Shown here piece by piece: positions 1-64,000 of a stretch of DNA of 64,000 nt (its first letter is position 1; every line of letters starts with the position of its first letter). Below the pieces are notes generated by a model that was not told where the DNA came from, searched no databases, and saw only the letters and a list, made by a program, of their open reading frames with translations. This stretch comes from Candidatus Obscuribacteraceae bacterium (GTDB taxonomy: Bacteria; Cyanobacteriota; Vampirovibrionia; Obscuribacterales; Obscuribacteraceae), in NCBI GenBank assembly GCA_044229845.1, contig JBGASG010000001.1, positions 960,001 to 1,024,000 on the forward strand, read 5' to 3'. The translations under genes were made by a program, and so were the position numbers.

Positions 1-1
1 G

Positions 2-2068
2 CCAGGCGCGCCCGGCGACGCCACTGCTCCGGGCGAGCGACCGAAACCCTACACAGGCGAGAATCTCGGGCTCGAGATGGAAGCCAAAGAGGTGACGGTC
101 GGGCGCAAAGACACCCTCTACTCCCTGGCCCGCAAACAACTGGGCACGGATGCCACGCCGGAGCGCATCGCCGGCTACATCAAAGAAATTCAGCACGCCA
201 ACAATCTGGAAGGCACCAAAATCATTGCCGGCAGCAAGCTGGCTTTGCCGGGTCACACCGCCGATGGTGCCATGGTCGTCAAACATGGTGCGGTGACCAA
301 CACCACCTGGCCTGACGGCAAAGAGCGCTTCGAATATGCGGACGGACGTAAGTATGAGCGCACTCCCGGTGCGGACGGTTCATATACCTCGGTGCATACC
401 GGTCCGCGTCCGGAAGACAACTTCACGTTGCAGCGCACCGCCGATGGCAAGTATCTGATCTCGGACAACACGCCCGGTTCCAAACCGGTGGAAGTCAGCG
501 ACCAGAGTGATGTGCGCGTTGCGCACGCCAAGTTGCATGACCTGGCGGAAGCGAAAATCAAAGATCCGTCCGAACGTGCCAAGTTCGAAGCCGATATGGC
601 TCGCTTCGAAGCCCGGGCGCGCGAGCGCGGTTTGAGCCCCGAAGAAGTTTCGAAGACCTACGGCGAAATCGGCAAGCTCATGGAAGCTACGACCGGTGCC
701 GTTCCGGAAAATCGCCGCATCCAGCTGGCGCAGCAGATCATGTCGCAGGCCGCGGACCCACGCATCATCGATCAAGGTGACAAGAACACCTGTAACGTCA
801 CCGCAGTCGAAGCGATGATTTACACGACCGATCCTTCGAAAGCCGCTAATCTCGTCACGCAGGTGGCGCTCACCGGCAAATACACCGACCCGGAAGGGCA
901 CACTGTCACCATCGACAAGAAGAGCCTGCAACCAGATGCCGAGGCGAAGCACCACCCGCCGATCGATGGCGAACGCAGTTTTGCCACACAGCTTTTCAAT
1001 GTCGCGGCCGTCAATCTGGCTTATCAGCGCGAGGGCATAAAGCGACATTACCAACAGGAACGTCCGGACCGCAGCGATCCTGATGACAGCGGTGAACGAC
1101 TCTACGACACGTCGAAGAGACCGCCCAAGGAAATCGCGCGCGAACCTGACCTCGACGATGATCAAATCGTCGAAGCGTATCGCGGCATCACCGGGCGCAG
1201 CACCGACACCGTCATGATCGACTCCGACAATTACGTGACGGGGGACGGTAACAAGGTAGACAAAGTAGGGACCGAAGCGGATCTCAATGCCAAGCTCGCC
1301 GACTTGAAGGCGAAGGGCAAGCTACCGGTGATTATCGGGGTTAACTCAGCGGTCGAGCCTTTCTACAGTGACTCCGGCGGCGGTGCCGCTGGCGGGTCCG
1401 GTGGCGGACACGTAGTGACGGTCACCGATTACAATCCCGGTCCACCGCCGACGGTGGCAGTCGACAACCAGTGGGGATCGAATTCCGACCACCGCGCAAC
1501 CAATATGCCGGTACACGATCTGTGGTTGGCCATGCAGAGCGAGAAAGACGCCCCGGCCGAACTGGAGAAAGACGTGCTGGCAGCCCGCGCCGCCGGCAAA
1601 CCTGATACCTACAAAGAGTTCGAGTTGCTGCGCCTGCAACGTGAAGGCGGCACCATCGACGACAAGACTTACGGCATCAGGCTTGCCGAACAGATTGATG
1701 CTGCGAAGAAACGCGACGACGCCGCGAAAGCCAATGGCACTTTCGACCAAGCGGAGCACGATAAAGCCAAGGCGAAACTCGACCAGATGCTCGAGAACAT
1801 CACCGGACCGCAAGCCCTGGCGCTGAGCATCGAGTCGCACAAACGCGGACTCTTGTCCGATGCCGACGTCAAAGAAGCCCTCGGCACTTTGATGGCAGAG
1901 ACGCTCAAAGAACGGGCCAAGCTGATCAAAGACGGCGAATACAAGGGCGACGACAGGACGAGAATCGAAGGCATGCGGAAGGAGTTCTCCGATTATCTGA
2001 AGACCCTGCCGCCTGAACTGCGGCGCGACATCTTGAAGAAGGTCGAAGAGGAGCGCAAGAAGAAATAA
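2..2068 (+). CDS. LysM-domain protein with a papain-like cysteine peptidase domain; 5'-partial (frame is open back to the window start)
   Basis: LysM-like motif VTVGRKDTLYSLARKQLG...IQHANNL...IIAGSKLALP. Papain-like motifs DQGDKNTCNV, GGHVVTV and VDNQWG. No stop codon upstream of the ATG at 77. Confidence 0.7.
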   Translation, partial: PGAPGDATAPGERPKPYTGENLGLEMEAKEVTVGRKDTLYSLARKQLGTDATPERIAGYIKEIQHANNLEGTKIIAGSKLALPGHTADGAMVVKHGAVTNTTWPDGKERFEYADGRKYERTPGADGSYTSVHTGPRPEDNFTLQRTADGKYLISDNTPGSKPVEVSDQSDVRVAHAKLHDLAEAKIKDPSERAKFEADMARFEARARERGLSPEEVSKTYGEIGKLMEATTGAVPENRRIQLAQQIMSQAADPRIIDQGDKNTCNVTAVEAMIYTTDPSKAANLVTQVALTGKYTDPEGHTVTIDKKSLQPDAEAKHHPPIDGERSFATQLFNVAAVNLAYQREGIKRHYQQERPDRSDPDDSGERLYDTSKRPPKEIAREPDLDDDQIVEAYRGITGRSTDTVMIDSDNYVTGDGNKVDKVGTEADLNAKLADLKAKGKLPVIIGVNSAVEPFYSDSGGGAAGGSGGGHVVTVTDYNPGPPPTVAVDNQWGSNSDHRATNMPVHDLWLAMQSEKDAPAELEKDVLAARAAGKPDTYKEFELLRLQREGGTIDDKTYGIRLAEQIDAAKKRDDAAKANGTFDQAEHDKAKAKLDQMLENITGPQALALSIESHKRGLLSDADVKEALGTLMAETLKERAKLIKDGEYKGDDRTRIEGMRKEFSDYLKTLPPELRRDILKKVEEERKKK

Positions 2069-2131
2069 AGCGGCGATCGAATAGGCGTGATACTGGCGTA
2101 AATAGCGAAACGAAACGAAAAAAGGCAAACA

Positions 2132-2857
2132 ATGAACTGGTCATTAAAAGACGCGATTCAACGAGGCAGAGAAGCGAAGGCTGAAGCCGGCACCACGCCC
2201 GGCGGAACCACCGACGGCAAGACCGGCGATGATGGCACTGCCGCCAGAGAAGCCGACGATCTCTACAATCGTTTGTTCAGGGACGGACCAGAGAACGTTC
2301 AGAAAGGCGTGATCATGGATACCGCCCGCGGCAATGCCGATGGTCGCAAATCCGGAACCGGCGTGGCCGACGTTGGTGCAGTCGGCAATCTGACCTTGCC
2401 AAAAGACTGGCACCAGACCGCGGCGCGCAAAGATTCCACCGGGTACGCATTCACGTTTCGTCCTAATGGAAATGACCGGGTCGCGCTCAGCCTGCTCTAC
2501 AGGGGGCGTCCTCTCGATGATTGCGCGGCGGAAACTCTCAAGTCGGTACTCGACAAACCCGTCGGTTATCAGTTGAATGCCGGTGAGATCGGCGACTTGC
2601 GCACTTTAATCGGTGACAAGGCGGATGGCGATGTATTTTCGTTGAGTTCCGCGAAAGTGCAAGACTTGCATGGCAAGAAAGTGCTTTCGGTCTCGGGCTC
2701 TTATCGAGATGACAATGTCCGTGCCACCAGCTATTTCGTCCCTGCCAGCAGCGACGGTCGCGTCGTGCAGGAACTGGCTTACGTAGCGCCGCAGGACCAA
2801 TATCTGCGATACTGGCAGCAAGCCGACAGTGCATTGCGAACCATCAAGTGGAAATAG
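2132..2857 (+). CDS. Hypothetical protein, possible PsbP/DcrB-like fold; tandem paralog A
   Basis: 241-aa ORF with LTLPKDW...VVQELAYVAP...ALRTIKWK pattern; aligns by eye with the next ORF. Confidence 0.65.
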   Translation: MNWSLKDAIQRGREAKAEAGTTPGGTTDGKTGDDGTAAREADDLYNRLFRDGPENVQKGVIMDTARGNADGRKSGTGVADVGAVGNLTLPKDWHQTAARKDSTGYAFTFRPNGNDRVALSLLYRGRPLDDCAAETLKSVLDKPVGYQLNAGEIGDLRTLIGDKADGDVFSLSSAKVQDLHGKKVLSVSGSYRDDNVRATSYFVPASSDGRVVQELAYVAPQDQYLRYWQQADSALRTIKWK

Positions 2858-3441
2858 ACGATAAGAGCGCCTCTGACAGTCACCTGTATCTAAGCCAGGC
2901 GAAGAAGTCACCGGTTGTGCAGCAGAGACTCGTGCAGCAACAGGAAAAAATCGGTCCACTCGGACCTTTAACTCTACTGATATTGCCGAAGGGCTGGACC
3001 AAGTCCTCCAGCAGCGACAATGCGCGCGGCTACTGCCACAGATTCAGCCCATCCGATAATGCGAAGGTGAGCATCTCAGTGCTTTACCGGGTGCCACCAC
3101 TTCCGCAGACCGAAGCGGACGCCTTGAAGAAACTTCTCGCGGCCGGCCCGCGCACGTTGAGCGACGACGATCTGAAATCCCTGCAACACCTGCTCGGTGA
3201 TTACCGCGATGAATCGGTCTTCAAAACGGAAAAAGCGGAGGTCACCGCAATTGGTGGCAAGCCGGTGCTCGCCATCCAGGGGCATTTCCTCGACGACGAC
3301 GTCTCAGTCTACACGGTGTACAATCCCGCCTCTCACGACCCGCACGTGGTGCAGCAACTGCAGTTCAATGCACCGACCCCCCAATATAAAAAGTATGCGA
3401 GCGCAGCTCGCACCGCTATCCTCAGCGCGTCCCTGCACTAG
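2848..3441 (+). CDS. Hypothetical protein, possible PsbP/DcrB-like fold; tandem paralog B
   Basis: Shares LPKGW, SVLYR, GKPVL and PAS.D..VVQQL blocks with 2132..2857; the two ORFs overlap by 10 nt. Confidence 0.65.
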   Translation: MEIDDKSASDSHLYLSQAKKSPVVQQRLVQQQEKIGPLGPLTLLILPKGWTKSSSSDNARGYCHRFSPSDNAKVSISVLYRVPPLPQTEADALKKLLAAGPRTLSDDDLKSLQHLLGDYRDESVFKTEKAEVTAIGGKPVLAIQGHFLDDDVSVYTVYNPASHDPHVVQQLQFNAPTPQYKKYASAARTAILSASLH

Positions 3442-3518
3442 TCCCCGCACTAAAATACCTATGTGGTATTCAACTTCGATTTGGCATACGCTATTAGTAT
3501 ATTACTCGCGCATGCCTG

Positions 3519-3573
3519 CAATATACGTATATGGTATGCCAAATCGAAAATGGCATACCATATACGTATATTG
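3519..3573. repeat. Perfect 23-bp AT-rich inverted repeat between convergent genes (possible bidirectional terminator or protein-binding site)
   Basis: CAATATACGTATATGGTATGCCA (3519-3541), 9-nt loop, TGGCATACCATATACGTATATTG (3551-3573). Confidence 0.85.
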
Positions 3574-3606
3574 TGCTAACACGGCAGATTTGCGCAGTGC
3601 GTCGTA

Positions 3607-6060
3607 TTAACGCAGGTCGACGCCCGGTGTGGTGGCAACGGACTGGTGTTGCACCTTGGCGCGGTGCGCTGCGTACGAAAGGATAGCTTTCACCTGCGCC
3701 AGGTAGCTGGCGATGTACTGCGCACGAAACCCGCGTTGCACGAAAGCTTCGATGCGCAGCCATTCTTTGATGTTGGCTTCCAGAGCCTGCACGTGTGTGT
3801 TGACGGTCTTCAACTCTTCCTCGGATGCATTCGGACGCAGTCCGTGCAACTCGCGCTGGACGGTTTCGATTTGCGTGATCACATCATTAGTGGAGGCGCG
3901 ATCTGAAAGGATGTGTTTTTGCGGATCTTGCAAATACCGATTGACCAGCGCCGCAAAGTCGTCCATGAGCAGGCGGCTGGCTTTCAGCGGGTCTGCTTGC
4001 GGAGTGATGAGTGCGCTGCGCCGATACGGGCCCATCTTGAGCACTCTCATCTTCTTCTCGTCGAGTTGCGCGCATGCAAACATGGTGCAACCCAATGTGC
4101 CGATGGCGCGCGACGTATCCATTTGCTCGATCAACCCGGCGGTATCAAGCTGACGAATGGACAAGCCCGGGAAAACCAGCGCTTTGTCGTCGCAGGATTC
4201 GCGCACGTTGCCGGCGACAGTGGCCAGTTCGCGGGCGGTGGCGACATAGGTCATCGGGTTGAGCGTATCGACCCAACCGTTTGCCACCCAGGTCTCCCAC
4301 TCTTGATTGATGTTGCCCGTGCGCAGGCGGCGCGGGGTCGCGTACACTGCTGCCGAGATGCGAATGCCGGGTTTGATCTTACGCAGCGCTGCTGAAGTTT
4401 CTTGCACAAAGCTGTTTACCTGTGCGACCTTCCAGGCGGTCCAGATGGTGCGGGTTTCTTCATCGAGGCGATCGAGATTGAGTCCGGTTTCGCGCTCGAA
4501 GCGCATGCGACCGGTCCAGTCGTAGCCCATTTCGGTGCCCTTGCCGTTGAATGGATAACGCACGTAGTCAAACTGGAATCCGTCTACGTTGTAGTTGCTG
4601 ACGATCTCCGAGGACAGCCGGCGGATGAAATCGCGACCCTCCGGATTGGCCGGATCGATCCAGAACTCCGGTTGGTGGTTGGGCAACAGCTCGCCGTTGG
4701 AGCGTGCCAGCGCCCAGCTGAAGTCGTTGCTTGAGAGAACCGGTCCCGGGTAGTCCGCGTCTTTTCCAATAATAGGATTGTGGCGCAGGTTGCCGACGGC
4801 AAAGGTCCAGATCCAGGCGTGCAATTCAATGCCGCGCTTGTGGGCTTCGCGCACAGCGACGCCGAGCGGATCCCAGCCGACTATTTCCGGATTGGGCGTC
4901 GACACTTTGGTGGGGAAAGTGCAGAAGCCGGCGTTATTAGTCTCGAAGTAGACGGTGTTGATGCCGGCACTCTTCAATCTGTCGAAAAGGGCCGACATGC
5001 CGTCTTCATTGCGGCAGGCGACGATGGTGCCGCGGTCCAGCCAGACTGAGCGGGCCTCGACCGGACGCACCGGCATCGATTGCGCGAACGCCAGTGAAAA
5101 GTCGTGGCGAGCAAGCGCGATTTCTTCGTCGGCTTGATAGAAACGACGCTCTTTATAGTAGTCCTGGAAAGCTTTCACGTGCGCGAGAGCTGATTCGTAA
5201 TTGGCTTGAATATTCTTGAAAGGCACGGCGAGGTCGGCTTGTTTAGCTGTCTTCATCGCTTCGTCGGTGCGCTTGATCAGATAATCCAGTTCGGTCTGGA
5301 TATTTTGATATTCGGCATAGCTGATCTGCACCGCCGCCTGTTGCGTGACATTAGGCACTGCATCTTCCATCGCAAACGTCAGCAACTGTGCGTTGCTGGT
5401 GATCTCGCCCTGCATGCCGGGCATCCAGGTGAGAAACGTATTGCCGTTCATGCGCCCGATCGCGGTGCCCATCTCTTTGCCGGTGGTATCGGTCCACATG
5501 GCGGCCTGCGAACCCGGTGTCGGAGTGACGATGGCGTATATGGTGCCGACGGCGAAGTCTTGTTGCACCGGCAACGGAGTGCGCTGCCAGTTGAGTTGTT
5601 TGGTCTCCTGCATCGACGTGTGCCCGGTTATCTGAATGCCGGTCAAGCCGATCAAAGGCAGAACCGCGGCACTGGGGGTGCCACCACTGTCGGTGATGAG
5701 CAATTTGCCGCCGTTGGCGACGAAACCCTTCAGTGACTCTACCGCCGCCGGTTGAAGGTCGAGCAGCATCGGCAAAATAATGATCTTGTAGCCGGCCAGT
5801 TTGCTGGCGCCGCCCGTCATGTCGCCGTCTTGAAGCAGGTCGTAGCGGACGTTGGCGGTCTCCATCGTGCGTTTGAAAGACGCATAGTCATCTTCGAATT
5901 GACCGAGGTGCTGGTCCGAATAGGCTTGCTCGTTGGTGTCGCTCTTCAGCACCGCCAGTGGTGACGCCGCCAGAACCGGTTGAAACAGGCTCAATAACAA
6001 GGTGGCGACTGCGAAGACCAGGGAAAGAACGAATCTCGACGATAGACGGAGTACTCTCAC
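3607..6060 (-). CDS. Secreted glycoside hydrolase-like family 10 (GHL10/DUF187, YddW-like) protein
   Basis: Signal peptide; motifs EARSVWL, GINTVYF, WDPL...EAHKRGIELHAW, YNVDGFQFDYVRYP and Q.W.TW...GWVD...PMTY. Confidence 0.85.
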   Translation of the reverse strand: MRVLRLSSRFVLSLVFAVATLLLSLFQPVLAASPLAVLKSDTNEQAYSDQHLGQFEDDYASFKRTMETANVRYDLLQDGDMTGGASKLAGYKIIILPMLLDLQPAAVESLKGFVANGGKLLITDSGGTPSAAVLPLIGLTGIQITGHTSMQETKQLNWQRTPLPVQQDFAVGTIYAIVTPTPGSQAAMWTDTTGKEMGTAIGRMNGNTFLTWMPGMQGEITSNAQLLTFAMEDAVPNVTQQAAVQISYAEYQNIQTELDYLIKRTDEAMKTAKQADLAVPFKNIQANYESALAHVKAFQDYYKERRFYQADEEIALARHDFSLAFAQSMPVRPVEARSVWLDRGTIVACRNEDGMSALFDRLKSAGINTVYFETNNAGFCTFPTKVSTPNPEIVGWDPLGVAVREAHKRGIELHAWIWTFAVGNLRHNPIIGKDADYPGPVLSSNDFSWALARSNGELLPNHQPEFWIDPANPEGRDFIRRLSSEIVSNYNVDGFQFDYVRYPFNGKGTEMGYDWTGRMRFERETGLNLDRLDEETRTIWTAWKVAQVNSFVQETSAALRKIKPGIRISAAVYATPRRLRTGNINQEWETWVANGWVDTLNPMTYVATARELATVAGNVRESCDDKALVFPGLSIRQLDTAGLIEQMDTSRAIGTLGCTMFACAQLDEKKMRVLKMGPYRRSALITPQADPLKASRLLMDDFAALVNRYLQDPQKHILSDRASTNDVITQIETVQRELHGLRPNASEEELKTVNTHVQALEANIKEWLRIEAFVQRGFRAQYIASYLAQVKAILSYAAHRAKVQHQSVATTPGVDLR

Positions 6061-6106
6061 CGGATGGATGCCTCAGCTCAATTGATGTGTAAGTTAGTGG
6101 GTTTCT

Positions 6107-6637
6107 TCAAGAAAACCGATTGGTCTGTTTAACCAGCTTATCGAGCTGGCGTTTAGTGTCGCGCTTGGTAATAGCTTCGCGCTTGTCATACTGTTGCTTA
6201 CCGCGCGCCAGCGCCAAATCAACTTTAACCCAATTTCGCTTGAAGTAGAGCTTCAGAGGAATGAGCGTTAAACCCTTCTCTTTAACCTGCTGATGCAGGC
6301 GCAGTATCTGTTTTGCGTGCACGAGCAGGCGCCGTTTGCGCATCGGCTCGTGATTAAATCTGTTGCCGTGATCATAAGGGGATATGTGGCAGTTATACAG
6401 CCAGAGTTCGCCGTCTTCGACGCGAGCGAACGCATCCTGCAAATTAGCTTTGCCGCCGCGCATTGATTTCACTTCGGTGCCTACGAGCTCTATGCCTGTC
6501 TCCACGGTTTCGATGATCTCGTAATCATGGCGCGCGCGGCGGTTGTCCGCGACCACGCGAATCTTGGGCGGCTCAGCTTTGGGCTTGTCCGACGGAGCTG
6601 GCTTGGTTGGGTGTGTAGGTTTCGCTGACTTAGCCAT
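6107..6637 (-). CDS. smpB: SsrA-binding protein SmpB
   Basis: NRRARHDY, GIELVGTEVKSMR, RKRRLL.H and RGKQQYDKRE motifs. Confidence 0.98.
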   Translation of the reverse strand: MAKSAKPTHPTKPAPSDKPKAEPPKIRVVADNRRARHDYEIIETVETGIELVGTEVKSMRGGKANLQDAFARVEDGELWLYNCHISPYDHGNRFNHEPMRKRRLLVHAKQILRLHQQVKEKGLTLIPLKLYFKRNWVKVDLALARGKQQYDKREAITKRDTKRQLDKLVKQTNRFS

Positions 6638-6802
6638 GATGTTGATAAGGAGAAACGCCGATGACGGACCGTCTCAGGAAACGGGCTTCCAACAGGCTTT
6701 GCGGCGCGCAAGTCCGGTCTGAATGTCGATGTTACAATATATAGTGCCGGCCACGCCAGTGCTGAGCCTGGATATCGAAACAGACAGGCACCGACAGTTG
6801 CA

Positions 6803-7885
6803 ATGATAAAAATCAGTCCCCTGCTCGCTTCCGACTATGCGCAGACATGCGCACTGCTCGGCATGCAGGAATGTTCGAGCATCGACAACGCACTGATCAC
6901 CGGCACCGACGTGATGATGGGCGGGCTGGCGTTCTGGCAGCACTGGCTGCCTTGCCAGTATCACCTGTCGCAGTCGATTTATGTCGCTCGCGAAGACGGC
7001 GTGGTGCTGGGTTTCATCGTCTTGAGCGCTGCCAGCAAGAGCAAGCAATGCTGGAAGGTGGAAAACCTGGTGGTGCACCCTGAGCACCGCGGACGGGGAC
7101 TCGCGCAAGAATTGCTGCGCTATGTATTCGCTCAATTCGGCTCGCAGGGCGTCGCTCATTTTATTGCTGAGGTTTCCTGCAGCAACGATGCTGCTCTCAG
7201 TCTCTTTGCGCACTGCGGCTTCTGCCGGTCAACGCGCATGACCTACTACCAGATCGACCGTAAAGACGCGCAAGTCCGGGAAGTGGAAAGCGAGTTTAGG
7301 CTGGCTTCCTATGCGTCCAAGCACGGACTTTTTCAATTGCACCAGGACGTGTTGCCGCCCGACCTGCGTCTGGTGTTCGAGCGCGTCCCCGATGATTACA
7401 GGGTCGGTGAGAAACTGGCATTTACCTCCGTGGAGCGCAAACGCAATAAGTTCATGCGCAAGCGGGTCTGGTACTGGGTTTCGCAAGATCCGGAAAGGCG
7501 TGTTCTGTCCAGTGCGGTCAAAGTGATGGCCGAACCGGACGTCGGCTACCGGTTGGAATTCGCTGTCCACCCCGGCTGGAAGCACCTGGCCGCCGACCTG
7601 GTCAACTTTGCCGTCACTCAGTTGCAAAAGCCTGAGTATCCCGACTTGCCGATTTGGGTGAAGGTCTGCGATTTCGAGCCGGAGGTGGATGAGGCTGTGC
7701 AGGCGGTCGGATTCGAGCGCACCGGCGAATTTTTCCTGCTCTCGCGCGAACACTGGACACGTGCCAAACATCCGCGCGTGCGGCGTGTGGAGGGCGTGCT
7801 GCCCAATATCGCCAACCCGGCTATCAACTTTCCGCTGGCGACAGAACGCGTCAAGTGGCATCCAAACCCGGAAGACTTCAACTGA
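6803..7885 (+). CDS. GNAT family N-acetyltransferase (probably two GNAT domains)
   Basis: Acetyl-CoA-binding motif LVVHPEHRGRGLAQELL and N..AL.LF...GF; a second degenerate repeat FAVHPGW...GFE. Confidence 0.85.
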   Translation: MIKISPLLASDYAQTCALLGMQECSSIDNALITGTDVMMGGLAFWQHWLPCQYHLSQSIYVAREDGVVLGFIVLSAASKSKQCWKVENLVVHPEHRGRGLAQELLRYVFAQFGSQGVAHFIAEVSCSNDAALSLFAHCGFCRSTRMTYYQIDRKDAQVREVESEFRLASYASKHGLFQLHQDVLPPDLRLVFERVPDDYRVGEKLAFTSVERKRNKFMRKRVWYWVSQDPERRVLSSAVKVMAEPDVGYRLEFAVHPGWKHLAADLVNFAVTQLQKPEYPDLPIWVKVCDFEPEVDEAVQAVGFERTGEFFLLSREHWTRAKHPRVRRVEGVLPNIANPAINFPLATERVKWHPNPEDFN

Positions 7886-7961
7886 GCCATAATTAAGCCA
7901 CGCTCAGGAAGCCGATTTCTTCTAAATATTTCGTGTGTATTGCAGCGGGGACGCCCAAAAT

Positions 7962-7991
7962 TTGACACACTGTGACGCGAATCGATAGAAT
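7962..7991 (+). promoter_or_regulatory. Sigma70-type promoter of the rpsL operon
   Basis: TTGACA (7962-7967), 18-nt spacer, TAGAAT (7986-7991). Confidence 0.65.
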
Positions 7992-8036
7992 TTCCATTCG
8001 CTTTATATAGTCCAATTTGTCATTAGGAGCCTGTTG

Positions 8037-8429
8037 GTGCCTACTATCAACCAGTTGATCCGCTACGAGCGGCAAAAAGTGACGGAGAAAACCAAATCTC
8101 CGGCGCTCAAAAGCTGCCCTCAGCGCCGCGGCGTTTGCACGCAAGTGAAAACCACAACGCCGAAGAAACCAAACTCCGCACTGCGCAAAATCGCTCGTGT
8201 GCGTTTGACCAACGGCGTTGAAATCACAGCTTACATTCCTGGCGTCGGCCATAACTTGCAAGAGCACTCCGTGGTTCTCGTAAGAGGCGGTCGGGTCAAG
8301 GATCTCCCCGGTGTTCGTTATCACATCGTCCGCGGTGCCCTCGATACCGCAGGCGTCAAAGACCGCATGCAGAGCCGCTCCAAATACGGCGCCAAGCGCC
8401 CGAAAGCTGCTGCTGCCAAAAAATCATAA
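8037..8429 (+). CDS. rpsL: 30S ribosomal protein S12
   Basis: MPTINQLIR...[10 protein letters not shown]...[15 protein letters not shown] start downstream of AGGAG. Confidence 0.99.
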
Positions 8430-8517
8430 ACAACAACCAACATTGTTGACGTAAGACTCTCGAACGCACTCATCTAAATCTGAAGTCGCGTTCTCACTCT
8501 ATAAAGAGGTCTGTCCA

Positions 8518-8988
8518 ATGCCTAGAAGAGCAGTTATTGCTAAACGGGTTCCCCCGCCCGATCCGACTTTCCAGAGCCAGCTCGTTCAGCGTTTCGTGCA
8601 TCGTATGATGCAGCGCGGCAAGAAGAGCACCGCTCAACGTCTGTTCTACGATGCGCTCAGTCTGGTGAAAGAACGCACCAAGCAAGAGCCCATGGACGTA
8701 TTCAACAAGGCAGTCAAGAACGTAACGCCCCTGGTTGAAGTGAAGGCTCGCCGTGTCGGCGGTTCTACCTATCAAGTACCGATCGAAGTGAAAACCAGCC
8801 GTGGTGTGGCTCTGGCGACCGCCTGGATCATCACCAACAGCCGCAAGCGCGGCGGTCGCAGTTTCGCCGAGCGCCTCTCCGCCGAACTTATCGATGCCTC
8901 CAACGGCGCCGGTGCCTCGGTGCGTAAGCGCGACGAAACGCACAAAATGGCCGAAGCCAACAAGGCTTTTGCACATTACCGCTATTAA
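8518..8988 (+). CDS. rpsG: 30S ribosomal protein S7
   Basis: MPRR...GKKS.A...[11 protein letters not shown]...[14 protein letters not shown]. Confidence 0.99.
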
Positions 8989-9020
8989 TTGGTAGAGTCT
9001 TCAAGTGGAATTGTGACTTC

Positions 9021-9178
9021 GGATTGTAATCCGGCGGTCCAACCTCCCTTGTGATCAAATTGATGCCCCGGATACTACTTGGATCCGTTGAAAGAGCCAT
9101 CAGTACCTCGCTGACGACCCTTTCGATTTTTGGGGCAGCCACCGGCTTTGTAAACCGGGAACCAATTTGGCTTCACAA
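9021..9178 (-). ncRNA. Probable 6S RNA-like structured RNA (ends approximate)
   Basis: Ends are complementary (TTGTGA/TCACAA); internal UGCCCC/GGGGCA helix; apical helix GAAAGGGUCGUCAG/CUGAUGGCUCUUUC pairs fully only on the minus strand (G-U pairs). Resembles cyanobacterial 6S RNA from memory; not verified with a covariance model. Confidence 0.5.
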
Positions 9179-9441
9179 CATTCTTAAGGAATTGTCAAGC
9201 CAGCGCCCTGGTTTGAGTTTTGAGGTTCTAATTAGGTTTAGCCGCCGACGCGTAAGCGCCACGCATTTCATTGTGGATTCTGGTGGCCCAAGAGATTGTC
9301 GATTCCGGCAATTTTCGTGACGGTGTCCCTAATCTGGAACTTAAAACAATGAATTCGTCCGTACAATTGTTGGAAAAGTCGGTGAGCGCAGAGGCTACAG
9401 CACTGACTAGTGAAAAGGAAACCCCAAGGAAGGCAACTAAG

Positions 9442-11565
9442 GTGTCTGAGAATAACGGCAGCAGCAACGAACTAAGCGAATTGCGCAATATGGGTATTGC
9501 GGCGCACATCGACGCCGGCAAAACGACCACCACCGAGCGCATTCTCTTTTACTCCGGTCTCATCCACCGGGTCGGTGAAGTGCACGAAGGCACCACCGTC
9601 ACCGACTGGATGGAACAGGAAAAAGAGCGCGGTATCACAATTACCGCTGCCGCCATCACCAGCTTCTGGAAGGGCAAGCGTATCAACTTGATCGATACGC
9701 CCGGACACGTCGACTTCACCGTCGAAGTAGAGCGCTCCATGCGCGTACTCGATGGCGTCGTCATCGTGCTGTGCGCCGTCGCCGGCGTGCAACCACAAAC
9801 CAACACCGTATGGAAACAAGCCAACCGCTACGAAGTGCCGCGCATGGTCTTCATCAACAAGATGGACCGTCAGGGCGCCGACTTCTTCCGCGTGCTCAAG
9901 CAAATCAAAGAACAACTTCCCGGATTGCACTCCACCTGGACCAACGCCCATGCGTTGCAATTCCCGATTGGTGCCGAAGTCGATTTCAAAGGATTCGTCG
10001 ATGTCCTGACGGGCAAAGCCTATCTTTATGATGAAGAAGACAAACTCGGTCGCAACCTGATCGAAACTGAAGTGCCCGCCGATCTCAAAGACCTTCTGGA
10101 AGAATCGAAGCACAGCTTGCATGAAGCAATCGTCGAAACCGACGATGAGCTGATGACCAAGTACCTCGAAGGCGAAACCATCCCTGAAGAAGACCTGAAG
10201 AAGGCTCTTCGCCAGGCCGTCATCGAAAACCGTATCGTTCCGGTGCTCTGCGGCTCCGCCTTCAAGAACAAGGGCGTGCAACCACTGCTCGATGCCATCA
10301 TCGACTTGCTGCCGTCACCGGTTGATGTTCATGCCGTCAAAGGCTGGACTCCGGATGGTACCGAAGTCGAGCGTAAGTGCGATGAAAACGAGCCGTTCGC
10401 GGCCCTCGCTTTCAAAGTCATGAACGATCCGTTTGTCGGCAAACTGACCTTCTTGCGTGTGTACAGCGGCAAGCTGTCCACCGGTTCTTATGTCCTCAAT
10501 TCGATCAAAGGCAAGAAAGAGCGCATCAGCCGCTTGATTCGCTTGCAAGCCGACGACCGGACCGATGTTCAAGAAGCGAAAGCCGGAGACATCGTAGCTG
10601 CTGTTGGTTTGAAAGACACCACCACCGGTGACACGCTCTGCCTGGAGAAAGACCCGATCATTCTGGAATCCATGAAGTTTCCGGAGCCGGTCATCTCGGT
10701 CGCTATCGAACCGAAGACCAAACAAGACTCCGACAAACTCGGCATGTCTCTGGCCAAACTGGCTGAGGAAGATCCGACCTTCAAAGTGCGTGTCGATCAC
10801 GAAACCGGTCAAACGGTTATCGCCGGCATGGGCGAATTGCACCTGGAAATTATTGTCGACCGCCTGCTTCGCGAATTCAAAGTGGAAGCCAACGTCGGCA
10901 AACCGCAAGTTGCTTACCGCGAAACCATTCGCGGCAAAGTCAAACAGCAAGGCAAGTTCGTCCGTCAGTCGGGCGGTCGCGGTCAGTACGGCGATGTCAC
11001 CATCGAAATGGAACCGCTGGAAGCCGGCGCCGGATTCGAATTCGTCAACAAGATTGTTGGCGGCGTGATTCCGAAGGAATACATTCCTGGTATCGAAGTT
11101 GGGATTAAAGAAGCCATGGCTGGTGGCGTGCTTGCCGGATATCCGGTCATCGACATGCGTTGCACGCTGGTCTTCGGTTCGTACCACGAAGTGGACTCGT
11201 CCGAAATGGCCTTCCGCATCGCCGGCTCGATGGCCTTCAAAGAAGGTTTCGTTAAAGCCAAACCGGTGCTCCTCGAACCGATCATGAAGGTCGAAGTGGA
11301 AGTTCCGGAAGAGTACATGGGCGACGTTATCGGCGACCTCTCCAGCCGCCGTGGCACCGTCCAGGGCATGGAAACCATCGACAAACTGTCGAAGGTCCGC
11401 GCCATGGTTCCGCTGTCCGAGATGTTCGGTTATGCAACCGACATCCGCAACAAGACCCGTGGTCAAGGCACGTTCGTGATGGAGTTCGACCATTACGCCG
11501 AAGTGCCGCATGCCATCGCCGAAGCGGTGATCACCGGACACAAAGTCCCGACCGCCCACAAGTAA
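9442..11565 (+). CDS. fusA: Elongation factor G
   Basis: [33 protein letters not shown] and QSGGRGQYG motifs. GTG at 9442 after AAGGAAGG preferred over the upstream start at 9271. Confidence 0.98.
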
Positions 11566-11610
11566 TTGGGGCGCAGCGGTCAGCTCCGACAAGAGCCTGA
11601 AAGAAACACG

Positions 11611-11644
11611 GAAGGCGGTGCCTCAAGCGTCGCCTTCTTCTTTT
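11611..11644 (+). terminator. Intrinsic terminator downstream of fusA
   Basis: GAAGGCGGTGC-CTCAA-GCGTCGCCTTC followed by TTCTTTT. Confidence 0.75.
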
Positions 11645-11756
11645 GTGATGGTCCCTGCAGCTCGTTTGGGGTTCTGGGCGGTGTTTTCGGCCTTAGGGCA
11701 AAACAACACTTCTGTTGAAAGTCAAGAGGAGGGGCTCGGTATTACACTATCTGTCC

Positions 11757-12806
11757 ATGACGTGGCGCGAACTATCTCCGGAACAACTGTGCGAACTGAA
11801 AAACGCGATCGTCGTCGACGTGCGTTCGCCTTGCGAATTCGAAGTGGAGTCGATTCCCGGTGCGATTAATGTGCCGTTGCTCGATGATGCCCAGCGGGCC
11901 GAAGTTGGCACACTCTATAAGGTGGAAGGCGAAGTGCCCGCGAGGCGATTGGCGCTGCACATGATTTCGCCTAAGATTCCCCAGATCGTCGATGCCATTC
12001 TCTCAATGCGCACGCAAGGTTCTTCGCTGGTCATTCATTGCTGGCGCGGTGGGCTGCGCAGCGAGGCGGTGGTCAGTTTCCTCACCATAGTCGGCATCGA
12101 TTGCTGGCGCCTTACCGGCGGGTACAAAGCGTGGCGGCGCATGGTGGTGCGCGATCTGGAGGGCGCGGGATTTGAACTCGATCCGGTGGTGCTGCATGGA
12201 CAGACTGGAGTCGGTAAGACTGAGTTGCTTGCGCAACTCACCGCCAGCGGTGCCCAGGTGCTTGACCTGGAAGCACTGGCGAATCATCGCGGCTCGGTGT
12301 TCGGAGGGCTGGGATTGGGCGCGCAGCCGACGCAGAAGAATTTCGAAGCGGCGCTCTGGGAGCAAGTTCGCAGGTTGGGCAATGGACCTGTGTTCATCGA
12401 AGCCGAGAGTCGCAAAGTCGGCCGATTAGCTTTGCCTGACGCAATATTGAAATGTATCAAGGAAGGACGGCGCCTTCTGGTCACCGGTTCGGTGCCTGTG
12501 CGCGCGGCGCGCATCTGGAGCGAATACGCACCGGCCTTCAACGATCAAGTGCTGGCAGAAGCGGTTGCAGCGCTGACCAAATTGAAGGAGCGCCTGGGAA
12601 CGAAACGTGTCGAAGAACTCATCGGCCTGTTTGAAGCGGGCAAGGTTCAGGACGCGATTGAGATTTTATTGGTCGACTACTATGACCCGCTGTACCAGAC
12701 CCACATCAAACGCAACGAGCCCTACGAGCTGATTGTCGACGGCGATCATCCGCAGGTTGCATGCTCCGAATTAATGCAATGGTCGCGGGCGCAGCTGATT
12801 CGCTGA
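11757..12806 (+). CDS. mnmH: tRNA 2-selenouridine(34) synthase
   Basis: Rhodanese domain DVRSP.EF...IPGAINVPL and CWRGGLRS; P-loop GQTGVGKT; DLEALANHRGSVFG; EAESRKVG; YYDPLY. Confidence 0.95.
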   Translation: MTWRELSPEQLCELKNAIVVDVRSPCEFEVESIPGAINVPLLDDAQRAEVGTLYKVEGEVPARRLALHMISPKIPQIVDAILSMRTQGSSLVIHCWRGGLRSEAVVSFLTIVGIDCWRLTGGYKAWRRMVVRDLEGAGFELDPVVLHGQTGVGKTELLAQLTASGAQVLDLEALANHRGSVFGGLGLGAQPTQKNFEAALWEQVRRLGNGPVFIEAESRKVGRLALPDAILKCIKEGRRLLVTGSVPVRAARIWSEYAPAFNDQVLAEAVAALTKLKERLGTKRVEELIGLFEAGKVQDAIEILLVDYYDPLYQTHIKRNEPYELIVDGDHPQVACSELMQWSRAQLIR

Positions 12807-12820
12807 GTGACGAACGTTTT

Positions 12821-13288
12821 CTAAATACTTGTGGCACCGCCGGTGGTGGTGGGATCGGCACGCGGCGTCAGGGGAACGCTCTTGCATAGAGGATCTTTAG
12901 TTTCCTCCACGAGTTCGTGCAGCGTTGAACCGGCGAAGGCGGCTTCCACTGTCGCGGTGGCATCGGAGATGCGTTTGTGCAGACCGCAGAGATTGACGCC
13001 GTGTGATGGAATGCCGAGCGGGCAGGACATGATGCGCTTGATAGGATCGACTGCGTTGACGATATCAAGGATGCTGATTTCCTGCGGCGCTCTGGCGAGG
13101 ACGAAGCCACCACCGATTCCGCGCTGTGAAATGACTAGCTTGCCCTTGCCGAGTTGCTGCATGATTTTGCTCAGATAGCCGGGCGGCACCTTCGTTCCTT
13201 CCGCAATCTGCTGTCCGGTGCACGCGCTGCCCCGCATGGACAGAAAAACCATGGCTCGCAAAGCATACTCAGCGGTTTGGGATATCAT
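12821..13288 (-). CDS. Rrf2 family transcriptional regulator
   Basis: MISQTAEYALRA, YLSKIMQQL, SQRGIGGGF and CPLG...H..LC.LH motifs. Confidence 0.93.
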   Translation of the reverse strand: MISQTAEYALRAMVFLSMRGSACTGQQIAEGTKVPPGYLSKIMQQLGKGKLVISQRGIGGGFVLARAPQEISILDIVNAVDPIKRIMSCPLGIPSHGVNLCGLHKRISDATATVEAAFAGSTLHELVEETKDPLCKSVPLTPRADPTTTGGATSI

Positions 13289-13312
13289 CGACAATCCTTA
13301 TTTATATACTAA

Positions 13313-13399
13313 TGGACCTTAATATTCAGAATACCACAAATTGGGCGTTTCAGGTCTTGGCGCCGGGGTGGAAAGTGTTAGTATGGATATAAAGGTCCG
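13313..13399. promoter_or_regulatory. Pair of inverted 16-bp boxes, candidate Rrf2 operators in the divergent promoter region
   Basis: TGGACCTTAATATTCA (13313-13328) matches the reverse complement of TGGATATAAAGGTCCG (13384-13399) at 13 of 16 positions. Confidence 0.55.
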
Positions 13400-13468
13400 G
13401 TTATCCAATAGGCGAAGACGAATCAACCAAACGACGAGATGACGGGGACCAGAAGGGCGGTGAGAACG

Positions 13469-13681
13469 ATGTTAATCACGACACAAACGACAGTTCAAGA
13501 AATCCTCGATGCTCATCCAGGCGCTACTGAAGTTTTCCTGCAACACGACGTTGATGTTCCGGCGCAATGCGACGAATGCATTCTCGACACTCCGCTCGAG
13601 ATGTGCGACAGCATGTGTCATGTCGATGATCTTGACGCATTGATTGGCGATCTGCAAAAGTACGTCGACGCTCAAGGCTAG
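13469..13681 (+). CDS. Small Cys-rich DUF1858/ScdA_N-like protein
   Basis: IT..TTVQEILDAHP.A.EVF pattern; CxxC and CxxxC motifs. Confidence 0.65.
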   Translation: MLITTQTTVQEILDAHPGATEVFLQHDVDVPAQCDECILDTPLEMCDSMCHVDDLDALIGDLQKYVDAQG

Positions 13682-13702
13682 CGCGTTCACGAGGGCAAAA
13701 AC

Positions 13703-14188
13703 ATGACACAACGTCTGCCATATCAAAAGATCAGTGCCGCCGGTATCCGAGCCCTGAACGCTGTTCACAGCTACGTGCAACAGTCGGGTCTGCCGGTGGC
13801 ACTGATCGATCTTGTTTATCTGCGCATTTCGCAAATCAACGGATGCGCTTACTGCATCGACATGCACTCCCGCGACATCCTCAAAGCCGGCATTCCAATC
13901 GAGAAGTTGGTACTGGTGCCCGTCTGGCGTGAGGCGGTCGAGATGTTTACTGAGAAAGAGCGCGCCGCGCTTGCCTGGGCGGAGTGTGTGACAAATGTTG
14001 CGCAAACCCAGGTGCCGGAAGCCGACTATCAGGCAGCTTCAGAACATCTTAGCGAGAAGGAACTGGTCGACCTGACGATTGCCATCGGCTTGATGAATGC
14101 GTTCAATCGTCTGGCCATCAGCTTCCGCGCAACTCCGGCGGCAGTCAAAGAACTGGCCGGTGCGACCACCTCAGCAACAGCATCCTAA
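13703..14188 (+). CDS. Carboxymuconolactone decarboxylase / AhpD-like protein
   Basis: LVYLRISQINGCAYCIDMH, FTEKERAALAWAE and MNAFNRL motifs. Confidence 0.93.
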   Translation: MTQRLPYQKISAAGIRALNAVHSYVQQSGLPVALIDLVYLRISQINGCAYCIDMHSRDILKAGIPIEKLVLVPVWREAVEMFTEKERAALAWAECVTNVAQTQVPEADYQAASEHLSEKELVDLTIAIGLMNAFNRLAISFRATPAAVKELAGATTSATAS

Positions 14189-14259
14189 CTCCGTTTTTCC
14201 GCCATTACGGTAAACTGTAGTGCTGCCTCGCTCGGGGGCGATGCTGACAAGAGGAAGTA

Positions 14260-14673
14260 ATGAAGTACCTGCACAGCGGCTACATTCTGTTCTGCGAACG
14301 CGCTGAACATGCCGACGACGGCCGCATCAATGCATTCGGGCTGTTCGACCTCTTCACCGGCAAGTACCTGCCTATTCGCGTGCAATGTCATTGCATCGTC
14401 GGCTTCGGCACTCCATACGAACGTCGGCAATATAAGGGCGTTTTCACCCTTGAAGATGCAGACGGAACGCAGCTGGTCACGCACGAGTTTCAAGCCAACG
14501 ATCCCAACGATCTTTTCAAGGGTCACCAGAGTTTTCCAGTTGACTTCACCCTTAATCGCGAGGGCAGCTATACCGCCCGCGTTGTGCTTTCCAACTGGAA
14601 GAACGAAGATGTCTGGGAAGTGCAGCGCCACTTCTGGGCGATGGTGATCGGCGAAACGCCGCCCGATCCGTAA
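14260..14673 (+). CDS. Conserved hypothetical protein (DUF6941-like beta-rich domain)
   Basis: LFCERAE...DGRINAFGLFD N-terminus; EGSYTARV; GAGG ribosome-binding site. Confidence 0.6.
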   Translation: MKYLHSGYILFCERAEHADDGRINAFGLFDLFTGKYLPIRVQCHCIVGFGTPYERRQYKGVFTLEDADGTQLVTHEFQANDPNDLFKGHQSFPVDFTLNREGSYTARVVLSNWKNEDVWEVQRHFWAMVIGETPPDP

Positions 14674-14732
14674 AGCATTAGGCACCGATTATAGGCACCG
14701 AATGTGGTGCCCGACCCAAGTTATGATGCGCG

Positions 14733-15362
14733 CTATTCGACCTTGATCGAGCGTGCCGCATTCTCGGCTTTCGCGAAGTACGTCTGTCCCGATGTCGGAT
14801 CACGCGAGTCAACGGCCACCGCTTTCGAGCCGACGATGGTCACATAAACGAAGCCGTGTATCAAGGTCGGACCCAGCTTTTCCTTGTATCCCTCCCAGGA
14901 TGCCATCCCGAACTTGCGACCGTTGATGGTTACTTCCTTGCTGGGCGACTTCTTAAAGTCCTTGTACGCACTCGGATAAGAAGAAAGGAACGCATCCACG
15001 AACTCTGTCGTGCGCACGGTTGGTGACATGTTAGTGAAACCATCGTTGACCGTCACGGAGAGCGTCGCGCGAGCCGATTCGCCCTTGCCCCAGGGTGGTG
15101 CCCAGATCACGCTCTCTACCGATGAAGCACCGTTTTTGCGATTGGCGCGCACCTTCTCCGAAAATTCTGTCGGCACCGCCAGGGAAAACTTCAAGCCGCC
15201 GGCGGTTTCTGTGACTTCGCTGCCACCTTCTGATTTTGCGTGAGGCGCAGTGACGTTTGGCGGCGGACCGGCATTTTGCGCGCCGGCGATTGCTCCGGCT
15301 GCCAGAGCGAACGCGCCCAGCGTAAATGATGCAATCAAAGTTTGTCGAAGATTCAAGGTCAT
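14733..15362 (-). CDS. Secreted hypothetical protein (paralog array member)
   Basis: Signal peptide; shares YP..YKDFKKS, G.KFG.AS.EG and LGP.LIHGF.Y with 15625..16317. Confidence 0.75.
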   Translation of the reverse strand: MTLNLRQTLIASFTLGAFALAAGAIAGAQNAGPPPNVTAPHAKSEGGSEVTETAGGLKFSLAVPTEFSEKVRANRKNGASSVESVIWAPPWGKGESARATLSVTVNDGFTNMSPTVRTTEFVDAFLSSYPSAYKDFKKSPSKEVTINGRKFGMASWEGYKEKLGPTLIHGFVYVTIVGSKAVAVDSRDPTSGQTYFAKAENAARSIKVE

Positions 15363-15392
15363 TTGAAGAACTCCATTGACCGACCTGCTGGA

Positions 15393-15596
15393 CTACTGGA
15401 TCTTGAGAGAACGCGCCGAGGTTTCCGCTTTTGCTCGAAACAACTGCGCTTTGGTGGGGTCGCGATAATCGGATTTGCCGCCGTTTTTGGTAGCGGGTTT
15501 GGTGGCGTCAACGGCGCCGGCTTCCGCGGCCGCCGTCACAGTGATTGCGCACATGACACAAACTGTACTGCTAAGGAGTTTCGTTGGATTTTTCAT
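15393..15596 (-). pseudogene. Internally deleted or miniature paralog (signal peptide joined to the C-terminal helix)
   Basis: C-terminus YRDPTKAQLFRAKAETSARSLKIQ resembles SRDPTSGQTYFAKAENAARSIKVE of the neighbour; the central domain is absent. Confidence 0.55.
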
Positions 15597-15624
15597 CGAT
15601 GCTTCTCAGTCCTTTCGTATCACG

Positions 15625-16317
15625 TCACTCGATTTTGAATGATTGCGCAGCCTTCCGCAGCACTGGTAGATTGTCGGGCTTTACTCCCGGATCCAAGCCT
15701 TCGACCATGACAGTGCAGTTCTTGATCATGGCGATGTAAGTGAAGCCGTGTATGAGGTTCGGTCCAAGTATTGCTCTGCGCCCTTCGAAGGACGCCGTGC
15801 CGAACCGCGTGCCGCTTAGATTTGCAGTCGATGAATCCGACTTCTTGAAATCTTTGAACAGTTGCGGATACTCTCCTAGACTGGCATCGGCTAGTTTTGG
15901 CGGAGTGAACATGTAGGTGGCGATCAGCGGCGCAATGTTTCCACCCAGTGCGCTGGGATTTGAGAAATTCAGCCCCTCCGTCACCATGATCACAATTTGT
16001 GGTGGTGCCACCCCGGCGGGCGCCGGCGAAGACAGAGTCAGCAGTTCGTACTTTTTCTGCGTCTTCATTGTGCCCTTGACGCGTTTCAAAATGCCAAAGT
16101 TTGCCGGCACGACCATGCTGACGCGCTGGCCGCAAATGGTGGTCGTGGCTTCCTTGTAGTTCTTGTCGACCGCCGCAAAGACCACCGGCGAATACTGCGA
16201 ACTGCCGCTCGCACCTGGTTTAGCGGCGTCTTCCGCACAGGCGCTCGAGCCGCCCATCTGGGCTAGCGCCAGAACTGTGATTGAGACAAGGACACGCGTC
16301 TTTAGAGTTGAAAACAT
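15625..16317 (-). CDS. Secreted hypothetical protein (paralog array member)
   Basis: Signal peptide; paralogous to 14733..15362. Confidence 0.75.
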   Translation of the reverse strand: MFSTLKTRVLVSITVLALAQMGGSSACAEDAAKPGASGSSQYSPVVFAAVDKNYKEATTTICGQRVSMVVPANFGILKRVKGTMKTQKKYELLTLSSPAPAGVAPPQIVIMVTEGLNFSNPSALGGNIAPLIATYMFTPPKLADASLGEYPQLFKDFKKSDSSTANLSGTRFGTASFEGRRAILGPNLIHGFTYIAMIKNCTVMVEGLDPGVKPDNLPVLRKAAQSFKIE

Positions 16318-16431
16318 GTTCTCTTCTCGCTTACCGAGGTGGCTATTTTAAACCAACCGGTCGCTCACTCAAAGTCGCTGATTTCGCAGCCTTATGCAAC
16401 ACTGCCATCTGGGTCGACTTAGCTTCCCACG

Positions 16432-17673
16432 TTATAGAAAGGGCACGTACTCGAAAGAGCCGGCGAGAATCGATTTGCTGTCGGCAGCCAACCACTTGTC
16501 GAGAATGGTGGCATACATCGACCGGAAGTCGATGACGTATTTCAAATCGCCGTTGTCCAAATTCGTCAGACTCGGCTGCTCGCCGTAAATCCCACCTCTG
16601 ATATTCGTGCCCGCCACGAAGGCCGGCGCCGCGGTACCATGATCGGTGCCGCGTCCCCCATTCTCTGCCACCCGGCGCCCGAATTCGGAGAATGCCATCA
16701 ACACAACATCATCGTCGACTTTGTGTGCCTTCAGATCTTCGTAGAACGCCGTAACTCCCTCGGACAATTGCTTCAACAATCCAGCTTGGGTGCGTAGTTG
16801 ATTTGTATGCGTGTCGAATCCGTCAAGACTGACGGAAAACACAGGTGCATTCAGTCCGCCCGCGATCATTTGAGCAATGAATTTCAATCCGTTGCCAAAT
16901 GAGCCCGTCGGATATTTGGCTGTGCTCTGATAGTTTTTGACCAGTCTTTGTAGATAATCGGAGGCGGCGTTGGCGTCAACACCCGCCTTGCGCAACAAGT
17001 CTGCATGCGGACGCTTTAAATCAAAGTCCGCGTAAATCTCGTTGAACGCTTGCACCTGCGCCTCACGATCTTGCTGATACATCGGATCGGTGCGGAATTT
17101 GAACTCCAGCGGATTATTGACCGAAGGCACGGTCACCTGATCGGCGAGCAACGACTTGGGCAATATAGGATCGACATTCACTGCCGGAAAGAGATTCTCA
17201 CCGGCTCCACGCGCGCAACACGAATCTAAGTAGCGCCCCAGCCAGCCGGTGTTTTCAATGCGGTCTGGAAAACCGGTCTGCCAGATTTCGATGGAGCGGA
17301 AGTGGGAGCGATTTGGTGTTGGATATCCAACTCCCTGCACAATCGCCAGTTTGCCGGATTTATAAAGATCGGCGAAAGCAGTCATGTCGGGATGCAGCGC
17401 AGTTTTCCCATCCAGCGGCAATGCCTTATCCGCGGCAATGCCGATCACCGGACGCGCTTTGTAGTACGCACCATCGGTATAGGGAATCACGGTGTTCAAA
17501 CCGTCATTGCCACCACCCATCTGCACAAGCACCAGTATCTTGGTCTTGCCCGACTGCCGTGGGGCAAAGTCAGCAGCCTTCGCGGCCAGCGACCAGATTG
17601 ACGGCAACGTCAAAGAAACCCCGACAACACCTAGACCTTGTTTGAGAAACTTGCGCCGCGAGACTTCCTTCAT
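16432..17673 (-). CDS. DUF1501 family protein with Tat signal peptide
   Basis: SRRKFLK twin-arginine motif; GGNDGLNTVIPY, NRSHFRS, GFDTH and FSEFGRR...GTDHG motifs. Confidence 0.93.
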   Translation of the reverse strand: MKEVSRRKFLKQGLGVVGVSLTLPSIWSLAAKAADFAPRQSGKTKILVLVQMGGGNDGLNTVIPYTDGAYYKARPVIGIAADKALPLDGKTALHPDMTAFADLYKSGKLAIVQGVGYPTPNRSHFRSIEIWQTGFPDRIENTGWLGRYLDSCCARGAGENLFPAVNVDPILPKSLLADQVTVPSVNNPLEFKFRTDPMYQQDREAQVQAFNEIYADFDLKRPHADLLRKAGVDANAASDYLQRLVKNYQSTAKYPTGSFGNGLKFIAQMIAGGLNAPVFSVSLDGFDTHTNQLRTQAGLLKQLSEGVTAFYEDLKAHKVDDDVVLMAFSEFGRRVAENGGRGTDHGTAAPAFVAGTNIRGGIYGEQPSLTNLDNGDLKYVIDFRSMYATILDKWLAADSKSILAGSFEYVPFL

Positions 17674-17695
17674 GCCTGTCGTGTTCCTTTGAAAC

Positions 17696-19054
17696 TCATG
17701 CCAATTGATAACTGGGAAGCGTCATGATCAAGTGTACGAGACCGCGCAGCTTGGCGTCCAATATTTTGTCGTTGGGCATCTGAGCGGCGCCCGCGGCATC
17801 TGCCGGCGGCGCGCCCTTGATGTCGCTGCCGACATATGCCTGCAGCCGCTCACGCGTGCTGCCTGGAACATCCCCATCAACCAGCAGTTGCAGAAAGTAA
17901 TCGACCATCTGCGTGTTGGTGTGAATGCCCTGTTTCTTCAACAGTTCCGACGTAGCAACCGCCTGCTTCAGATCGGCAAACCGCTCGCTGGAGACGCGTG
18001 CCGCAAAATTGAAGCGCTCCATCATCGTATCCGTGGCTATCCACGCCTCGCCACCGTCCCAGCCTTTGACATTGGGCGGCTCAAACAAATTCTGCCCCAT
18101 GCGCGCCATGCTGGTCGGCAGGTCGTGGTCCAGTTTCTTGATCTGCAAAGTCTTAAGTGTGCCCACCACTAATTCTGCGGGGCTCTTGATGTGCGCGTGA
18201 TAAGCCTTCTTGGAGAGAAACTCAGGCGAAGTGAAAATGGCACGCAGCACCGGTCCGATGTTGTAATTGCTCGACGAATAAACTTTAGCGATGCGCGTCA
18301 CGTACTCCTTGCTTGGGTCTTCGAAGACGAAAAATCTGATCAGCTTTCTGGTAAGAAACATTGCCGCAGCTGGCCGTGCCACCAGAATGCGCACCACGTC
18401 GTCGCCATTCAAGTTGCCTGTGACACCAAGCAGCGTCTTGGAACCATTGTCGTGCTGCTTGGAGTTGAAGAAGAAACCGCTGCTCTGCGTCTGCCAACCA
18501 GTGAACGCGCGCGCCGCCTCTTTGATGTCTTGCTCGGTGTAATTGCCGATGCCCAGCGTGAACAATTCCATGATCTCGCGAGCATAGTTCTCGTTGGGTT
18601 TGCCTTTGCGATTTTGTTGATTGTCCAGCCAGATGATCATGGCTGGGTCTTTGGAGACGTTGTATAAGAGCTCGTGAAAGCTGCCCATGCCATAAGAGCG
18701 AAACAGCATGTTCTGCAGATACATGGCATAGGGATGTCCGACTTTTCTGTTCGATGTGGCGAAGTGCCCGTGCCAGAAGAGAGTCATCTTCTCTTCGAGA
18801 GGGCGTTTCGTGAACATCATGCGGTAGAGCCACCAGCGCTTTAGATCACCCAGATTTGTGAAATCGAATTGCTGCTTTTCCTTGATCTGCGATTCCAGAA
18901 CGTCGTTGCTGACACGCTCGGGATTGAGCAATTCGTCGAGCGTATCTTTGTAACCGAGCCCCTTGTAGTAATCAAACTCCTGCGGCGTGTGCCCGAAACC
19001 AGCCCTGCGCAGCAGGTGACGAATCCACATCGAATCGGAGTTTTGCGAATTCAT
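17696..19054 (-). CDS. DUF1800 family protein
   Basis: HLLRRAGFG, EKMTLFWHGHFATS, PNENYAREIMELFTLG and PPNVKGW motifs; canonical pairing with DUF1501. Confidence 0.94.
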   Translation of the reverse strand: MNSQNSDSMWIRHLLRRAGFGHTPQEFDYYKGLGYKDTLDELLNPERVSNDVLESQIKEKQQFDFTNLGDLKRWWLYRMMFTKRPLEEKMTLFWHGHFATSNRKVGHPYAMYLQNMLFRSYGMGSFHELLYNVSKDPAMIIWLDNQQNRKGKPNENYAREIMELFTLGIGNYTEQDIKEAARAFTGWQTQSSGFFFNSKQHDNGSKTLLGVTGNLNGDDVVRILVARPAAAMFLTRKLIRFFVFEDPSKEYVTRIAKVYSSSNYNIGPVLRAIFTSPEFLSKKAYHAHIKSPAELVVGTLKTLQIKKLDHDLPTSMARMGQNLFEPPNVKGWDGGEAWIATDTMMERFNFAARVSSERFADLKQAVATSELLKKQGIHTNTQMVDYFLQLLVDGDVPGSTRERLQAYVGSDIKGAPPADAAGAAQMPNDKILDAKLRGLVHLIMTLPSYQLA

Positions 19055-19060
19055 ACTTTC

Positions 19061-19753
19061 TCAGTTGGCTTCCACCGGTGCTATCGACATATTGGGCGGT
19101 GGTCCGACCACGCCCGACGGTTTGAACGAGCCCTGTTTACTCATGCCTGGTGGCATATTCGGTGCGTTCAATCCGGTCAGCATCTCGCCGTGCCGCATTT
19201 GATCGAGTTGCACGAGTTGCTGTTCGGTGAGCAGCGCTTTTACCTGGTCCCAACCTGATTGGCGCGCCGTCTGAATCTTCAGCACCAGATCTTTGCCGGG
19301 ACCGTTTTCAATCTGATCGCGGAAATATTGTTCGCCGCTGATTTTCTCACCGGGCTTCGGGCGCATCTCCTTCAGTTCGTTTAGCCAGGGCTGAATTGTT
19401 TCTTTGGTGGCATTGTAGATTTTTTCGATGTCCTTCTTCTGCTCTGCTTTGAGCCCCGGAATCTGCTTCAGCTGCTGATAGTTGGGAAACTTGCTCGCTT
19501 GCGCATCAATCATTTCGCGAACGCGTCCGCGCGCATCGGTGGCGGTGCGAAATCCCGGTGCTACGTCACCGGCATTCTCCGGGTCGCTGAATATGTTGCA
19601 GCCCGAGTTGACCTTGTCGCAATTGTCGGTGGCTTGTTTCTTCGACGCTTGATTCTTCTGTGGCTGCTGCTTCGCTGCTCGTGTCTTCGATGCAGCAAAA
19701 AGCGCCGGCTGCGCCAGCGCCATTACCGCAATAACCAGCAAAACCTTTTTCAT
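19061..19753 (-). CDS. Secreted helical protein (Spy/CpxP-like motifs)
   Basis: Signal peptide; L..EQKK.I and LLTEQQLVQL motifs; appears co-transcribed with DUF1800/DUF1501. Confidence 0.55.
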   Translation of the reverse strand: MKKVLLVIAVMALAQPALFAASKTRAAKQQPQKNQASKKQATDNCDKVNSGCNIFSDPENAGDVAPGFRTATDARGRVREMIDAQASKFPNYQQLKQIPGLKAEQKKDIEKIYNATKETIQPWLNELKEMRPKPGEKISGEQYFRDQIENGPGKDLVLKIQTARQSGWDQVKALLTEQQLVQLDQMRHGEMLTGLNAPNMPPGMSKQGSFKPSGVVGPPPNMSIAPVEAN

Positions 19754-19937
19754 CGCTATTGACAAGAGTTGGGAAGAAACGACCTGGCTCCTTCCTGTAG
19801 ATTATTCCAATTCTTGACAATACGCCAGTCGTTCCCCATATGAAATTCGCTTCCCTTTGGGTTACCGGGTTTTTTGGTATCTTTGCAACGGCGTTACGGC
19901 AAGAGCCGGCTGGAACCCTTAGGATTTCGTCCACCGA

Positions 19938-21086
19938 ATGAAGCACCTCAACTTTCTCGATGGGCTGCGCGCCGTCTCCATTGTTATGGTGATGGGCTTT
20001 CACAGTATGGGACCCATCTCCGGTGCCATCGGCAACGGCTGGCTGGGTGTCGACGTTTTCTTTGTGATCAGCGGATTTCTGATCACCAGTCTGCTTCTGC
20101 GCGAGAAGGCGCAAAGCGGCACCGTCAACCTGCGCAACTTCTATGTTCGTCGATTTCTGCGTTTGATGCCGGCGTACTGGGCGTTTCTCATAGTGGCGCT
20201 GCTGGTCAATCCGCATCACAGCGCCAAGATGGTGCCCGCATTCATCACTTCAGCCTGCTACATGTCCGATTACGACCTGGCATTCAACTGGGGCAATATC
20301 CTGGGTAGCGGCATCGAAACCACCTGGTCGCTTTCAGTCGAAGAAAAGTTCTACTTTCTGTGGCCGGCGATCGTTCTTTTCCTGGGTTCGCGCTCGGGCA
20401 TGGCGGCGGTCAGCGCAATTCTTGCCTGCGAGATTTTCAAAGGCTGGCTCTGCTACACGCACGCACCTTGCCTGCGTTTGATGGCAGCGTTCGACACTCA
20501 TGTCGACGAGATTATGTTCGGGTGTCTGGCTGCGCAACTGATGAGCACGGCGAAAGCGCGCACGTTGCTGCGCACCGGACGCGGCGGTAATGCATGTGCA
20601 TTTGCACTGGCGGCGGTGATGATCTGGATCTGCTACGCATCACCGCATCCTAAATACCTCACCGACCCGGCGCAGATGACCGTGTTTTTCTCGGTGGTGA
20701 TGCCTGTGTTCTCGGCTGCTGCGGCGCTGCTCATTATGTTGTGCGCCGCCAATGAAAAACTGTGGCTGGCGCGTTTGTTATCAATTCGCCCGCTGGTCTG
20801 GATGGGTGTCTTGTCGTACAGCTTGTACCTGTGGCATCCACTGGTGATGAGCAACATCAGCTGGTGGGCGCATTCACATACCCGCAACCCGGTGAAAAAC
20901 GAACTGATCACGTTCGCCGGCTGCCTTGCTGTCGCCGCGTTGTCGTATTACTTGATCGAAAAACCGTTCCTCAAGTTGAAGAAACGCTTTGAATTCCGCG
21001 CGGGCGCGGACGACACCGAATATGGTGCCGGGCGACCCGCCAAGGAGGCGAAGCTCTCCGCGCCGGTGCCCACCGCCTGCGTGTAA
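19938..21086 (+). CDS. Acyltransferase family 3 (OafA-like O-acetyltransferase)
   Basis: LDGLRAV, GVDVFFVISGFLIT, FYVRRFLRL, WSLSVEEKFY and SYSLYLWH motifs. Confidence 0.95.
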   Translation: MKHLNFLDGLRAVSIVMVMGFHSMGPISGAIGNGWLGVDVFFVISGFLITSLLLREKAQSGTVNLRNFYVRRFLRLMPAYWAFLIVALLVNPHHSAKMVPAFITSACYMSDYDLAFNWGNILGSGIETTWSLSVEEKFYFLWPAIVLFLGSRSGMAAVSAILACEIFKGWLCYTHAPCLRLMAAFDTHVDEIMFGCLAAQLMSTAKARTLLRTGRGGNACAFALAAVMIWICYASPHPKYLTDPAQMTVFFSVVMPVFSAAAALLIMLCAANEKLWLARLLSIRPLVWMGVLSYSLYLWHPLVMSNISWWAHSHTRNPVKNELITFAGCLAVAALSYYLIEKPFLKLKKRFEFRAGADDTEYGAGRPAKEAKLSAPVPTACV

Positions 21087-21137
21087 GTCCGACCGGGTAA
21101 CGCGTACGAAGGTGTGGCCGCCGCGAATGGAGGGGCG

Positions 21138-21243
21138 TGCGTCAGTTTTGATGCAGCCAAGTCGATTTTTGCTTGCGCAACCCGGTTTTTTGAGCAGTCG
21201 GCACGCAGAATCGAGGGTTTCTGCGTCAAAACTGACGCAGACC
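21138..21243. repeat. ~110-bp dispersed element with terminal inverted repeats (REP/MITE-like), copy 1
   Basis: Arms TGCGTCAGTTTTGATGCAG and CTGCGTCAAAACTGACGCA; an inverted, diverged second copy is at 51529-51638. Confidence 0.85.
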
Positions 21244-21273
21244 ACTGTCCGGGCTATTTGGTTTTGAAAGATT

Positions 21274-21346
21274 TGGACGGTACTGGATTCGAACCAGTGG
21301 CCCCCACTATGTCAAAGTGATGCGCTACCAACTGCGCCAACCGTCC
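21274..21346 (-). tRNA. tRNA-Val(GAC)
   Basis: Minus strand GGACGGTTGGCGCAGTTGGTAGCGC...TTGACAT...GGTTCGAATCC...ACCGTCCA forms a cloverleaf; CCA not encoded. Confidence 0.95.
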
Positions 21347-21409
21347 AAGTCAGGGGATGTATTTTAACGTGACTCCCCAATCGCCACAACCCGCAAAGCG
21401 GGGAAAAAT

Positions 21410-21484
<75 letters not shown>

Positions 21485-21501
21485 AGGCATGCAGGGAGGA
21501 A

Positions 21502-21531
21502 ATCCTAGATGCAGCCTGATTCGTTTGTCAA
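21502..21531 (-). promoter_or_regulatory. Sigma70-type promoter for tRNA-Cys
   Basis: Minus strand TTGACA, 18-nt spacer, TAGGAT. Confidence 0.6.
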
Positions 21532-21659
21532 ACGGACAATTGAGGGACAAATGTCAAAGACAAAAGAATAGGGCGTTCCGAGAACACCTGCCTCAAAGGT
21601 AGTTTACAAAAATCCCTGGCAACTCGCCACGATTTATTACGGTGACCGCTCCTTTGCCT

Positions 21660-22812
21660 TTAACCGTCGTCAGGCAGTGCCTCGACCCGCACGTCCAGAT
21701 GCTTTTGGGCGTTGCCACGCCGAATATCCACTTTCAGCACCTGACCGACACTGACTCGCGCAACCGCCTCACTGACGTCGTCCGGGCGGCTAACCGCCAT
21801 GCCGTCGATTTGTGTGATTACATCGCCGGGCAGCAAACCGGCATTGGACGCCGGTCCAAAAGGTCTGACCGTCGAGACCTGGACGCCCTTCGCCGCAGGA
21901 ACCATGCCCATAGCGGCTGCCGCCGGTATTGATACCCACCACTTCGCCGCGCAGGTTGATGAGCGGTCCGCCGGAACTGCCCGGGTTCACTGAAGCATCG
22001 GTTTGGATGAATCGCACCGCGCCCGTCCGCGCGCCATATGCGGTATAGCCTTTGACTTCGCGCCCGATGCCGCTGATCAGCCCGAGCGTCACTGAGCTGT
22101 CCAGTCCAAGCTGATTGCCAATGGCAATTACCCACTCACCTTTGCGCAATTGATCGACATCGGCGAACTTCGCGGTCGGCAGCCCCGTTGCCTCTATCTT
22201 GACGGCGGCAAGGTCGTAAAACGAATCGCGATTGAGGATTTTGGCGGGGAAGGTGCGCTTGTCGTGCAGCGTCACGGTGATCTGCGCCTGACCATCGACC
22301 ACATGCAAACTCGTGAGTATCACGCCGTCCGACCGCACGATGACGCCGGTGCCCGCCAGTTTGGTGTAGCTTTCATCGCCGGGCAAGTCGCCGAAGAAAC
22401 GCTTGTGGCGCTGGATTTCCTCTGGTGTCTGCGGCTTTCTGGTGCCGGGATTGTTGCAGGCGATGTTGACTATGAAAGGTTCAGCGCCTTCGATGACGTC
22501 GGCGATTGTGTCGGGACCAAGGAATTGCATGCCCCAGCGCCCGCTGCCGCCGTTGCGCGCTGCGGGTGGCGCCGCTGCCGGTTGTTGTGGTGGCGCCGCC
22601 CCGGGTTGCGTTGCGGGTTGCACTGCTGGCGGCACGGATTGCGCTTCCGGCGTCACGGGTTGTGTGGACGTCGCGCCGTCAGCGGTGACGCCGGACGGTG
22701 CGGTTTCTTCCCCCGCGCAAAACCCGGGTGCTGCACACACTGACAAGAAGAGAAACGCCGCCAACACAGACGCAATGCGCACCAAAACGAAACCCTCGAA
22801 TTCACAGTACAA
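21660..22812 (-). pseudogene. htrA: HtrA/DegP-family serine protease with PDZ domain, frameshifted by an internal deletion near 21925
   Basis: Catalytic motifs TSLHVV, DLAAVKI and NPGSSGGPL in 21790..22812. The PDZ domain (GPASNAGLLPGDVITQIDG) is in another frame (21660..21911). The usual GIGFAIP...LGI segment is missing. Confidence 0.8.
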
Positions 22813-22857
22813 TTACACCGCAACAAGCCTCAATTCTAATACGTTGGTGATAATCAG

Positions 22858-23364
22858 GTGTTACGGTTTCATGTGGTAGTGACGGCAGCCCTGTGCGCAT
22901 GCGCGGCGATGACGACGCTGAGCGCTTGCAATTCCAGCAAAGAAGTTTCTTTTCAATCGGGCGGCGTGAAACAAACTTTCGCCAGCGGGCACGAAGCCAC
23001 AGACGAAGCGTTTCCGCTGCCCATGTATCCAGCCGCGCAACCCTCCGGCTCGGTGGGTTCGCAAGGTGACGCCAACGACAACAGCAAGTTTCTTATGCTG
23101 ACGTCGCAAGATGCTGTTTCAAAGATTGGCGACTTTTACGAAGCCGAAATGAAAAAGGAAGGGTGGAACATCGTTTCGCTCAACACTTTGCCAAGCATGA
23201 TCAACATCAGCGCTGAAAAAGACAACCTGGAAGGCAGCGTCATGGTCACTGGCGACGGCGAAAACACGACTATCAAACTGCAAGTCGGCAACAAGGTGGA
23301 AGGCGTGCCCAGCCCGTCTACGGCGCCGAACGCCACGGACCAGCTAAATCCGCCCACCGACTGA
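22858..23364 (+). CDS. Putative lipoprotein
   Basis: Lipobox LSAC; PLPMYP and FYEAEMKKEGW motifs. Confidence 0.7.
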   Translation: MLRFHVVVTAALCACAAMTTLSACNSSKEVSFQSGGVKQTFASGHEATDEAFPLPMYPAAQPSGSVGSQGDANDNSKFLMLTSQDAVSKIGDFYEAEMKKEGWNIVSLNTLPSMINISAEKDNLEGSVMVTGDGENTTIKLQVGNKVEGVPSPSTAPNATDQLNPPTD

Positions 23365-23420
23365 TACGATATTCGATTGCGTGCTCGCGCACCGCTCGCC
23401 AACAAATAGGATGTATCGCA

Positions 23421-24032
23421 GTGGATGCAATCGGTGAGGTTCTTACATCGTCGATCGTCGGTTTTACCGGCGAATTCTGGAACGCCGACGACGGTAGCAT
23501 GGTGCGCGCCAACTTGCAGATGCCGCGCTTCGGCAGTTTCGTGCGCGCCGAATCCAGCGACACCGGGCTGAACGTATTTGGTGTCGTCTACAACGTGGTT
23601 ACCGGTCCGCAAGACAGCATGCACAAGCCCACGGCGCTGCGCATGTCGCGCGACGAATTGCGGCTGCAGCAGCCCCATATTTTTTCGCTCTTGCGCACTG
23701 AGGTCTATGCCACCATCGTCGGTTACGAGTTGGAAGGTCAATACCACAAGCGGCTGCCGCCGCACCCGCCTCTGGTGCATGACTTTCTCTTCAAGTGTCT
23801 TCCCGAAGAAGTGGTGGCGATCACCGAAGATTTCGATTTCGTGCGCTTCCTGACCGAGGTGCCGGTGGTGCCGATTGACGAATTAATCGCCTCTGCCGTG
23901 CAAGAGGCATACCAGGCGCGCAACCGCGACTACAAATTTCTCGTCACCGCCGGTCAAACCATCTCGCGCCTGATTCCCGGCGACTACGATCGGCTGGTTT
24001 CGGTGCTCCGCAAAATCCGCCCCACCGACTAG
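23421..24032 (+). CDS. HAS-barrel domain protein
   Basis: IGEV..SS...F, P.FGSFV, L..QQPHIF.LL.TE and LPP.PP.VH motifs typical of the cyanobacterial family. Confidence 0.8.
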   Translation: MDAIGEVLTSSIVGFTGEFWNADDGSMVRANLQMPRFGSFVRAESSDTGLNVFGVVYNVVTGPQDSMHKPTALRMSRDELRLQQPHIFSLLRTEVYATIVGYELEGQYHKRLPPHPPLVHDFLFKCLPEEVVAITEDFDFVRFLTEVPVVPIDELIASAVQEAYQARNRDYKFLVTAGQTISRLIPGDYDRLVSVLRKIRPTD

Positions 24033-24050
24033 TCAGTCGTCTATAACTAA

Positions 24051-24082
24051 TATGCATAAATCGAGGGGTCGTTTTATGCATA
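24051..24082. terminator. AT-rich hairpin between convergent genes
   Basis: TATGCATAAA (24051-24060) and TTTATGCATA (24073-24082). Confidence 0.45.
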
Positions 24083-24099
24083 ATACGCATAAAGCGGAT

Positions 24100-24978
24100 T
24101 TACGCGACCGCCGAATCCTGGTCGCCGTACTTCAGGTACACCGCGACACCGATGCTCACGAGAATCAGCAATAGTGTGGAGACCGCGGAACCGAAAGCCC
24201 AGTCGCGCACCACGAGAAACTGGTTCTGGATGAGCGAGCCGATGTACATGTGCTTGGCACCGCCCATGAGGTCAGGCGTCACATAGTCGCCGAGGCTGGG
24301 CACGAAGGTCATGATTACACCGGCGACGATACCACGCGCCGAAAGCGGAATAATCACCCGCCACAACACTGTCCACCACCCGGCGCCCAGGTCGCGCGCG
24401 GCTTCTATATAGCGCTTGTCCAGTTTCTCCAGAGCGGCATACAAAGGAAGAATCATGAACGGCAGGTAGTTGTACACCATGCCCAGCAGCACTGCCCAAT
24501 CCGTATACAGAATCACCGGCGGATTGGCGATGCCCAACATCTGCAGCGTGTGCGTCAAAAATCCGGTCGGGCGCAAAATCACAATCCACGCGTAGATGCG
24601 CAGCAAGAACGACGTCCACAAAGGTGCCGCGAGCAATGTCATGCAGAGATTCTGCCGCCGCGCCGGCACAATCAGCGCCAGCCACAAGGCAAGGGGAAAC
24701 CCGATCAGTAGGCATGTGGTCGTCGTCGATAGCGCCAGCCCCAGCGACCGCCCCAATGTGTTGAGATACGGTCCTGTAACGAACCGCACATAGTTGTCAG
24801 GGTTGATGCTCAGGACGATGCGCCCGAGCGGGTCGCGTGTGCCGAGGCTGAAGACCAGGATGATCGCCATGGGCACCAGCATGAAGACCGCGAGCCAGAT
24901 GCCCGTCGGCGCCAATAGCAGTCTGGATAAGGGAAACGGGCTGCGGCGCGAAACTGTTACTGCTGTGCTGGTCGTCAT
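24100..24978 (-). CDS. potB: Spermidine/putrescine-type ABC transporter permease (PotB-like)
   Basis: PLWTSFLLRIYAW, YNYLPFMILPLY, EAARDLGA loop and DW.FGSA motifs. Confidence 0.88.
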   Translation of the reverse strand: MTTSTAVTVSRRSPFPLSRLLLAPTGIWLAVFMLVPMAIILVFSLGTRDPLGRIVLSINPDNYVRFVTGPYLNTLGRSLGLALSTTTTCLLIGFPLALWLALIVPARRQNLCMTLLAAPLWTSFLLRIYAWIVILRPTGFLTHTLQMLGIANPPVILYTDWAVLLGMVYNYLPFMILPLYAALEKLDKRYIEAARDLGAGWWTVLWRVIIPLSARGIVAGVIMTFVPSLGDYVTPDLMGGAKHMYIGSLIQNQFLVVRDWAFGSAVSTLLLILVSIGVAVYLKYGDQDSAVA

Positions 24979-25115
24979 CTGCGGCTGTGCTGGTGGTGTT
25001 TTGCCTATGTTAGTAAATGCTGATCATTTACTCAATCGCGTATATCGAAGTGCTATTGTAGGCAATCTGGCACGCGTTCGTGTCGTTTGAAAACAGCGAG
25101 TTCGAGGGGTTTCCA

Positions 25116-26381
25116 ATGGGACAAGTTATCGACAAGACTTACAACGGCCTCAAGGTTCCGCAAGGCGAAAAGATTTCCTTCGCCGATGGCAAACCCGTCA
25201 CGCCGACTCATCCGATCATTCCGTTCATCGAAGGCGACGGCACCGGTCCGGACATTTGGAAAGCATCGCAACGTGTATTCGATGCCGCCGTCAAGAAAGC
25301 CTACGGCGACAAACGCAAAATCGTCTGGTTTGAAGTATTCGCCGGCGAGAAAGCCAAAGAACAACACGGCGATTGGCTGCCGCAAGACACCCTCGACGCC
25401 ATCCGTGAATTCGGCGTTGCCATCAAAGGACCGCTCAGCACGCCAGTCGGCGGCGGCATCCGCAGCTTGAACGTCACCCTGCGTCAAGTATTCGATCTGT
25501 ATTGCTGCGTACGTCCGGTTCGTTACTTCCAGGGCGTGCCATCGCCAGTAGTGGCACCGGAAAAACTCGATGTCGTCATCTTCCGTGAAAACACCGAAGA
25601 CGTATATTCCGGCATCGAATACCCGGCAGAGTCCGAAGAAGCCCGCAAAGTGATCAGCTTGATCGAAGGCTTCGGCAAGAAGATCCGTCCGGACTCCGGC
25701 ATCGGCATCAAGCCCATCTCCAAAACCGGTTCGCAACGTCTCGTGCGCCGCGCCATCGAGTACGCCATCGAGCACAAACGCAAGTCTGTGACCATGGTGC
25801 ACAAAGGCAACATCCAGAAGTTCACCGAAGGCGCATTCAGAGACTGGGGCTATCAGTTGGCCGAAGCTGAATTCAGCCACGTCATCGTCACCGAAGAAAA
25901 ACTGGCTGCCGAATACGACGGCAAGCTGCCGGAAGGCAAGATTTTGCTTAACGACAGAATCGCCGACTCGATGTTCCAGCAAGTGCTGACCCGTCCGGAT
26001 GAGTACGCCGTCCTCGCGACGACCAACCTCAACGGCGACTACCTCTCCGATGCTTGCGCCGCGCAAGTCGGCGGATTGGGCATCGCCCCCGGTGCCAACA
26101 TCGGCGACAGCTGCGCGGTGTTCGAAGCCACCCACGGCACCGCTCCGAAGTACGCCAACAAAGACGTCATCAACCCGGGTTCGGTAATTCTTTCCGGCGT
26201 CATGATGCTTGAGTACCTCGGCTGGACCGAAGCTCGCGACCTGATCGTCAACGCCTTCTCGAAGACCATCCAAGAGAAAGTGGTGACCTACGATCTCGAG
26301 CGCTTGATGAAGGGCGCAACCAAGGTGAAAACCAGCGAGTTCGCCAACAAGATCATCGAAATCATGGAATCAGCCAAGTAA
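25116..26381 (+). CDS. icd: NADP-dependent isocitrate dehydrogenase
   Basis: [49 protein letters not shown] and [11 protein letters not shown] motifs. Confidence 0.97.
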
Positions 26382-26394
26382 GACCATTTGCATG

Positions 26395-26425
26395 AGAGGG
26401 GCGGCATTCGTGTCGCCCCTCTTTT
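26395..26425 (+). terminator. Intrinsic terminator after icd
   Basis: AGAGGGGCGGCA-TTCG-TGTCGCCCCTCT followed by TTT. Confidence 0.75.
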
Positions 26426-26457
26426 AGTTAGAACGGACAGGCGGCGGAGGAGGAGCA

Positions 26458-26667
26458 ATGTCGCAACATCAAGGACAGCGCGAGAAAGCGATTTATCTCA
26501 GGCAGTGGGTCGGCGAGAAGGTGCTTACGGTCACCGCCAACTCTTCCAATTACACAGGACGGCTGACGAACATCGTTTTCGATGGCTCGCGCCTGATGTA
26601 CATTCTGCTTGACGATCAGGTCTGCCTCAATTTCGATCACATCGTCGAAATTCGCCTCGAGAAGTAG
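26458..26667 (+). CDS. Small hypothetical protein, possible Sm/LSm-like fold
   Basis: Strong RBS GGAGGAGGAG; pattern L...VGEKV.V......YTGRL...D....ILL......FDHIVEI; stop overlaps the fmt start. Confidence 0.65.
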   Translation: MSQHQGQREKAIYLRQWVGEKVLTVTANSSNYTGRLTNIVFDGSRLMYILLDDQVCLNFDHIVEIRLEK

Positions 26668-27638
26668 TGAGAATCATCTACCTGGGCACGCCGGAATTTG
26701 CGGTGCCGACTCTGGAGAAGCTGATCTCCTGGGACGGCGCCGAAGTCGTTGGTCTCGTCACGCAACCGGATCGACCGGCCGGGCGCGGCAACAAGGTGAT
26801 ACCACCGCCGACCAAGGTGGTGGCTGAGAAGCACGGCATCCCGGTCTTGCAACCGGAGAAATTATCTAAGTCACCGGATGTGGTGCAGTCCATGCGCGAC
26901 ATGCAGCCGGATGTGCTGGTGATGGTGGCATTCGGGCAGATTCTTAAGAAGGAAGTCTTGACGATGGCGCCGATGGGCGTCGTCAATCTGCATGGTTCGG
27001 TGCTGCCCGCGCTTCGCGGTGCGGCGCCGATCAACTGGTCGATTATCAATGGCGACAAGACTGCCGGCATCACGACGATGTTTTCGGAAGCCGGTGTCGA
27101 CACCGGACCGATGTTGTTGAAGCACGAAGTCCAATTAGGTCAGGACACGACGGCGGAAGAACTGGCGCACGAGCTATCTATTATCGGCGCGGATCTGGTG
27201 CTGGAGACATTGAAACAACTGCAAGCCGGAACATTGCAAGGCACGCCGCAAGACGACAGTCTTGCCACGATGGCGCCGCGCCTGGATAAGGAACTCGGAC
27301 GCATCGATTGGTCTCAGGCGGCGCGCAAGATACACAATCTGGTGCGTGGACTGGTGCCGTGGCCGGGGACGTTCACGACGTTTCGCGGCGATGTGCTGAA
27401 GATACATAAGACGGCGCGCGTTAACGCCAAGCGACCGCCTGGTGCTGCGGTGGGGGAGCTGTTTCAGGATGGTGGCAACATCTTCGTTGCCTGCGGACCC
27501 AATGCGGATGACGCGATTCAGTTGATTGAGGTGCAGCCGCCCAATAAGGCGCGCATGAGCGCCCGCGATTGGATGAACGGTGCCCACGTCACGGTCGGTG
27601 AGCGCCTCGGCGTTGACATCGCCAAACCGGTTAGCTAG
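26667..27638 (+). CDS. fmt: Methionyl-tRNA formyltransferase
   Basis: GTPEFAVP.L, VTQPDRPAGRG, NLHGSVLP.LRGAAPI and DTGPML motifs. Confidence 0.97.
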   Translation: MRIIYLGTPEFAVPTLEKLISWDGAEVVGLVTQPDRPAGRGNKVIPPPTKVVAEKHGIPVLQPEKLSKSPDVVQSMRDMQPDVLVMVAFGQILKKEVLTMAPMGVVNLHGSVLPALRGAAPINWSIINGDKTAGITTMFSEAGVDTGPMLLKHEVQLGQDTTAEELAHELSIIGADLVLETLKQLQAGTLQGTPQDDSLATMAPRLDKELGRIDWSQAARKIHNLVRGLVPWPGTFTTFRGDVLKIHKTARVNAKRPPGAAVGELFQDGGNIFVACGPNADDAIQLIEVQPPNKARMSARDWMNGAHVTVGERLGVDIAKPVS

Positions 27639-29093
27639 ATGAAAGGTGTAGCGGCACGACGAGTGGCGGTAGAGGTTCTGCTCAAAGTCGAGCAGGAGAA
27701 TGCCTACGCCAATCTGGCTCTGAATGCTGCTTTCGAGAGGAAACATCAAATGTCGGAACGCGACCGGGCGTTCGCGACGTTTCTTGTGCAGGGTGTATTG
27801 CGCCATCGCGGCGAACTCGATGAGGCGATCCGCCCGTTTCTCAAAAGACCGATGGACAAACTGGCAGCATCCTTGAGAAACGTGCTGCGACTGGGTGTCT
27901 TCCAGTTGGTCCACGCGACCGACATACCACCATCCGCGGTGCTCAACACAAGCGCCGAGGTGGCAAAGTTAATGGGTCATGCAGGAAACGCCAGCGTCAC
28001 CACCGCCGTCCTGCGAAACTTCTTGCGCCAGCTGGAAGAGCAGCGGGCCGTATCCGGCGACGCGGACGCATCCGGCCGGGGAGCGCACCAGTCGGGCAGC
28101 GATGCATTGCCCGCCGGCGACGCCGCCGCTTTCGACAGCGAGAAACTGGCGGAGCGCTACGGCGTCAGCCACTGGCTGGTGGACAAGTGGAAGACCACGT
28201 TCGGCGCTGAAGAGTGCATGAAACTTCTGGCTTATTCGCAGAGTGTGCCACCACTGACGCTGCGCGTTTGTACGGGCAGCATCACCGCCGAAGGCTTGAG
28301 CGAAATTCTGGAACGCAAAGGTGTGAAGGTGCGGCGCGGGCATCTCGTTCCCGATTGTCTGGTGGTCGAGGATCGCAAGGCGGTGCGCGGACCAATTGAG
28401 AAACTGCCAGGTTTCAACGAAGGCTTGTTCGTTGTCCAGGATGAGGCGGCGGCATTCGTTTCCGAAGTAGTGGATGCGAAACCAGGCGAGACCATCGTCG
28501 ACCTGTGCGCCGCTCCGGGCGGCAAAACTGTACACCTGGCCGAAAAAATGGAGAACAAAGGGCGCGTGATTGCGGTCGACGTGCACGCCAACCGCCTCAA
28601 CCTTTTGAAGGAAACGCGCAACCGGCTGGGGCTCACCAACATCGAAATCAAGATCGCCGACGGCGTTGAATTTATGCCTGACCGAGAGGCGAATAAAGTT
28701 TTGCTCGATGCACCGTGCACTGGCACCGGTGTCATCAACCGTCGCACCGACTTGCGATTTAAGCGCGAGGCGCCCCATCTCAGCGATCTGGTCGAACTGC
28801 AGCGCAAGCTGCTTGCGCAGTCCGCCAAGATGATTGCGCCGGGCGGCGAGCTTGTCTACTCGACGTGTTCGATCGAACCCGAGGAAAACGAGCAGAACAT
28901 CGCCTGGTTCCTTGAACAGCACCCCGAATTCCAACTGGATGACATACGCAGCTATGTCCCCGCTGACCTGCAGACTGAATGGTTCACCGATACCACCAAT
29001 CACGGTGCCATTCAGCTTATGCCTACGCGCCACGGCGTTTCAGGCTTCTACGTCGCCAAACTGAAAAAGGCTCCCGCATTAACAGAAGATTGA
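27639..29093 (+). CDS. rsmB: 16S rRNA m5C967 methyltransferase RsmB
   Basis: NusB-like N-terminal domain; VQDE, DLCAAPGGKT, LLDAPCTGTG and LVYSTCS motifs; follows fmt. Confidence 0.95.
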   Translation: MKGVAARRVAVEVLLKVEQENAYANLALNAAFERKHQMSERDRAFATFLVQGVLRHRGELDEAIRPFLKRPMDKLAASLRNVLRLGVFQLVHATDIPPSAVLNTSAEVAKLMGHAGNASVTTAVLRNFLRQLEEQRAVSGDADASGRGAHQSGSDALPAGDAAAFDSEKLAERYGVSHWLVDKWKTTFGAEECMKLLAYSQSVPPLTLRVCTGSITAEGLSEILERKGVKVRRGHLVPDCLVVEDRKAVRGPIEKLPGFNEGLFVVQDEAAAFVSEVVDAKPGETIVDLCAAPGGKTVHLAEKMENKGRVIAVDVHANRLNLLKETRNRLGLTNIEIKIADGVEFMPDREANKVLLDAPCTGTGVINRRTDLRFKREAPHLSDLVELQRKLLAQSAKMIAPGGELVYSTCSIEPEENEQNIAWFLEQHPEFQLDDIRSYVPADLQTEWFTDTTNHGAIQLMPTRHGVSGFYVAKLKKAPALTED

Positions 29094-29181
29094 GCCCACC
29101 GCTCCACCCTCCTAAATCGGGTATGACTGTAGTAGGCCTTATCGGCTACTCTTTTGGAGGCTCCCTCGCGGAGTAAAAACT

Positions 29182-30054
29182 ATGGGAATCGGATTGGAAC
29201 TAGTACACCTCTTTTGGGCGCTCGGCTTCATTATGTTGGCGCTGATGGCGTCGGCGCTGAAGTTCGTCAATGAATACGACCGGCTTGTCGTGTTCCGATT
29301 CGGTCGCGTTACCGGAGTCAAGGGACCTGGACCAGTATTCATCATTCCGCTCATCGAGCGATACAAGAAAGTCGACATGCGCATGGTGACAATGTCGATT
29401 CCCATGCAAGAAACGATCACGAAGGACAACGTTTCCGCGAAGACGGCTGCTGTCTGTTTCTTCCAGGTCGTTGATCCATATAAAGTGATCACCAAAATCG
29501 AAGACCCGTACAATGCCACCAACCAGATAGCGCAAACCACATTGCGCAGCGTCATCGGTCAACACGAACTCGATGAGTTGCTCTCCGAGCGCGATCTGAT
29601 CAACGCCAAGTTGCAAGCCATGATCGACCGGCAGACTGAAGACTGGGGCATCAAAGTCAACGCCGTCGAAGTGAAGGACGTGGAAATTCCCGAGATGATG
29701 CAGCGCGCCATGGCACGTCAGGCGGAAGCCGAACGCGAACGCCGCGCCAAAGTTGTTGCCGCCGACGGTGAATTGCAGGCCGCCGAGAAACTCGCTCAAG
29801 CCGCCGCCAAGATTGGCAGCGAGCCGGGAGCGATGCAGTTGCGGCAGTTGCAAACCATGGTGGAAGTCTCCGCCGAAAAGAACAGCACACTTATCTTCCC
29901 GGTGCCCATCGAACTGCTCGCATTTGCAGATAAGTTCACAGGCAACAGAGCCAGTGCGGCGCTGACACCAAAGCTGGTGACCGAGCCATCGTCGAATGCG
30001 AACTCAGACGGCGATACCATTAACCTTAAAGAGACCAAAAAAGAGAAAGCCTAG
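29182..30054 (+). CDS. SPFH/stomatin-like (slipin) protein
   Basis: VVFRFGR, QETITKDNVS, AQTTLRSVIG and RAMARQAEAERERRAK motifs. Confidence 0.95.
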   Translation: MGIGLELVHLFWALGFIMLALMASALKFVNEYDRLVVFRFGRVTGVKGPGPVFIIPLIERYKKVDMRMVTMSIPMQETITKDNVSAKTAAVCFFQVVDPYKVITKIEDPYNATNQIAQTTLRSVIGQHELDELLSERDLINAKLQAMIDRQTEDWGIKVNAVEVKDVEIPEMMQRAMARQAEAERERRAKVVAADGELQAAEKLAQAAAKIGSEPGAMQLRQLQTMVEVSAEKNSTLIFPVPIELLAFADKFTGNRASAALTPKLVTEPSSNANSDGDTINLKETKKEKA

Positions 30055-30251
30055 CTAGGGACCTTCTGGCGCGACGACGTCTGTGCTTGTGTGCGGTTCG
30101 ATTCAAAGCCTTCGACACGCCATGAGTTTCCGCGAAGTCCAGACTGCCGAATTTCGCGCATACTCTTTAGGCATCATCGGGTCGGCTATGTTTGTTATGC
30201 CGCATATGAGCCTATTGCTCATTGTCTCACGCAGCCCAAATTTGAGACAGG

Positions 30252-30395
30252 TGTCCGCCGTGGCGGACAGTTTATGGTTAGCTGACCGCCACGGCGGCCG
30301 GCTAAGTCATTATTCGGCCGCCACGGCGGTCAAACTGAAGCGCATTGGCCGCCGCGGCGGTCATCTCTGCGATTCTGTGGCCGCCATGGCGGTCA
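30252..30395. repeat. Array of five 18-bp GC-rich palindromes with 31/32-bp period (REP/BIME-like)
   Basis: Units start at 30252, 30283, 30315, 30346 and 30378; consensus yGnCCGCCRYGGCGGnCa; non-identical 13-14-nt linkers. Confidence 0.9.
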
Positions 30396-30439
30396 CGAAA
30401 TAGGGCGCGCCTGGTTTGGTTCGCGTTTCGACCTAGTTA

Positions 30440-31324
30440 TTATGGCGCCGTTTTGGGAGTGAGACCCTTTGGCGTGATGGCGGTGAGTTCTTCGTCGGAC
30501 GCAGTTTGTGTACCGCCACTGAGCGATGTCCCGGATGGAGTATTCGGCGACGGCTTCAGCTTCGACGTGGCGATGTCGTAGCTCTTCTCGTGATAACTCA
30601 CGTAAGCCGGATTGATCTTCTTATACTGATCGATCCACTCTTCGTAGGTGGGGGGCAGTTCCTTGTACCAGTACGCATTCCACGAGGGATAGCCCATCTT
30701 CTCAGCGTGTTGTTTCCACCTCGTTTCGTAAAACGCATTCATTTCCTTGAGCGCGCTGTACTCCAATTTGGTGGCACGCGACAAGTATTCGTCCTTGGTC
30801 AACTTGCCTTGCGCGGCCAACTTCCAGGTTTCTTCAAAGTCTGTGTCGTTGCGGCTGTTGAAAAATTCGTAGATGACGCCGGACCACATTTGCTCGGGCG
30901 CGGCCGCCAAGCCATCAGAGCGCGTCTTCTGCACGCAAATCCAACCGCTGTTTTTGTTGAGGTCGTAATTGTGGAACGCGCCAAATTGCTGCACCCCACT
31001 TTTCTTGGAGGTCTTGTTCTTCCACTTATAGCGCCGCGCTCCACCGTTGCCCGCAAACTGTTGAGCCGACCACAGCCAAACATCGTCACCTTTCGCGACC
31101 AGTTCCCGCATCGCCTTGCGGTCCGCAAGCATGCGCTTCAGCTGTTTCTCGCCAAATTTAAGGTCGGCTTTGGAAATCTGCGGCTCGGAATTCTCGGCAA
31201 CCGCAGTTTCATGCCCGCTCACCAGGAATGAGCAGGTGAGAACAGCTAACACAAGAAATGGCTGAGGTGTGCGAAGCACGAAACACCGAGTCGAGTCAGT
31301 CTCACTATAATCTAACACCTTCAC
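30440..31324 (-). CDS. Secreted hypothetical protein
   Basis: 294-aa ORF with an N-terminal hydrophobic segment; true start uncertain. Confidence 0.65.
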   Translation of the reverse strand: MKVLDYSETDSTRCFVLRTPQPFLVLAVLTCSFLVSGHETAVAENSEPQISKADLKFGEKQLKRMLADRKAMRELVAKGDDVWLWSAQQFAGNGGARRYKWKNKTSKKSGVQQFGAFHNYDLNKNSGWICVQKTRSDGLAAAPEQMWSGVIYEFFNSRNDTDFEETWKLAAQGKLTKDEYLSRATKLEYSALKEMNAFYETRWKQHAEKMGYPSWNAYWYKELPPTYEEWIDQYKKINPAYVSYHEKSYDIATSKLKPSPNTPSGTSLSGGTQTASDEELTAITPKGLTPKTAP

Positions 31325-31357
31325 CAGTGAGATGCGCGACCACCGAGCGGTGAGGCA

Positions 31358-32299
31358 TTATTTGTCGCCGTTGATGAATAGTTTGTCGATCGCTGGTCCT
31401 GCTGTGTTTTTGTAGTAGTCCTTCACTCCACCTTCGATTAGCTTGTCGACAATGGGTTTGGAGACCGTTTTGCCCAGGGCGAGACCACCCGAGCCGGCGC
31501 CGACTATGCCACGCAACCCGCTTTTGCGAGCGGCGAGCATCGCTATCCCCGTGACAGTTAGCGTGATGCCCGCCACATAGGGCGCGTCTTCGCGGGACAA
31601 CTCATAATCCGTGTAAGTGTCTTTGAGTGAGGACTTTTTGGCACTGTGATCCTTTTGGTTGGCCACAATCAGATCGGCGAGGAGATTCAAGTCATGGCTA
31701 CTGAGCTTGTCACCAGTTTTTGAGCCGGCAGCGGAGATGTCTCTGATGGTGTCGAAGTTCTGCCAGATGTACTTCGCGGCTTCGAGCACGCCGGGTTCGA
31801 GCGATTTGGGATATCTGATCATTTGCTCCAGCGAGTCGCGGGTGACATCACCTTTTCTGCTTTCTACCAATCTCACTGCAGCCGACATCGGGATGGGAAC
31901 CCGCTCGTTGATTACCACCGGTCCCTCGAACGCTGGTGTCTCCGGATCAATGGTGGGCAGCTGTTTTATGACCGAGCCGTCCCGAACGACGGGAGGCGCT
32001 GGGATATAGGGATAATCAATCGCGGGGGAAGAACCGCTGGTGGTGGGCATCTCACCAAGTCCTTTTTTGCCACCACTCAAAATTGATGTGGCACTGCCAC
32101 CTTGCTGCATCATCTCGTTGAAGAGATCAAGCCACGTCACAGACCCTGGATTTGTGTTAGTTGGCTTATCGTTGCCGTTGCCGCCATCTCCGTCGCCGCC
32201 ATCTCCGTCGCCGCCATCTCCGTCTCCGTTTTGAGGACTTCCATCAGCGAAAACGCGGTCATTCACCAGGGCAGATGAAGCATCCAATGCCATATTCAA
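31358..32299 (-). CDS. Hypothetical protein with Gly/Asp repeat and a C-terminal Gly-rich hydrophobic hairpin
   Basis: 313-aa ORF downstream of AGGAG; DGDGG repeats; segment GITLTVTGIAML...GIVGAGSGGLALG. Confidence 0.65.
   Translation of the reverse strand: MNMALDASSALVNDRVFADGSPQNGDGDGGDGDGGDGDGGNGNDKPTNTNPGSVTWLDLFNEMMQQGGSATSILSGGKKGLGEMPTTSGSSPAIDYPYIPAPPVVRDGSVIKQLPTIDPETPAFEGPVVINERVPIPMSAAVRLVESRKGDVTRDSLEQMIRYPKSLEPGVLEAAKYIWQNFDTIRDISAAGSKTGDKLSSHDLNLLADLIVANQKDHSAKKSSLKDTYTDYELSREDAPYVAGITLTVTGIAMLAARKSGLRGIVGAGSGGLALGKTVSKPIVDKLIEGGVKDYYKNTAGPAIDKLFINGDK
32180..32224. repeat. 15-bp coding tandem repeat, three copies
   Basis: GCCGCCATCTCCGTC x3, encoding DGDGG on the minus strand. 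Confidence 0.85.
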
Positions 32300-32438
32300 C
32301 GCTCCTGCTACGCCAGTAGCGGTCGCAACAAGCCTGCCAAATTTCGCCGACAGGGGCTTGCCGTTGGATTGGTATGCGGGGAATACATGTGTCTATCCGC
32401 CGCCGCATATTTCTGGACAACTTGTTTTCTCGAGACCC

Positions 32439-33005
32439 CTAGCCCTGGGCAGGGGGCAGTGTTTTGAGGTAATCGGGCAGGGGCGTGTCTTTCGGACGGT
32501 TGGCTATCCAGACGCAGGCTTCCACACAGGCTTCGTGCAACTCAGTGTGGGGCTCGTCGCTGACCAGTGCTTCGTAGATTAATCGATAGGGCGCAATGTT
32601 CTCCCCGTACCACAGGTAGACCTTCGGTTCGTCGTCGTCGCCGAAGTTGATCAGCAGGCGGTCCAGGTCTTGCGGCGGCACCGCATCGAATCCGCGCAGC
32701 GCCTCGCCGACGGAATCGGCTCCGTGCGGCACATCAAATCCGGCGCGCCACTTGGCGCCGGCACCGAATGCGCCACCATGCTTGAAGGCGCGACCGCGGC
32801 AGATCAGCAAAGAGTGCGGTGTGCGCTTGTAGGCCAGCCAGCCGGTCCAGTCTTTGGGAACCAGGTCGCCAAGCCGAGCTTCGAAGGACTGTTCAAGAAA
32901 CTCCAGTAGCGCCAGGCATTCGATGGGAAACGTTGCCATGCCGCGTTCGCTGTTTGCCTTTGCCTTCAGCTCGGCTTCCAATTCAATGAGTCTGTTGTGG
33001 AGCAT
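32439..33005 (-). CDS. Hypothetical protein
   Basis: 188-aa ORF overlapping the end of the upstream TauE gene on the same strand. Confidence 0.6.
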   Translation of the reverse strand: MLHNRLIELEAELKAKANSERGMATFPIECLALLEFLEQSFEARLGDLVPKDWTGWLAYKRTPHSLLICRGRAFKHGGAFGAGAKWRAGFDVPHGADSVGEALRGFDAVPPQDLDRLLINFGDDDEPKVYLWYGENIAPYRLIYEALVSDEPHTELHEACVEACVWIANRPKDTPLPDYLKTLPPAQG

Positions 33006-33840
33006 TTCCGGGGATGAGTTCTGGGAGGTGTGGAGCCGCGAATGTGATAGCGAGAATAATCAGTATGACACCGAATGTAATGCGCAGGTGGTCGTCTTTT
33101 GACTTCGTGGAGAAGTGACTGCCGATTTTGGCGCCCGGCACGGAGCCCACCAAGAGAGCCAGCGCCAGCGGCAAATCGACGTGACCGTAGCAGGCGTGAA
33201 TTATGGCGCCAGGCAGGGCGACGGCTCCTACCACCAACAAGGATGTGCCGAAGGCAACCTTGATTGGTGTGTGGAACAGATAGCAATAGAGTGGTATCAA
33301 AATAAATCCACCGCCGATGCCGAGGAAACCGGACAGAAACCCTGCAATACCACCGATGATGGTGGCGTGCACCACGTGCGAACGCGTGAACTCGGCGGGG
33401 TCGGGTTCTGACCCGGCAGTCCCTTCATCTGGGTCGGGAGCGGCGGCACGACGCAGACGCAAGCCAATGCCGGTGGCGAAGTCGATGCCGACGGTGATCA
33501 TCAAAAACGCCAGGCAGAAAATCACCACGGTGCCGCTGATGTCACGTTCCAGATAAGAGCTGAGAACTGTGCACACAACCGCGGGCAAGCCGGAGGCTAT
33601 CGCAAGTTTCTTCGAAAAAAGTTTCTTCTTGCTGTATGTAATCGCGCCCGACACCGCCGTCGGTATGATCATGCTCAGGGTTGTTCCGACCGCCACGTGC
33701 GGCTCGGCGCCGATCACCATAATCAAAAGTGGCGTCGACAGAACTCCGCCTCCGACGCCGAAGGCTCCGGAGAAAGCTCCTGCTGCCAGTCCGAGTGGCA
33801 ACGCCTTGAGGAGGGTGATGTAGTCAGGCACCGGGTTCAT
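32983..33840 (-). CDS. TauE/SafE family sulfite exporter
   Basis: Duplicated G..SG.FG.GGG motif; AVGTTL and AFGTSL; many transmembrane helices. Confidence 0.92.
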   Translation of the reverse strand: MNPVPDYITLLKALPLGLAAGAFSGAFGVGGGVLSTPLLIMVIGAEPHVAVGTTLSMIIPTAVSGAITYSKKKLFSKKLAIASGLPAVVCTVLSSYLERDISGTVVIFCLAFLMITVGIDFATGIGLRLRRAAAPDPDEGTAGSEPDPAEFTRSHVVHATIIGGIAGFLSGFLGIGGGFILIPLYCYLFHTPIKVAFGTSLLVVGAVALPGAIIHACYGHVDLPLALALLVGSVPGAKIGSHFSTKSKDDHLRITFGVILIILAITFAAPHLPELIPGNAPQQTH

Positions 33841-33944
33841 CAAACGCAATCTGCCGCAGCCGGCGGATTTTAACATGATTGATAGTTAATTCCCGGACGC
33901 TACAATAGCTGTGGAAAGGCTCCATTACCACCGACAATTACGCC

Positions 33945-35576
33945 ATGAGCGATCCACCATTTGGCGCAAATCCTGAAAAACGCGATCCCGTCGAGAAGAA
34001 GGCGGAGTCCGAGCAATCGGCTAAAGATGGCGTACCGGCTGAACTCAGGCAACTTGCCAATCAGAAACTCAAAGAAGAAAAAGGACTGGGCAAGGTCGAC
34101 CCTAACATCGACAAGGCGCTAGGAAAGCTCGATCTGGAGTTTTCTACGCGCGCCAATACGCAGTTTACGCTGCCCTTTGGGCAGAGCCGGCCCTTCCAAT
34201 TGCAGATGCGCAAATCGGAGTTCACGAAAGTCGATGAGAAGCCACTCGGCGACTTTAAATCGCAGGTGGACAATTTTTTAAAGGTAACAAAAACAACAGA
34301 TGACGAGAAACGGTCCAACGCCGCAAACACTGAACTGAACCGGACTCGCGACAATCTGGCCAACGCAACGACGACCGAGGATGCGGTCTCGAATGTGCTG
34401 CAGTTAGCAAGTCTATATAGCCACCTGCGTTATATTGAAGAAGCCAAACAGGCAATTAATCTGGCGTTGGGACTCGATCCCAATAACCTGCACGGGAAAC
34501 AACTGTTCAAGGAATTGGAGCGCATGCATCCAGCAGATATCGGAGCGGCAGCTGCTGCTATATCGGAACAAACCCTGACCAAAGCAAATTTGCGCAAGCG
34601 CATTGCCAATTTGTCCGGCGGGCGAGTGATCGTCCTCGGCGACTTGCTGATCGACGAGTTGTTGGAGGGCTCTCCGGAGCGCATCTCGCGTGAAGCGCCG
34701 GTGCTTATCCTCGAACACGTCGACACGCAGCTCATACCTGGTGGCGCCGCCAATACCGCCAACAATGTCGCCGCCCTCGGTGGCACATGTCATGCCATCG
34801 GCGTCTGCGGCAAAGACGAATATGCAATCAAGATGCAGAAGCTATTTGATGCGCAGCGCATCAAACATTCGCTGGTCGAAGATCCGACCCGACCGACGAC
34901 CGTGAAAACGCGCATCCTGTCTAAGTCGCATTCGTTCCGCCAGCAGTTGCTCAGACTCGACCGCATCTCGCACAAACCAATTTCCGCGATCATCGAAGAT
35001 TTGTTGGTCGACAGATTGAGAGCGGTCGCCGCCGATTATTCCGCGGTCATCCTCTCCGACTACAAAGGCGGCGTCATGACCGACGGCTTGATTCGTGCCT
35101 GCCGCCGCGTGGCTGCCGAGACGAACCTGAAAGTGATTGTCGACGCACAAGGTGATTTCGCGCGTTTTCAGGACGTGACGCTTCTGACGCCTAACCAGCC
35201 TGACTGCGAGGGCGCACTCGGTTTTGCCATCGACTCTAAAGAAACACTCTCCAACGCCGGGCAGCAACTGCTCATGATGACCGGCGCACAAGCGCTTTTG
35301 ATCACACGCGGCGGTGCCGGTATGGTGCTGTTCCAACAAGGCCAACCAATGGTCGAGTTGCCTGCTTTCAACAAGAGTGAAGTCTTCGATGTTACTGGTG
35401 CTGGAGACACGGTGGTTGCCACCATGGCGCTGGCGCTCGTAACCGGCTCCAACTTTGTGGAAGCGATGGCTTTAGGGAATCTCGCCGCCGGAATTGTCGT
35501 GAAAAAACCAGGTACTGCCGTCACATCACAAGCAGAGATGCTGGAAATCCTCGACTTGCTGAAAATTCAAGACTGA
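33945..35576 (+). CDS. D-glycero-beta-D-manno-heptose-7-phosphate kinase (RfaE/HldE domain I) with long N-terminal TPR-containing extension
   Basis: GDLLIDE, RISREAPV, GGAANTA.N, SDYKGG, LTPN and DVTGAGDTV motifs; TPR-like EEAKQAINLALGLDPNN. Confidence 0.88.
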   Translation: MSDPPFGANPEKRDPVEKKAESEQSAKDGVPAELRQLANQKLKEEKGLGKVDPNIDKALGKLDLEFSTRANTQFTLPFGQSRPFQLQMRKSEFTKVDEKPLGDFKSQVDNFLKVTKTTDDEKRSNAANTELNRTRDNLANATTTEDAVSNVLQLASLYSHLRYIEEAKQAINLALGLDPNNLHGKQLFKELERMHPADIGAAAAAISEQTLTKANLRKRIANLSGGRVIVLGDLLIDELLEGSPERISREAPVLILEHVDTQLIPGGAANTANNVAALGGTCHAIGVCGKDEYAIKMQKLFDAQRIKHSLVEDPTRPTTVKTRILSKSHSFRQQLLRLDRISHKPISAIIEDLLVDRLRAVAADYSAVILSDYKGGVMTDGLIRACRRVAAETNLKVIVDAQGDFARFQDVTLLTPNQPDCEGALGFAIDSKETLSNAGQQLLMMTGAQALLITRGGAGMVLFQQGQPMVELPAFNKSEVFDVTGAGDTVVATMALALVTGSNFVEAMALGNLAAGIVVKKPGTAVTSQAEMLEILDLLKIQD

Positions 35577-35698
35577 ACTCGAATCTTCGAGCACGCAAGA
35601 AGGTCTATATAATTCGCGCGTAGGATGGATGGAAGGTCGTTTTCGGTCGCTCATTCAGCCGAGCGGTGGACATGGACATGGTCCGGACTTTGGCTTGA

Positions 35699-36028
35699 TT
35701 ACGCGGTGAGCGCTTTCTGTGCCAGTTGGCGGATTTTTTCAGCTTCAGTGGTCGCTTTGCCGCTCCAGTTGGCCATCCCTGACAGATGTCCACCCATGTC
35801 GTCGGCGGCTTTGAGCAAATCTTCGGTGCTCATGCTGGCATAAGCAGCGCGCCAGTAATTTTCGTCGATGTCAGCCGGGGTCATGGCTGTCTTCCAGTTG
35901 AACTCATAGTTCGCACCAGCAGCAGCTCCGCCGGTCATTTCTTTTCCAACTTCTTCGTGGAACGCTTCGAGGTGAGCACTCTTGCCGCTCTTTGCGCCTT
36001 CAACGATAACTTGGCCGTCACTACTCAT
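35699..36028 (-). CDS. Small hypothetical protein
   Basis: 109-aa ORF with GAGG RBS upstream. Confidence 0.55.
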   Translation of the reverse strand: MSSDGQVIVEGAKSGKSAHLEAFHEEVGKEMTGGAAAGANYEFNWKTAMTPADIDENYWRAAYASMSTEDLLKAADDMGGHLSGMANWSGKATTEAEKIRQLAQKALTA

Positions 36029-36218
36029 TTTTCAGTGTCCTCTTGGTCTACCAGTGGTCGTGGTTATGTCTACCCGCAACCCTGAAATATTTGGACAGAG
36101 GTACTACGTAGTTTCCCCCCAACCAAATGGCGATCAGATATGCGTCAGATGCCCGAAACCCGCGCCCATTCCGAAAACTTGCTAGAATGAGCCCCGAAAA
36201 GATTTGCGAGGTAGACAC

Positions 36219-36866
36219 GTGACCAACGGCGATATAAAGGTATTCGGGCGCTTTAACGCACTGGATTTTGCCATCGTGCTGGCAGCAGCCGTGGCGCTTG
36301 CCGGGTTTGGGCTGGCGAAAGCCGGACACGCCGGCGTCAACAGCGCCATTCAGGGCACGAAGCGAATCAATATAGACATCTATTTCTCGGGGTTCAAAAC
36401 TCTGGACACCGGCCTTTTCAAGGTCGGCGAGAAGAGTTCTCTGACGATAAGAAACCAACCCGTCAAGCCACCCATGGACATCACCGCCGTCCGCCACACG
36501 CAAAAACAAGTGGCGTTTTTGGCGCCCAACGGCAAAGATGCCGTCTCCATGGACGATCCAGCCAACCCGCTGGCTCACGACTTTGTCGTGACTGTGGCTG
36601 ACGATGCGGACGTGACCGAAGACGGGTATGTAGTGCGCGGCAACAAGCTGAAAGTCGGCAATCAGGTAGAGCTCGAAGGCTTCAAGTACCGCACCCAGGG
36701 CGTCGTCGTGGATATCTATCCGCAAGATGAGCGCCCCGCCGGGTCAGCGCCTGCCTTCGGTAGCAAAAATGCTTCCAGCAGTGCGCCGGAACCGGCTGCC
36801 ACTGCGCCGGCTGCAGGCGGAAAGACCGCTGCCGGCAGCAAACCTAAGCCGGAAGCCACCCGTTAA
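36219..36866 (+). CDS. DUF4330 family membrane-anchored protein
   Basis: K.FGRFNALD N-terminus, one TM helix, IRNQP and GNKLKVG..VELEG..Y motifs. Confidence 0.8.
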   Translation: MTNGDIKVFGRFNALDFAIVLAAAVALAGFGLAKAGHAGVNSAIQGTKRINIDIYFSGFKTLDTGLFKVGEKSSLTIRNQPVKPPMDITAVRHTQKQVAFLAPNGKDAVSMDDPANPLAHDFVVTVADDADVTEDGYVVRGNKLKVGNQVELEGFKYRTQGVVVDIYPQDERPAGSAPAFGSKNASSSAPEPAATAPAAGGKTAAGSKPKPEATR

Positions 36867-38329
36867 TGACCGCTTCAATTATCAAACAAGTGCACGATCG
36901 GCTGATGCCGGTTCTGGCGCTCGATGCAGCCGATAGCCGCTGGGAGCGCACAGTCCATCGGTCTCTCCTGGCGTCGATCTGGTTCAAACTGCGAGAAACG
37001 CTTTCAGCGAAGCTGGCCAGCTGGGAAAAATTCGGTTCGCTCTGCCAGATGCTCAGCTATCTGGCTGTGGCTTTGCTGTTTGCGATCATCGCCGCACCGC
37101 AATTCGCCAGCGACAAAGAGATATTGGCTGTCCTCGTCATGGGTGCCTTCGGTCTGCGCGTGCTCGGTGCCATCTGCGCCGGGCGCGAAACCTACATACC
37201 ATCGGCCGTAGACATGGTCGTGCTCGCTTTTCTGGGTGCCAACATCATTGCTACAGGCGCATCGCACTACCTGGCTGACAGCATCAAAGGTCTCGCCAAG
37301 CTTATCGTCTACATTTGCGCGTATTTCCTTTTCGTCGGCATCCTGCAGCACAACACGAAGCAACGCACCCTAATGGTCTGGACGGCGTTGATCGCAGGCG
37401 GCACACTGGTCGCTCTCTACGGGCTCTATCAATTTAAGATCGGCGTGGCGCCGCTGGCGACCTGGGAAGACCCGAGCGTCGAAGACCAGGTGACGCGCAT
37501 TTATTCCACTCTCAACAATCCCAACTTGCTGGCGGGTTACTTGTTGCCTCTGGTGCCGGTATCGTTCGGACTGGCGATGGCTTCGGCTTGCGCGCAGGGA
37601 CGGAAGCGTTTGCTCGCTGTGCCGTTTCTTGGAACCACTGCCATCCTCGCCGTTGCTACGGTACTGACCGGCAGCCGAGGTGGCTATTTTGGACTGGCTG
37701 GTGTGGCGCTTGTGCTGGGCATCGTCAGCATCATGTGGGTGTGGCGCGCCTATCCGAAATTACGTCCTGTGGTAGTCGCCGCTGCAATTCTCGTGCCGAT
37801 TGCTGCCGTCGTGGTTATCTATCTCATCCCGTCGGTCCACCACCGCATCGACTCGATGTTTGCCGGACGCGAGCATTCATCCAACTCATATCGCTTCAAT
37901 GTCTGGATTTCGTCCTGGCAGATGTTTCTCGATAACTGGTGGTTCGGCATCGGTCCCGGTAATTCCACGTTCCGCCTTGCCTACGGGCTGTACATGCGCT
38001 CAGGCTTCGATGCCCTGGGTACGTACTGCGTGCCGCTGGAAGTGGCGGTGGAAGCCGGCATAATTGGTCTAGCGACGTTCGGGTGGTTGCTGATTACGGT
38101 GATGGCGCGCGCGCACCGGTGCTTCTGGTCAGATGCCGATCCGCAGATGCGTTGGCTGGCAGCCGGTGCCGCGGCGGCAATCACAGGCATGATGATGCAT
38201 GGTCTTGTCGACACGGTCTTTTATCGGCCGCAGGTGCAATTTATCTTCTGGCTGATGGTGGCATCGGTGGTGGCGCTCTCCGTCTGGATGAAAAACTCAT
38301 CCGTAGCGGACAGCTCATCCGTTTCTTAG
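36866..38329 (+). CDS. ictB: IctB family protein (O-antigen ligase-like membrane protein)
   Basis: PLATW.DP, TRIYSTLNNPNLLAGYL, GRE.SSN.YR.NVW, GIGPGN..F...Y and DTVFYRPQVQ motifs. Confidence 0.9.
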   Translation: MTASIIKQVHDRLMPVLALDAADSRWERTVHRSLLASIWFKLRETLSAKLASWEKFGSLCQMLSYLAVALLFAIIAAPQFASDKEILAVLVMGAFGLRVLGAICAGRETYIPSAVDMVVLAFLGANIIATGASHYLADSIKGLAKLIVYICAYFLFVGILQHNTKQRTLMVWTALIAGGTLVALYGLYQFKIGVAPLATWEDPSVEDQVTRIYSTLNNPNLLAGYLLPLVPVSFGLAMASACAQGRKRLLAVPFLGTTAILAVATVLTGSRGGYFGLAGVALVLGIVSIMWVWRAYPKLRPVVVAAAILVPIAAVVVIYLIPSVHHRIDSMFAGREHSSNSYRFNVWISSWQMFLDNWWFGIGPGNSTFRLAYGLYMRSGFDALGTYCVPLEVAVEAGIIGLATFGWLLITVMARAHRCFWSDADPQMRWLAAGAAAAITGMMMHGLVDTVFYRPQVQFIFWLMVASVVALSVWMKNSSVADSSSVS

Positions 38330-38451
38330 ACACTCATTAATTTGCTTGAGCCTCAAACCCGCCGCCATGGCTGAGTTCAGGCGTTACATGTTCGTAGTAT
38401 TTGCAACCAGACTAGTGTCGCAGATGGTGCCAAGGGCTAAGATAATTTCTT

Positions 38452-38685
38452 GTACTGAGCGCTGGTGATTGGCAGCTTGCTGCCAAGTGGTGGTAAAGGC
38501 GATTAGAAGACTAGGGTAAATCCCAGTGTCGTTACTCTGCTCAGGAGATATCGTCGTTTTAGAAGCCGTCGGTCCATTATGGGCCGAGTGAAAGATTAAC
38601 CAACTTCCCGATGGCTTCTAAATGGAAACACAAATCGGACCTTGCGGTACCCTCGCACGCTGCGCGCGAGGGTATTGTTCTTTTT
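38452..38685 (+). ncRNA. Candidate structured noncoding RNA (unidentified)
   Basis: -10-like GATAAT at 38441; several helices including a 15-bp stem TTTAGAAGCCGTCGG/CCGATGGCTTCTAAA; terminator-like hairpin at 38648-38674 followed by a T-rich run. Confidence 0.45.
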
Positions 38686-39484
38686 AGGCTTTGTCGAGAA
38701 ACGCGACTACGCGCGCCGGCGCCGCGCCGCAGCCGACGAGCAGCATCGGGAAGAAACTTACCTTGAACCCGTGTCCCGGCAATTTGTCCAGGTTGACCAG
38801 TTGCTGCACGACAAATACCTCGACGTCGCGATAGGCGTAGTGCGCCTCCCAAATAAAACGCTTGTCGCCGGACTTCAGAAAATCCTGAATCATCGCCAGA
38901 AATGGGCGGTCCCAGCCCAAAGCATCGGTACCCACAATTTTGGCGCCGCGTTCGGCTAGCCAGAGCGACGAATCACGCATCATGCCGGGATACTGGTACC
39001 GCGCCAGATCGGTGAGTTCGTACTTGTCATGGTCGGTGCGAATCAAAACCGCATCGCCTGATTTGATTTGCCGCCCGCATTTTTTCTCGGCTTCCTGCAA
39101 ATCTTCGATAGTGATGGGAGAGCTCGTACCGCGTTTGTGAGAAACGTCGAGGACGACGGCATCTACATCGATTAACTCTTCCAGTGCAATCTGATCTATC
39201 GTGCGCGCCGGTCTGCCTTCGCACGTCGAGCCGTAATGCCAGGGCGCGTCGACGTGGGTTCCGAGGTGACTGGAAATGGACAGGTCTTCTTCACTCCAGC
39301 CTTCGGATTCCGGTAAATCTTCAGGCTTGCAGCTGAAGATCGCGCACATGATCTGGGCGCCGCGTTTGTGGTCGATGAAATCAATGTCGGGCACAACAAT
39401 TCGCAGAAGCGGTTTGATGGCAGCCGGAAATGATGCCTTGTCAACGGCTTTCAACGGACGAGTCAAATCAACTAATTTAGACAC
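38684..39484 (-). CDS. Cyclase family protein (kynurenine formamidase-like metal hydrolase)
   Basis: HLGTHVDAPWHY, GDAVLIRT and LVNLDKLP...APARVVA motifs. Confidence 0.9.
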   Translation of the reverse strand: MSKLVDLTRPLKAVDKASFPAAIKPLLRIVVPDIDFIDHKRGAQIMCAIFSCKPEDLPESEGWSEEDLSISSHLGTHVDAPWHYGSTCEGRPARTIDQIALEELIDVDAVVLDVSHKRGTSSPITIEDLQEAEKKCGRQIKSGDAVLIRTDHDKYELTDLARYQYPGMMRDSSLWLAERGAKIVGTDALGWDRPFLAMIQDFLKSGDKRFIWEAHYAYRDVEVFVVQQLVNLDKLPGHGFKVSFFPMLLVGCGAAPARVVAFLDKA

Positions 39485-39597
39485 GGTTTCCTCATCATCT
39501 TCTTCGACTGGCTCTGCGCGTTAGTTTGACGAAGTTTGGAGACGTCGTTATTAATTCAAGTTGCACGCGGTAACATAAGCGTAGCCCAGGAGCGTTT

Positions 39598-40071
39598 ATG
39601 CCGAAACTGTTCACCGTCACCGAAGCGCGCGAGCTGCTGCCCGAGTTGAGACGTCTGCTCGCAGAAGCTAACAGCGAACTAATGGAATTGGCCGACGTAG
39701 TTCGCAGCGCCAATGAGCGATACCTGGCTGCCGAAGAAAAGATGGATCAAGAGGGAAGCCCATCAGGAGCGGCTGGGGACGTGGAGAATTTGCGCGCGTG
39801 TCGTGCAGAATTTCAGAACGCAATTGAAGAATTGTCTCGAACGCAGAAAGATTACCTGCGCTGCCTCAACAAATGGGTCGATGAGATCTCGGCAAAGGGC
39901 GTGCTGCTGCGTGATTTGCAGGAGGGTCTGCTGGACTTTCCGGCGTCACAAAATGGCTTCGACTATTTCCTGTGTTGGAAAGTCGGAGAAAGTGACATCG
40001 ATCACTGGCATCCAACTGATGAGGGTTTCTCAGGACGTAAGCCACTGGTCACGCTCGACGACTATTGCTGA
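39598..40071 (+). CDS. DUF2203 family protein
   Basis: FTV.EA..LLP, GV.LRD...GLLDFP and LCWKVGE..I.HWH..EGFSGRKP motifs. Confidence 0.9.
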   Translation: MPKLFTVTEARELLPELRRLLAEANSELMELADVVRSANERYLAAEEKMDQEGSPSGAAGDVENLRACRAEFQNAIEELSRTQKDYLRCLNKWVDEISAKGVLLRDLQEGLLDFPASQNGFDYFLCWKVGESDIDHWHPTDEGFSGRKPLVTLDDYC

Positions 40072-40178
40072 GTTTGTATAACTTGACAACATCTTTTGTA
40101 TGCTGTTTTGAGGCTTATCATAGGCCCCAGTGTATAATTTTTTCTGCGGACGTAACGCTACGCGCAGCGGCTGAGTTG

Positions 40179-41906
40179 TTAGGCTGTCTGCGAGCGCTGG
40201 CGACCCGGGCAAGTTTCTTGCACGACCGCCTGGATGATTTCCATCAGTCCGCCCAGACCCTGACGTTCTTTCGCAGACACAATTACCGGATTGGGCAATT
40301 GACTGGATAGCCACATCAGATCTTCGTGGCGCGCTTTGTCCGCCTTGTTCAACACGGTGATCATCGGCTTGTCGATGGCATGCAGTTCGCTCAAGATGTC
40401 GTGCACGCTGACGATGTGTTCCATGACGCCCGGATGCGAAGCATCCACTACGTGCAGTATCACATCAGCCAGAGTTACTTCTTCAAGCGTGGCGCCGAAG
40501 GCGTTCACCAGATCTGGCGGCAGTTTCTTGATGAATCCGACTGTGTCGGTGAGCAGCACCGGACTGTTGTCCGGAAGAACCGTGCGCCGCGTCGCCGGAT
40601 CCAGTGTCGCGAACAGCTTGTCTTCGACCAGCGCTTCCGATTTCGTCAGCGCGTTGAGCAAAGTGGATTTGCCGGAGTTAGTGTAGCCGGTTAGTGCCAC
40701 CACGGGCAGGCTCTCGAAAATGCGTTTGCGGCGCTGCGTATCGCGATAACTGCGAATGCGTTCGGTCTCGCGCTCCAGGTGATTGATGCGATCGCGAATG
40801 CGACGGCGGTCGACTTCCAACTTGGTTTCGCCAGGACCCCTGGTCCCGATGCCGCCGCCCAGTCTGGACAGAGCATGTCCTTTACCCATCAGACGCGGAT
40901 ACAAATACTTGAGTTGCGCCAGTTCGACCTGCAGTTTTCCTTCTTTTGTATTGGCGCGTTGCGCGAATATATCCAGAATCAACTCAGTGCGATCCAAGAC
41001 TTTAACGCCGACGATATCTTCGAGGTTTCTTTGCTGATTGGCGCTGAGATCATTGTTGACGATCACCATATTGGCGCCGAATTCCTGCACCAGGAGCGCC
41101 AGCTCTTGCACCTTGCCCGAACCGAAATATTGACGCGGGTCTGGTTGCAAACGTGCCTGAGTCATACGTCCGCAGACGGTGGCGCCGGCGGTGCGCGCTA
41201 GTTGTGTCAGTTCGTCCAGATCATCTTCGATCTGCCACGCATCCGATCCTTCTGTTATCAGCGCTGCCAGGATGGTGCGTTCTTCGCCTTCTTTGACAGG
41301 CAGGCGCGGTGAGACGCGGCGGAACTCGTCTTCGAGGGCCGCGATCAGCTTGGCGAAATCTTCGTTTTGCGATTTGCGGGCAGTGGTTGCATCCAGCAAT
41401 TTCCAAAGATTGCCTTCGCTGTCGCGCGACGGCAGAAGGTGAGCGAATTGAACGCGGTCGGCAAAATCAATTTGATCGCCTTTGCTCTTACTGAAAGTGC
41501 CGTTTTGATCAACTTCGATAAATGCCAGTACGTCCAGGCGATTGCGCAGCAGGCACTGCAAATCTTCTTTGGACGGCGTGTTGCGCCCGCCGCTAGTTTT
41601 GCCGGCGAGATGCGTATAGATGATGCGGTGACCGCAAAGGCGGCCGGGTCCGACGCGCACGCCCTTCAATTCGGGAACGTTCACATCCTTAGGTTGGCCG
41701 ACTGTGACGTTGACCACTTGCCCCCGGCGGTTGGCGACGACGCACACGGGAGAGCCTATCTCATGAGATATCTCAGCCAGCGTTTCAGCCAGGTCGAGCG
41801 TTAATACTTTGTCTTCGGGAATTCGCTGTTGCAGCAGACGATTGAGCTTTTGAATCTCGGACTTCTTGAGACCTTTAGTTTTCGATAAATCGACTTTTCC
41901 GTGCAA
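40179..41906 (-). CDS. hflX: GTPase HflX, long form with N-terminal extension
   Basis: LILDIFAQRA, GGGIGTRGPGETKLE, GYTNSGKST, DTVGFI and NKAD motifs. Confidence 0.96.
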   Translation of the reverse strand: MHGKVDLSKTKGLKKSEIQKLNRLLQQRIPEDKVLTLDLAETLAEISHEIGSPVCVVANRRGQVVNVTVGQPKDVNVPELKGVRVGPGRLCGHRIIYTHLAGKTSGGRNTPSKEDLQCLLRNRLDVLAFIEVDQNGTFSKSKGDQIDFADRVQFAHLLPSRDSEGNLWKLLDATTARKSQNEDFAKLIAALEDEFRRVSPRLPVKEGEERTILAALITEGSDAWQIEDDLDELTQLARTAGATVCGRMTQARLQPDPRQYFGSGKVQELALLVQEFGANMVIVNNDLSANQQRNLEDIVGVKVLDRTELILDIFAQRANTKEGKLQVELAQLKYLYPRLMGKGHALSRLGGGIGTRGPGETKLEVDRRRIRDRINHLERETERIRSYRDTQRRKRIFESLPVVALTGYTNSGKSTLLNALTKSEALVEDKLFATLDPATRRTVLPDNSPVLLTDTVGFIKKLPPDLVNAFGATLEEVTLADVILHVVDASHPGVMEHIVSVHDILSELHAIDKPMITVLNKADKARHEDLMWLSSQLPNPVIVSAKERQGLGGLMEIIQAVVQETCPGRQRSQTA

Positions 41907-42069
41907 TCAGAATTCCTCTAGTTAGTAATGAAACGGGAGTGTGTCTGTATACCGGATCATACTCCTTGGACGCGCAAGCAGCCTGGAATTTAATGATCGC
42001 GCTGGCGAACTCGTCCTCGGGCTGTAGATCTTCAGACGCAAAGAGCTGAAGAAGGTGCCCGGCACAGCT

Positions 42070-42423
42070 TTATTGCAAACGCTGCGCCGTGTAGACCATG
42101 TCTTCGATGACCAGGCGATGCTCCACTCCGAAAGGAATCTGGCGGAAGCAAATGATGGTGTCTCCGGTACTCGAATCGATAAGCTGATCGTCTCCTACTC
42201 GCAATGCGAAGATCATATTGTTCGATAGCTGAACGCGCATCAAACCTGTGCGCTCGTCGCGTTCAGTATTAGTGATGTGGGCGAAACCACCAACCGTAAA
42301 TCCGACCAACCTTTTCATACCGTCGGCAAGAGTGCCGCCGCCATCGAGGGCGCCGCTCGGTTGCCAGGCTGACAACAGGAAAATCGCCGGCACGAGCACC
42401 CAAAGCAGAAGTTTCGTTTTCAT
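42070..42423 (-). CDS. Secreted hypothetical protein
   Basis: Signal peptide MKTKLLLWVLVPAIFLLSAW after AAGGTG. Confidence 0.55.
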   Translation of the reverse strand: MKTKLLLWVLVPAIFLLSAWQPSGALDGGGTLADGMKRLVGFTVGGFAHITNTERDERTGLMRVQLSNNMIFALRVGDDQLIDSSTGDTIICFRQIPFGVEHRLVIEDMVYTAQRLQ

Positions 42424-42577
42424 GACGTCGCTCACCTTTCCGTTTCGTTTCCTGACACCTGTTATTCCCAGGTCAGGCATATAGGGTGGCGGTGACACCA
42501 CAATTTTTTGGAGTCAAAAAAGGGCGTTGTCGCCACGGGGGACTCCCGGAAGAAAAGACGCTGAGCCTATAGACAGA

Positions 42578-44035
42578 TCAGCAGGAGGCGGAGAGTTGGT
42601 GACGGAGCAGAGCGCGCCCTCCCGATTCGCCACATGATTTGGGCGACGGAATCAGTTTGCCCGGGTTGAGTAATTGCTGCGCGTTGAATGCGTCGCGCAC
42701 CCAGTTCATCGAAGCCAGTGTCGGCTCGTCGAAAGCGATGGACATCTCGAGCAACTTTTCGATGCCGATGCCGTGTTCGCCGGAGAGGGTGCCGCCCAGT
42801 TCCACGCACATCTCGAGGATTTCTTTGGCGCCCAGTAGGACGCGGCGCACTTCATCTTCGTTGTCCCGGTTGTACAAAAGGCAAGGGTGCAAATTGCCGT
42901 CGCCGGCATGATAGACGTTGGCGATGACGATTTTGTACTTGTCACTCGTCTTCTGAATGCGTTCGATTGCTTCGCGCAGACGCGAACGCGGAATCACGCC
43001 GTCCAGCACGTAGCCGTGCGGCGCCAGGCGCCCCATGGCGCCGAATGAGGTTTTTCGCGCCTTCCAGATTTGCGCGCGTTCTTTTTCGTCTTTGGCCCAG
43101 GTTATCGAAATGCACTGATTGGCTTGTGCGCACTTTTCGACTTCCTGGCGGTGCACTTCAATGCCGGCGCGCGGGCCGTCCAACTCGACGATCAGCAAAG
43201 CGCCTGCCTCGGTGTTCAAGCCCATGTGCAGCGATTCTTCCACACACCGCAAGGTCAGTTGATCGAGCATTTCCATGGCGGCCGGAATGACGCCGGCTGC
43301 CACTATATCTGATACCGCCTGCCCACCCGATTCGACCGATGGAAAGAATGCCAACATCGTCTCCACGCTCTGCGCGCGCGGAATGAGTCGCAGCCAGGCT
43401 TCCGTCGCTATACCCAGTGTGCCTTCGGAACCCAAAAACAATCCCAACAGATCCAGACCGAATGATTCGCGCGCCGGGCCACCAAATGTGGTGACACGTC
43501 CGTCCGGCAAGATCACCTTCACACCCAACACGTTGTTGGTGGTCAATCCGTACTTGAGAGTGTGCGCGCCGCCGGCGTTCTCTGCGATGTTTCCTCCAAT
43601 GGTCGATGCCACCTGACTGGAGGGATCGGGAGCGAAATACAAGTTGTGTTTGGCCGCTGCGCGTGAAACCGACAAATTGGGAACCCCCACTTCCACATGG
43701 GCGACAAAGTTGATCGGGTCGATAGACAAGATTTTCGTCAGACGCGTCAAGACCAGCGAGACGCCGCCGTAGATTGTGGTGGCACCACCGGAGAGTCCTG
43801 TGCCGGCGCCGCGCGGCGTGAATGAAACTCCGGCGCGATGGCACGCCATGATCACTGCGCGCGTTTCTTCAGTTGATGCCGGCAGCACGACGATGTCGGG
43901 GATTGCCGTGTCGAGCGTTTCGCCGTCTGATTCATAGACGGACAGATCGACAATCGACGTCAGAACATACTCGTCGCCGACAATGGCGCGCAGCTCTCTC
44001 TCTAATTCCGGATAAGTTCGCGGTTTGACGCGCAC
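42578..44035 (-). CDS. glcD: FAD-linked oxidase, glycolate oxidase subunit GlcD-like
   Basis: PRGAGTGLSGG, PDPSS, TIGGNIAENAGG, GSEGTLG, HAGDGNLH and GEHGIG motifs. Confidence 0.9.
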   Translation of the reverse strand: MRVKPRTYPELERELRAIVGDEYVLTSIVDLSVYESDGETLDTAIPDIVVLPASTEETRAVIMACHRAGVSFTPRGAGTGLSGGATTIYGGVSLVLTRLTKILSIDPINFVAHVEVGVPNLSVSRAAAKHNLYFAPDPSSQVASTIGGNIAENAGGAHTLKYGLTTNNVLGVKVILPDGRVTTFGGPARESFGLDLLGLFLGSEGTLGIATEAWLRLIPRAQSVETMLAFFPSVESGGQAVSDIVAAGVIPAAMEMLDQLTLRCVEESLHMGLNTEAGALLIVELDGPRAGIEVHRQEVEKCAQANQCISITWAKDEKERAQIWKARKTSFGAMGRLAPHGYVLDGVIPRSRLREAIERIQKTSDKYKIVIANVYHAGDGNLHPCLLYNRDNEDEVRRVLLGAKEILEMCVELGGTLSGEHGIGIEKLLEMSIAFDEPTLASMNWVRDAFNAQQLLNPGKLIPSPKSCGESGGRALLRHQLSASC

Positions 44036-44061
44036 GGTTCTCGACGAAGACGACTTGGCTA

Positions 44062-44808
44062 CTACTGCTGCTGTCCCAGCCTTTCCTGATCGCCGGTAGT
44101 ATACTTGAAGCCGTTCGCCCCGTAGTTCTGCGCGAAGGTTCCATATTTCTGCACGAACTGCCGCCGAGAGCCCGGCGGAAACTGCAGGAGCATCTGGTCG
44201 CCGTCCAGAGACTTGACGGCCTGGAAAACAAGCACGTTGTAGAGCACGTTATTGCTTTTCTGCGCCATGTTCATCTGGGTGATGTGTCCGTCGCGCGTCA
44301 CGACGTAGCTCACCTGGCAGAGAAGCGGCTGGCTGTTGTGAAAAGCGGCTTTGGCGAAGAAGTTGTAGCGAGTGTATATAGCTTCGGCAACGCGACGGTG
44401 CCAGGCATCCCAGGCTAACTGCATGGCTGGATTGCCGCTGTCGGGATCGTTGGGATTGAACTGCGCCTGCGGCTGCTGTACCGGCTGCTGGGGCATGGCC
44501 TGTTCTTGTGGCGCCAGCGGCATGTTGTATGGGTTGCCGGTGGTCTGTGTGTTGCCTTGCAGCGGCTGCTGGTTGATCGCCTTCATCGCGTCGCTGGGCG
44601 CGTCAATGGCGTCCATGCCCGGCGTCGTGTCGTCTTTGTTGCTGAATGGGTCAGCTTCGATGTCTTTAGTGCGATTGAGTGCAGGCTGCTTCTGCTGCAT
44701 CATCTGGTCTTGCTGGACGTTGCCTTTCAGCACATCTGCCAGCACGGGCGGCATAGTGGTCGCAACCAGAGCCAAAACAACGGATAGGAAGAGTATTTTT
44801 CGGAGCAT
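44062..44808 (-). CDS. Secreted protein with TonB/TolA C-terminal-like domain
   Basis: Signal peptide, Q/P-rich linker, W...VAEAI...VSYVVTRDGHI...S.N..Y...AV..L...FP pattern. Confidence 0.6.
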   Translation of the reverse strand: MLRKILFLSVVLALVATTMPPVLADVLKGNVQQDQMMQQKQPALNRTKDIEADPFSNKDDTTPGMDAIDAPSDAMKAINQQPLQGNTQTTGNPYNMPLAPQEQAMPQQPVQQPQAQFNPNDPDSGNPAMQLAWDAWHRRVAEAIYTRYNFFAKAAFHNSQPLLCQVSYVVTRDGHITQMNMAQKSNNVLYNVLVFQAVKSLDGDQMLLQFPPGSRRQFVQKYGTFAQNYGANGFKYTTGDQERLGQQQ

Positions 44809-44953
44809 CGTGTATTCGCCGGGAAAAGATGTCAGGTGATCCACCCTGTCCCTACTTTAACGTTGACTAAGAATTAAGTAAAGGTGCTAAAGGTGGTTTC
44901 CCGCAAAGGGCTTTTCGTGGACTGGGCTGGCTTCTAGTACCATAGCGGTCTTC

Positions 44954-45751
44954 ATGTCTGCGTCCCAACCTACCATTGTCGACAGCCACGCCCACCTGGG
45001 CTGGGATTCGTTCGCTGAAGACCGCGACGAGGTGATCGCACGGGCATTTGAAAGTGGCGTCTCGCAGATTGTTCAGGCTGGCGTCTACCTGACCGGCATG
45101 GAAGAAACTGTCGCTATCGCCGAAGCCCATGCCAACATTTTCTTCGCTGTCGGGCTGCATCCGCACGAGGCAAAAGACTGGACCGATGCCGAGTCGCCGC
45201 GTGTGATTCGCGATTTTATGAGTCATCCAAAACTGGTTGCCATCGGGGAGTGTGGGCTGGACTATCACTACAACCACTCGGAGCAGGAGACGCAGCGGCG
45301 CGTTTTTGCTGAGCAGGTGAAACTGGCTCGGGAGCTGGATAAGCCGCTGATTCTGCACACGCGCGAGGCGTGGGATGACACATTCGAGATTTTGCGCCGC
45401 GTCGGCGAAGGCAAAGTACGTGGGGTTTTTCACTGTTTCACCGGCAGCCCGGACGTACTACCAGCAATCAGAGAAATCGACTTCTATGTTTCTTTCTCAG
45501 GCATAGTGACGTTTCCCAAGAGCACCGACATCCAGGCTGCGGCGAAAGAAGTAGCCGCAGACCGCATCATGGTTGAGACAGACTGTCCATATCTGGCGCC
45601 GCAGGGCTTCCGGGGTAAACGCAATGAGCCCGCGTATGTCTGGAAAGTGGCGGAAAAACTGGCCGAGCTGCGGGGCAGTGCTGTTGGCGACATTGCAGCC
45701 TCCACGTCACAAAATGCTCGCGCCTTGTTTCATTTGCCGCCACCGGCTTAA
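44954..45751 (+). CDS. tatD: TatD family hydrolase/DNase
   Basis: DSHAH, GLHPH, IGECGLDY, LHTRE, HCFTG and ETDCPYLAP motifs. Confidence 0.95.
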   Translation: MSASQPTIVDSHAHLGWDSFAEDRDEVIARAFESGVSQIVQAGVYLTGMEETVAIAEAHANIFFAVGLHPHEAKDWTDAESPRVIRDFMSHPKLVAIGECGLDYHYNHSEQETQRRVFAEQVKLARELDKPLILHTREAWDDTFEILRRVGEGKVRGVFHCFTGSPDVLPAIREIDFYVSFSGIVTFPKSTDIQAAAKEVAADRIMVETDCPYLAPQGFRGKRNEPAYVWKVAEKLAELRGSAVGDIAASTSQNARALFHLPPPA

Positions 45752-46236
45752 CCCGCGAGACCGTCACGGACGCTGGTTTTTGTTAGTTTCATCACACGTA
45801 AAGCTTGTGTGTACAGAATTCCAATTGCGTTGTTGGAAAACTGCCCAGCAAAATTCAAACATCAACGCCGAGTTGGTCATCCAAGAATTTCGCCGGGAGC
45901 CCACAAGCTGCGCGGCGTGGCCCGAGAAAGTTTAGCCGAGCGGCCGGAGGTGCTTAGTCAAGCATCTCTGTTCCGTTTTTAGGTGGGTTGTGCGGACCAG
46001 TCAAGAAAGCTTGGAAGCCCTGACCGCGTTGGTTTTCGTGCGGAAAGCTGATACCATTTGTAGTGGCAAAGAGCCCTGACTCATTCCACGCGGTGGTAGT
46101 TTGTTGTCAGCGATTGACAACGCTCTCATGCCGTATATACAGCGAGAGTTCTCTATGAGATCTTTCTCGTAAGTAGTCTAGTCTTACTTGCTTTTGGGAA
46201 TAACGGCCCAAGAACGACTGGGGACCATTTCAAGAT

Positions 46237-47703
46237 ATGTTCAAACCCAAACGGACCGGAGCCCATCTAGCACCGCGCGAACTCTGTGTTGGCGTGCCCG
46301 ATGCAAATCTGCTGAAAGATTTGATGAACGATGCCGCCGGACACAAAAACGCCATGGTCAAACTGCCGATCAGGACCAACCTCGGCGGTTTCTTGCTAGT
46401 TGTACAGTGGCCTGAAGTTTCGCAGATGCCGACCTGGACGCTCTACGAGGGCGAAGCCGGCAATTCTGTGTTGTGGGCGTACGAACTGGATTCGTTCGAG
46501 ATGATCCAAACGACGCTGGGAATGACTTGCGATCCGCCGCCCGAGCCAGCTGCGGCTCCGGTTGCGCCAGTTTATGAAACGGGCGAGTCTCACTCTTATC
46601 GCTTTGGCGAAGACAAAGAAGAGCTTGGAAAAATGGACGAGTGGAAACCGGCTCCGGCTTCAGAGCCGCCCAAACCCGCAGAACCAGCTCCAATGCTCGA
46701 TCCTTACGGCGTGCCCATTCCGGTTGATGCTTACGGCAGACCAATCGAACAGGCACCAGCACCGGCACCGGCTCCAGCTCCAGCTCCAGCTCCGTATGGT
46801 GCCCCGGATCCGTATGGTCAGCCACAACAACCCTATCCGCTCGATCCGTATGGACAGCCGCAACCGGGTTATGGGCAGCCGCAACAGCCTTATGGCGCCC
46901 CGCAACCTGGTTATGGGCAACCGCAACAACCTGGTTACGGACAACCGCAACAACCTGGTTATGGACAACCGCAACAGCCTTACGGACAACCGCCTTACGG
47001 TGCGCCGCCGCAGCAACCTTACGGACAGCCCTATGGTGCTCCGCAACAGCCATATGGCCAACCGCCCTACGGTGCGCCACAACAACCTTACGGTGCGCCT
47101 GATCCGTATGGTCAGCCGCAACAACCGTTCGGCGCGCCACTAGATCCTTATGGCCAGCCGTATGGCGCGCAGCAGACTGCACAACCGAGCGTCTGGAACT
47201 CTCAAACAACCGGTCAGCAACAAAAGCCCAGTGGTCCTGCCGACAAAGTCGCCGTCAACATGCTGGTTCAGTACATCGACAAGCATCCGAAGACAATCAT
47301 CAGTGAGATGCTGGTCAGTGATGTGCTGCCCGGTTTCTGTGTTGACGCTGCGATGAAACTTCAGGAGATGGTATGCACCGGCAAGCTTGACGACAAGCTG
47401 GCTCTGGAAGTACTGAAGATGTCAGCTCACAAGAACGGTGCACTCGACGACGCCATGGTCGCCGAAGCCAAAGAAAAAGCCCGTGCCGAAGCGGGCGACT
47501 TCGATGTTGCAGAATTGCTCGATACAGCGAAGATTCACGACGCCGGTCCCGAAACTACCGATGCTGCGCGTCAGTGCGTGCGCTTGATCGCCGACGGAAA
47601 GATCGAGCAAGGCAAAGCGATTATTGCGTTGCACTACGTGCACCGCACCAAAGGCAAGCTGAAAGACGCCTTCTCCGATCTATCGATGGACGTGACAATC
47701 TAG
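46237..47703 (+). CDS. Hypothetical protein with a long PYGQP low-complexity linker between two globular regions
   Basis: 488-aa ORF; central Pro/Tyr/Gly/Gln repeats; helical C-terminal domain. Confidence 0.75.
46790..47170 (+). repeat. Imperfect coding tandem repeats (PYGQPQQ / PYGAP)
   Basis: Recurrent CCTTACGG / TATGG..CAACCGCAACA units. Confidence 0.85.
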
Positions 47704-47723
47704 TCGCACCACATTCGGTGATG

Positions 47724-48362
47724 CTATGGGCGCAATCCGTTGAGCACCATCGCTGTGGCCTCTTGTTTGTGCTGCGCCATCATTTCTTTGTTGAGCAAGG
47801 GTTTGCCGTCCCAGAGATGTTTGACGTTTTCACGCGCACAGAAATAGAAGATGCACATGCCGACTATGTTGACGGCGGTGTGCTTTGGATCGGCATCTCG
47901 GAAGAGTTCGGCTTTCACGCCGCGCTCGATGATGTGCGCGATCGTTCCATATAAAGTGATCACGCCGAGCTTGTTGTAGTACTTGCCCTTGTTCTGGATG
48001 GCTTCATACATAAAAATGGCGGATAGCCGGGTGTGCTCGGCCGCACTGTCTATAAATTGATCAATCACCACCCGCAGAGCTTCATCGGCGGGCAGCGACT
48101 CCAGCTCCAGTCCTTGCAGCGCGCGCAGTCGGTCAAGAAAGGCACGTTCCAGAACCGCTTCGTACAGGCCTTCCTTGCTCTTGTAGTAGTAGTGAATCAT
48201 TGCCTTGGTCACGCCTGTGCGTGCGGCGATCGACTCGGTACGCGCCCCTAGGAGTCCGTTCTGGGCGAACTCCTCTTCGGCTGCATCGAGAATGCTGGCC
48301 TTAGTGGCTTCGGCATCGCGTTGGTGGGTGGCTGCTGGTCTTGGCATGGCTGGATGGCTCAC
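47724..48362 (-). CDS. TetR/AcrR family transcriptional regulator
   Basis: ILDAAEEEFAQNG...IAARTGVTKAMIHYYYKSKEGLY helix-turn-helix. Confidence 0.95.
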   Translation of the reverse strand: MSHPAMPRPAATHQRDAEATKASILDAAEEEFAQNGLLGARTESIAARTGVTKAMIHYYYKSKEGLYEAVLERAFLDRLRALQGLELESLPADEALRVVIDQFIDSAAEHTRLSAIFMYEAIQNKGKYYNKLGVITLYGTIAHIIERGVKAELFRDADPKHTAVNIVGMCIFYFCARENVKHLWDGKPLLNKEMMAQHKQEATAMVLNGLRP

Positions 48363-48371
48363 TGGCGCTTA

Positions 48372-48481
48372 ACTTACCATTTAGTAAGTATATCACGGGT
48401 GTCGCCGTTCGGCTTAGTTCTAAACAGGGGCTTGCCATTTGGCGTTTTAAGAGGTAGTATAACTAACAGACTGGTTAGTTA
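48372..48481. promoter_or_regulatory. Divergent tetR/emrA promoter region with two palindromic operator candidates
   Basis: ACTTAC-CATTTA-GTAAGT (48372-48389) and TAACTAAC-AGACTG-GTTAGTTA (48460-48481); TTGCCA, 17 nt, TAGTAT promoter at 48432-48460. Confidence 0.7.
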
Positions 48482-48515
48482 ATAGAATAACCCAGCTTTG
48501 GAAATCCTGTGCATC

Positions 48516-49817
48516 ATGCAAGCTTTAAAAATCCCAACTCCGAATGCCCTGCCCGAACTAAAAGAGATTCTGATTTCGCCGGCGCCGGTGAAGAAACTGG
48601 CGAACAAGCGCAATCTCAAATGGCTCATCGGTGGTTTGGCGGCCGGGGTGTTGGTTACCGGCGGATTGACCTACTGGCATTTTGCTTCCATGTGGGAAGA
48701 AACCGACAATGCCACCATCACCGGTCACGTTCATAACATCTCCTCGCGCGTTGAAGGTGTCGTCACTGATGTGCTCGTCGACGACAATCAGGTAGTTCCG
48801 GCGGGAACGCCGATAGTTCGCCTCGACACTCGCGACTTCCAGACGCAAGTAATGAATGCACAAGCGTCACTCGATCGCGCGCGCAGTCAATTAGATGTTG
48901 CCTCGCAAACGGTTGAGTCCACCGGGACATCAGCCGATGCCGCCACCACCAGCGCTGCCAGCGATTACGCAGACGCAGTGGCCGACGTGGCGCGCGCTCA
49001 GTCAGCCGTCAGCGACGCCAGAGCCGGTGTCGCCATGGCTCAAGCGAAAATGAAACAACAAGAAGCAGAGGTCGTGCGCGCCAAAAATGACTTCCTCAGA
49101 TATAAAGATCTGGAAGCCGAAGGTGCCATCAGCACGCAGCAACTTGATTCGGCCAAGCGTGACTTGGATGTAGCCAACGCTGCCATGACCGGTGCCAAAG
49201 ATAACTACACCCAGTCGGTGACGCGGGTGCAACAAGCCAGCGACAGCGTGAAACAAGCGCAAGCTAAAGTCCTGCGCTCACAGAGCACTGCACAGCAAGC
49301 CAAGTCGCAAGTGCAACAAACAGATGTACGTCGCAAGGAAGTTGCCGTAGCTAAAGCTGCCACCGAGGAGCAAGCTGCATCGCTGCGCTCCGCCCAGCTG
49401 AATCTGTCGTATGCCACCATCGTTGCTCCGGTGGAAGGAACCGTCGGCCGCAAGACAGTGGAAGTAGGACAACGCATCCAAGCCGGGCAGCCTCTCATGG
49501 CGCTCGTCAGCCCTGAGCGTTGGGTAGTTGCCAACTTCAAAGAAACACAACTGGCACGCATGAAGGCAGGACAAGAAGTCGAAGTTGAAGTCGACGCTCT
49601 GCCCGGCGCACACCTGAAAGGAACCCTGGATAGTTTCTCGCCGGCATCTGGTGCCCAGTTTGCCTTATTGCCGCCAGACAACGCGACCGGTAACTTCACC
49701 AAGATCGTTCAGCGGGTTCCGGTGAAAATCCTCCTCAGTAATGAGTCTATGAAGAAGTACGGCACTCGTATCACCCCTGGCATGTCTGTGATCGCCAAAG
49801 TGAGAGTTGCCGACTAG
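48516..49817 (+). CDS. emrA: EmrA/HlyD family membrane fusion protein
   Basis: TDNA, V.DNQ.V..G, ANFKETQL and LLPPDNATGNFTKIVQRVPV motifs. Confidence 0.92.
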   Translation: MQALKIPTPNALPELKEILISPAPVKKLANKRNLKWLIGGLAAGVLVTGGLTYWHFASMWEETDNATITGHVHNISSRVEGVVTDVLVDDNQVVPAGTPIVRLDTRDFQTQVMNAQASLDRARSQLDVASQTVESTGTSADAATTSAASDYADAVADVARAQSAVSDARAGVAMAQAKMKQQEAEVVRAKNDFLRYKDLEAEGAISTQQLDSAKRDLDVANAAMTGAKDNYTQSVTRVQQASDSVKQAQAKVLRSQSTAQQAKSQVQQTDVRRKEVAVAKAATEEQAASLRSAQLNLSYATIVAPVEGTVGRKTVEVGQRIQAGQPLMALVSPERWVVANFKETQLARMKAGQEVEVEVDALPGAHLKGTLDSFSPASGAQFALLPPDNATGNFTKIVQRVPVKILLSNESMKKYGTRITPGMSVIAKVRVAD

Positions 49818-49843
49818 TTCTAAAACTTTTGAGAGCCCGAGTA

Positions 49844-51475
49844 ATGTCAGCCCAATCACAACCGCAATCAAAATCGAATTTGCAAGCTGAAGCACAAGCG
49901 GTGACTAGACCCGATGCCGCCACGCTTGCCGATGCGGTGCCGATGAAAAGTTGGATCGCCGTTTTCGGTGTGGCACTGGGCGCTTTCATGGCGGTGCTCG
50001 ACATTCAGATCACCAACTCGTCCATGGCCGATATTCAGGGCACACTTGGTGCCACTCTTGATGAAGGTTCATGGATCGCCACCTCGTATCTGGTCGCTGA
50101 GATTATGGTGATACCGCTGACAGCTTTGTTTAGCCGCGTCTTCTCAACTCGCCGCTATCTGCTGGCTACGGCCGCGCTTTTCGTTGTGTTCTCTGTTGCC
50201 TGTGCTTTCTCGTGGAACCTGCAAGCGATGATTGTTTTCCGTATGGCTCAGGGCTTCACAGGTGGTGCGCTGATTCCTATGGCAATGACCACAATGATGA
50301 CCCAGCTTCCCAAAGCCAAGCAGCCCATCGGAATGGCAATCTTTGGACTCACTGCGACATTTGCTCCGTCCATCGGACCTGCGCTGGGCGGTTGGTTGAC
50401 CAGCAACTTCGGATGGAAATACATCTTCTTCCTCAACATACTGCCTGGCATCGCCATGATGTCCGCGATTGCTTATTCGTTTCCTAAACAAAAAATGCAG
50501 CTGGAAATTCTCAGGACAGTCGATTGGTTCAGCGTACTGGCAATGGCTGTCGGACTCGGTTCGCTGGAAGTCGTATTGGAAGAAGGCAATCGCAAAGACT
50601 GGTTCGGTTCGCCTCTGATTCTCAATCTGGCAATTGTCGCCGCTATTACGCTGACGTTCTTCCTCTGGCGCCAACTGACCGCCAAGCAACCATTTATCAA
50701 CTTGCGTTTGCTTGGCGAACGAAACTTCGGCGTCGGTGCCACCGCTAACGTTATCCTGGGGATGGGCATGTACGGCTCGATCTACGTGCTGCCGATGTAT
50801 TTGACCCAAATCCAGGGCTACGATGCGCAGCAGATCGGTGGCGTATTGATGTGGATGGGACTGCCTCAATTGTTTATCGTGCCGTTTATTCCTAAGCTGA
50901 TGCAGAAGATCGATCCGCGCATCATGATCGCGGTCGGATTAATCGTTTTCGGCGGCAGCTCTGTTATGAACGCGTTCATGACTGCCGACCACTCAGGCGA
51001 TCAACTGGCTTTTGCCCAGGTGGTGCGCGCGCTGGGTCAGCCGTTGATCATGATTCCGCTCTCGTCTCTGGCGATGTCGCGTATCGCGCCTGAGCAAGCA
51101 GCGTCCGCCTCCGCACTCTTCAATATGCTGCGCAACCTTGGCGGTTCCGTCGGCATTGCCCTGATCTCCACATTCCTGACCCGCCGCGAGCAGTTTCATT
51201 CCAATATCATTGGACAGTCGGTGACGTTGTTTGATCCAGCTACGCAAGATAGGCTGAATCAAATGACGGCCAGCTTCGCTGCTCGCGGCGCGGACATGTG
51301 GACGGCGCATCAACAAGCCTTTGCCATGATCGACCGGCTGGTGCGCCGCGAGTCATTCATCATGGCGTTCAACGATTGTTTCTTCTTTTTTGGCTGTGTC
51401 CTGATAGTTGCCGCCGGCACCGCGTTTATTTTGAAAAAGGCGCAGTCAGGCGGGTCCGCCGCCGGTGCCCATTAA
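49844..51475 (+). CDS. emrB: DHA2 family MFS efflux permease (EmrB-like)
   Basis: FMAVLDIQITN, W..TSYLVAE, FRMAQGFTGG, APSIGPALGGW and RNLGGSVG motifs. Confidence 0.93.
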   Translation: MSAQSQPQSKSNLQAEAQAVTRPDAATLADAVPMKSWIAVFGVALGAFMAVLDIQITNSSMADIQGTLGATLDEGSWIATSYLVAEIMVIPLTALFSRVFSTRRYLLATAALFVVFSVACAFSWNLQAMIVFRMAQGFTGGALIPMAMTTMMTQLPKAKQPIGMAIFGLTATFAPSIGPALGGWLTSNFGWKYIFFLNILPGIAMMSAIAYSFPKQKMQLEILRTVDWFSVLAMAVGLGSLEVVLEEGNRKDWFGSPLILNLAIVAAITLTFFLWRQLTAKQPFINLRLLGERNFGVGATANVILGMGMYGSIYVLPMYLTQIQGYDAQQIGGVLMWMGLPQLFIVPFIPKLMQKIDPRIMIAVGLIVFGGSSVMNAFMTADHSGDQLAFAQVVRALGQPLIMIPLSSLAMSRIAPEQAASASALFNMLRNLGGSVGIALISTFLTRREQFHSNIIGQSVTLFDPATQDRLNQMTASFAARGADMWTAHQQAFAMIDRLVRRESFIMAFNDCFFFFGCVLIVAAGTAFILKKAQSGGSAAGAH

Positions 51476-51528
51476 ACAGATCTCTACCGGCGCCATTGGA
51501 TCGAAGTCTCTGCGCCAGAGGGTCAAGC

Positions 51529-51638
51529 GGTCTGCATCAGTTTTGATGCAGGAGCTGTCGATTTTGCTTGCCGACTGCTCAAAAAACCGGTGTGCTGACG
51601 CAAAAATCGGGTTGGCTGCGTCAATACTGATGCAAACC
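51529..51638. repeat. ~110-bp dispersed inverted-repeat element, copy 2 (opposite orientation to copy 1)
   Basis: Reverse complement matches 21138-21243, including CGATTTTTGC and CCGGTTTTTTGAGCAGTCGGCA. Confidence 0.85.
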
Positions 51639-51703
51639 ATCTCGACGCACCCCTGAGCAGGTCGCAGCGCGCGTTGGTGTGGGACACCCTGTTGGTCAAT
51701 GAG

Positions 51704-53026
51704 TTACGGTGTCAGGCGGTTGCGGTCGCGTGGAAATAGCGACGCCAGCTTGACGTTTGGCAGACCAAGCAGTTGTTTGGCCAGGCGTTCCAGACCGATC
51801 GCCAGACCGCCGTGTGGTGGCATGCCGTACTTGAAGCACTGCAGGTAGTCGCCGAAGTCGGCAGGGTTCATGCCGCGTGCGGCGATACTGCCGACCAGTT
51901 GCTCGTATTCATGAATACGCTGTCCGCCGGTTGTGATCTCCAATCCGTTGTAGAGCAAGTCGAAACTGTGCGTCATGCCCTCAGCAGTCGGCATGGCGTA
52001 AAACGGACGCACGTCCTTCGGATAACTGGTCACATAAACCAGCGGCACACCTTCAGCGGTTTGGAAATGCTCGCACAAAAGTTTCTCAGCGTCGGCATCG
52101 AGGTCGAGGCTCTCAGCGTCCGCAGGGCGCTTCCACCCAAGTTTTGTGCGCAGCAAAGTGTGCGCCTCTTCCAGAGTCAGCTGCGGTATTTGCGAAAACA
52201 CGGGTACCGTGGCACCCCAGAGCGCTAACTCGTGCTCACAGTTCTCGCGCACCGAGGCAAACATGTGCTGCAGCAGTTTGACCTGCATTGCCATCACATC
52301 TTGCTCGCTCTCGATGAAACCCATCTCAAAGTCCATGCTGATGTATTCATTGAGGTGGCGTGTCGTGTCGTGCTCTTCGGCGCGGTACACTGGTCCGATT
52401 TCGAACACGCGTTCGAACACGCCGACCATCATTTGTTTGTAGAACTGCGGACTCTGGGCAAGAAACGCTTTTTTGCCGAAGTAGTCGACGGCGAACAGCG
52501 CCGCACCGCCCTCGGTGCCGGTGGCGACCAGCTTTGGCGAGTGGATTTCGGTAAATTGCTGCCCGGTGAGAAACTCACGAAAAGCCCGGCAGAACTCGGC
52601 TTCCAGTTTGAAGACGGCGCGCACTTTCTCGGCGCGCAGGGTCAAGGGACGGTAGTCGAGCATCGCGGAGAGCGACAGACTGTCTACCTTGGAAGACTTG
52701 TTGACTTCGACAGGTATGGTTTCACGGGACGCCGAGAGCGGTTCCACGGAGATCAGGTGGATTTCGTTGCTCGCGGGTTTTCCGTTGCTCTGCGCCGCAG
52801 CCACCCTGCCGGTGACGCGGACCGGGGTTTCCAAACCAAGCCCCGACACCTGCGCGACCAGAGCCTCGTTGTCTGCAATCAACTGAATGATGCCTGAGCG
52901 GTCGCGCAGCAGCACGAAGGCAATCTTGCCGAGTTTGCGAATGGCGTGCACGAAACCGCTGAGCGTCACTTCGCTGCCGACGCTCTGCTGGGGTACTTCT
53001 TCGACTAACGTCGCTTGGCTGTTCAT
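51704..53026 (-). CDS. aspS: Non-discriminating (archaeal-type) aspartyl-tRNA(Asp/Asn) synthetase
   Basis: 440 aa, too short to hold the bacterial GAD insert; GFVHAIR, LAQSPQFYKQMM, YRAEEHDTTRHLNEY and YGMPPHGGLAIGLERL motifs. Confidence 0.93.
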   Translation of the reverse strand: MNSQATLVEEVPQQSVGSEVTLSGFVHAIRKLGKIAFVLLRDRSGIIQLIADNEALVAQVSGLGLETPVRVTGRVAAAQSNGKPASNEIHLISVEPLSASRETIPVEVNKSSKVDSLSLSAMLDYRPLTLRAEKVRAVFKLEAEFCRAFREFLTGQQFTEIHSPKLVATGTEGGAALFAVDYFGKKAFLAQSPQFYKQMMVGVFERVFEIGPVYRAEEHDTTRHLNEYISMDFEMGFIESEQDVMAMQVKLLQHMFASVRENCEHELALWGATVPVFSQIPQLTLEEAHTLLRTKLGWKRPADAESLDLDADAEKLLCEHFQTAEGVPLVYVTSYPKDVRPFYAMPTAEGMTHSFDLLYNGLEITTGGQRIHEYEQLVGSIAARGMNPADFGDYLQCFKYGMPPHGGLAIGLERLAKQLLGLPNVKLASLFPRDRNRLTP

Positions 53027-53043
53027 GGTCTTCCTTTATCTCC

Positions 53044-53077
53044 AAAATAAAAAACCGCGAGGCTTGTGCTTCGCGGT
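53044..53077 (-). terminator. Attenuator (intrinsic terminator) in the aspS 5' leader
   Basis: Minus strand ACCGCGA-AGCACAAGCC-UCGCGGU followed by UUUUUAUUUU, ending 17 nt before the aspS ATG. Confidence 0.85.
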
Positions 53078-53105
53078 CCTGACTTGTTTGATGCTTCTTT
53101 GAGAA

Positions 53106-53237
53106 TTAGCGATGCAAACAGTAGGACCGCGAGCGGTCGTTATTGTCAGCATCGTTATTATTAGCGTTAGCCGCCGCAAAACTACCGAAGCTGGCGCTCC
53201 GGGCGTTATTTGCTTTAACTGTGGCTAGTGCTTGCAT
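53106..53237 (-). CDS. Asn/Asp-rich leader peptide of aspS (43 aa)
   Basis: MQALATVKANNARSASFGSFAAANANNNDADNNDRSRSYCLHR; its 3' end contains the antiterminator strand. Confidence 0.8.
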   Translation of the reverse strand: MQALATVKANNARSASFGSFAAANANNNDADNNDRSRSYCLHR

Positions 53238-53246
53238 ACAAGGCGA

Positions 53247-53276
53247 AGGATAATCCCGACCCCCCTGCCGCGTCAA
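53247..53276 (-). promoter_or_regulatory. Sigma70-type promoter for the leader-aspS transcript
   Basis: Minus strand TTGACG, 18 nt, TATCCT; only 9 nt lie between the -10 box and the leader ATG. Confidence 0.6.
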
Positions 53277-53300
53277 CTCATTGTGAATTTCTAAGGCCGC

Positions 53301-54572
53301 GTGTGGGGTATATTGGCTTTCGTGAGTTCGAATAAGCATCTCTACTATGTCACCAATCGCAAGGAGAGCAGCCCCGCTGGTGTCCACGCGGAGCCTGGGA
53401 AAAGCGGGCAGCGGTACAGGTTCTTTGGTCCTCATCGCAGTCAGGACCTTGCGGTCGGACAATTCGGAATCGAAAATGATGAGATCGTACTCACCAATTT
53501 GGCTGGAATCGAGTCCATCGAGATCACTCCTGACTCGCGTGTTGTTGTCTTCGTTCCGGGATACAACACGCGTTTTGCCGACAGTCTGGTGGTCCTAAGT
53601 CAATTACACCAAGCCCTTCTGTCCACGAGCGATCTGGTTTGTATTCTGTTTTCGTGGCCTTCAATGGGGTCTGCGTTCGCGTACATGCAGGATGAATGCT
53701 CCGTCCAGTTCAGTTACCCGCACTTCAAACTGTTGATCGATTCGATTGCGAAGCGATTAAGCAGCCACTCTCAGTTAAGCCTTGTAGGGCACAGTCTCGG
53801 CTGTCAGCTCGTGCATAGATATGTACTCGACAGAACTGCTCGCGAAGGCAAGTCTGCCGGCATGGTAGTTCTCTCTTCGCCTGACATAGACTATCAAACC
53901 GCTACGCTCGAGTCAGAGCGGCTAAAGTTCTCCGCGGGTATAGACTCGGGCTTCATTCTGGTGAGCGACGTGGATGGTCCTCTGGAAGTCTCGCGTTCGC
54001 TGCATGGTTATACGCGGTTGGGAAGACCATCTCTTTCGACGATGCGCAGTCTCTTTTGGGGAACGTTCCGCACCGGATCGCTCACGAACATTTTTTCCAC
54101 CATTGCTCATGTCCCGATATTTCTGATGGAGCAAGCGATCCGCTGGGTGAAATGCGGACTCAAAGACCCAGATCAAGTCTGGCAGGAGCAAAACCAGGGT
54201 AATGGAATCGCTTTTGCGGACAACATCTCGCTGTTCGATTTCACCAGGGCGGATCGCATGCAAAGGCGATTTGGACACACCGTGTGTGTTGATCTGGTGG
54301 CATCGCTTTTGAGTTCCGGAAGCCCACCGGCAGGGTGGGACCAACGGACAATCGTAAAGATACCCGACGAATACGGATATCGAGAATGTTTCCTCCTGCC
54401 GTATTCTCGACACAATCCCTACGGGCAAGATCAGGTGACGCTATTTAGTTACCGCCAATTGATCCCTCCGGCAAATGGACAGCAGCAGCTACATGGGGAG
54501 GCTGGGGGCGGGGTTGTCTTTGGTGACCTTGCTGTACCAGTCGCCGGGGTGGCGGACGACGATGCCGGCTAA
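53301..54572 (+). CDS. DUF900-like alpha/beta hydrolase
   Basis: YYVTNR, VFVPGYN, FSWPS, nucleophile elbow GHSLG, SPDID and RLG motifs; start uncertain. Confidence 0.8.
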   Translation: MWGILAFVSSNKHLYYVTNRKESSPAGVHAEPGKSGQRYRFFGPHRSQDLAVGQFGIENDEIVLTNLAGIESIEITPDSRVVVFVPGYNTRFADSLVVLSQLHQALLSTSDLVCILFSWPSMGSAFAYMQDECSVQFSYPHFKLLIDSIAKRLSSHSQLSLVGHSLGCQLVHRYVLDRTAREGKSAGMVVLSSPDIDYQTATLESERLKFSAGIDSGFILVSDVDGPLEVSRSLHGYTRLGRPSLSTMRSLFWGTFRTGSLTNIFSTIAHVPIFLMEQAIRWVKCGLKDPDQVWQEQNQGNGIAFADNISLFDFTRADRMQRRFGHTVCVDLVASLLSSGSPPAGWDQRTIVKIPDEYGYRECFLLPYSRHNPYGQDQVTLFSYRQLIPPANGQQQLHGEAGGGVVFGDLAVPVAGVADDDAG

Positions 54573-55658
54573 TTCGAGCATCGTCAGAGTCGCTGACATT
54601 TCACCGGCCGGCATACCGGTGCGTTCGCACAGTACATCAAAGTGGGTCGGAACTTCGACGAGCAGATCATAGATTTCTTTCTCGCGTCCAAATAGTTCAA
54701 CGACTGTCGGTACCATATGTGGTGCTTCAACCTTCACCCAGTTCATTTCCTTGAGCAGGTCTTCGGCGCTGGCGATCAGGTGCGCTTTGCGATTGATTAC
54801 CAGCGCATTCGATCCCTTGAACGTGGGGCTGTCGATACGACCGGGAATGACAAACACTTCGCCGCCACTGTCGAAAGCCATGTGGGCCGTGATCAAAGCG
54901 CCGGAACTCTCTGGTGCTTCGACGATCGTGATGGCTTGGGAAATGCCGGCTACGATGCGGTTTCTCTGAGGAAACATCCACTTGTCCGGCTGTGTGCCGG
55001 GGAAATATTCGGACACAACGCAACCGTTGTTGGACAGAATGGCGTCATAGAGTTTTTTATTGGGTGGTGGGTAAATCACATCGACACCGCCGGCCAGCAC
55101 GGCAATAGTGACGCCACCACCTTCGATGGCGCCCCAGTGCGCTGCGGAGTCGATGCCTGACGCCATGCCGCTGGCGATGATGCACCCGGACTGCACCAGT
55201 TGTTGCGAGATGTCCCTGGCAGTCTTCAAACCGTATTGTGTCGCCTTGCGAGTCCCGACAATCGCGCACACATAATTAAGCCGTTGCGGCGGCGGGAAGT
55301 TGCCGCGCGCGTAAATCACCATCGGTGGTTCGTGGGCATGCCGCAGCTTAAAAGGGTAGGCAGGGTCGACGAAGGTTATCGCTTCCACGTCGGTTTTGCG
55401 CAGCCGAGCCAGAATTTCGTCTGGGTTGCAAGTTTTGCGAAACGCGGCAAGTTTCTTGAGTATCACCGGAGTGAATAGGTCTGCGCTGACGCCTCGCAAT
55501 TCGTCATCCGAAGCATGCCAGGCAACTTCCATGCTCCGAAAGCGGTCCAAGAGCAACGCGATTTTCTTACTGCCCAGCAGGTTATGGTCCTGCGTGAGTG
55601 CAAGCCAGTATTTCAGCTCGTCGTCGGGGACGCGGTCGTCTTTGTTGCTATAGCCCAT
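54489..55658 (-). CDS. dprA: DNA-processing protein DprA
   Basis: AIVGTRKAT.YG, SGMASGIDSAAH, FPQRNRIVAG, SGALITA and a C-terminal winged helix (LTMLELAG); start uncertain (55658 or 55751). Confidence 0.95.
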   Translation of the reverse strand: MGYSNKDDRVPDDELKYWLALTQDHNLLGSKKIALLLDRFRSMEVAWHASDDELRGVSADLFTPVILKKLAAFRKTCNPDEILARLRKTDVEAITFVDPAYPFKLRHAHEPPMVIYARGNFPPPQRLNYVCAIVGTRKATQYGLKTARDISQQLVQSGCIIASGMASGIDSAAHWGAIEGGGVTIAVLAGGVDVIYPPPNKKLYDAILSNNGCVVSEYFPGTQPDKWMFPQRNRIVAGISQAITIVEAPESSGALITAHMAFDSGGEVFVIPGRIDSPTFKGSNALVINRKAHLIASAEDLLKEMNWVKVEAPHMVPTVVELFGREKEIYDLLVEVPTHFDVLCERTGMPAGEMSATLTMLELAGIVVRHPGDWYSKVTKDNPAPSLPM

Positions 55659-55843
55659 AGCGGGCAATTGTACCAACTGCCACGGGGGCAATTCCTCACC
55701 TGGTTTTGCCCCTGGTTTTGCCCCACAGACAAAGGGTGAGCAGCATTTCAACTTCCTTCGTAGATTCCCCAGTTACAGACCCCTGATTCATTCCTATATT
55801 AGGTTCCTCATCTGCCGAACAATTTGAAAAGGTATCTCTGGAA

Positions 55844-56656
55844 GTGCGAATTCCCGGCTCTATTCCCGCCCTCATCGCCATGGCAGGCGCCACCCTGCTG
55901 CTGATGCTGGCGGGCGCGCAGATGCCGGTCGGAGCACAGCAGATGCAAGACTTTCAGCAACAGAGCGTCGACAACGCCAGTTTTTCTCTGCAAGCATCGA
56001 TGACCGAGCGCCCGCGCCTGACCCGCGAAGAAGTGAATCCGGCGGCGGTGGGTGTGCCGACCATAGCTCAGTCTCCGTTTGGCGGAGCGTCCGTCATGCC
56101 GGTTGATCCGACCATCGCCCTCAACTCATTGCCGATCCAGGCAGCCGTGGCGCCTGCTCTGCCCCCGGCTACTCGCCCGGCGCTCAAATCCACGGCAGCG
56201 ACAACGGTCCACAAAGTCCCGTCCGCCTCGCTCAACGCCCATGCCAAAGCTGGACCAAATGACGACCTCTACTCGGTCGATTGGTCGCAATGGGTCACCC
56301 AGCTTGCTGATCGCTGGTTTTTTAACCTCAAGCGCCTGGAAACCATGACCGGGCGTGACTTCCACAGCCCGCGTGCGGCTCAAATTCGCTTTACCTGCTA
56401 TCCTGACGGCACAATTGGGAATATTTCACTCGAGCAAAGCTCAGGGGTTCCCACTTACGATCAATTGCAGATCCAAGCCCTGGTCCAAACCATGCCCGTG
56501 CACCCGTTCCCCCACGGCACACTGCGCAAAAGTGTGACACTTGTGCAAGGATGGGAAGCACATCCCCGGCGTCCGGGTGAATCCGACTTCCAACCCGGCA
56601 GTTTTGGACAAGGCTTTCCGCAGGAGAAAGTGAACAGATGGAATTTATCGCGGTAG
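55844..56656 (+). CDS. Secreted protein with TonB/TolA C-terminal-like domain
   Basis: Signal peptide, P/A-rich linker, IRFTCYPDGTIGNISLEQSSG...YD...AL...PFP; paralogous to 44062..44808. Confidence 0.65.
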   Translation: MRIPGSIPALIAMAGATLLLMLAGAQMPVGAQQMQDFQQQSVDNASFSLQASMTERPRLTREEVNPAAVGVPTIAQSPFGGASVMPVDPTIALNSLPIQAAVAPALPPATRPALKSTAATTVHKVPSASLNAHAKAGPNDDLYSVDWSQWVTQLADRWFFNLKRLETMTGRDFHSPRAAQIRFTCYPDGTIGNISLEQSSGVPTYDQLQIQALVQTMPVHPFPHGTLRKSVTLVQGWEAHPRRPGESDFQPGSFGQGFPQEKVNRWNLSR

Positions 56657-58110
56657 CCGCGGTCTGCTTCAGATACGCAGTTTATTCACTGGTCGCACTT
56701 ACCATTCTCTGCTCGACATCAATAAATATGCCGGCTCTAGCTGCTGATAAGTTGTCTGGTCAAGATGCCGCTATGGTTGGCGAACTCGAGCAGCGTCTCT
56801 TCTTCGTCAAATATGCCGACCAGGACGGCGAAGAACGGGTCGCTCGCATTGAGAAGCAAGTGTTCGGCGAAGCGATGCAGCAGCCATTTTCTGACCGTCT
56901 GGCTCGATTGCGCCAGATGCTCGAAGAGAAGAAGTCGCAAGAGGCTGCTCAACAAGAGGAGCAACAGCGCCAGCAACAAGCGTTGCAGCAAAAGCAGCAG
57001 CAGCAAAAACAACAAGTAATGCAGCAGCAACAGCAGCAGAACGATTTCGATCGCGCCCGCGAGAACATCATTAATGCTCGCGAGCAGGAAATCGGACAAC
57101 TGCTTTCAGAAGGTGTTGAGCTGTGGCGTCAGAAGCGCGCTCAGGAAGCAACCCAGCGATTTGAACAGGTGTTGCGCCTTGATCCTTCTAATGCGGAGGC
57201 GCACTTCAGTCTCGGCATTATCGAAGAGTCGACCGGTAATTTTGTCGAGGCACTTTCGAGCTATCAGCAGGCGGCGCAGGCTCAACCGCAAGTAAAAGAG
57301 TACGGCGAGGCGGTAAAAACTCTCGAGAAGAAACTGGCGCAGAAGCAGGTTGCGCAGGGCCAGCAAGCGGCTCTGCGGATGCTGGCCGAATCAGCTTCGG
57401 CCGCCTTCAAGCAAGGTGAGTATGTGAAAGCGCTGGACCTCTATAAGTCGCTTGACGCAAAGGCACCAAATCAGGCGCTCGTGAAATACAACATCGGCAC
57501 TTTGTATTTGATGGTCAAAGACTCGCAGAACGCTCTCAAATACTATGAGCAGGCCGTGAAGTTGAATCCTTCCGAGCAGCGCTATGTGAAAGCCTATTCC
57601 GAGCTGAAGGGACAGGTCGACATACTGAATGAGCGCATTGCGGAGAACAATCGCCAGTCAGAGCAATTGAAAAATCCCGGAAAGGCACCGAAAGCTAAGA
57701 AGGACAAAAACGGTAATTTCAAGCAGATGACACCGGATCAGATTCCGGCGTTTCCCGGTATGCCGAAAGGACGAGCTAGTTTTGGCGGCAATTCGCTGCC
57801 GCAAGCGACTCAGGCGGCGCCGCAGAGCCCCGTATTTGGTGGCTACCTCAATACGCCATTGGCTGATGTGATGTCCAAGTATGGTCTCGTCGGCAAGGGT
57901 TCCAATGAAGGTGTGCGTGTCACCACTGTTGGTATCGCCAGTCGCGCTTCTGCCGCCGGCATTCAGCCCGGCGATTCGATTCGCGCGGTCGACGGCAACG
58001 AGGTCTACGATCCCAAGCAAGTCAATGAAATTCTCTCGCGCAAAGGATTCAATCAGCCCGTGCAAATGATGATTATGCGCAACGGCAACCTGGCAGTTAT
58101 CAATCTATAA
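56638..58110 (+). CDS. TPR-repeat protein with C-terminal PDZ domain
   Basis: TPRs (EATQRFEQVLRLDPSNAEAHFSLG; ALKYYEQAVKLNP); poly-Q tract; PDZ motif ASAAGIQPGDSIRAVDG. Confidence 0.85.
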   Translation: MEFIAVAAVCFRYAVYSLVALTILCSTSINMPALAADKLSGQDAAMVGELEQRLFFVKYADQDGEERVARIEKQVFGEAMQQPFSDRLARLRQMLEEKKSQEAAQQEEQQRQQQALQQKQQQQKQQVMQQQQQQNDFDRARENIINAREQEIGQLLSEGVELWRQKRAQEATQRFEQVLRLDPSNAEAHFSLGIIEESTGNFVEALSSYQQAAQAQPQVKEYGEAVKTLEKKLAQKQVAQGQQAALRMLAESASAAFKQGEYVKALDLYKSLDAKAPNQALVKYNIGTLYLMVKDSQNALKYYEQAVKLNPSEQRYVKAYSELKGQVDILNERIAENNRQSEQLKNPGKAPKAKKDKNGNFKQMTPDQIPAFPGMPKGRASFGGNSLPQATQAAPQSPVFGGYLNTPLADVMSKYGLVGKGSNEGVRVTTVGIASRASAAGIQPGDSIRAVDGNEVYDPKQVNEILSRKGFNQPVQMMIMRNGNLAVINL

Positions 58111-58114
58111 GTTA

Positions 58115-58954
58115 GTGAAACCGCGCTTTAGTCAGGGACACTTGCCTTCGTGCCAGACACTGGCGACGATTGGTGCGCTGTTGATGAACCAGCACGGTCA
58201 GCGAATGCTGCACGACATGGTGTCGCGGCAGGGTGACGATTACCTCGTCAAGTTTCCGGCGTTGAACGAGCCGGTACTGGTGCGAGCCGTGGAGTTTGGT
58301 ACGCGTGCGCCGGTCGGCTGGGATGTTGAGTTTTGCAATCGAGCGATTACCGCTCTGCGCAATGAATTCGACGGGGACGGCTACCTGTGGGTGATGCCGC
58401 TCGATCGCGGACCGTATGTTTCCGGTGATGATCTGGTGCAGGTGCTCGAGATTGCCTATGCCCGCTATCAGAAGGCGATGTTTCCTGAACGCTACGCCGA
58501 CGTGCCTGAGCAAACTCCGCTCGAGGTTTATCGAAACGGCAATTTCCACTTCCAGGCCGACGAGTCGATGCGCGATTTTACCGGATGGACGGTGAACACA
58601 CTTTACGGTGGTGCCAATGCCGCCGATAGTGTTTTGTCAATTGCCGACTATGCGGTCGAAAATGCCGAACACCTGGAGGCTGTCGAAAAGAAACTGGAAG
58701 AGCTCGCCGCAAATCGAGGCGGCTACGTTGCAACAGCGTGTTCGATTGGCCATCCGGCTTCCAAGACATATTTGGATCCGGGCAGCAAAATCAATCCATG
58801 GCATGACCATGTAATCAAGGAAGTGAACGCCAAAGAGCGAACTATTGCTCTAATCGACCCGTTCAACAGCCGAATTACCATGCTTCTTTACTTCGAAGAC
58901 TTCTTTCAGTACTTCTATTTGATTGCCGATGCTAAAGTACCCCTTAGTTCGTAA
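58115..58954 (+). CDS. Calpain/papain-like cysteine peptidase domain protein
   Basis: SQGHLPSCQTLA (Gln...Cys), DDYLVKFP, WHDHVI (His) and LIDPFN (Asp in place of the usual NPWG Asn). Confidence 0.6.
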   Translation: MKPRFSQGHLPSCQTLATIGALLMNQHGQRMLHDMVSRQGDDYLVKFPALNEPVLVRAVEFGTRAPVGWDVEFCNRAITALRNEFDGDGYLWVMPLDRGPYVSGDDLVQVLEIAYARYQKAMFPERYADVPEQTPLEVYRNGNFHFQADESMRDFTGWTVNTLYGGANAADSVLSIADYAVENAEHLEAVEKKLEELAANRGGYVATACSIGHPASKTYLDPGSKINPWHDHVIKEVNAKERTIALIDPFNSRITMLLYFEDFFQYFYLIADAKVPLSS

Positions 58955-58981
58955 TTTAACTCACCGGTCAAATCTGATGTC

Positions 58982-59974
58982 ATGGGAATCAAAATAATGC
59001 GCCGTTTCCTCCTGCCCCTTTTGTCGGCCCTGTTTGTCGCTGCGCCGCTGGCGTTGGTGCCCTCTGCACCGTGCTATGCCGAGACAGTGAAAAGTCAGTT
59101 CTCTGTACCAAGCAATCAGGCAGGCATCGATATACCGGCGCGCAGCTGGATTGATAATTCCGCTGCACCGAGGGTGGTGCTGCTCTGCGTGCACGGGCTG
59201 GGATTGAACAGCGATTCTTACGACGACTTTGCCCGCCGCGTGGCACCTAAAGGTATTGCTGTGTACGGCATGGATGTGCGGGGCTTCGGCGAGTGGCAGA
59301 AGGAAAAGGGACACACCAAGCTCAACTTCCCGCAAACCATCGATGATGTCGCCACGATGTTGAAGTATGTGCGTGAGAAAAATCCGGGACTGCCTGTGTT
59401 TTTGCTTGGTGAATCGATGGGCGGTGCGATTGCATTGCGCACGACGGCGCTGCACGGCGATCTGATGACCGGAACGGTTTCGTCGGTGCCGGCCAATGAA
59501 CGCTTTCAGCAGAAAATCACCGACGTGAAAGTGGCACTGCATGCCCTCGAAGGACTGAAGAAGAAGTTTGACGAAGGACAGCAGGTGATCGATCAAGCGA
59601 CAAAAAATCCGATGGAGCGGGAAGGCTGGAAAACCGATCCGCTGGATCGCTTGAATTTTTCACCGGTCGACTTGCTGCAGTTTCAAATATTCTGCAATGA
59701 AAACCACGAAGACGCGAAGCTGATTACGAAGACGCCGATCTGCGTTTTTCAAGGTGGTTCTGATACCTTGATCAAGCCGGAAGGGACGGAGCATCTTTTC
59801 ACGCAGATCGCGGTCAAGGACAAAATTATGATCGTCCTTGGTTATTCCGAACATTTGATGTTTGAAGAAACCCAATACATGGATCCCCGTCAGGCGATCG
59901 ATCATCTGATGGCGTGGATAGAGGATCACCTGCATGGTCAGCATACGGACGAGAAAACAAACGACGGCGACTAG
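58982..59974 (+). CDS. Secreted alpha/beta hydrolase (lysophospholipase-like)
   Basis: VHGLG, DVRGFG, GESMGG, QGGSD and EHL motifs. Confidence 0.88.
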   Translation: MGIKIMRRFLLPLLSALFVAAPLALVPSAPCYAETVKSQFSVPSNQAGIDIPARSWIDNSAAPRVVLLCVHGLGLNSDSYDDFARRVAPKGIAVYGMDVRGFGEWQKEKGHTKLNFPQTIDDVATMLKYVREKNPGLPVFLLGESMGGAIALRTTALHGDLMTGTVSSVPANERFQQKITDVKVALHALEGLKKKFDEGQQVIDQATKNPMEREGWKTDPLDRLNFSPVDLLQFQIFCNENHEDAKLITKTPICVFQGGSDTLIKPEGTEHLFTQIAVKDKIMIVLGYSEHLMFEETQYMDPRQAIDHLMAWIEDHLHGQHTDEKTNDGD

Positions 59975-59985
59975 TCTAGCCGCGG

Positions 59986-61188
59986 CTATTTTGCCGAAGG
60001 GTCGGCGATGTGTCCGACGAAGAGCAGTGTGTCGGTTTTGCTGTCGCGTAACGCGATGAAGTAGGGGCGATCAACAATCATGTTGAAGGGTTGCTCAGGC
60101 ATATGCATGGTTGCCGTTTTCATCATGCCGACGGAAGTTACAGCCGCGGCTTCGGTGCCTTCTTCGTTTACTTCCATGTAGGTCTTGTGCAGCACTTCAC
60201 TGATGCACGGATGCTCTGTTGAGTTCATGTCGGTGAAGTCGGCATTCTTTCGCGAGAATGCAACTTGCATGCCCATAGCCGAAAGCGGTGCCTTGAGTTT
60301 CATGTCGTCCGAGATGAGAAATTTCGGCATCGAGAGATTTCCTTCCTTGAAGCGAAATTGTCCCTTCCACTTACTCCAGGTCGTATCATTCAGTTGAGCT
60401 TCGAATGCATCGAGGGTTGTAGATTCTTTTGGCAGAAAGACATACATGCTGAGCCGCTTGTCTGCATAACCGAGATTGATCGCCTGGAAATCTGATGTTT
60501 CGAAGTATCGAAAATCGCTGCGGTGCATGTTCATCATCGGCATGTCTTTGCTTTGACCGCCGGCAAGGTGAAATGCTCGGGGTTGGGTGGCGTTCTTATC
60601 GAATTTGTTTTCCCAATTGCCTTTGAAATAGATGGCATTCACCAGGTAGAGGATAGCGTCGTCGGGAATTTTGTCCACGATCCGGGTAATCTTGCCGTGT
60701 GTGCTTTCAGAAACGAAGTTGTTGATTGCACCCGGACTCGATGGTGCCTTGAAGTCGAGCGCAGTAACACCGGCATTGAAGTACTGTTTGTTGGCGTTCA
60801 GAAACTGATCTTTGAATTTGATTTCCTTATCGGCAAAAAGCGCGTTGGCGATTGCTAGTTGGGTGTTAGCGCCAGGATTTTGCAGACTGTCCCGGACTTC
60901 TTTGCAGTGTGTCCCGATGTCAGCTTCGGTTCCCGTGAGATTAAGCACATCGCCCATGGCAGTTTTAGTGCCGCCGGCGGCACCCAGGTAGGTCATGGTG
61001 AGGGCGGTGGAGATGCTGTATGGAGAGATGAGCACGTTTTCGGTGCTGCGTCCTTTTGCCACCTCTTTGAAGATCTTGAGCGGAAAACTGGAGGTAACCG
61101 CTGTGGGTTGCGTGCCGGCAGCTTGCATTGCAGATGCTGCCCCCAGAACAGCGGTCAAAGCAATAGCCAGTGGGCGAGCGAGTTTCAT
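59986..61188 (-). CDS. Secreted serpin
   Basis: NVLISPYSI, LVNAIYFKGNW...F, hinge VNEEGTEAAAVT and VDRPYF motifs; signal peptide. Confidence 0.96.
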   Translation of the reverse strand: MKLARPLAIALTAVLGAASAMQAAGTQPTAVTSSFPLKIFKEVAKGRSTENVLISPYSISTALTMTYLGAAGGTKTAMGDVLNLTGTEADIGTHCKEVRDSLQNPGANTQLAIANALFADKEIKFKDQFLNANKQYFNAGVTALDFKAPSSPGAINNFVSESTHGKITRIVDKIPDDAILYLVNAIYFKGNWENKFDKNATQPRAFHLAGGQSKDMPMMNMHRSDFRYFETSDFQAINLGYADKRLSMYVFLPKESTTLDAFEAQLNDTTWSKWKGQFRFKEGNLSMPKFLISDDMKLKAPLSAMGMQVAFSRKNADFTDMNSTEHPCISEVLHKTYMEVNEEGTEAAAVTSVGMMKTATMHMPEQPFNMIVDRPYFIALRDSKTDTLLFVGHIADPSAK

Positions 61189-61294
61189 TGCCAATCTCCG
61201 TAATTTGTCAGCCAAGAGCCAAAGGTCGCCAATAGCGCTAATTGTACGCCGTGGAAGTCGGCCTTAGTCCCGGGTTTTTACTGGCGTGTATTTA

Positions 61295-63424
61295 CTACTT
61301 GGACTCTGCGAGGGGGTAGAACGCAGACATATGCAACTGTTTCTCTTTGATTCCGGCTAACTTCTTGAAAGTGGAACTGGTTTTTTGTTCGCCTTTTTGA
61401 TCTAAGAATTTTGAGCACGCGTTCAAGGCGACAGCCGCTTCGCGCGAAGGACCGCAGATGTAATGAGCCAGCTTGCATGTCGCGACTGCATCTCTATAAA
61501 ACTGCTCAGCGTGAGGCTCATCACGCATCTGCTCGGACATCTTTGCGGATGAAACGAGAGTAGCAGCTAGCTGCCACGCATATAATCCAGGTTTGGTCTG
61601 ATAGCTGTCGATCGCCAATTGATTCATTTCCATTGCTTTCGGAAGATTATTTTGCTTTCGATAGATGTTTGCAGCTTGTGTGGCCGCCAACGCAAGCTCA
61701 CCCACTGCATTGGGTTTGCCGGAGCATATTTTTATGGCTTGATCGAGATCAGATAAAGCCTGGGAATCGGAATCGAGCAAATTAGCATGCGCGATCAGAA
61801 GGACCGCGTAGGAAACCCATTGAGTTCCCTTAGCCTTCTTCCAGCGTTGCATGCATGCATCAAGTTTGGTCCGGGCAGTTTCAGTATCGCCTTGCTCAAC
61901 GTACATCTGCGAAGTTTCTGCTTCGATAATAGCTTCTGGAAACGACTGATTGCTTTCTTCTGCTTTGACTATTTTCAAGGCGTTTTTCATGTCCTGCCTT
62001 GCTGCCTCGAAATCGGTTGCCGATGCAGCAGCCAGTTCCAGCCAACCATGACCGCGCAGGTGGAAGGATTTGCTGTCTTTGCACTCTTCGTCGGGAAGTG
62101 CGGAGGTGGCTTTGCGAAAGTCAGCCAGTGCAGTTTTGGTCTGCCCCAATTCAAAGTGTACGAGACCCAGCTCTTCCCATGCCGACGCTGTGAGCCCAGC
62201 GTACTTTTTACTGTCGGGTATTTCGGCGAGACATCTCTGGTAAAGCTGGATAGACTCAGGAAATCGTTCTGCCGCATACATGTGCCTGGCTTCGAACAAT
62301 GTCACCTGCGGCGCCGCTACGACCTGGCTAACGTCCATGCTGATACCGGGGAGAAGCTTTACAGCAATCAAGCCCGGATCTTTTTCTGGTAGCCACGACC
62401 GTGCTTTTTGCATCAACTGGGCGGCGGCCGCGAAGTCACCTTGAAAAACGCGGGTGTTAGCCGCGTGGATGAGTGCCATGGTTACATAAGGATCCCTGGT
62501 AATTCCTTTTTTGCGCAGGGCCGCTATGCGCCTGTCAGCCGCACTGACAACGCACTCTTCGGCTTCCTGGTATCTGCCTTTTTCGAGGAGCTTGGTCGCG
62601 AGGGCCATAGTGCAAAACAAGTGCCGACTGTCATCGGCTTCAAAGTGAGAGCTGACATCAGCGGCACTACTCCGCACTTGTTCGCTGGTTTGACTTTCGA
62701 CGAGGCCGTCCTGAATGAACTGCGGAAGCAATATTAGCCAGGCAACTTCAAACGGACGCCAGATGAGAGGCGCTACCAAAGATAGTGCAAGTGCCATGGA
62801 CACGATGCACTGGTTGAGCTTTCTTCTGTGAATCTTTGAGAGCGCGGTCGGATCTGTCTCGGTCAAGGACAAGATGATGTTTTCTTTTTGCAGCGCCAGT
62901 GGTTGTGTGGTTGTTGGTCCCAGAAAAAGCATCACTTGAGTTGAGCCATTGGCAGCGATTGTTTTGAAGCCTTTTCCACGCGCGGTGAAGAGTCTCTCTT
63001 CATCTGGTGCGGCATCGGCTGAGATCGCGGAAGCGGCTATTTTGATCAGCGGTACGCGTGTCGGCCAGGCGCCATCAAATTCCGCCGTGACTTCGCATGA
63101 GCGAGCGTGCACAATCTGTTCCAAGGCCGATACTTCTTTGATCCGAAACAGATGGTTCCAGAATATGTAAGTGAGAAACGCGCCAGTGAGCACCAATGGC
63201 AAGACCGGATAAAGGAACAGCGTTGGAGCGAGGTGAAGGGTATTTCTAGTTAACGGCGGCAGAACGATGAGCAACAGGCATAGAAACAGGGCCAACACGA
63301 AAAATGCAAACATGGCGACTGCGGTCAGTCCCAGAATCAAGACATACCTGCGCCGCGCAACGGCTATGATTGACTTCGTCGTTGATTGCTTAAACGAAGC
63401 GTTGCTTTTTGAGTTCGGCATCAT
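61295..63424 (-). CDS. Membrane-anchored TPR-repeat protein
   Basis: Three to four N-terminal hydrophobic segments followed by degenerate TPRs. Start set at ATG 63424 because further upstream the frame overlaps the macrodomain gene. Confidence 0.7.
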   Translation of the reverse strand: MMPNSKSNASFKQSTTKSIIAVARRRYVLILGLTAVAMFAFFVLALFLCLLLIVLPPLTRNTLHLAPTLFLYPVLPLVLTGAFLTYIFWNHLFRIKEVSALEQIVHARSCEVTAEFDGAWPTRVPLIKIAASAISADAAPDEERLFTARGKGFKTIAANGSTQVMLFLGPTTTQPLALQKENIILSLTETDPTALSKIHRRKLNQCIVSMALALSLVAPLIWRPFEVAWLILLPQFIQDGLVESQTSEQVRSSAADVSSHFEADDSRHLFCTMALATKLLEKGRYQEAEECVVSAADRRIAALRKKGITRDPYVTMALIHAANTRVFQGDFAAAAQLMQKARSWLPEKDPGLIAVKLLPGISMDVSQVVAAPQVTLFEARHMYAAERFPESIQLYQRCLAEIPDSKKYAGLTASAWEELGLVHFELGQTKTALADFRKATSALPDEECKDSKSFHLRGHGWLELAAASATDFEAARQDMKNALKIVKAEESNQSFPEAIIEAETSQMYVEQGDTETARTKLDACMQRWKKAKGTQWVSYAVLLIAHANLLDSDSQALSDLDQAIKICSGKPNAVGELALAATQAANIYRKQNNLPKAMEMNQLAIDSYQTKPGLYAWQLAATLVSSAKMSEQMRDEPHAEQFYRDAVATCKLAHYICGPSREAAVALNACSKFLDQKGEQKTSSTFKKLAGIKEKQLHMSAFYPLAESK

Positions 63425-63998
63425 GAGCGCTGGCGGCTTCGACCGTGGCGAAGTTGGGCAATTGCCCCAGGACGATCTGGCAGTAGGCTTCGTACATTTG
63501 GAAGGCGGCAGTGGCCGGAGGCAGCCCGGTGCCCTGACCGAGATCGCCGAATGCCACGGAATCCAAACCCTCGGCACCGCGATGGCGGTCGGCTTCGCGA
63601 ATGTATGCTGCCACCGCTCGCAGTGCGGCGCGCGTCGCCAGGTAGGCATTCAATCCCGGGTTAGTCATGCGCAAGGGCACGCGTGTCGTCGGCGTGAGCA
63701 CAACGATGCGTGGACTGTCGATGCCACTGGTCATCACTTCAGCGTTGCCGACAGGCAGTTCGCCGGAGTACTTTTCAGTGATGATTTTTCGCGCTCGCGA
63801 TTCTAAGAGTCCGTCGGTTTTCTTATTCAGGTCTTCCGACAGCCCTTCTTCCATGATGCCGAAACTGTTTATCGGCAACACGACCGCCGACACGTCGAGT
63901 TCGAGAACGCTCTTGTCTTCGACTTTGACTCTGCCTGCGCGGTCGAAGAAGGACCGCCAGGCTTTGATGACATCGGGGTTGGTATCGGCTAGATAGAC
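63390..63998 (-). CDS. Macro domain (Appr-1-p processing-like) protein; 5'-partial
   Basis: Frame open to the window end: VYLADTNPDVIKAW..F...AVVLPINSFGIM...GELPVG.A...PTTRVP...NAYLATRAAL...GDLGQGTG...AAFQM..AY. Confidence 0.8.
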   Translation of the reverse strand, partial: VYLADTNPDVIKAWRSFFDRAGRVKVEDKSVLELDVSAVVLPINSFGIMEEGLSEDLNKKTDGLLESRARKIITEKYSGELPVGNAEVMTSGIDSPRIVVLTPTTRVPLRMTNPGLNAYLATRAALRAVAAYIREADRHRGAEGLDSVAFGDLGQGTGLPPATAAFQMYEAYCQIVLGQLPNFATVEAASAHDAELKKQRFV

Positions 63999-64000
63999 GT

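Follow-up and report, generated by a model that had tools for sequence, protein, structure and literature searches.

Our data show that the gene for AspRS2, an archaeal/Thermus-type aspartate--tRNA(Asn) ligase in an uncultured Obscuribacteraceae bacterium, is preceded by a short open reading frame rich in Asn and Asp codons and by two alternative hairpins that share one segment, and that this layout recurs before nearly all assessable AspRS2 genes of the order. The element is most likely a ribosome-coupled transcription attenuator that would restrict transcription of AspRS2 to shortages of Asn-tRNA, in the main, or of Asp-tRNA. Positions are those of the window, the whole 64,000-nucleotide stretch of DNA analysed, and all leader features lie on its minus strand.

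Anatomy of the leader and its alternative hairpins

The gene predicted to be regulated encodes an AspRS2 of 440 aa (51704..53026). A predicted sigma-70-type promoter, TTGACG-18-TATCCT (53247..53276), has its -35 hexamer TTGACG at 53276-53271 and its -10 hexamer TATCCT at 53252-53247. It was the sole promoter-like site in a scan of 52500-54000, where 0.5 would be expected by chance, so that the call is weak taken alone; a counterpart lies upstream of the tracts in the family. The leader ORF comprises 43 codons from an ATG at 53237 to a TAA at 53106 (53106..53237). Because the ATG lies only 9 nt downstream of the -10 hexamer, the leader mRNA is likely near-leaderless. The frame stays open upstream as far as a TTG at 53462, but we rejected the resulting 118-codon ORF as incidental, since the congener G001 carries a stop codon directly before the promoter. 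Codons 24-34 (53136..53168) read NANNNDADNND, with six Asn and three Asp codons, and form the candidate control tract; at least eight N/D in 11 codons occur at only 14 stop-free places among the genome's 10.3 million six-frame windows.

Segment 2 (53115..53132), the 5' arm of the antiterminator, lies within the ORF directly past the tract, and segment 3 (53071..53090) is common to the antiterminator and the terminator. The duplex between 53132-53115 and 53090-53071 has a folding energy of -25.5 kcal/mol, and a slightly wider duplex reaches -28.5 kcal/mol, a value attained by 0 of 2000 base shuffles (best -22.6, mean -10.7). The predicted intrinsic terminator (53044..53078) consists of a 3:4 stem pairing 53077-53071 with 53060-53054 (-15.0 kcal/mol) and the U tract UUUUUAUUUU (53053-53044); with a loop of more than 8 nt, it escaped a simple terminator scan of the locus. 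A weaker segment 1:2 hairpin (53125..53138, -5.8 kcal/mol) may serve as a pause site or anti-antiterminator. The 217-nt leader as a whole folds with a z-score of -3.19. The first-pass annotation had described this promoter, this ORF with its codon counts, the 2:3 pairing and a terminator sharing segment 3, and we recovered every one of these parts exactly. Scans of Rfam, Pfam and NCBIfam assigned no family to the leader region, and the Rfam scan gave no match to the T-box (RF00230) in it.

We propose that, while a ribosome is slowed on the AAY and GAY codons, segment 2 would stay accessible and capture segment 3 ahead of the synthesis of segment 4, and that RNA polymerase would then read through into the gene. 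A ribosome that moves past the tract would instead cover segment 2; the 3:4 stem would form, and the transcript would end near 53045. The RNA data are assembled contigs from four of 16 RNA-type runs. One run (X9) gave a single contig at 53016-53255 (depth 8) and none further in the gene; because it runs past both the predicted start and the terminator, it shows neither transcript end. Contigs of a second run (X1) cover 53058-53207 and 52760-53079, spanning the terminator, and the remaining two (X3, X10) contain pieces of the gene only.

On the plus strand, a gene for a DUF900 alpha/beta hydrolase (53301-54572) separates dprA from the leader promoter, overlapping dprA at its 3' end. It looks like a recent insertion, because dprA directly precedes the promoter in G001. 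On the other side, at 47724-51475, a TetR-family regulator divergent from an EmrA/EmrB-type efflux pair forms an ordinary neighbourhood that converges on the 3' end of aspS2.

Conservation, reading frame and the predicted RNA switch

Upstream DNA was recovered for 89 of the 90 AspRS2 genes of the order, leaving out that of genome G073, where the match begins at a contig end. Two of these loci are truncated (L018, L134), two, both in genus g5, are leaderless (L137, L138), and 85 have an N/D tract. Promoter, start codon, N/D tract, antiterminator and terminator are laid out alike in 85 of 87 assessable loci and in 28 of 29 assessable genera. Statistics were computed on 80 distinct leaders from 27 genera, excluding L020, whose leader has an NDDDD tract plus a terminator-like hairpin, and L135, whose contig begins inside the tract. 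In 79 of the 80, the tract has a consensus promoter-like site upstream of it, and TTGAC opens 76 of these 79 sites; the neighbouring genes further upstream differ among genomes. A density of five N/D in 12 codons is not specific alone, as 7 of 29 gatB upstream regions reach five or six, but none of the 29 reaches seven, a density attained or exceeded in 71 of 85 leaders. A covariance model built from 41 leaders found one strong copy in each of 87 of the 107 genomes and none in g5; 84 of these matches precede known AspRS2 genes, and the match in G073 also precedes an AspRS2 start.

An initiation codon sharing the tract's frame, located between promoter and tract with no intervening stop, is present in 79 of 79 leaders, compared with 22 and 27 in the other two frames. 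The counts among genus representatives, given that related leaders are not independent, are 26 versus 9 and 8. Start positions vary, and many starts are GTG or TTG. The control codons vary synonymously (AAT 345, AAC 149, GAT 101, GAC 99), and a strain-level GAT-to-GAC change was seen in an RNA-library contig. The frame bias, the synonymous third positions, the conserved promoter just upstream and the differing upstream genes argue against an untranslated RNA switch that binds a protein or tRNA, and against the terminator of an upstream gene combined with an A-rich repeat. The AAT repeats are indeed of low complexity, and AAT is over-used in the leaders (68% versus 38% in long ORFs). In addition, folding of the window's leader with no ribosome on it predicts an advantage of 6 kcal/mol for the read-through structure, so something other than a ribosome could drive the switch. 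Given also that no Rfam family matches the leader, we consider these untranslated readings very unlikely.

Which amino acid would be sensed by a translated leader can be approached from the composition of the tract. Asn codons dominate at about 2.5:1 (mean 6.1 N vs 2.5 D), N exceeds D in 71 of 81 tracts, and 68 of 80 leaders have Asn runs of three or more. This dominance is what an attenuator sensing Asn alone would have, with the Asp codons being tolerated neighbours of AAY or being kept for RNA pairing; the last codon of the tract belongs to segment 1, and the bacterial-type AspRS, which looks discriminating by one residue, should already cover tRNA-Asp. We hold this alternative to be possible but the less probable one. 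At least one Asp codon precedes the last position in 80 of 80 leaders, and at least two do so in 67, and few codons belong to the other residues that a single step from AAY can reach (D 198 vs S 18, T 4, K 3, I 3, H 1 and Y 1), although defining the tract on N/D inflates this excess. Moreover, some leaders are dominated by Asp, with tracts such as DRDDDN in genus g37 and NDDDD in g18. We moderately favour a leader that would sense Asp as well as Asn. Sensing of queuosine was rejected as a reading, given the near lack of His and Tyr codons in the tracts (1 each).

In an arrest by the nascent peptide, the stall would be set by the peptide and not by tRNA charging. The tails past the tract, however, are 2-17 residues long with no common motif and no RAGP, and the part before the tract is free in length and sequence. 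Translational coupling is countered by the position of the terminator, which in 79 of 80 leaders ends 14-51 nt upstream of the start assigned to aspS2 and so, in the window and as a rule, leaves the ribosome-binding site uncovered. We give arrest or coupling little credence.

We measured covariation in 41 leaders spanning genera, using a structure drawn from the window's sequence. The terminator has 87.6% of its cells paired and 53 double changes, where shuffles give 17.0; the antiterminator has 77.5% paired and likewise 53 double changes, where shuffles give 30.1. For each helix 0 of 500 shuffles match, and both exceed every slid register as well. The signal stems from the flanking pairs, because the CCGC/GCGG core hardly varies. 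Own 2:3 duplexes average -22.9 kcal/mol versus -17.7 kcal/mol across genera, with the own partner being the best in 7 of 27. Terminators are present in 80 of 80 leaders (-10.6 to -27.1 kcal/mol), seven of them with a short U tract (at most five U in the last 10 positions). The 1:2 hairpin beats shuffles in 6 of 27 genus representatives, a weak signal, and genus g21 has 11 leaders in which the pairing of segment 2 is shifted in register.

We then modelled a ribosome on each of the 80 leaders, assuming a footprint of 9 nt past the A site and ending the fold before segment 4. With the ribosome placed 2-6 codons short of the final control codon, the mean upstream pairing of the segment-3 core was 0.92; it was 0.64 when the ribosome stood on that codon and 0.27-0.35 over the three codons that follow, and did not exceed 0.19 further on, compared with 0.52 in shuffles. 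The modelled switch point coincides with the end of the tract, which again argues against an untranslated switch, and 69 of 80 leaders score above 0.5 for this geometry. In five g22 leaders with a 2-residue tail (four of them distinct), upstream pairing persists in the truncated fold while the ribosome sits on the stop codon. When full-length RNAs were folded to equilibrium, 37 of 80 leaders switched, including that of the window (from 0.0-0.3 to 0.9), and the rest favoured the terminator at all ribosome positions. Because only 37 switch at equilibrium, the attenuator model needs co-transcriptional kinetics, and in most leaders control would be kinetic. Kinetic control is usual for attenuators. 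The trp attenuator has two alternative folds of similar stability, according to PMC1183508.

The first-pass annotation had proposed searching orthologues for conserved N/D-rich short ORFs and covarying hairpins. Both are present across the family, and its reading of the element as an attenuator passes these comparative tests in conservation, reading frame, covariation and switch position.

AspRS2 and the routes to Asn-tRNA

The window's AspRS2 scores 543.7 bits against NF003483 (cut-off 353) and 422.9 bits against TIGR00458 (cut-off 368.4), and its best PDB match is T. thermophilus AspRS2 (1n9w, E 1.9e-126). A His in the anticodon domain and a loop Pro are determinants of non-discrimination, and the window's protein has both residues that align with those of Thermus AspRS2 (His27 and the loop Pro). 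In the AspRS2 family as a whole, the position-27 column holds Q 47, H 18, Y 14 and others 8, and the loop is also variable. Because this signature is not kept family-wide, it is from family membership that we infer the enzyme to be non-discriminating, as had been claimed for it.

The window genome (G000) also encodes AsnRS, a bacterial-type AspRS, AsnB and GatA. AspRS2 is therefore a second, spare AspRS and not the main charger of tRNA-Asp or tRNA-Asn. The first-pass annotation's choice of an AspRS as the target holds as to the family and its place directly downstream of the leader, but the gene is a spare copy beside AsnRS and the bacterial-type enzyme. The latter carries Leu at a site that is likewise Leu in E. 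coli but His in the Asp/Asn enzymes of the PDB, which we take to be the mark of a discriminating enzyme. As judged from sequence, AspRS2 is probably the only source of Asp-tRNA(Asn) in the cell. Its product would be Asp-tRNA(Asn) for GatCAB, a backup to AsnRS and AsnB, and it would also add capacity for charging tRNA-Asp. Since AspRS2 is a spare beside these enzymes, the leader likely gates the backup route for Asn-tRNA, by analogy with the T-box before homologues outside the family.

Among the 107 genomes of the order, AspRS2 is found in 90, asnS in 91, asnB in 101, gatA in 98, gatB in 81 and glnS in 84. A leader-like N/D tract is absent before asnB (7 of 13 loci scored), the bacterial-type aspS (7 loci) and asnS (3 loci). 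The 29 gatB upstream regions scored likewise have no leader-type N/D tract, and the gat genes are unlinked to aspS2. Throughout the order (L232-L235), gatB lies behind an ABC-transporter block with putative mlaE/F/D-like genes, and in one genome (G102) a repeat adjoins gatB. Elsewhere in G000 we noted an array of four tRNA-Leu genes (C8:153905-154220) and a pair of tRNA-Asn calls, some 950 bases from each other and identical except at the 5' end (C22:244919-245946).

We found gatB neither in the 88%-complete assembly that contains the window nor in the congener G001. This is probably an assembly gap. GatA is kept, with gatB missing more often than gatA (26 of 107 assemblies lack gatB), and gatB is present in each of the 13 assemblies that consist of no more than about 10 contigs. 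Of 13 gatB-less genomes checked, eight lack the entire 19-kb neighbourhood and five are broken at a contig end, and of three genes found ahead of gatB in four relatives, two have no match in G000. These observations make a gap likelier than a true loss, and the neighbourhood tests point to a gap without proving it. The lack of GlnRS in G000 first argued against loss of gatB as well, an argument weakened by the presence of GlnRS in 5 of 5 other gatB-less genomes.

The leaderless genus g5 has asnS in 0 of 3 genomes and no glnS match, and both of its AspRS2 genes (L137, L138) are without a leader. In a quick tree of 48 rows (midpoint root, careful search unfinished), leader-bearing AspRS2 proteins form one clade (SH-aLRT 95), with the g5 proteins outside it on a long branch. 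We rejected the idea that g5 lost its leader along with AsnRS: because its proteins branch outside the leader-bearing clade, the g5 gene looks like a different, strongly diverged one that has no leader, and g5 is a single lineage. A genus without asnS fits a constitutive need for AspRS2, within the limits of one lineage and a different gene.

Related leaders and comparison with known systems

Five other cognate leaders precede biosynthetic or synthetase genes in G000, and on this sequence evidence attenuation appears to be in wide use in the organism. DAHP synthase is preceded by two W/F/Y-rich leader ORFs in tandem, both followed by a terminator-like hairpin of their own (C1:160800-161200, minus strand; L286); the first shares an ACCGC/GCGGT core with the aspS2 leader and is a weak match of its model. 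An Ile-rich leader with a terminator-like hairpin precedes ileS (C1 near 696000, plus strand). On the minus strand of C3, a Leu-rich leader precedes a leuA-family gene (near 192130), an I/L/V-rich one ilvD (near 190230) and a Met-rich one cystathionine gamma-synthase (near 200350), each with a terminator-like hairpin.

Beyond the family, a T-box lies upstream in 15 of 20 AspRS2 homologue loci scanned (of 74 loci); T-boxes on Asn/Asp synthetase-type genes are covered in PMC2494555. In three Bacillota loci (L152, L154, L155) and two of Paenibacillus (L157, L164), a second short ORF follows the T-box terminator at about 730-860. It has a strong Shine-Dalgarno sequence and up to 11 of 12 D/N codons (five in L154), and it overlaps or abuts the aspS2 start in a different frame; these loci possibly combine a T-box and a D/N translational device in series. 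In Lachnospiraceae/Bacillota (L159, L162, L212), a short ORF with NRDDD lies upstream of aspS2; in both loci examined a terminator-like hairpin comes after it, and L159 has no T-box in the Rfam scan. This is a possible independent Asp-rich attenuator. A sample of 401 genomes of the phylum contained two close AspRS2 genes beyond the family; 27 other inspected loci were rejected as distant (25-32% identity) and look like another synthetase group. In another class of the phylum (family f22; L237, L238), a Shine-Dalgarno motif and a short ORF with DAD or NRDAD precede AspRS2.

On balance, we lean towards a wider reading, in which a two-input attenuator for Asn-tRNA and Asp-tRNA, both products of a non-discriminating synthetase, would be the ancestral, family-wide control of a transamidation backup in Obscuribacterales. 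It would match, with a ribosome as the sensor, what the T-box does for this gene in Bacillota, would belong to a so far undescribed group of classical attenuators in the cyanobacterial phylum's non-photosynthetic branch, and would exemplify an Asn/Asp class with origins in several phyla.

The first-pass annotation had made novelty conditional on a literature check. We found no described Asn/Asp leader attenuator in the literature searched, whose coverage of subscription papers is poor and leaves the main 2010 survey outside it; term look-ups in the main texts of PMC2965389, PMC8632094, PMC11109978, PMC5737381 and PMC7373986 gave none either. The mechanism is a textbook one, which limits surprise; its Asn/Asp specificity, target logic and lineage are apparently undescribed. 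If correct, our model adds Asn and Asp to the amino acids read by classical attenuators, provides a ribosome-based way of keeping a non-discriminating AspRS low unless the indirect Asn route is needed, and places attenuation in the cyanobacterial phylum. For cyanobacteria, PMC4833913 (2016) reports no reliable data for attenuation, a statement that does not concern the window's uncultured branch. The roughly 80 natural leader variants are a ready set for studying how one leader weighs two signals.

The layout is that of the classical trp and his attenuators, in which, as described in PMC1183508, a short ORF of cognate codons is followed by segment 2, exclusive 2:3 and 3:4 pairings and a U tract. 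The same leader-peptide layout is found in leuA of Shewanella and the ilvB uORF of Corynebacterium (PMC2659441 and PMC11109978); in the former source, a Shewanella aspS "tRNA synthetase leader" is listed without a leader peptide. Unlike in these classical systems, the codons here are Asn and Asp, the target is a spare synthetase for tRNA-dependent Asn formation, the 1:2 hairpin is weak and the lineage is Vampirovibrionia. A synthetase attenuator that senses its charged product is known from E. coli pheM-pheST. The cysS uORFC-8-2 of Rhodobacterales is alike in that its leader responds to what the synthetase encoded downstream makes, the charged tRNA (PMC8632094). Both cysS and pheST encode a main synthetase and involve one amino acid, whereas the AspRS2 leader has two codon types and precedes a second-copy enzyme with two potential tRNAs.

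The nearest structures are the AspRS2 enzymes of Thermus and Deinococcus (1n9w, 3kfu). In most of the window's family AspRS2 co-occurs with AsnRS and GlnRS, and AsnB, present in 101 of 107 genomes of the order, has no match over the cut-off in Thermus and Deinococcus, which served as a control. The closest parallel in gene redundancy and induction logic is a T-box system that Saad et al. reportedly described in 2012, with AsnRS, an extra AspRS, GatCAB and AsnB, in which the indirect route is said to be induced by uncharged tRNA. In that T-box-controlled Asn route (the 2012 work cited in PMC4206432) the sensor is a tRNA-binding riboswitch, whereas for the AspRS2 leader we propose that it is the translating ribosome.
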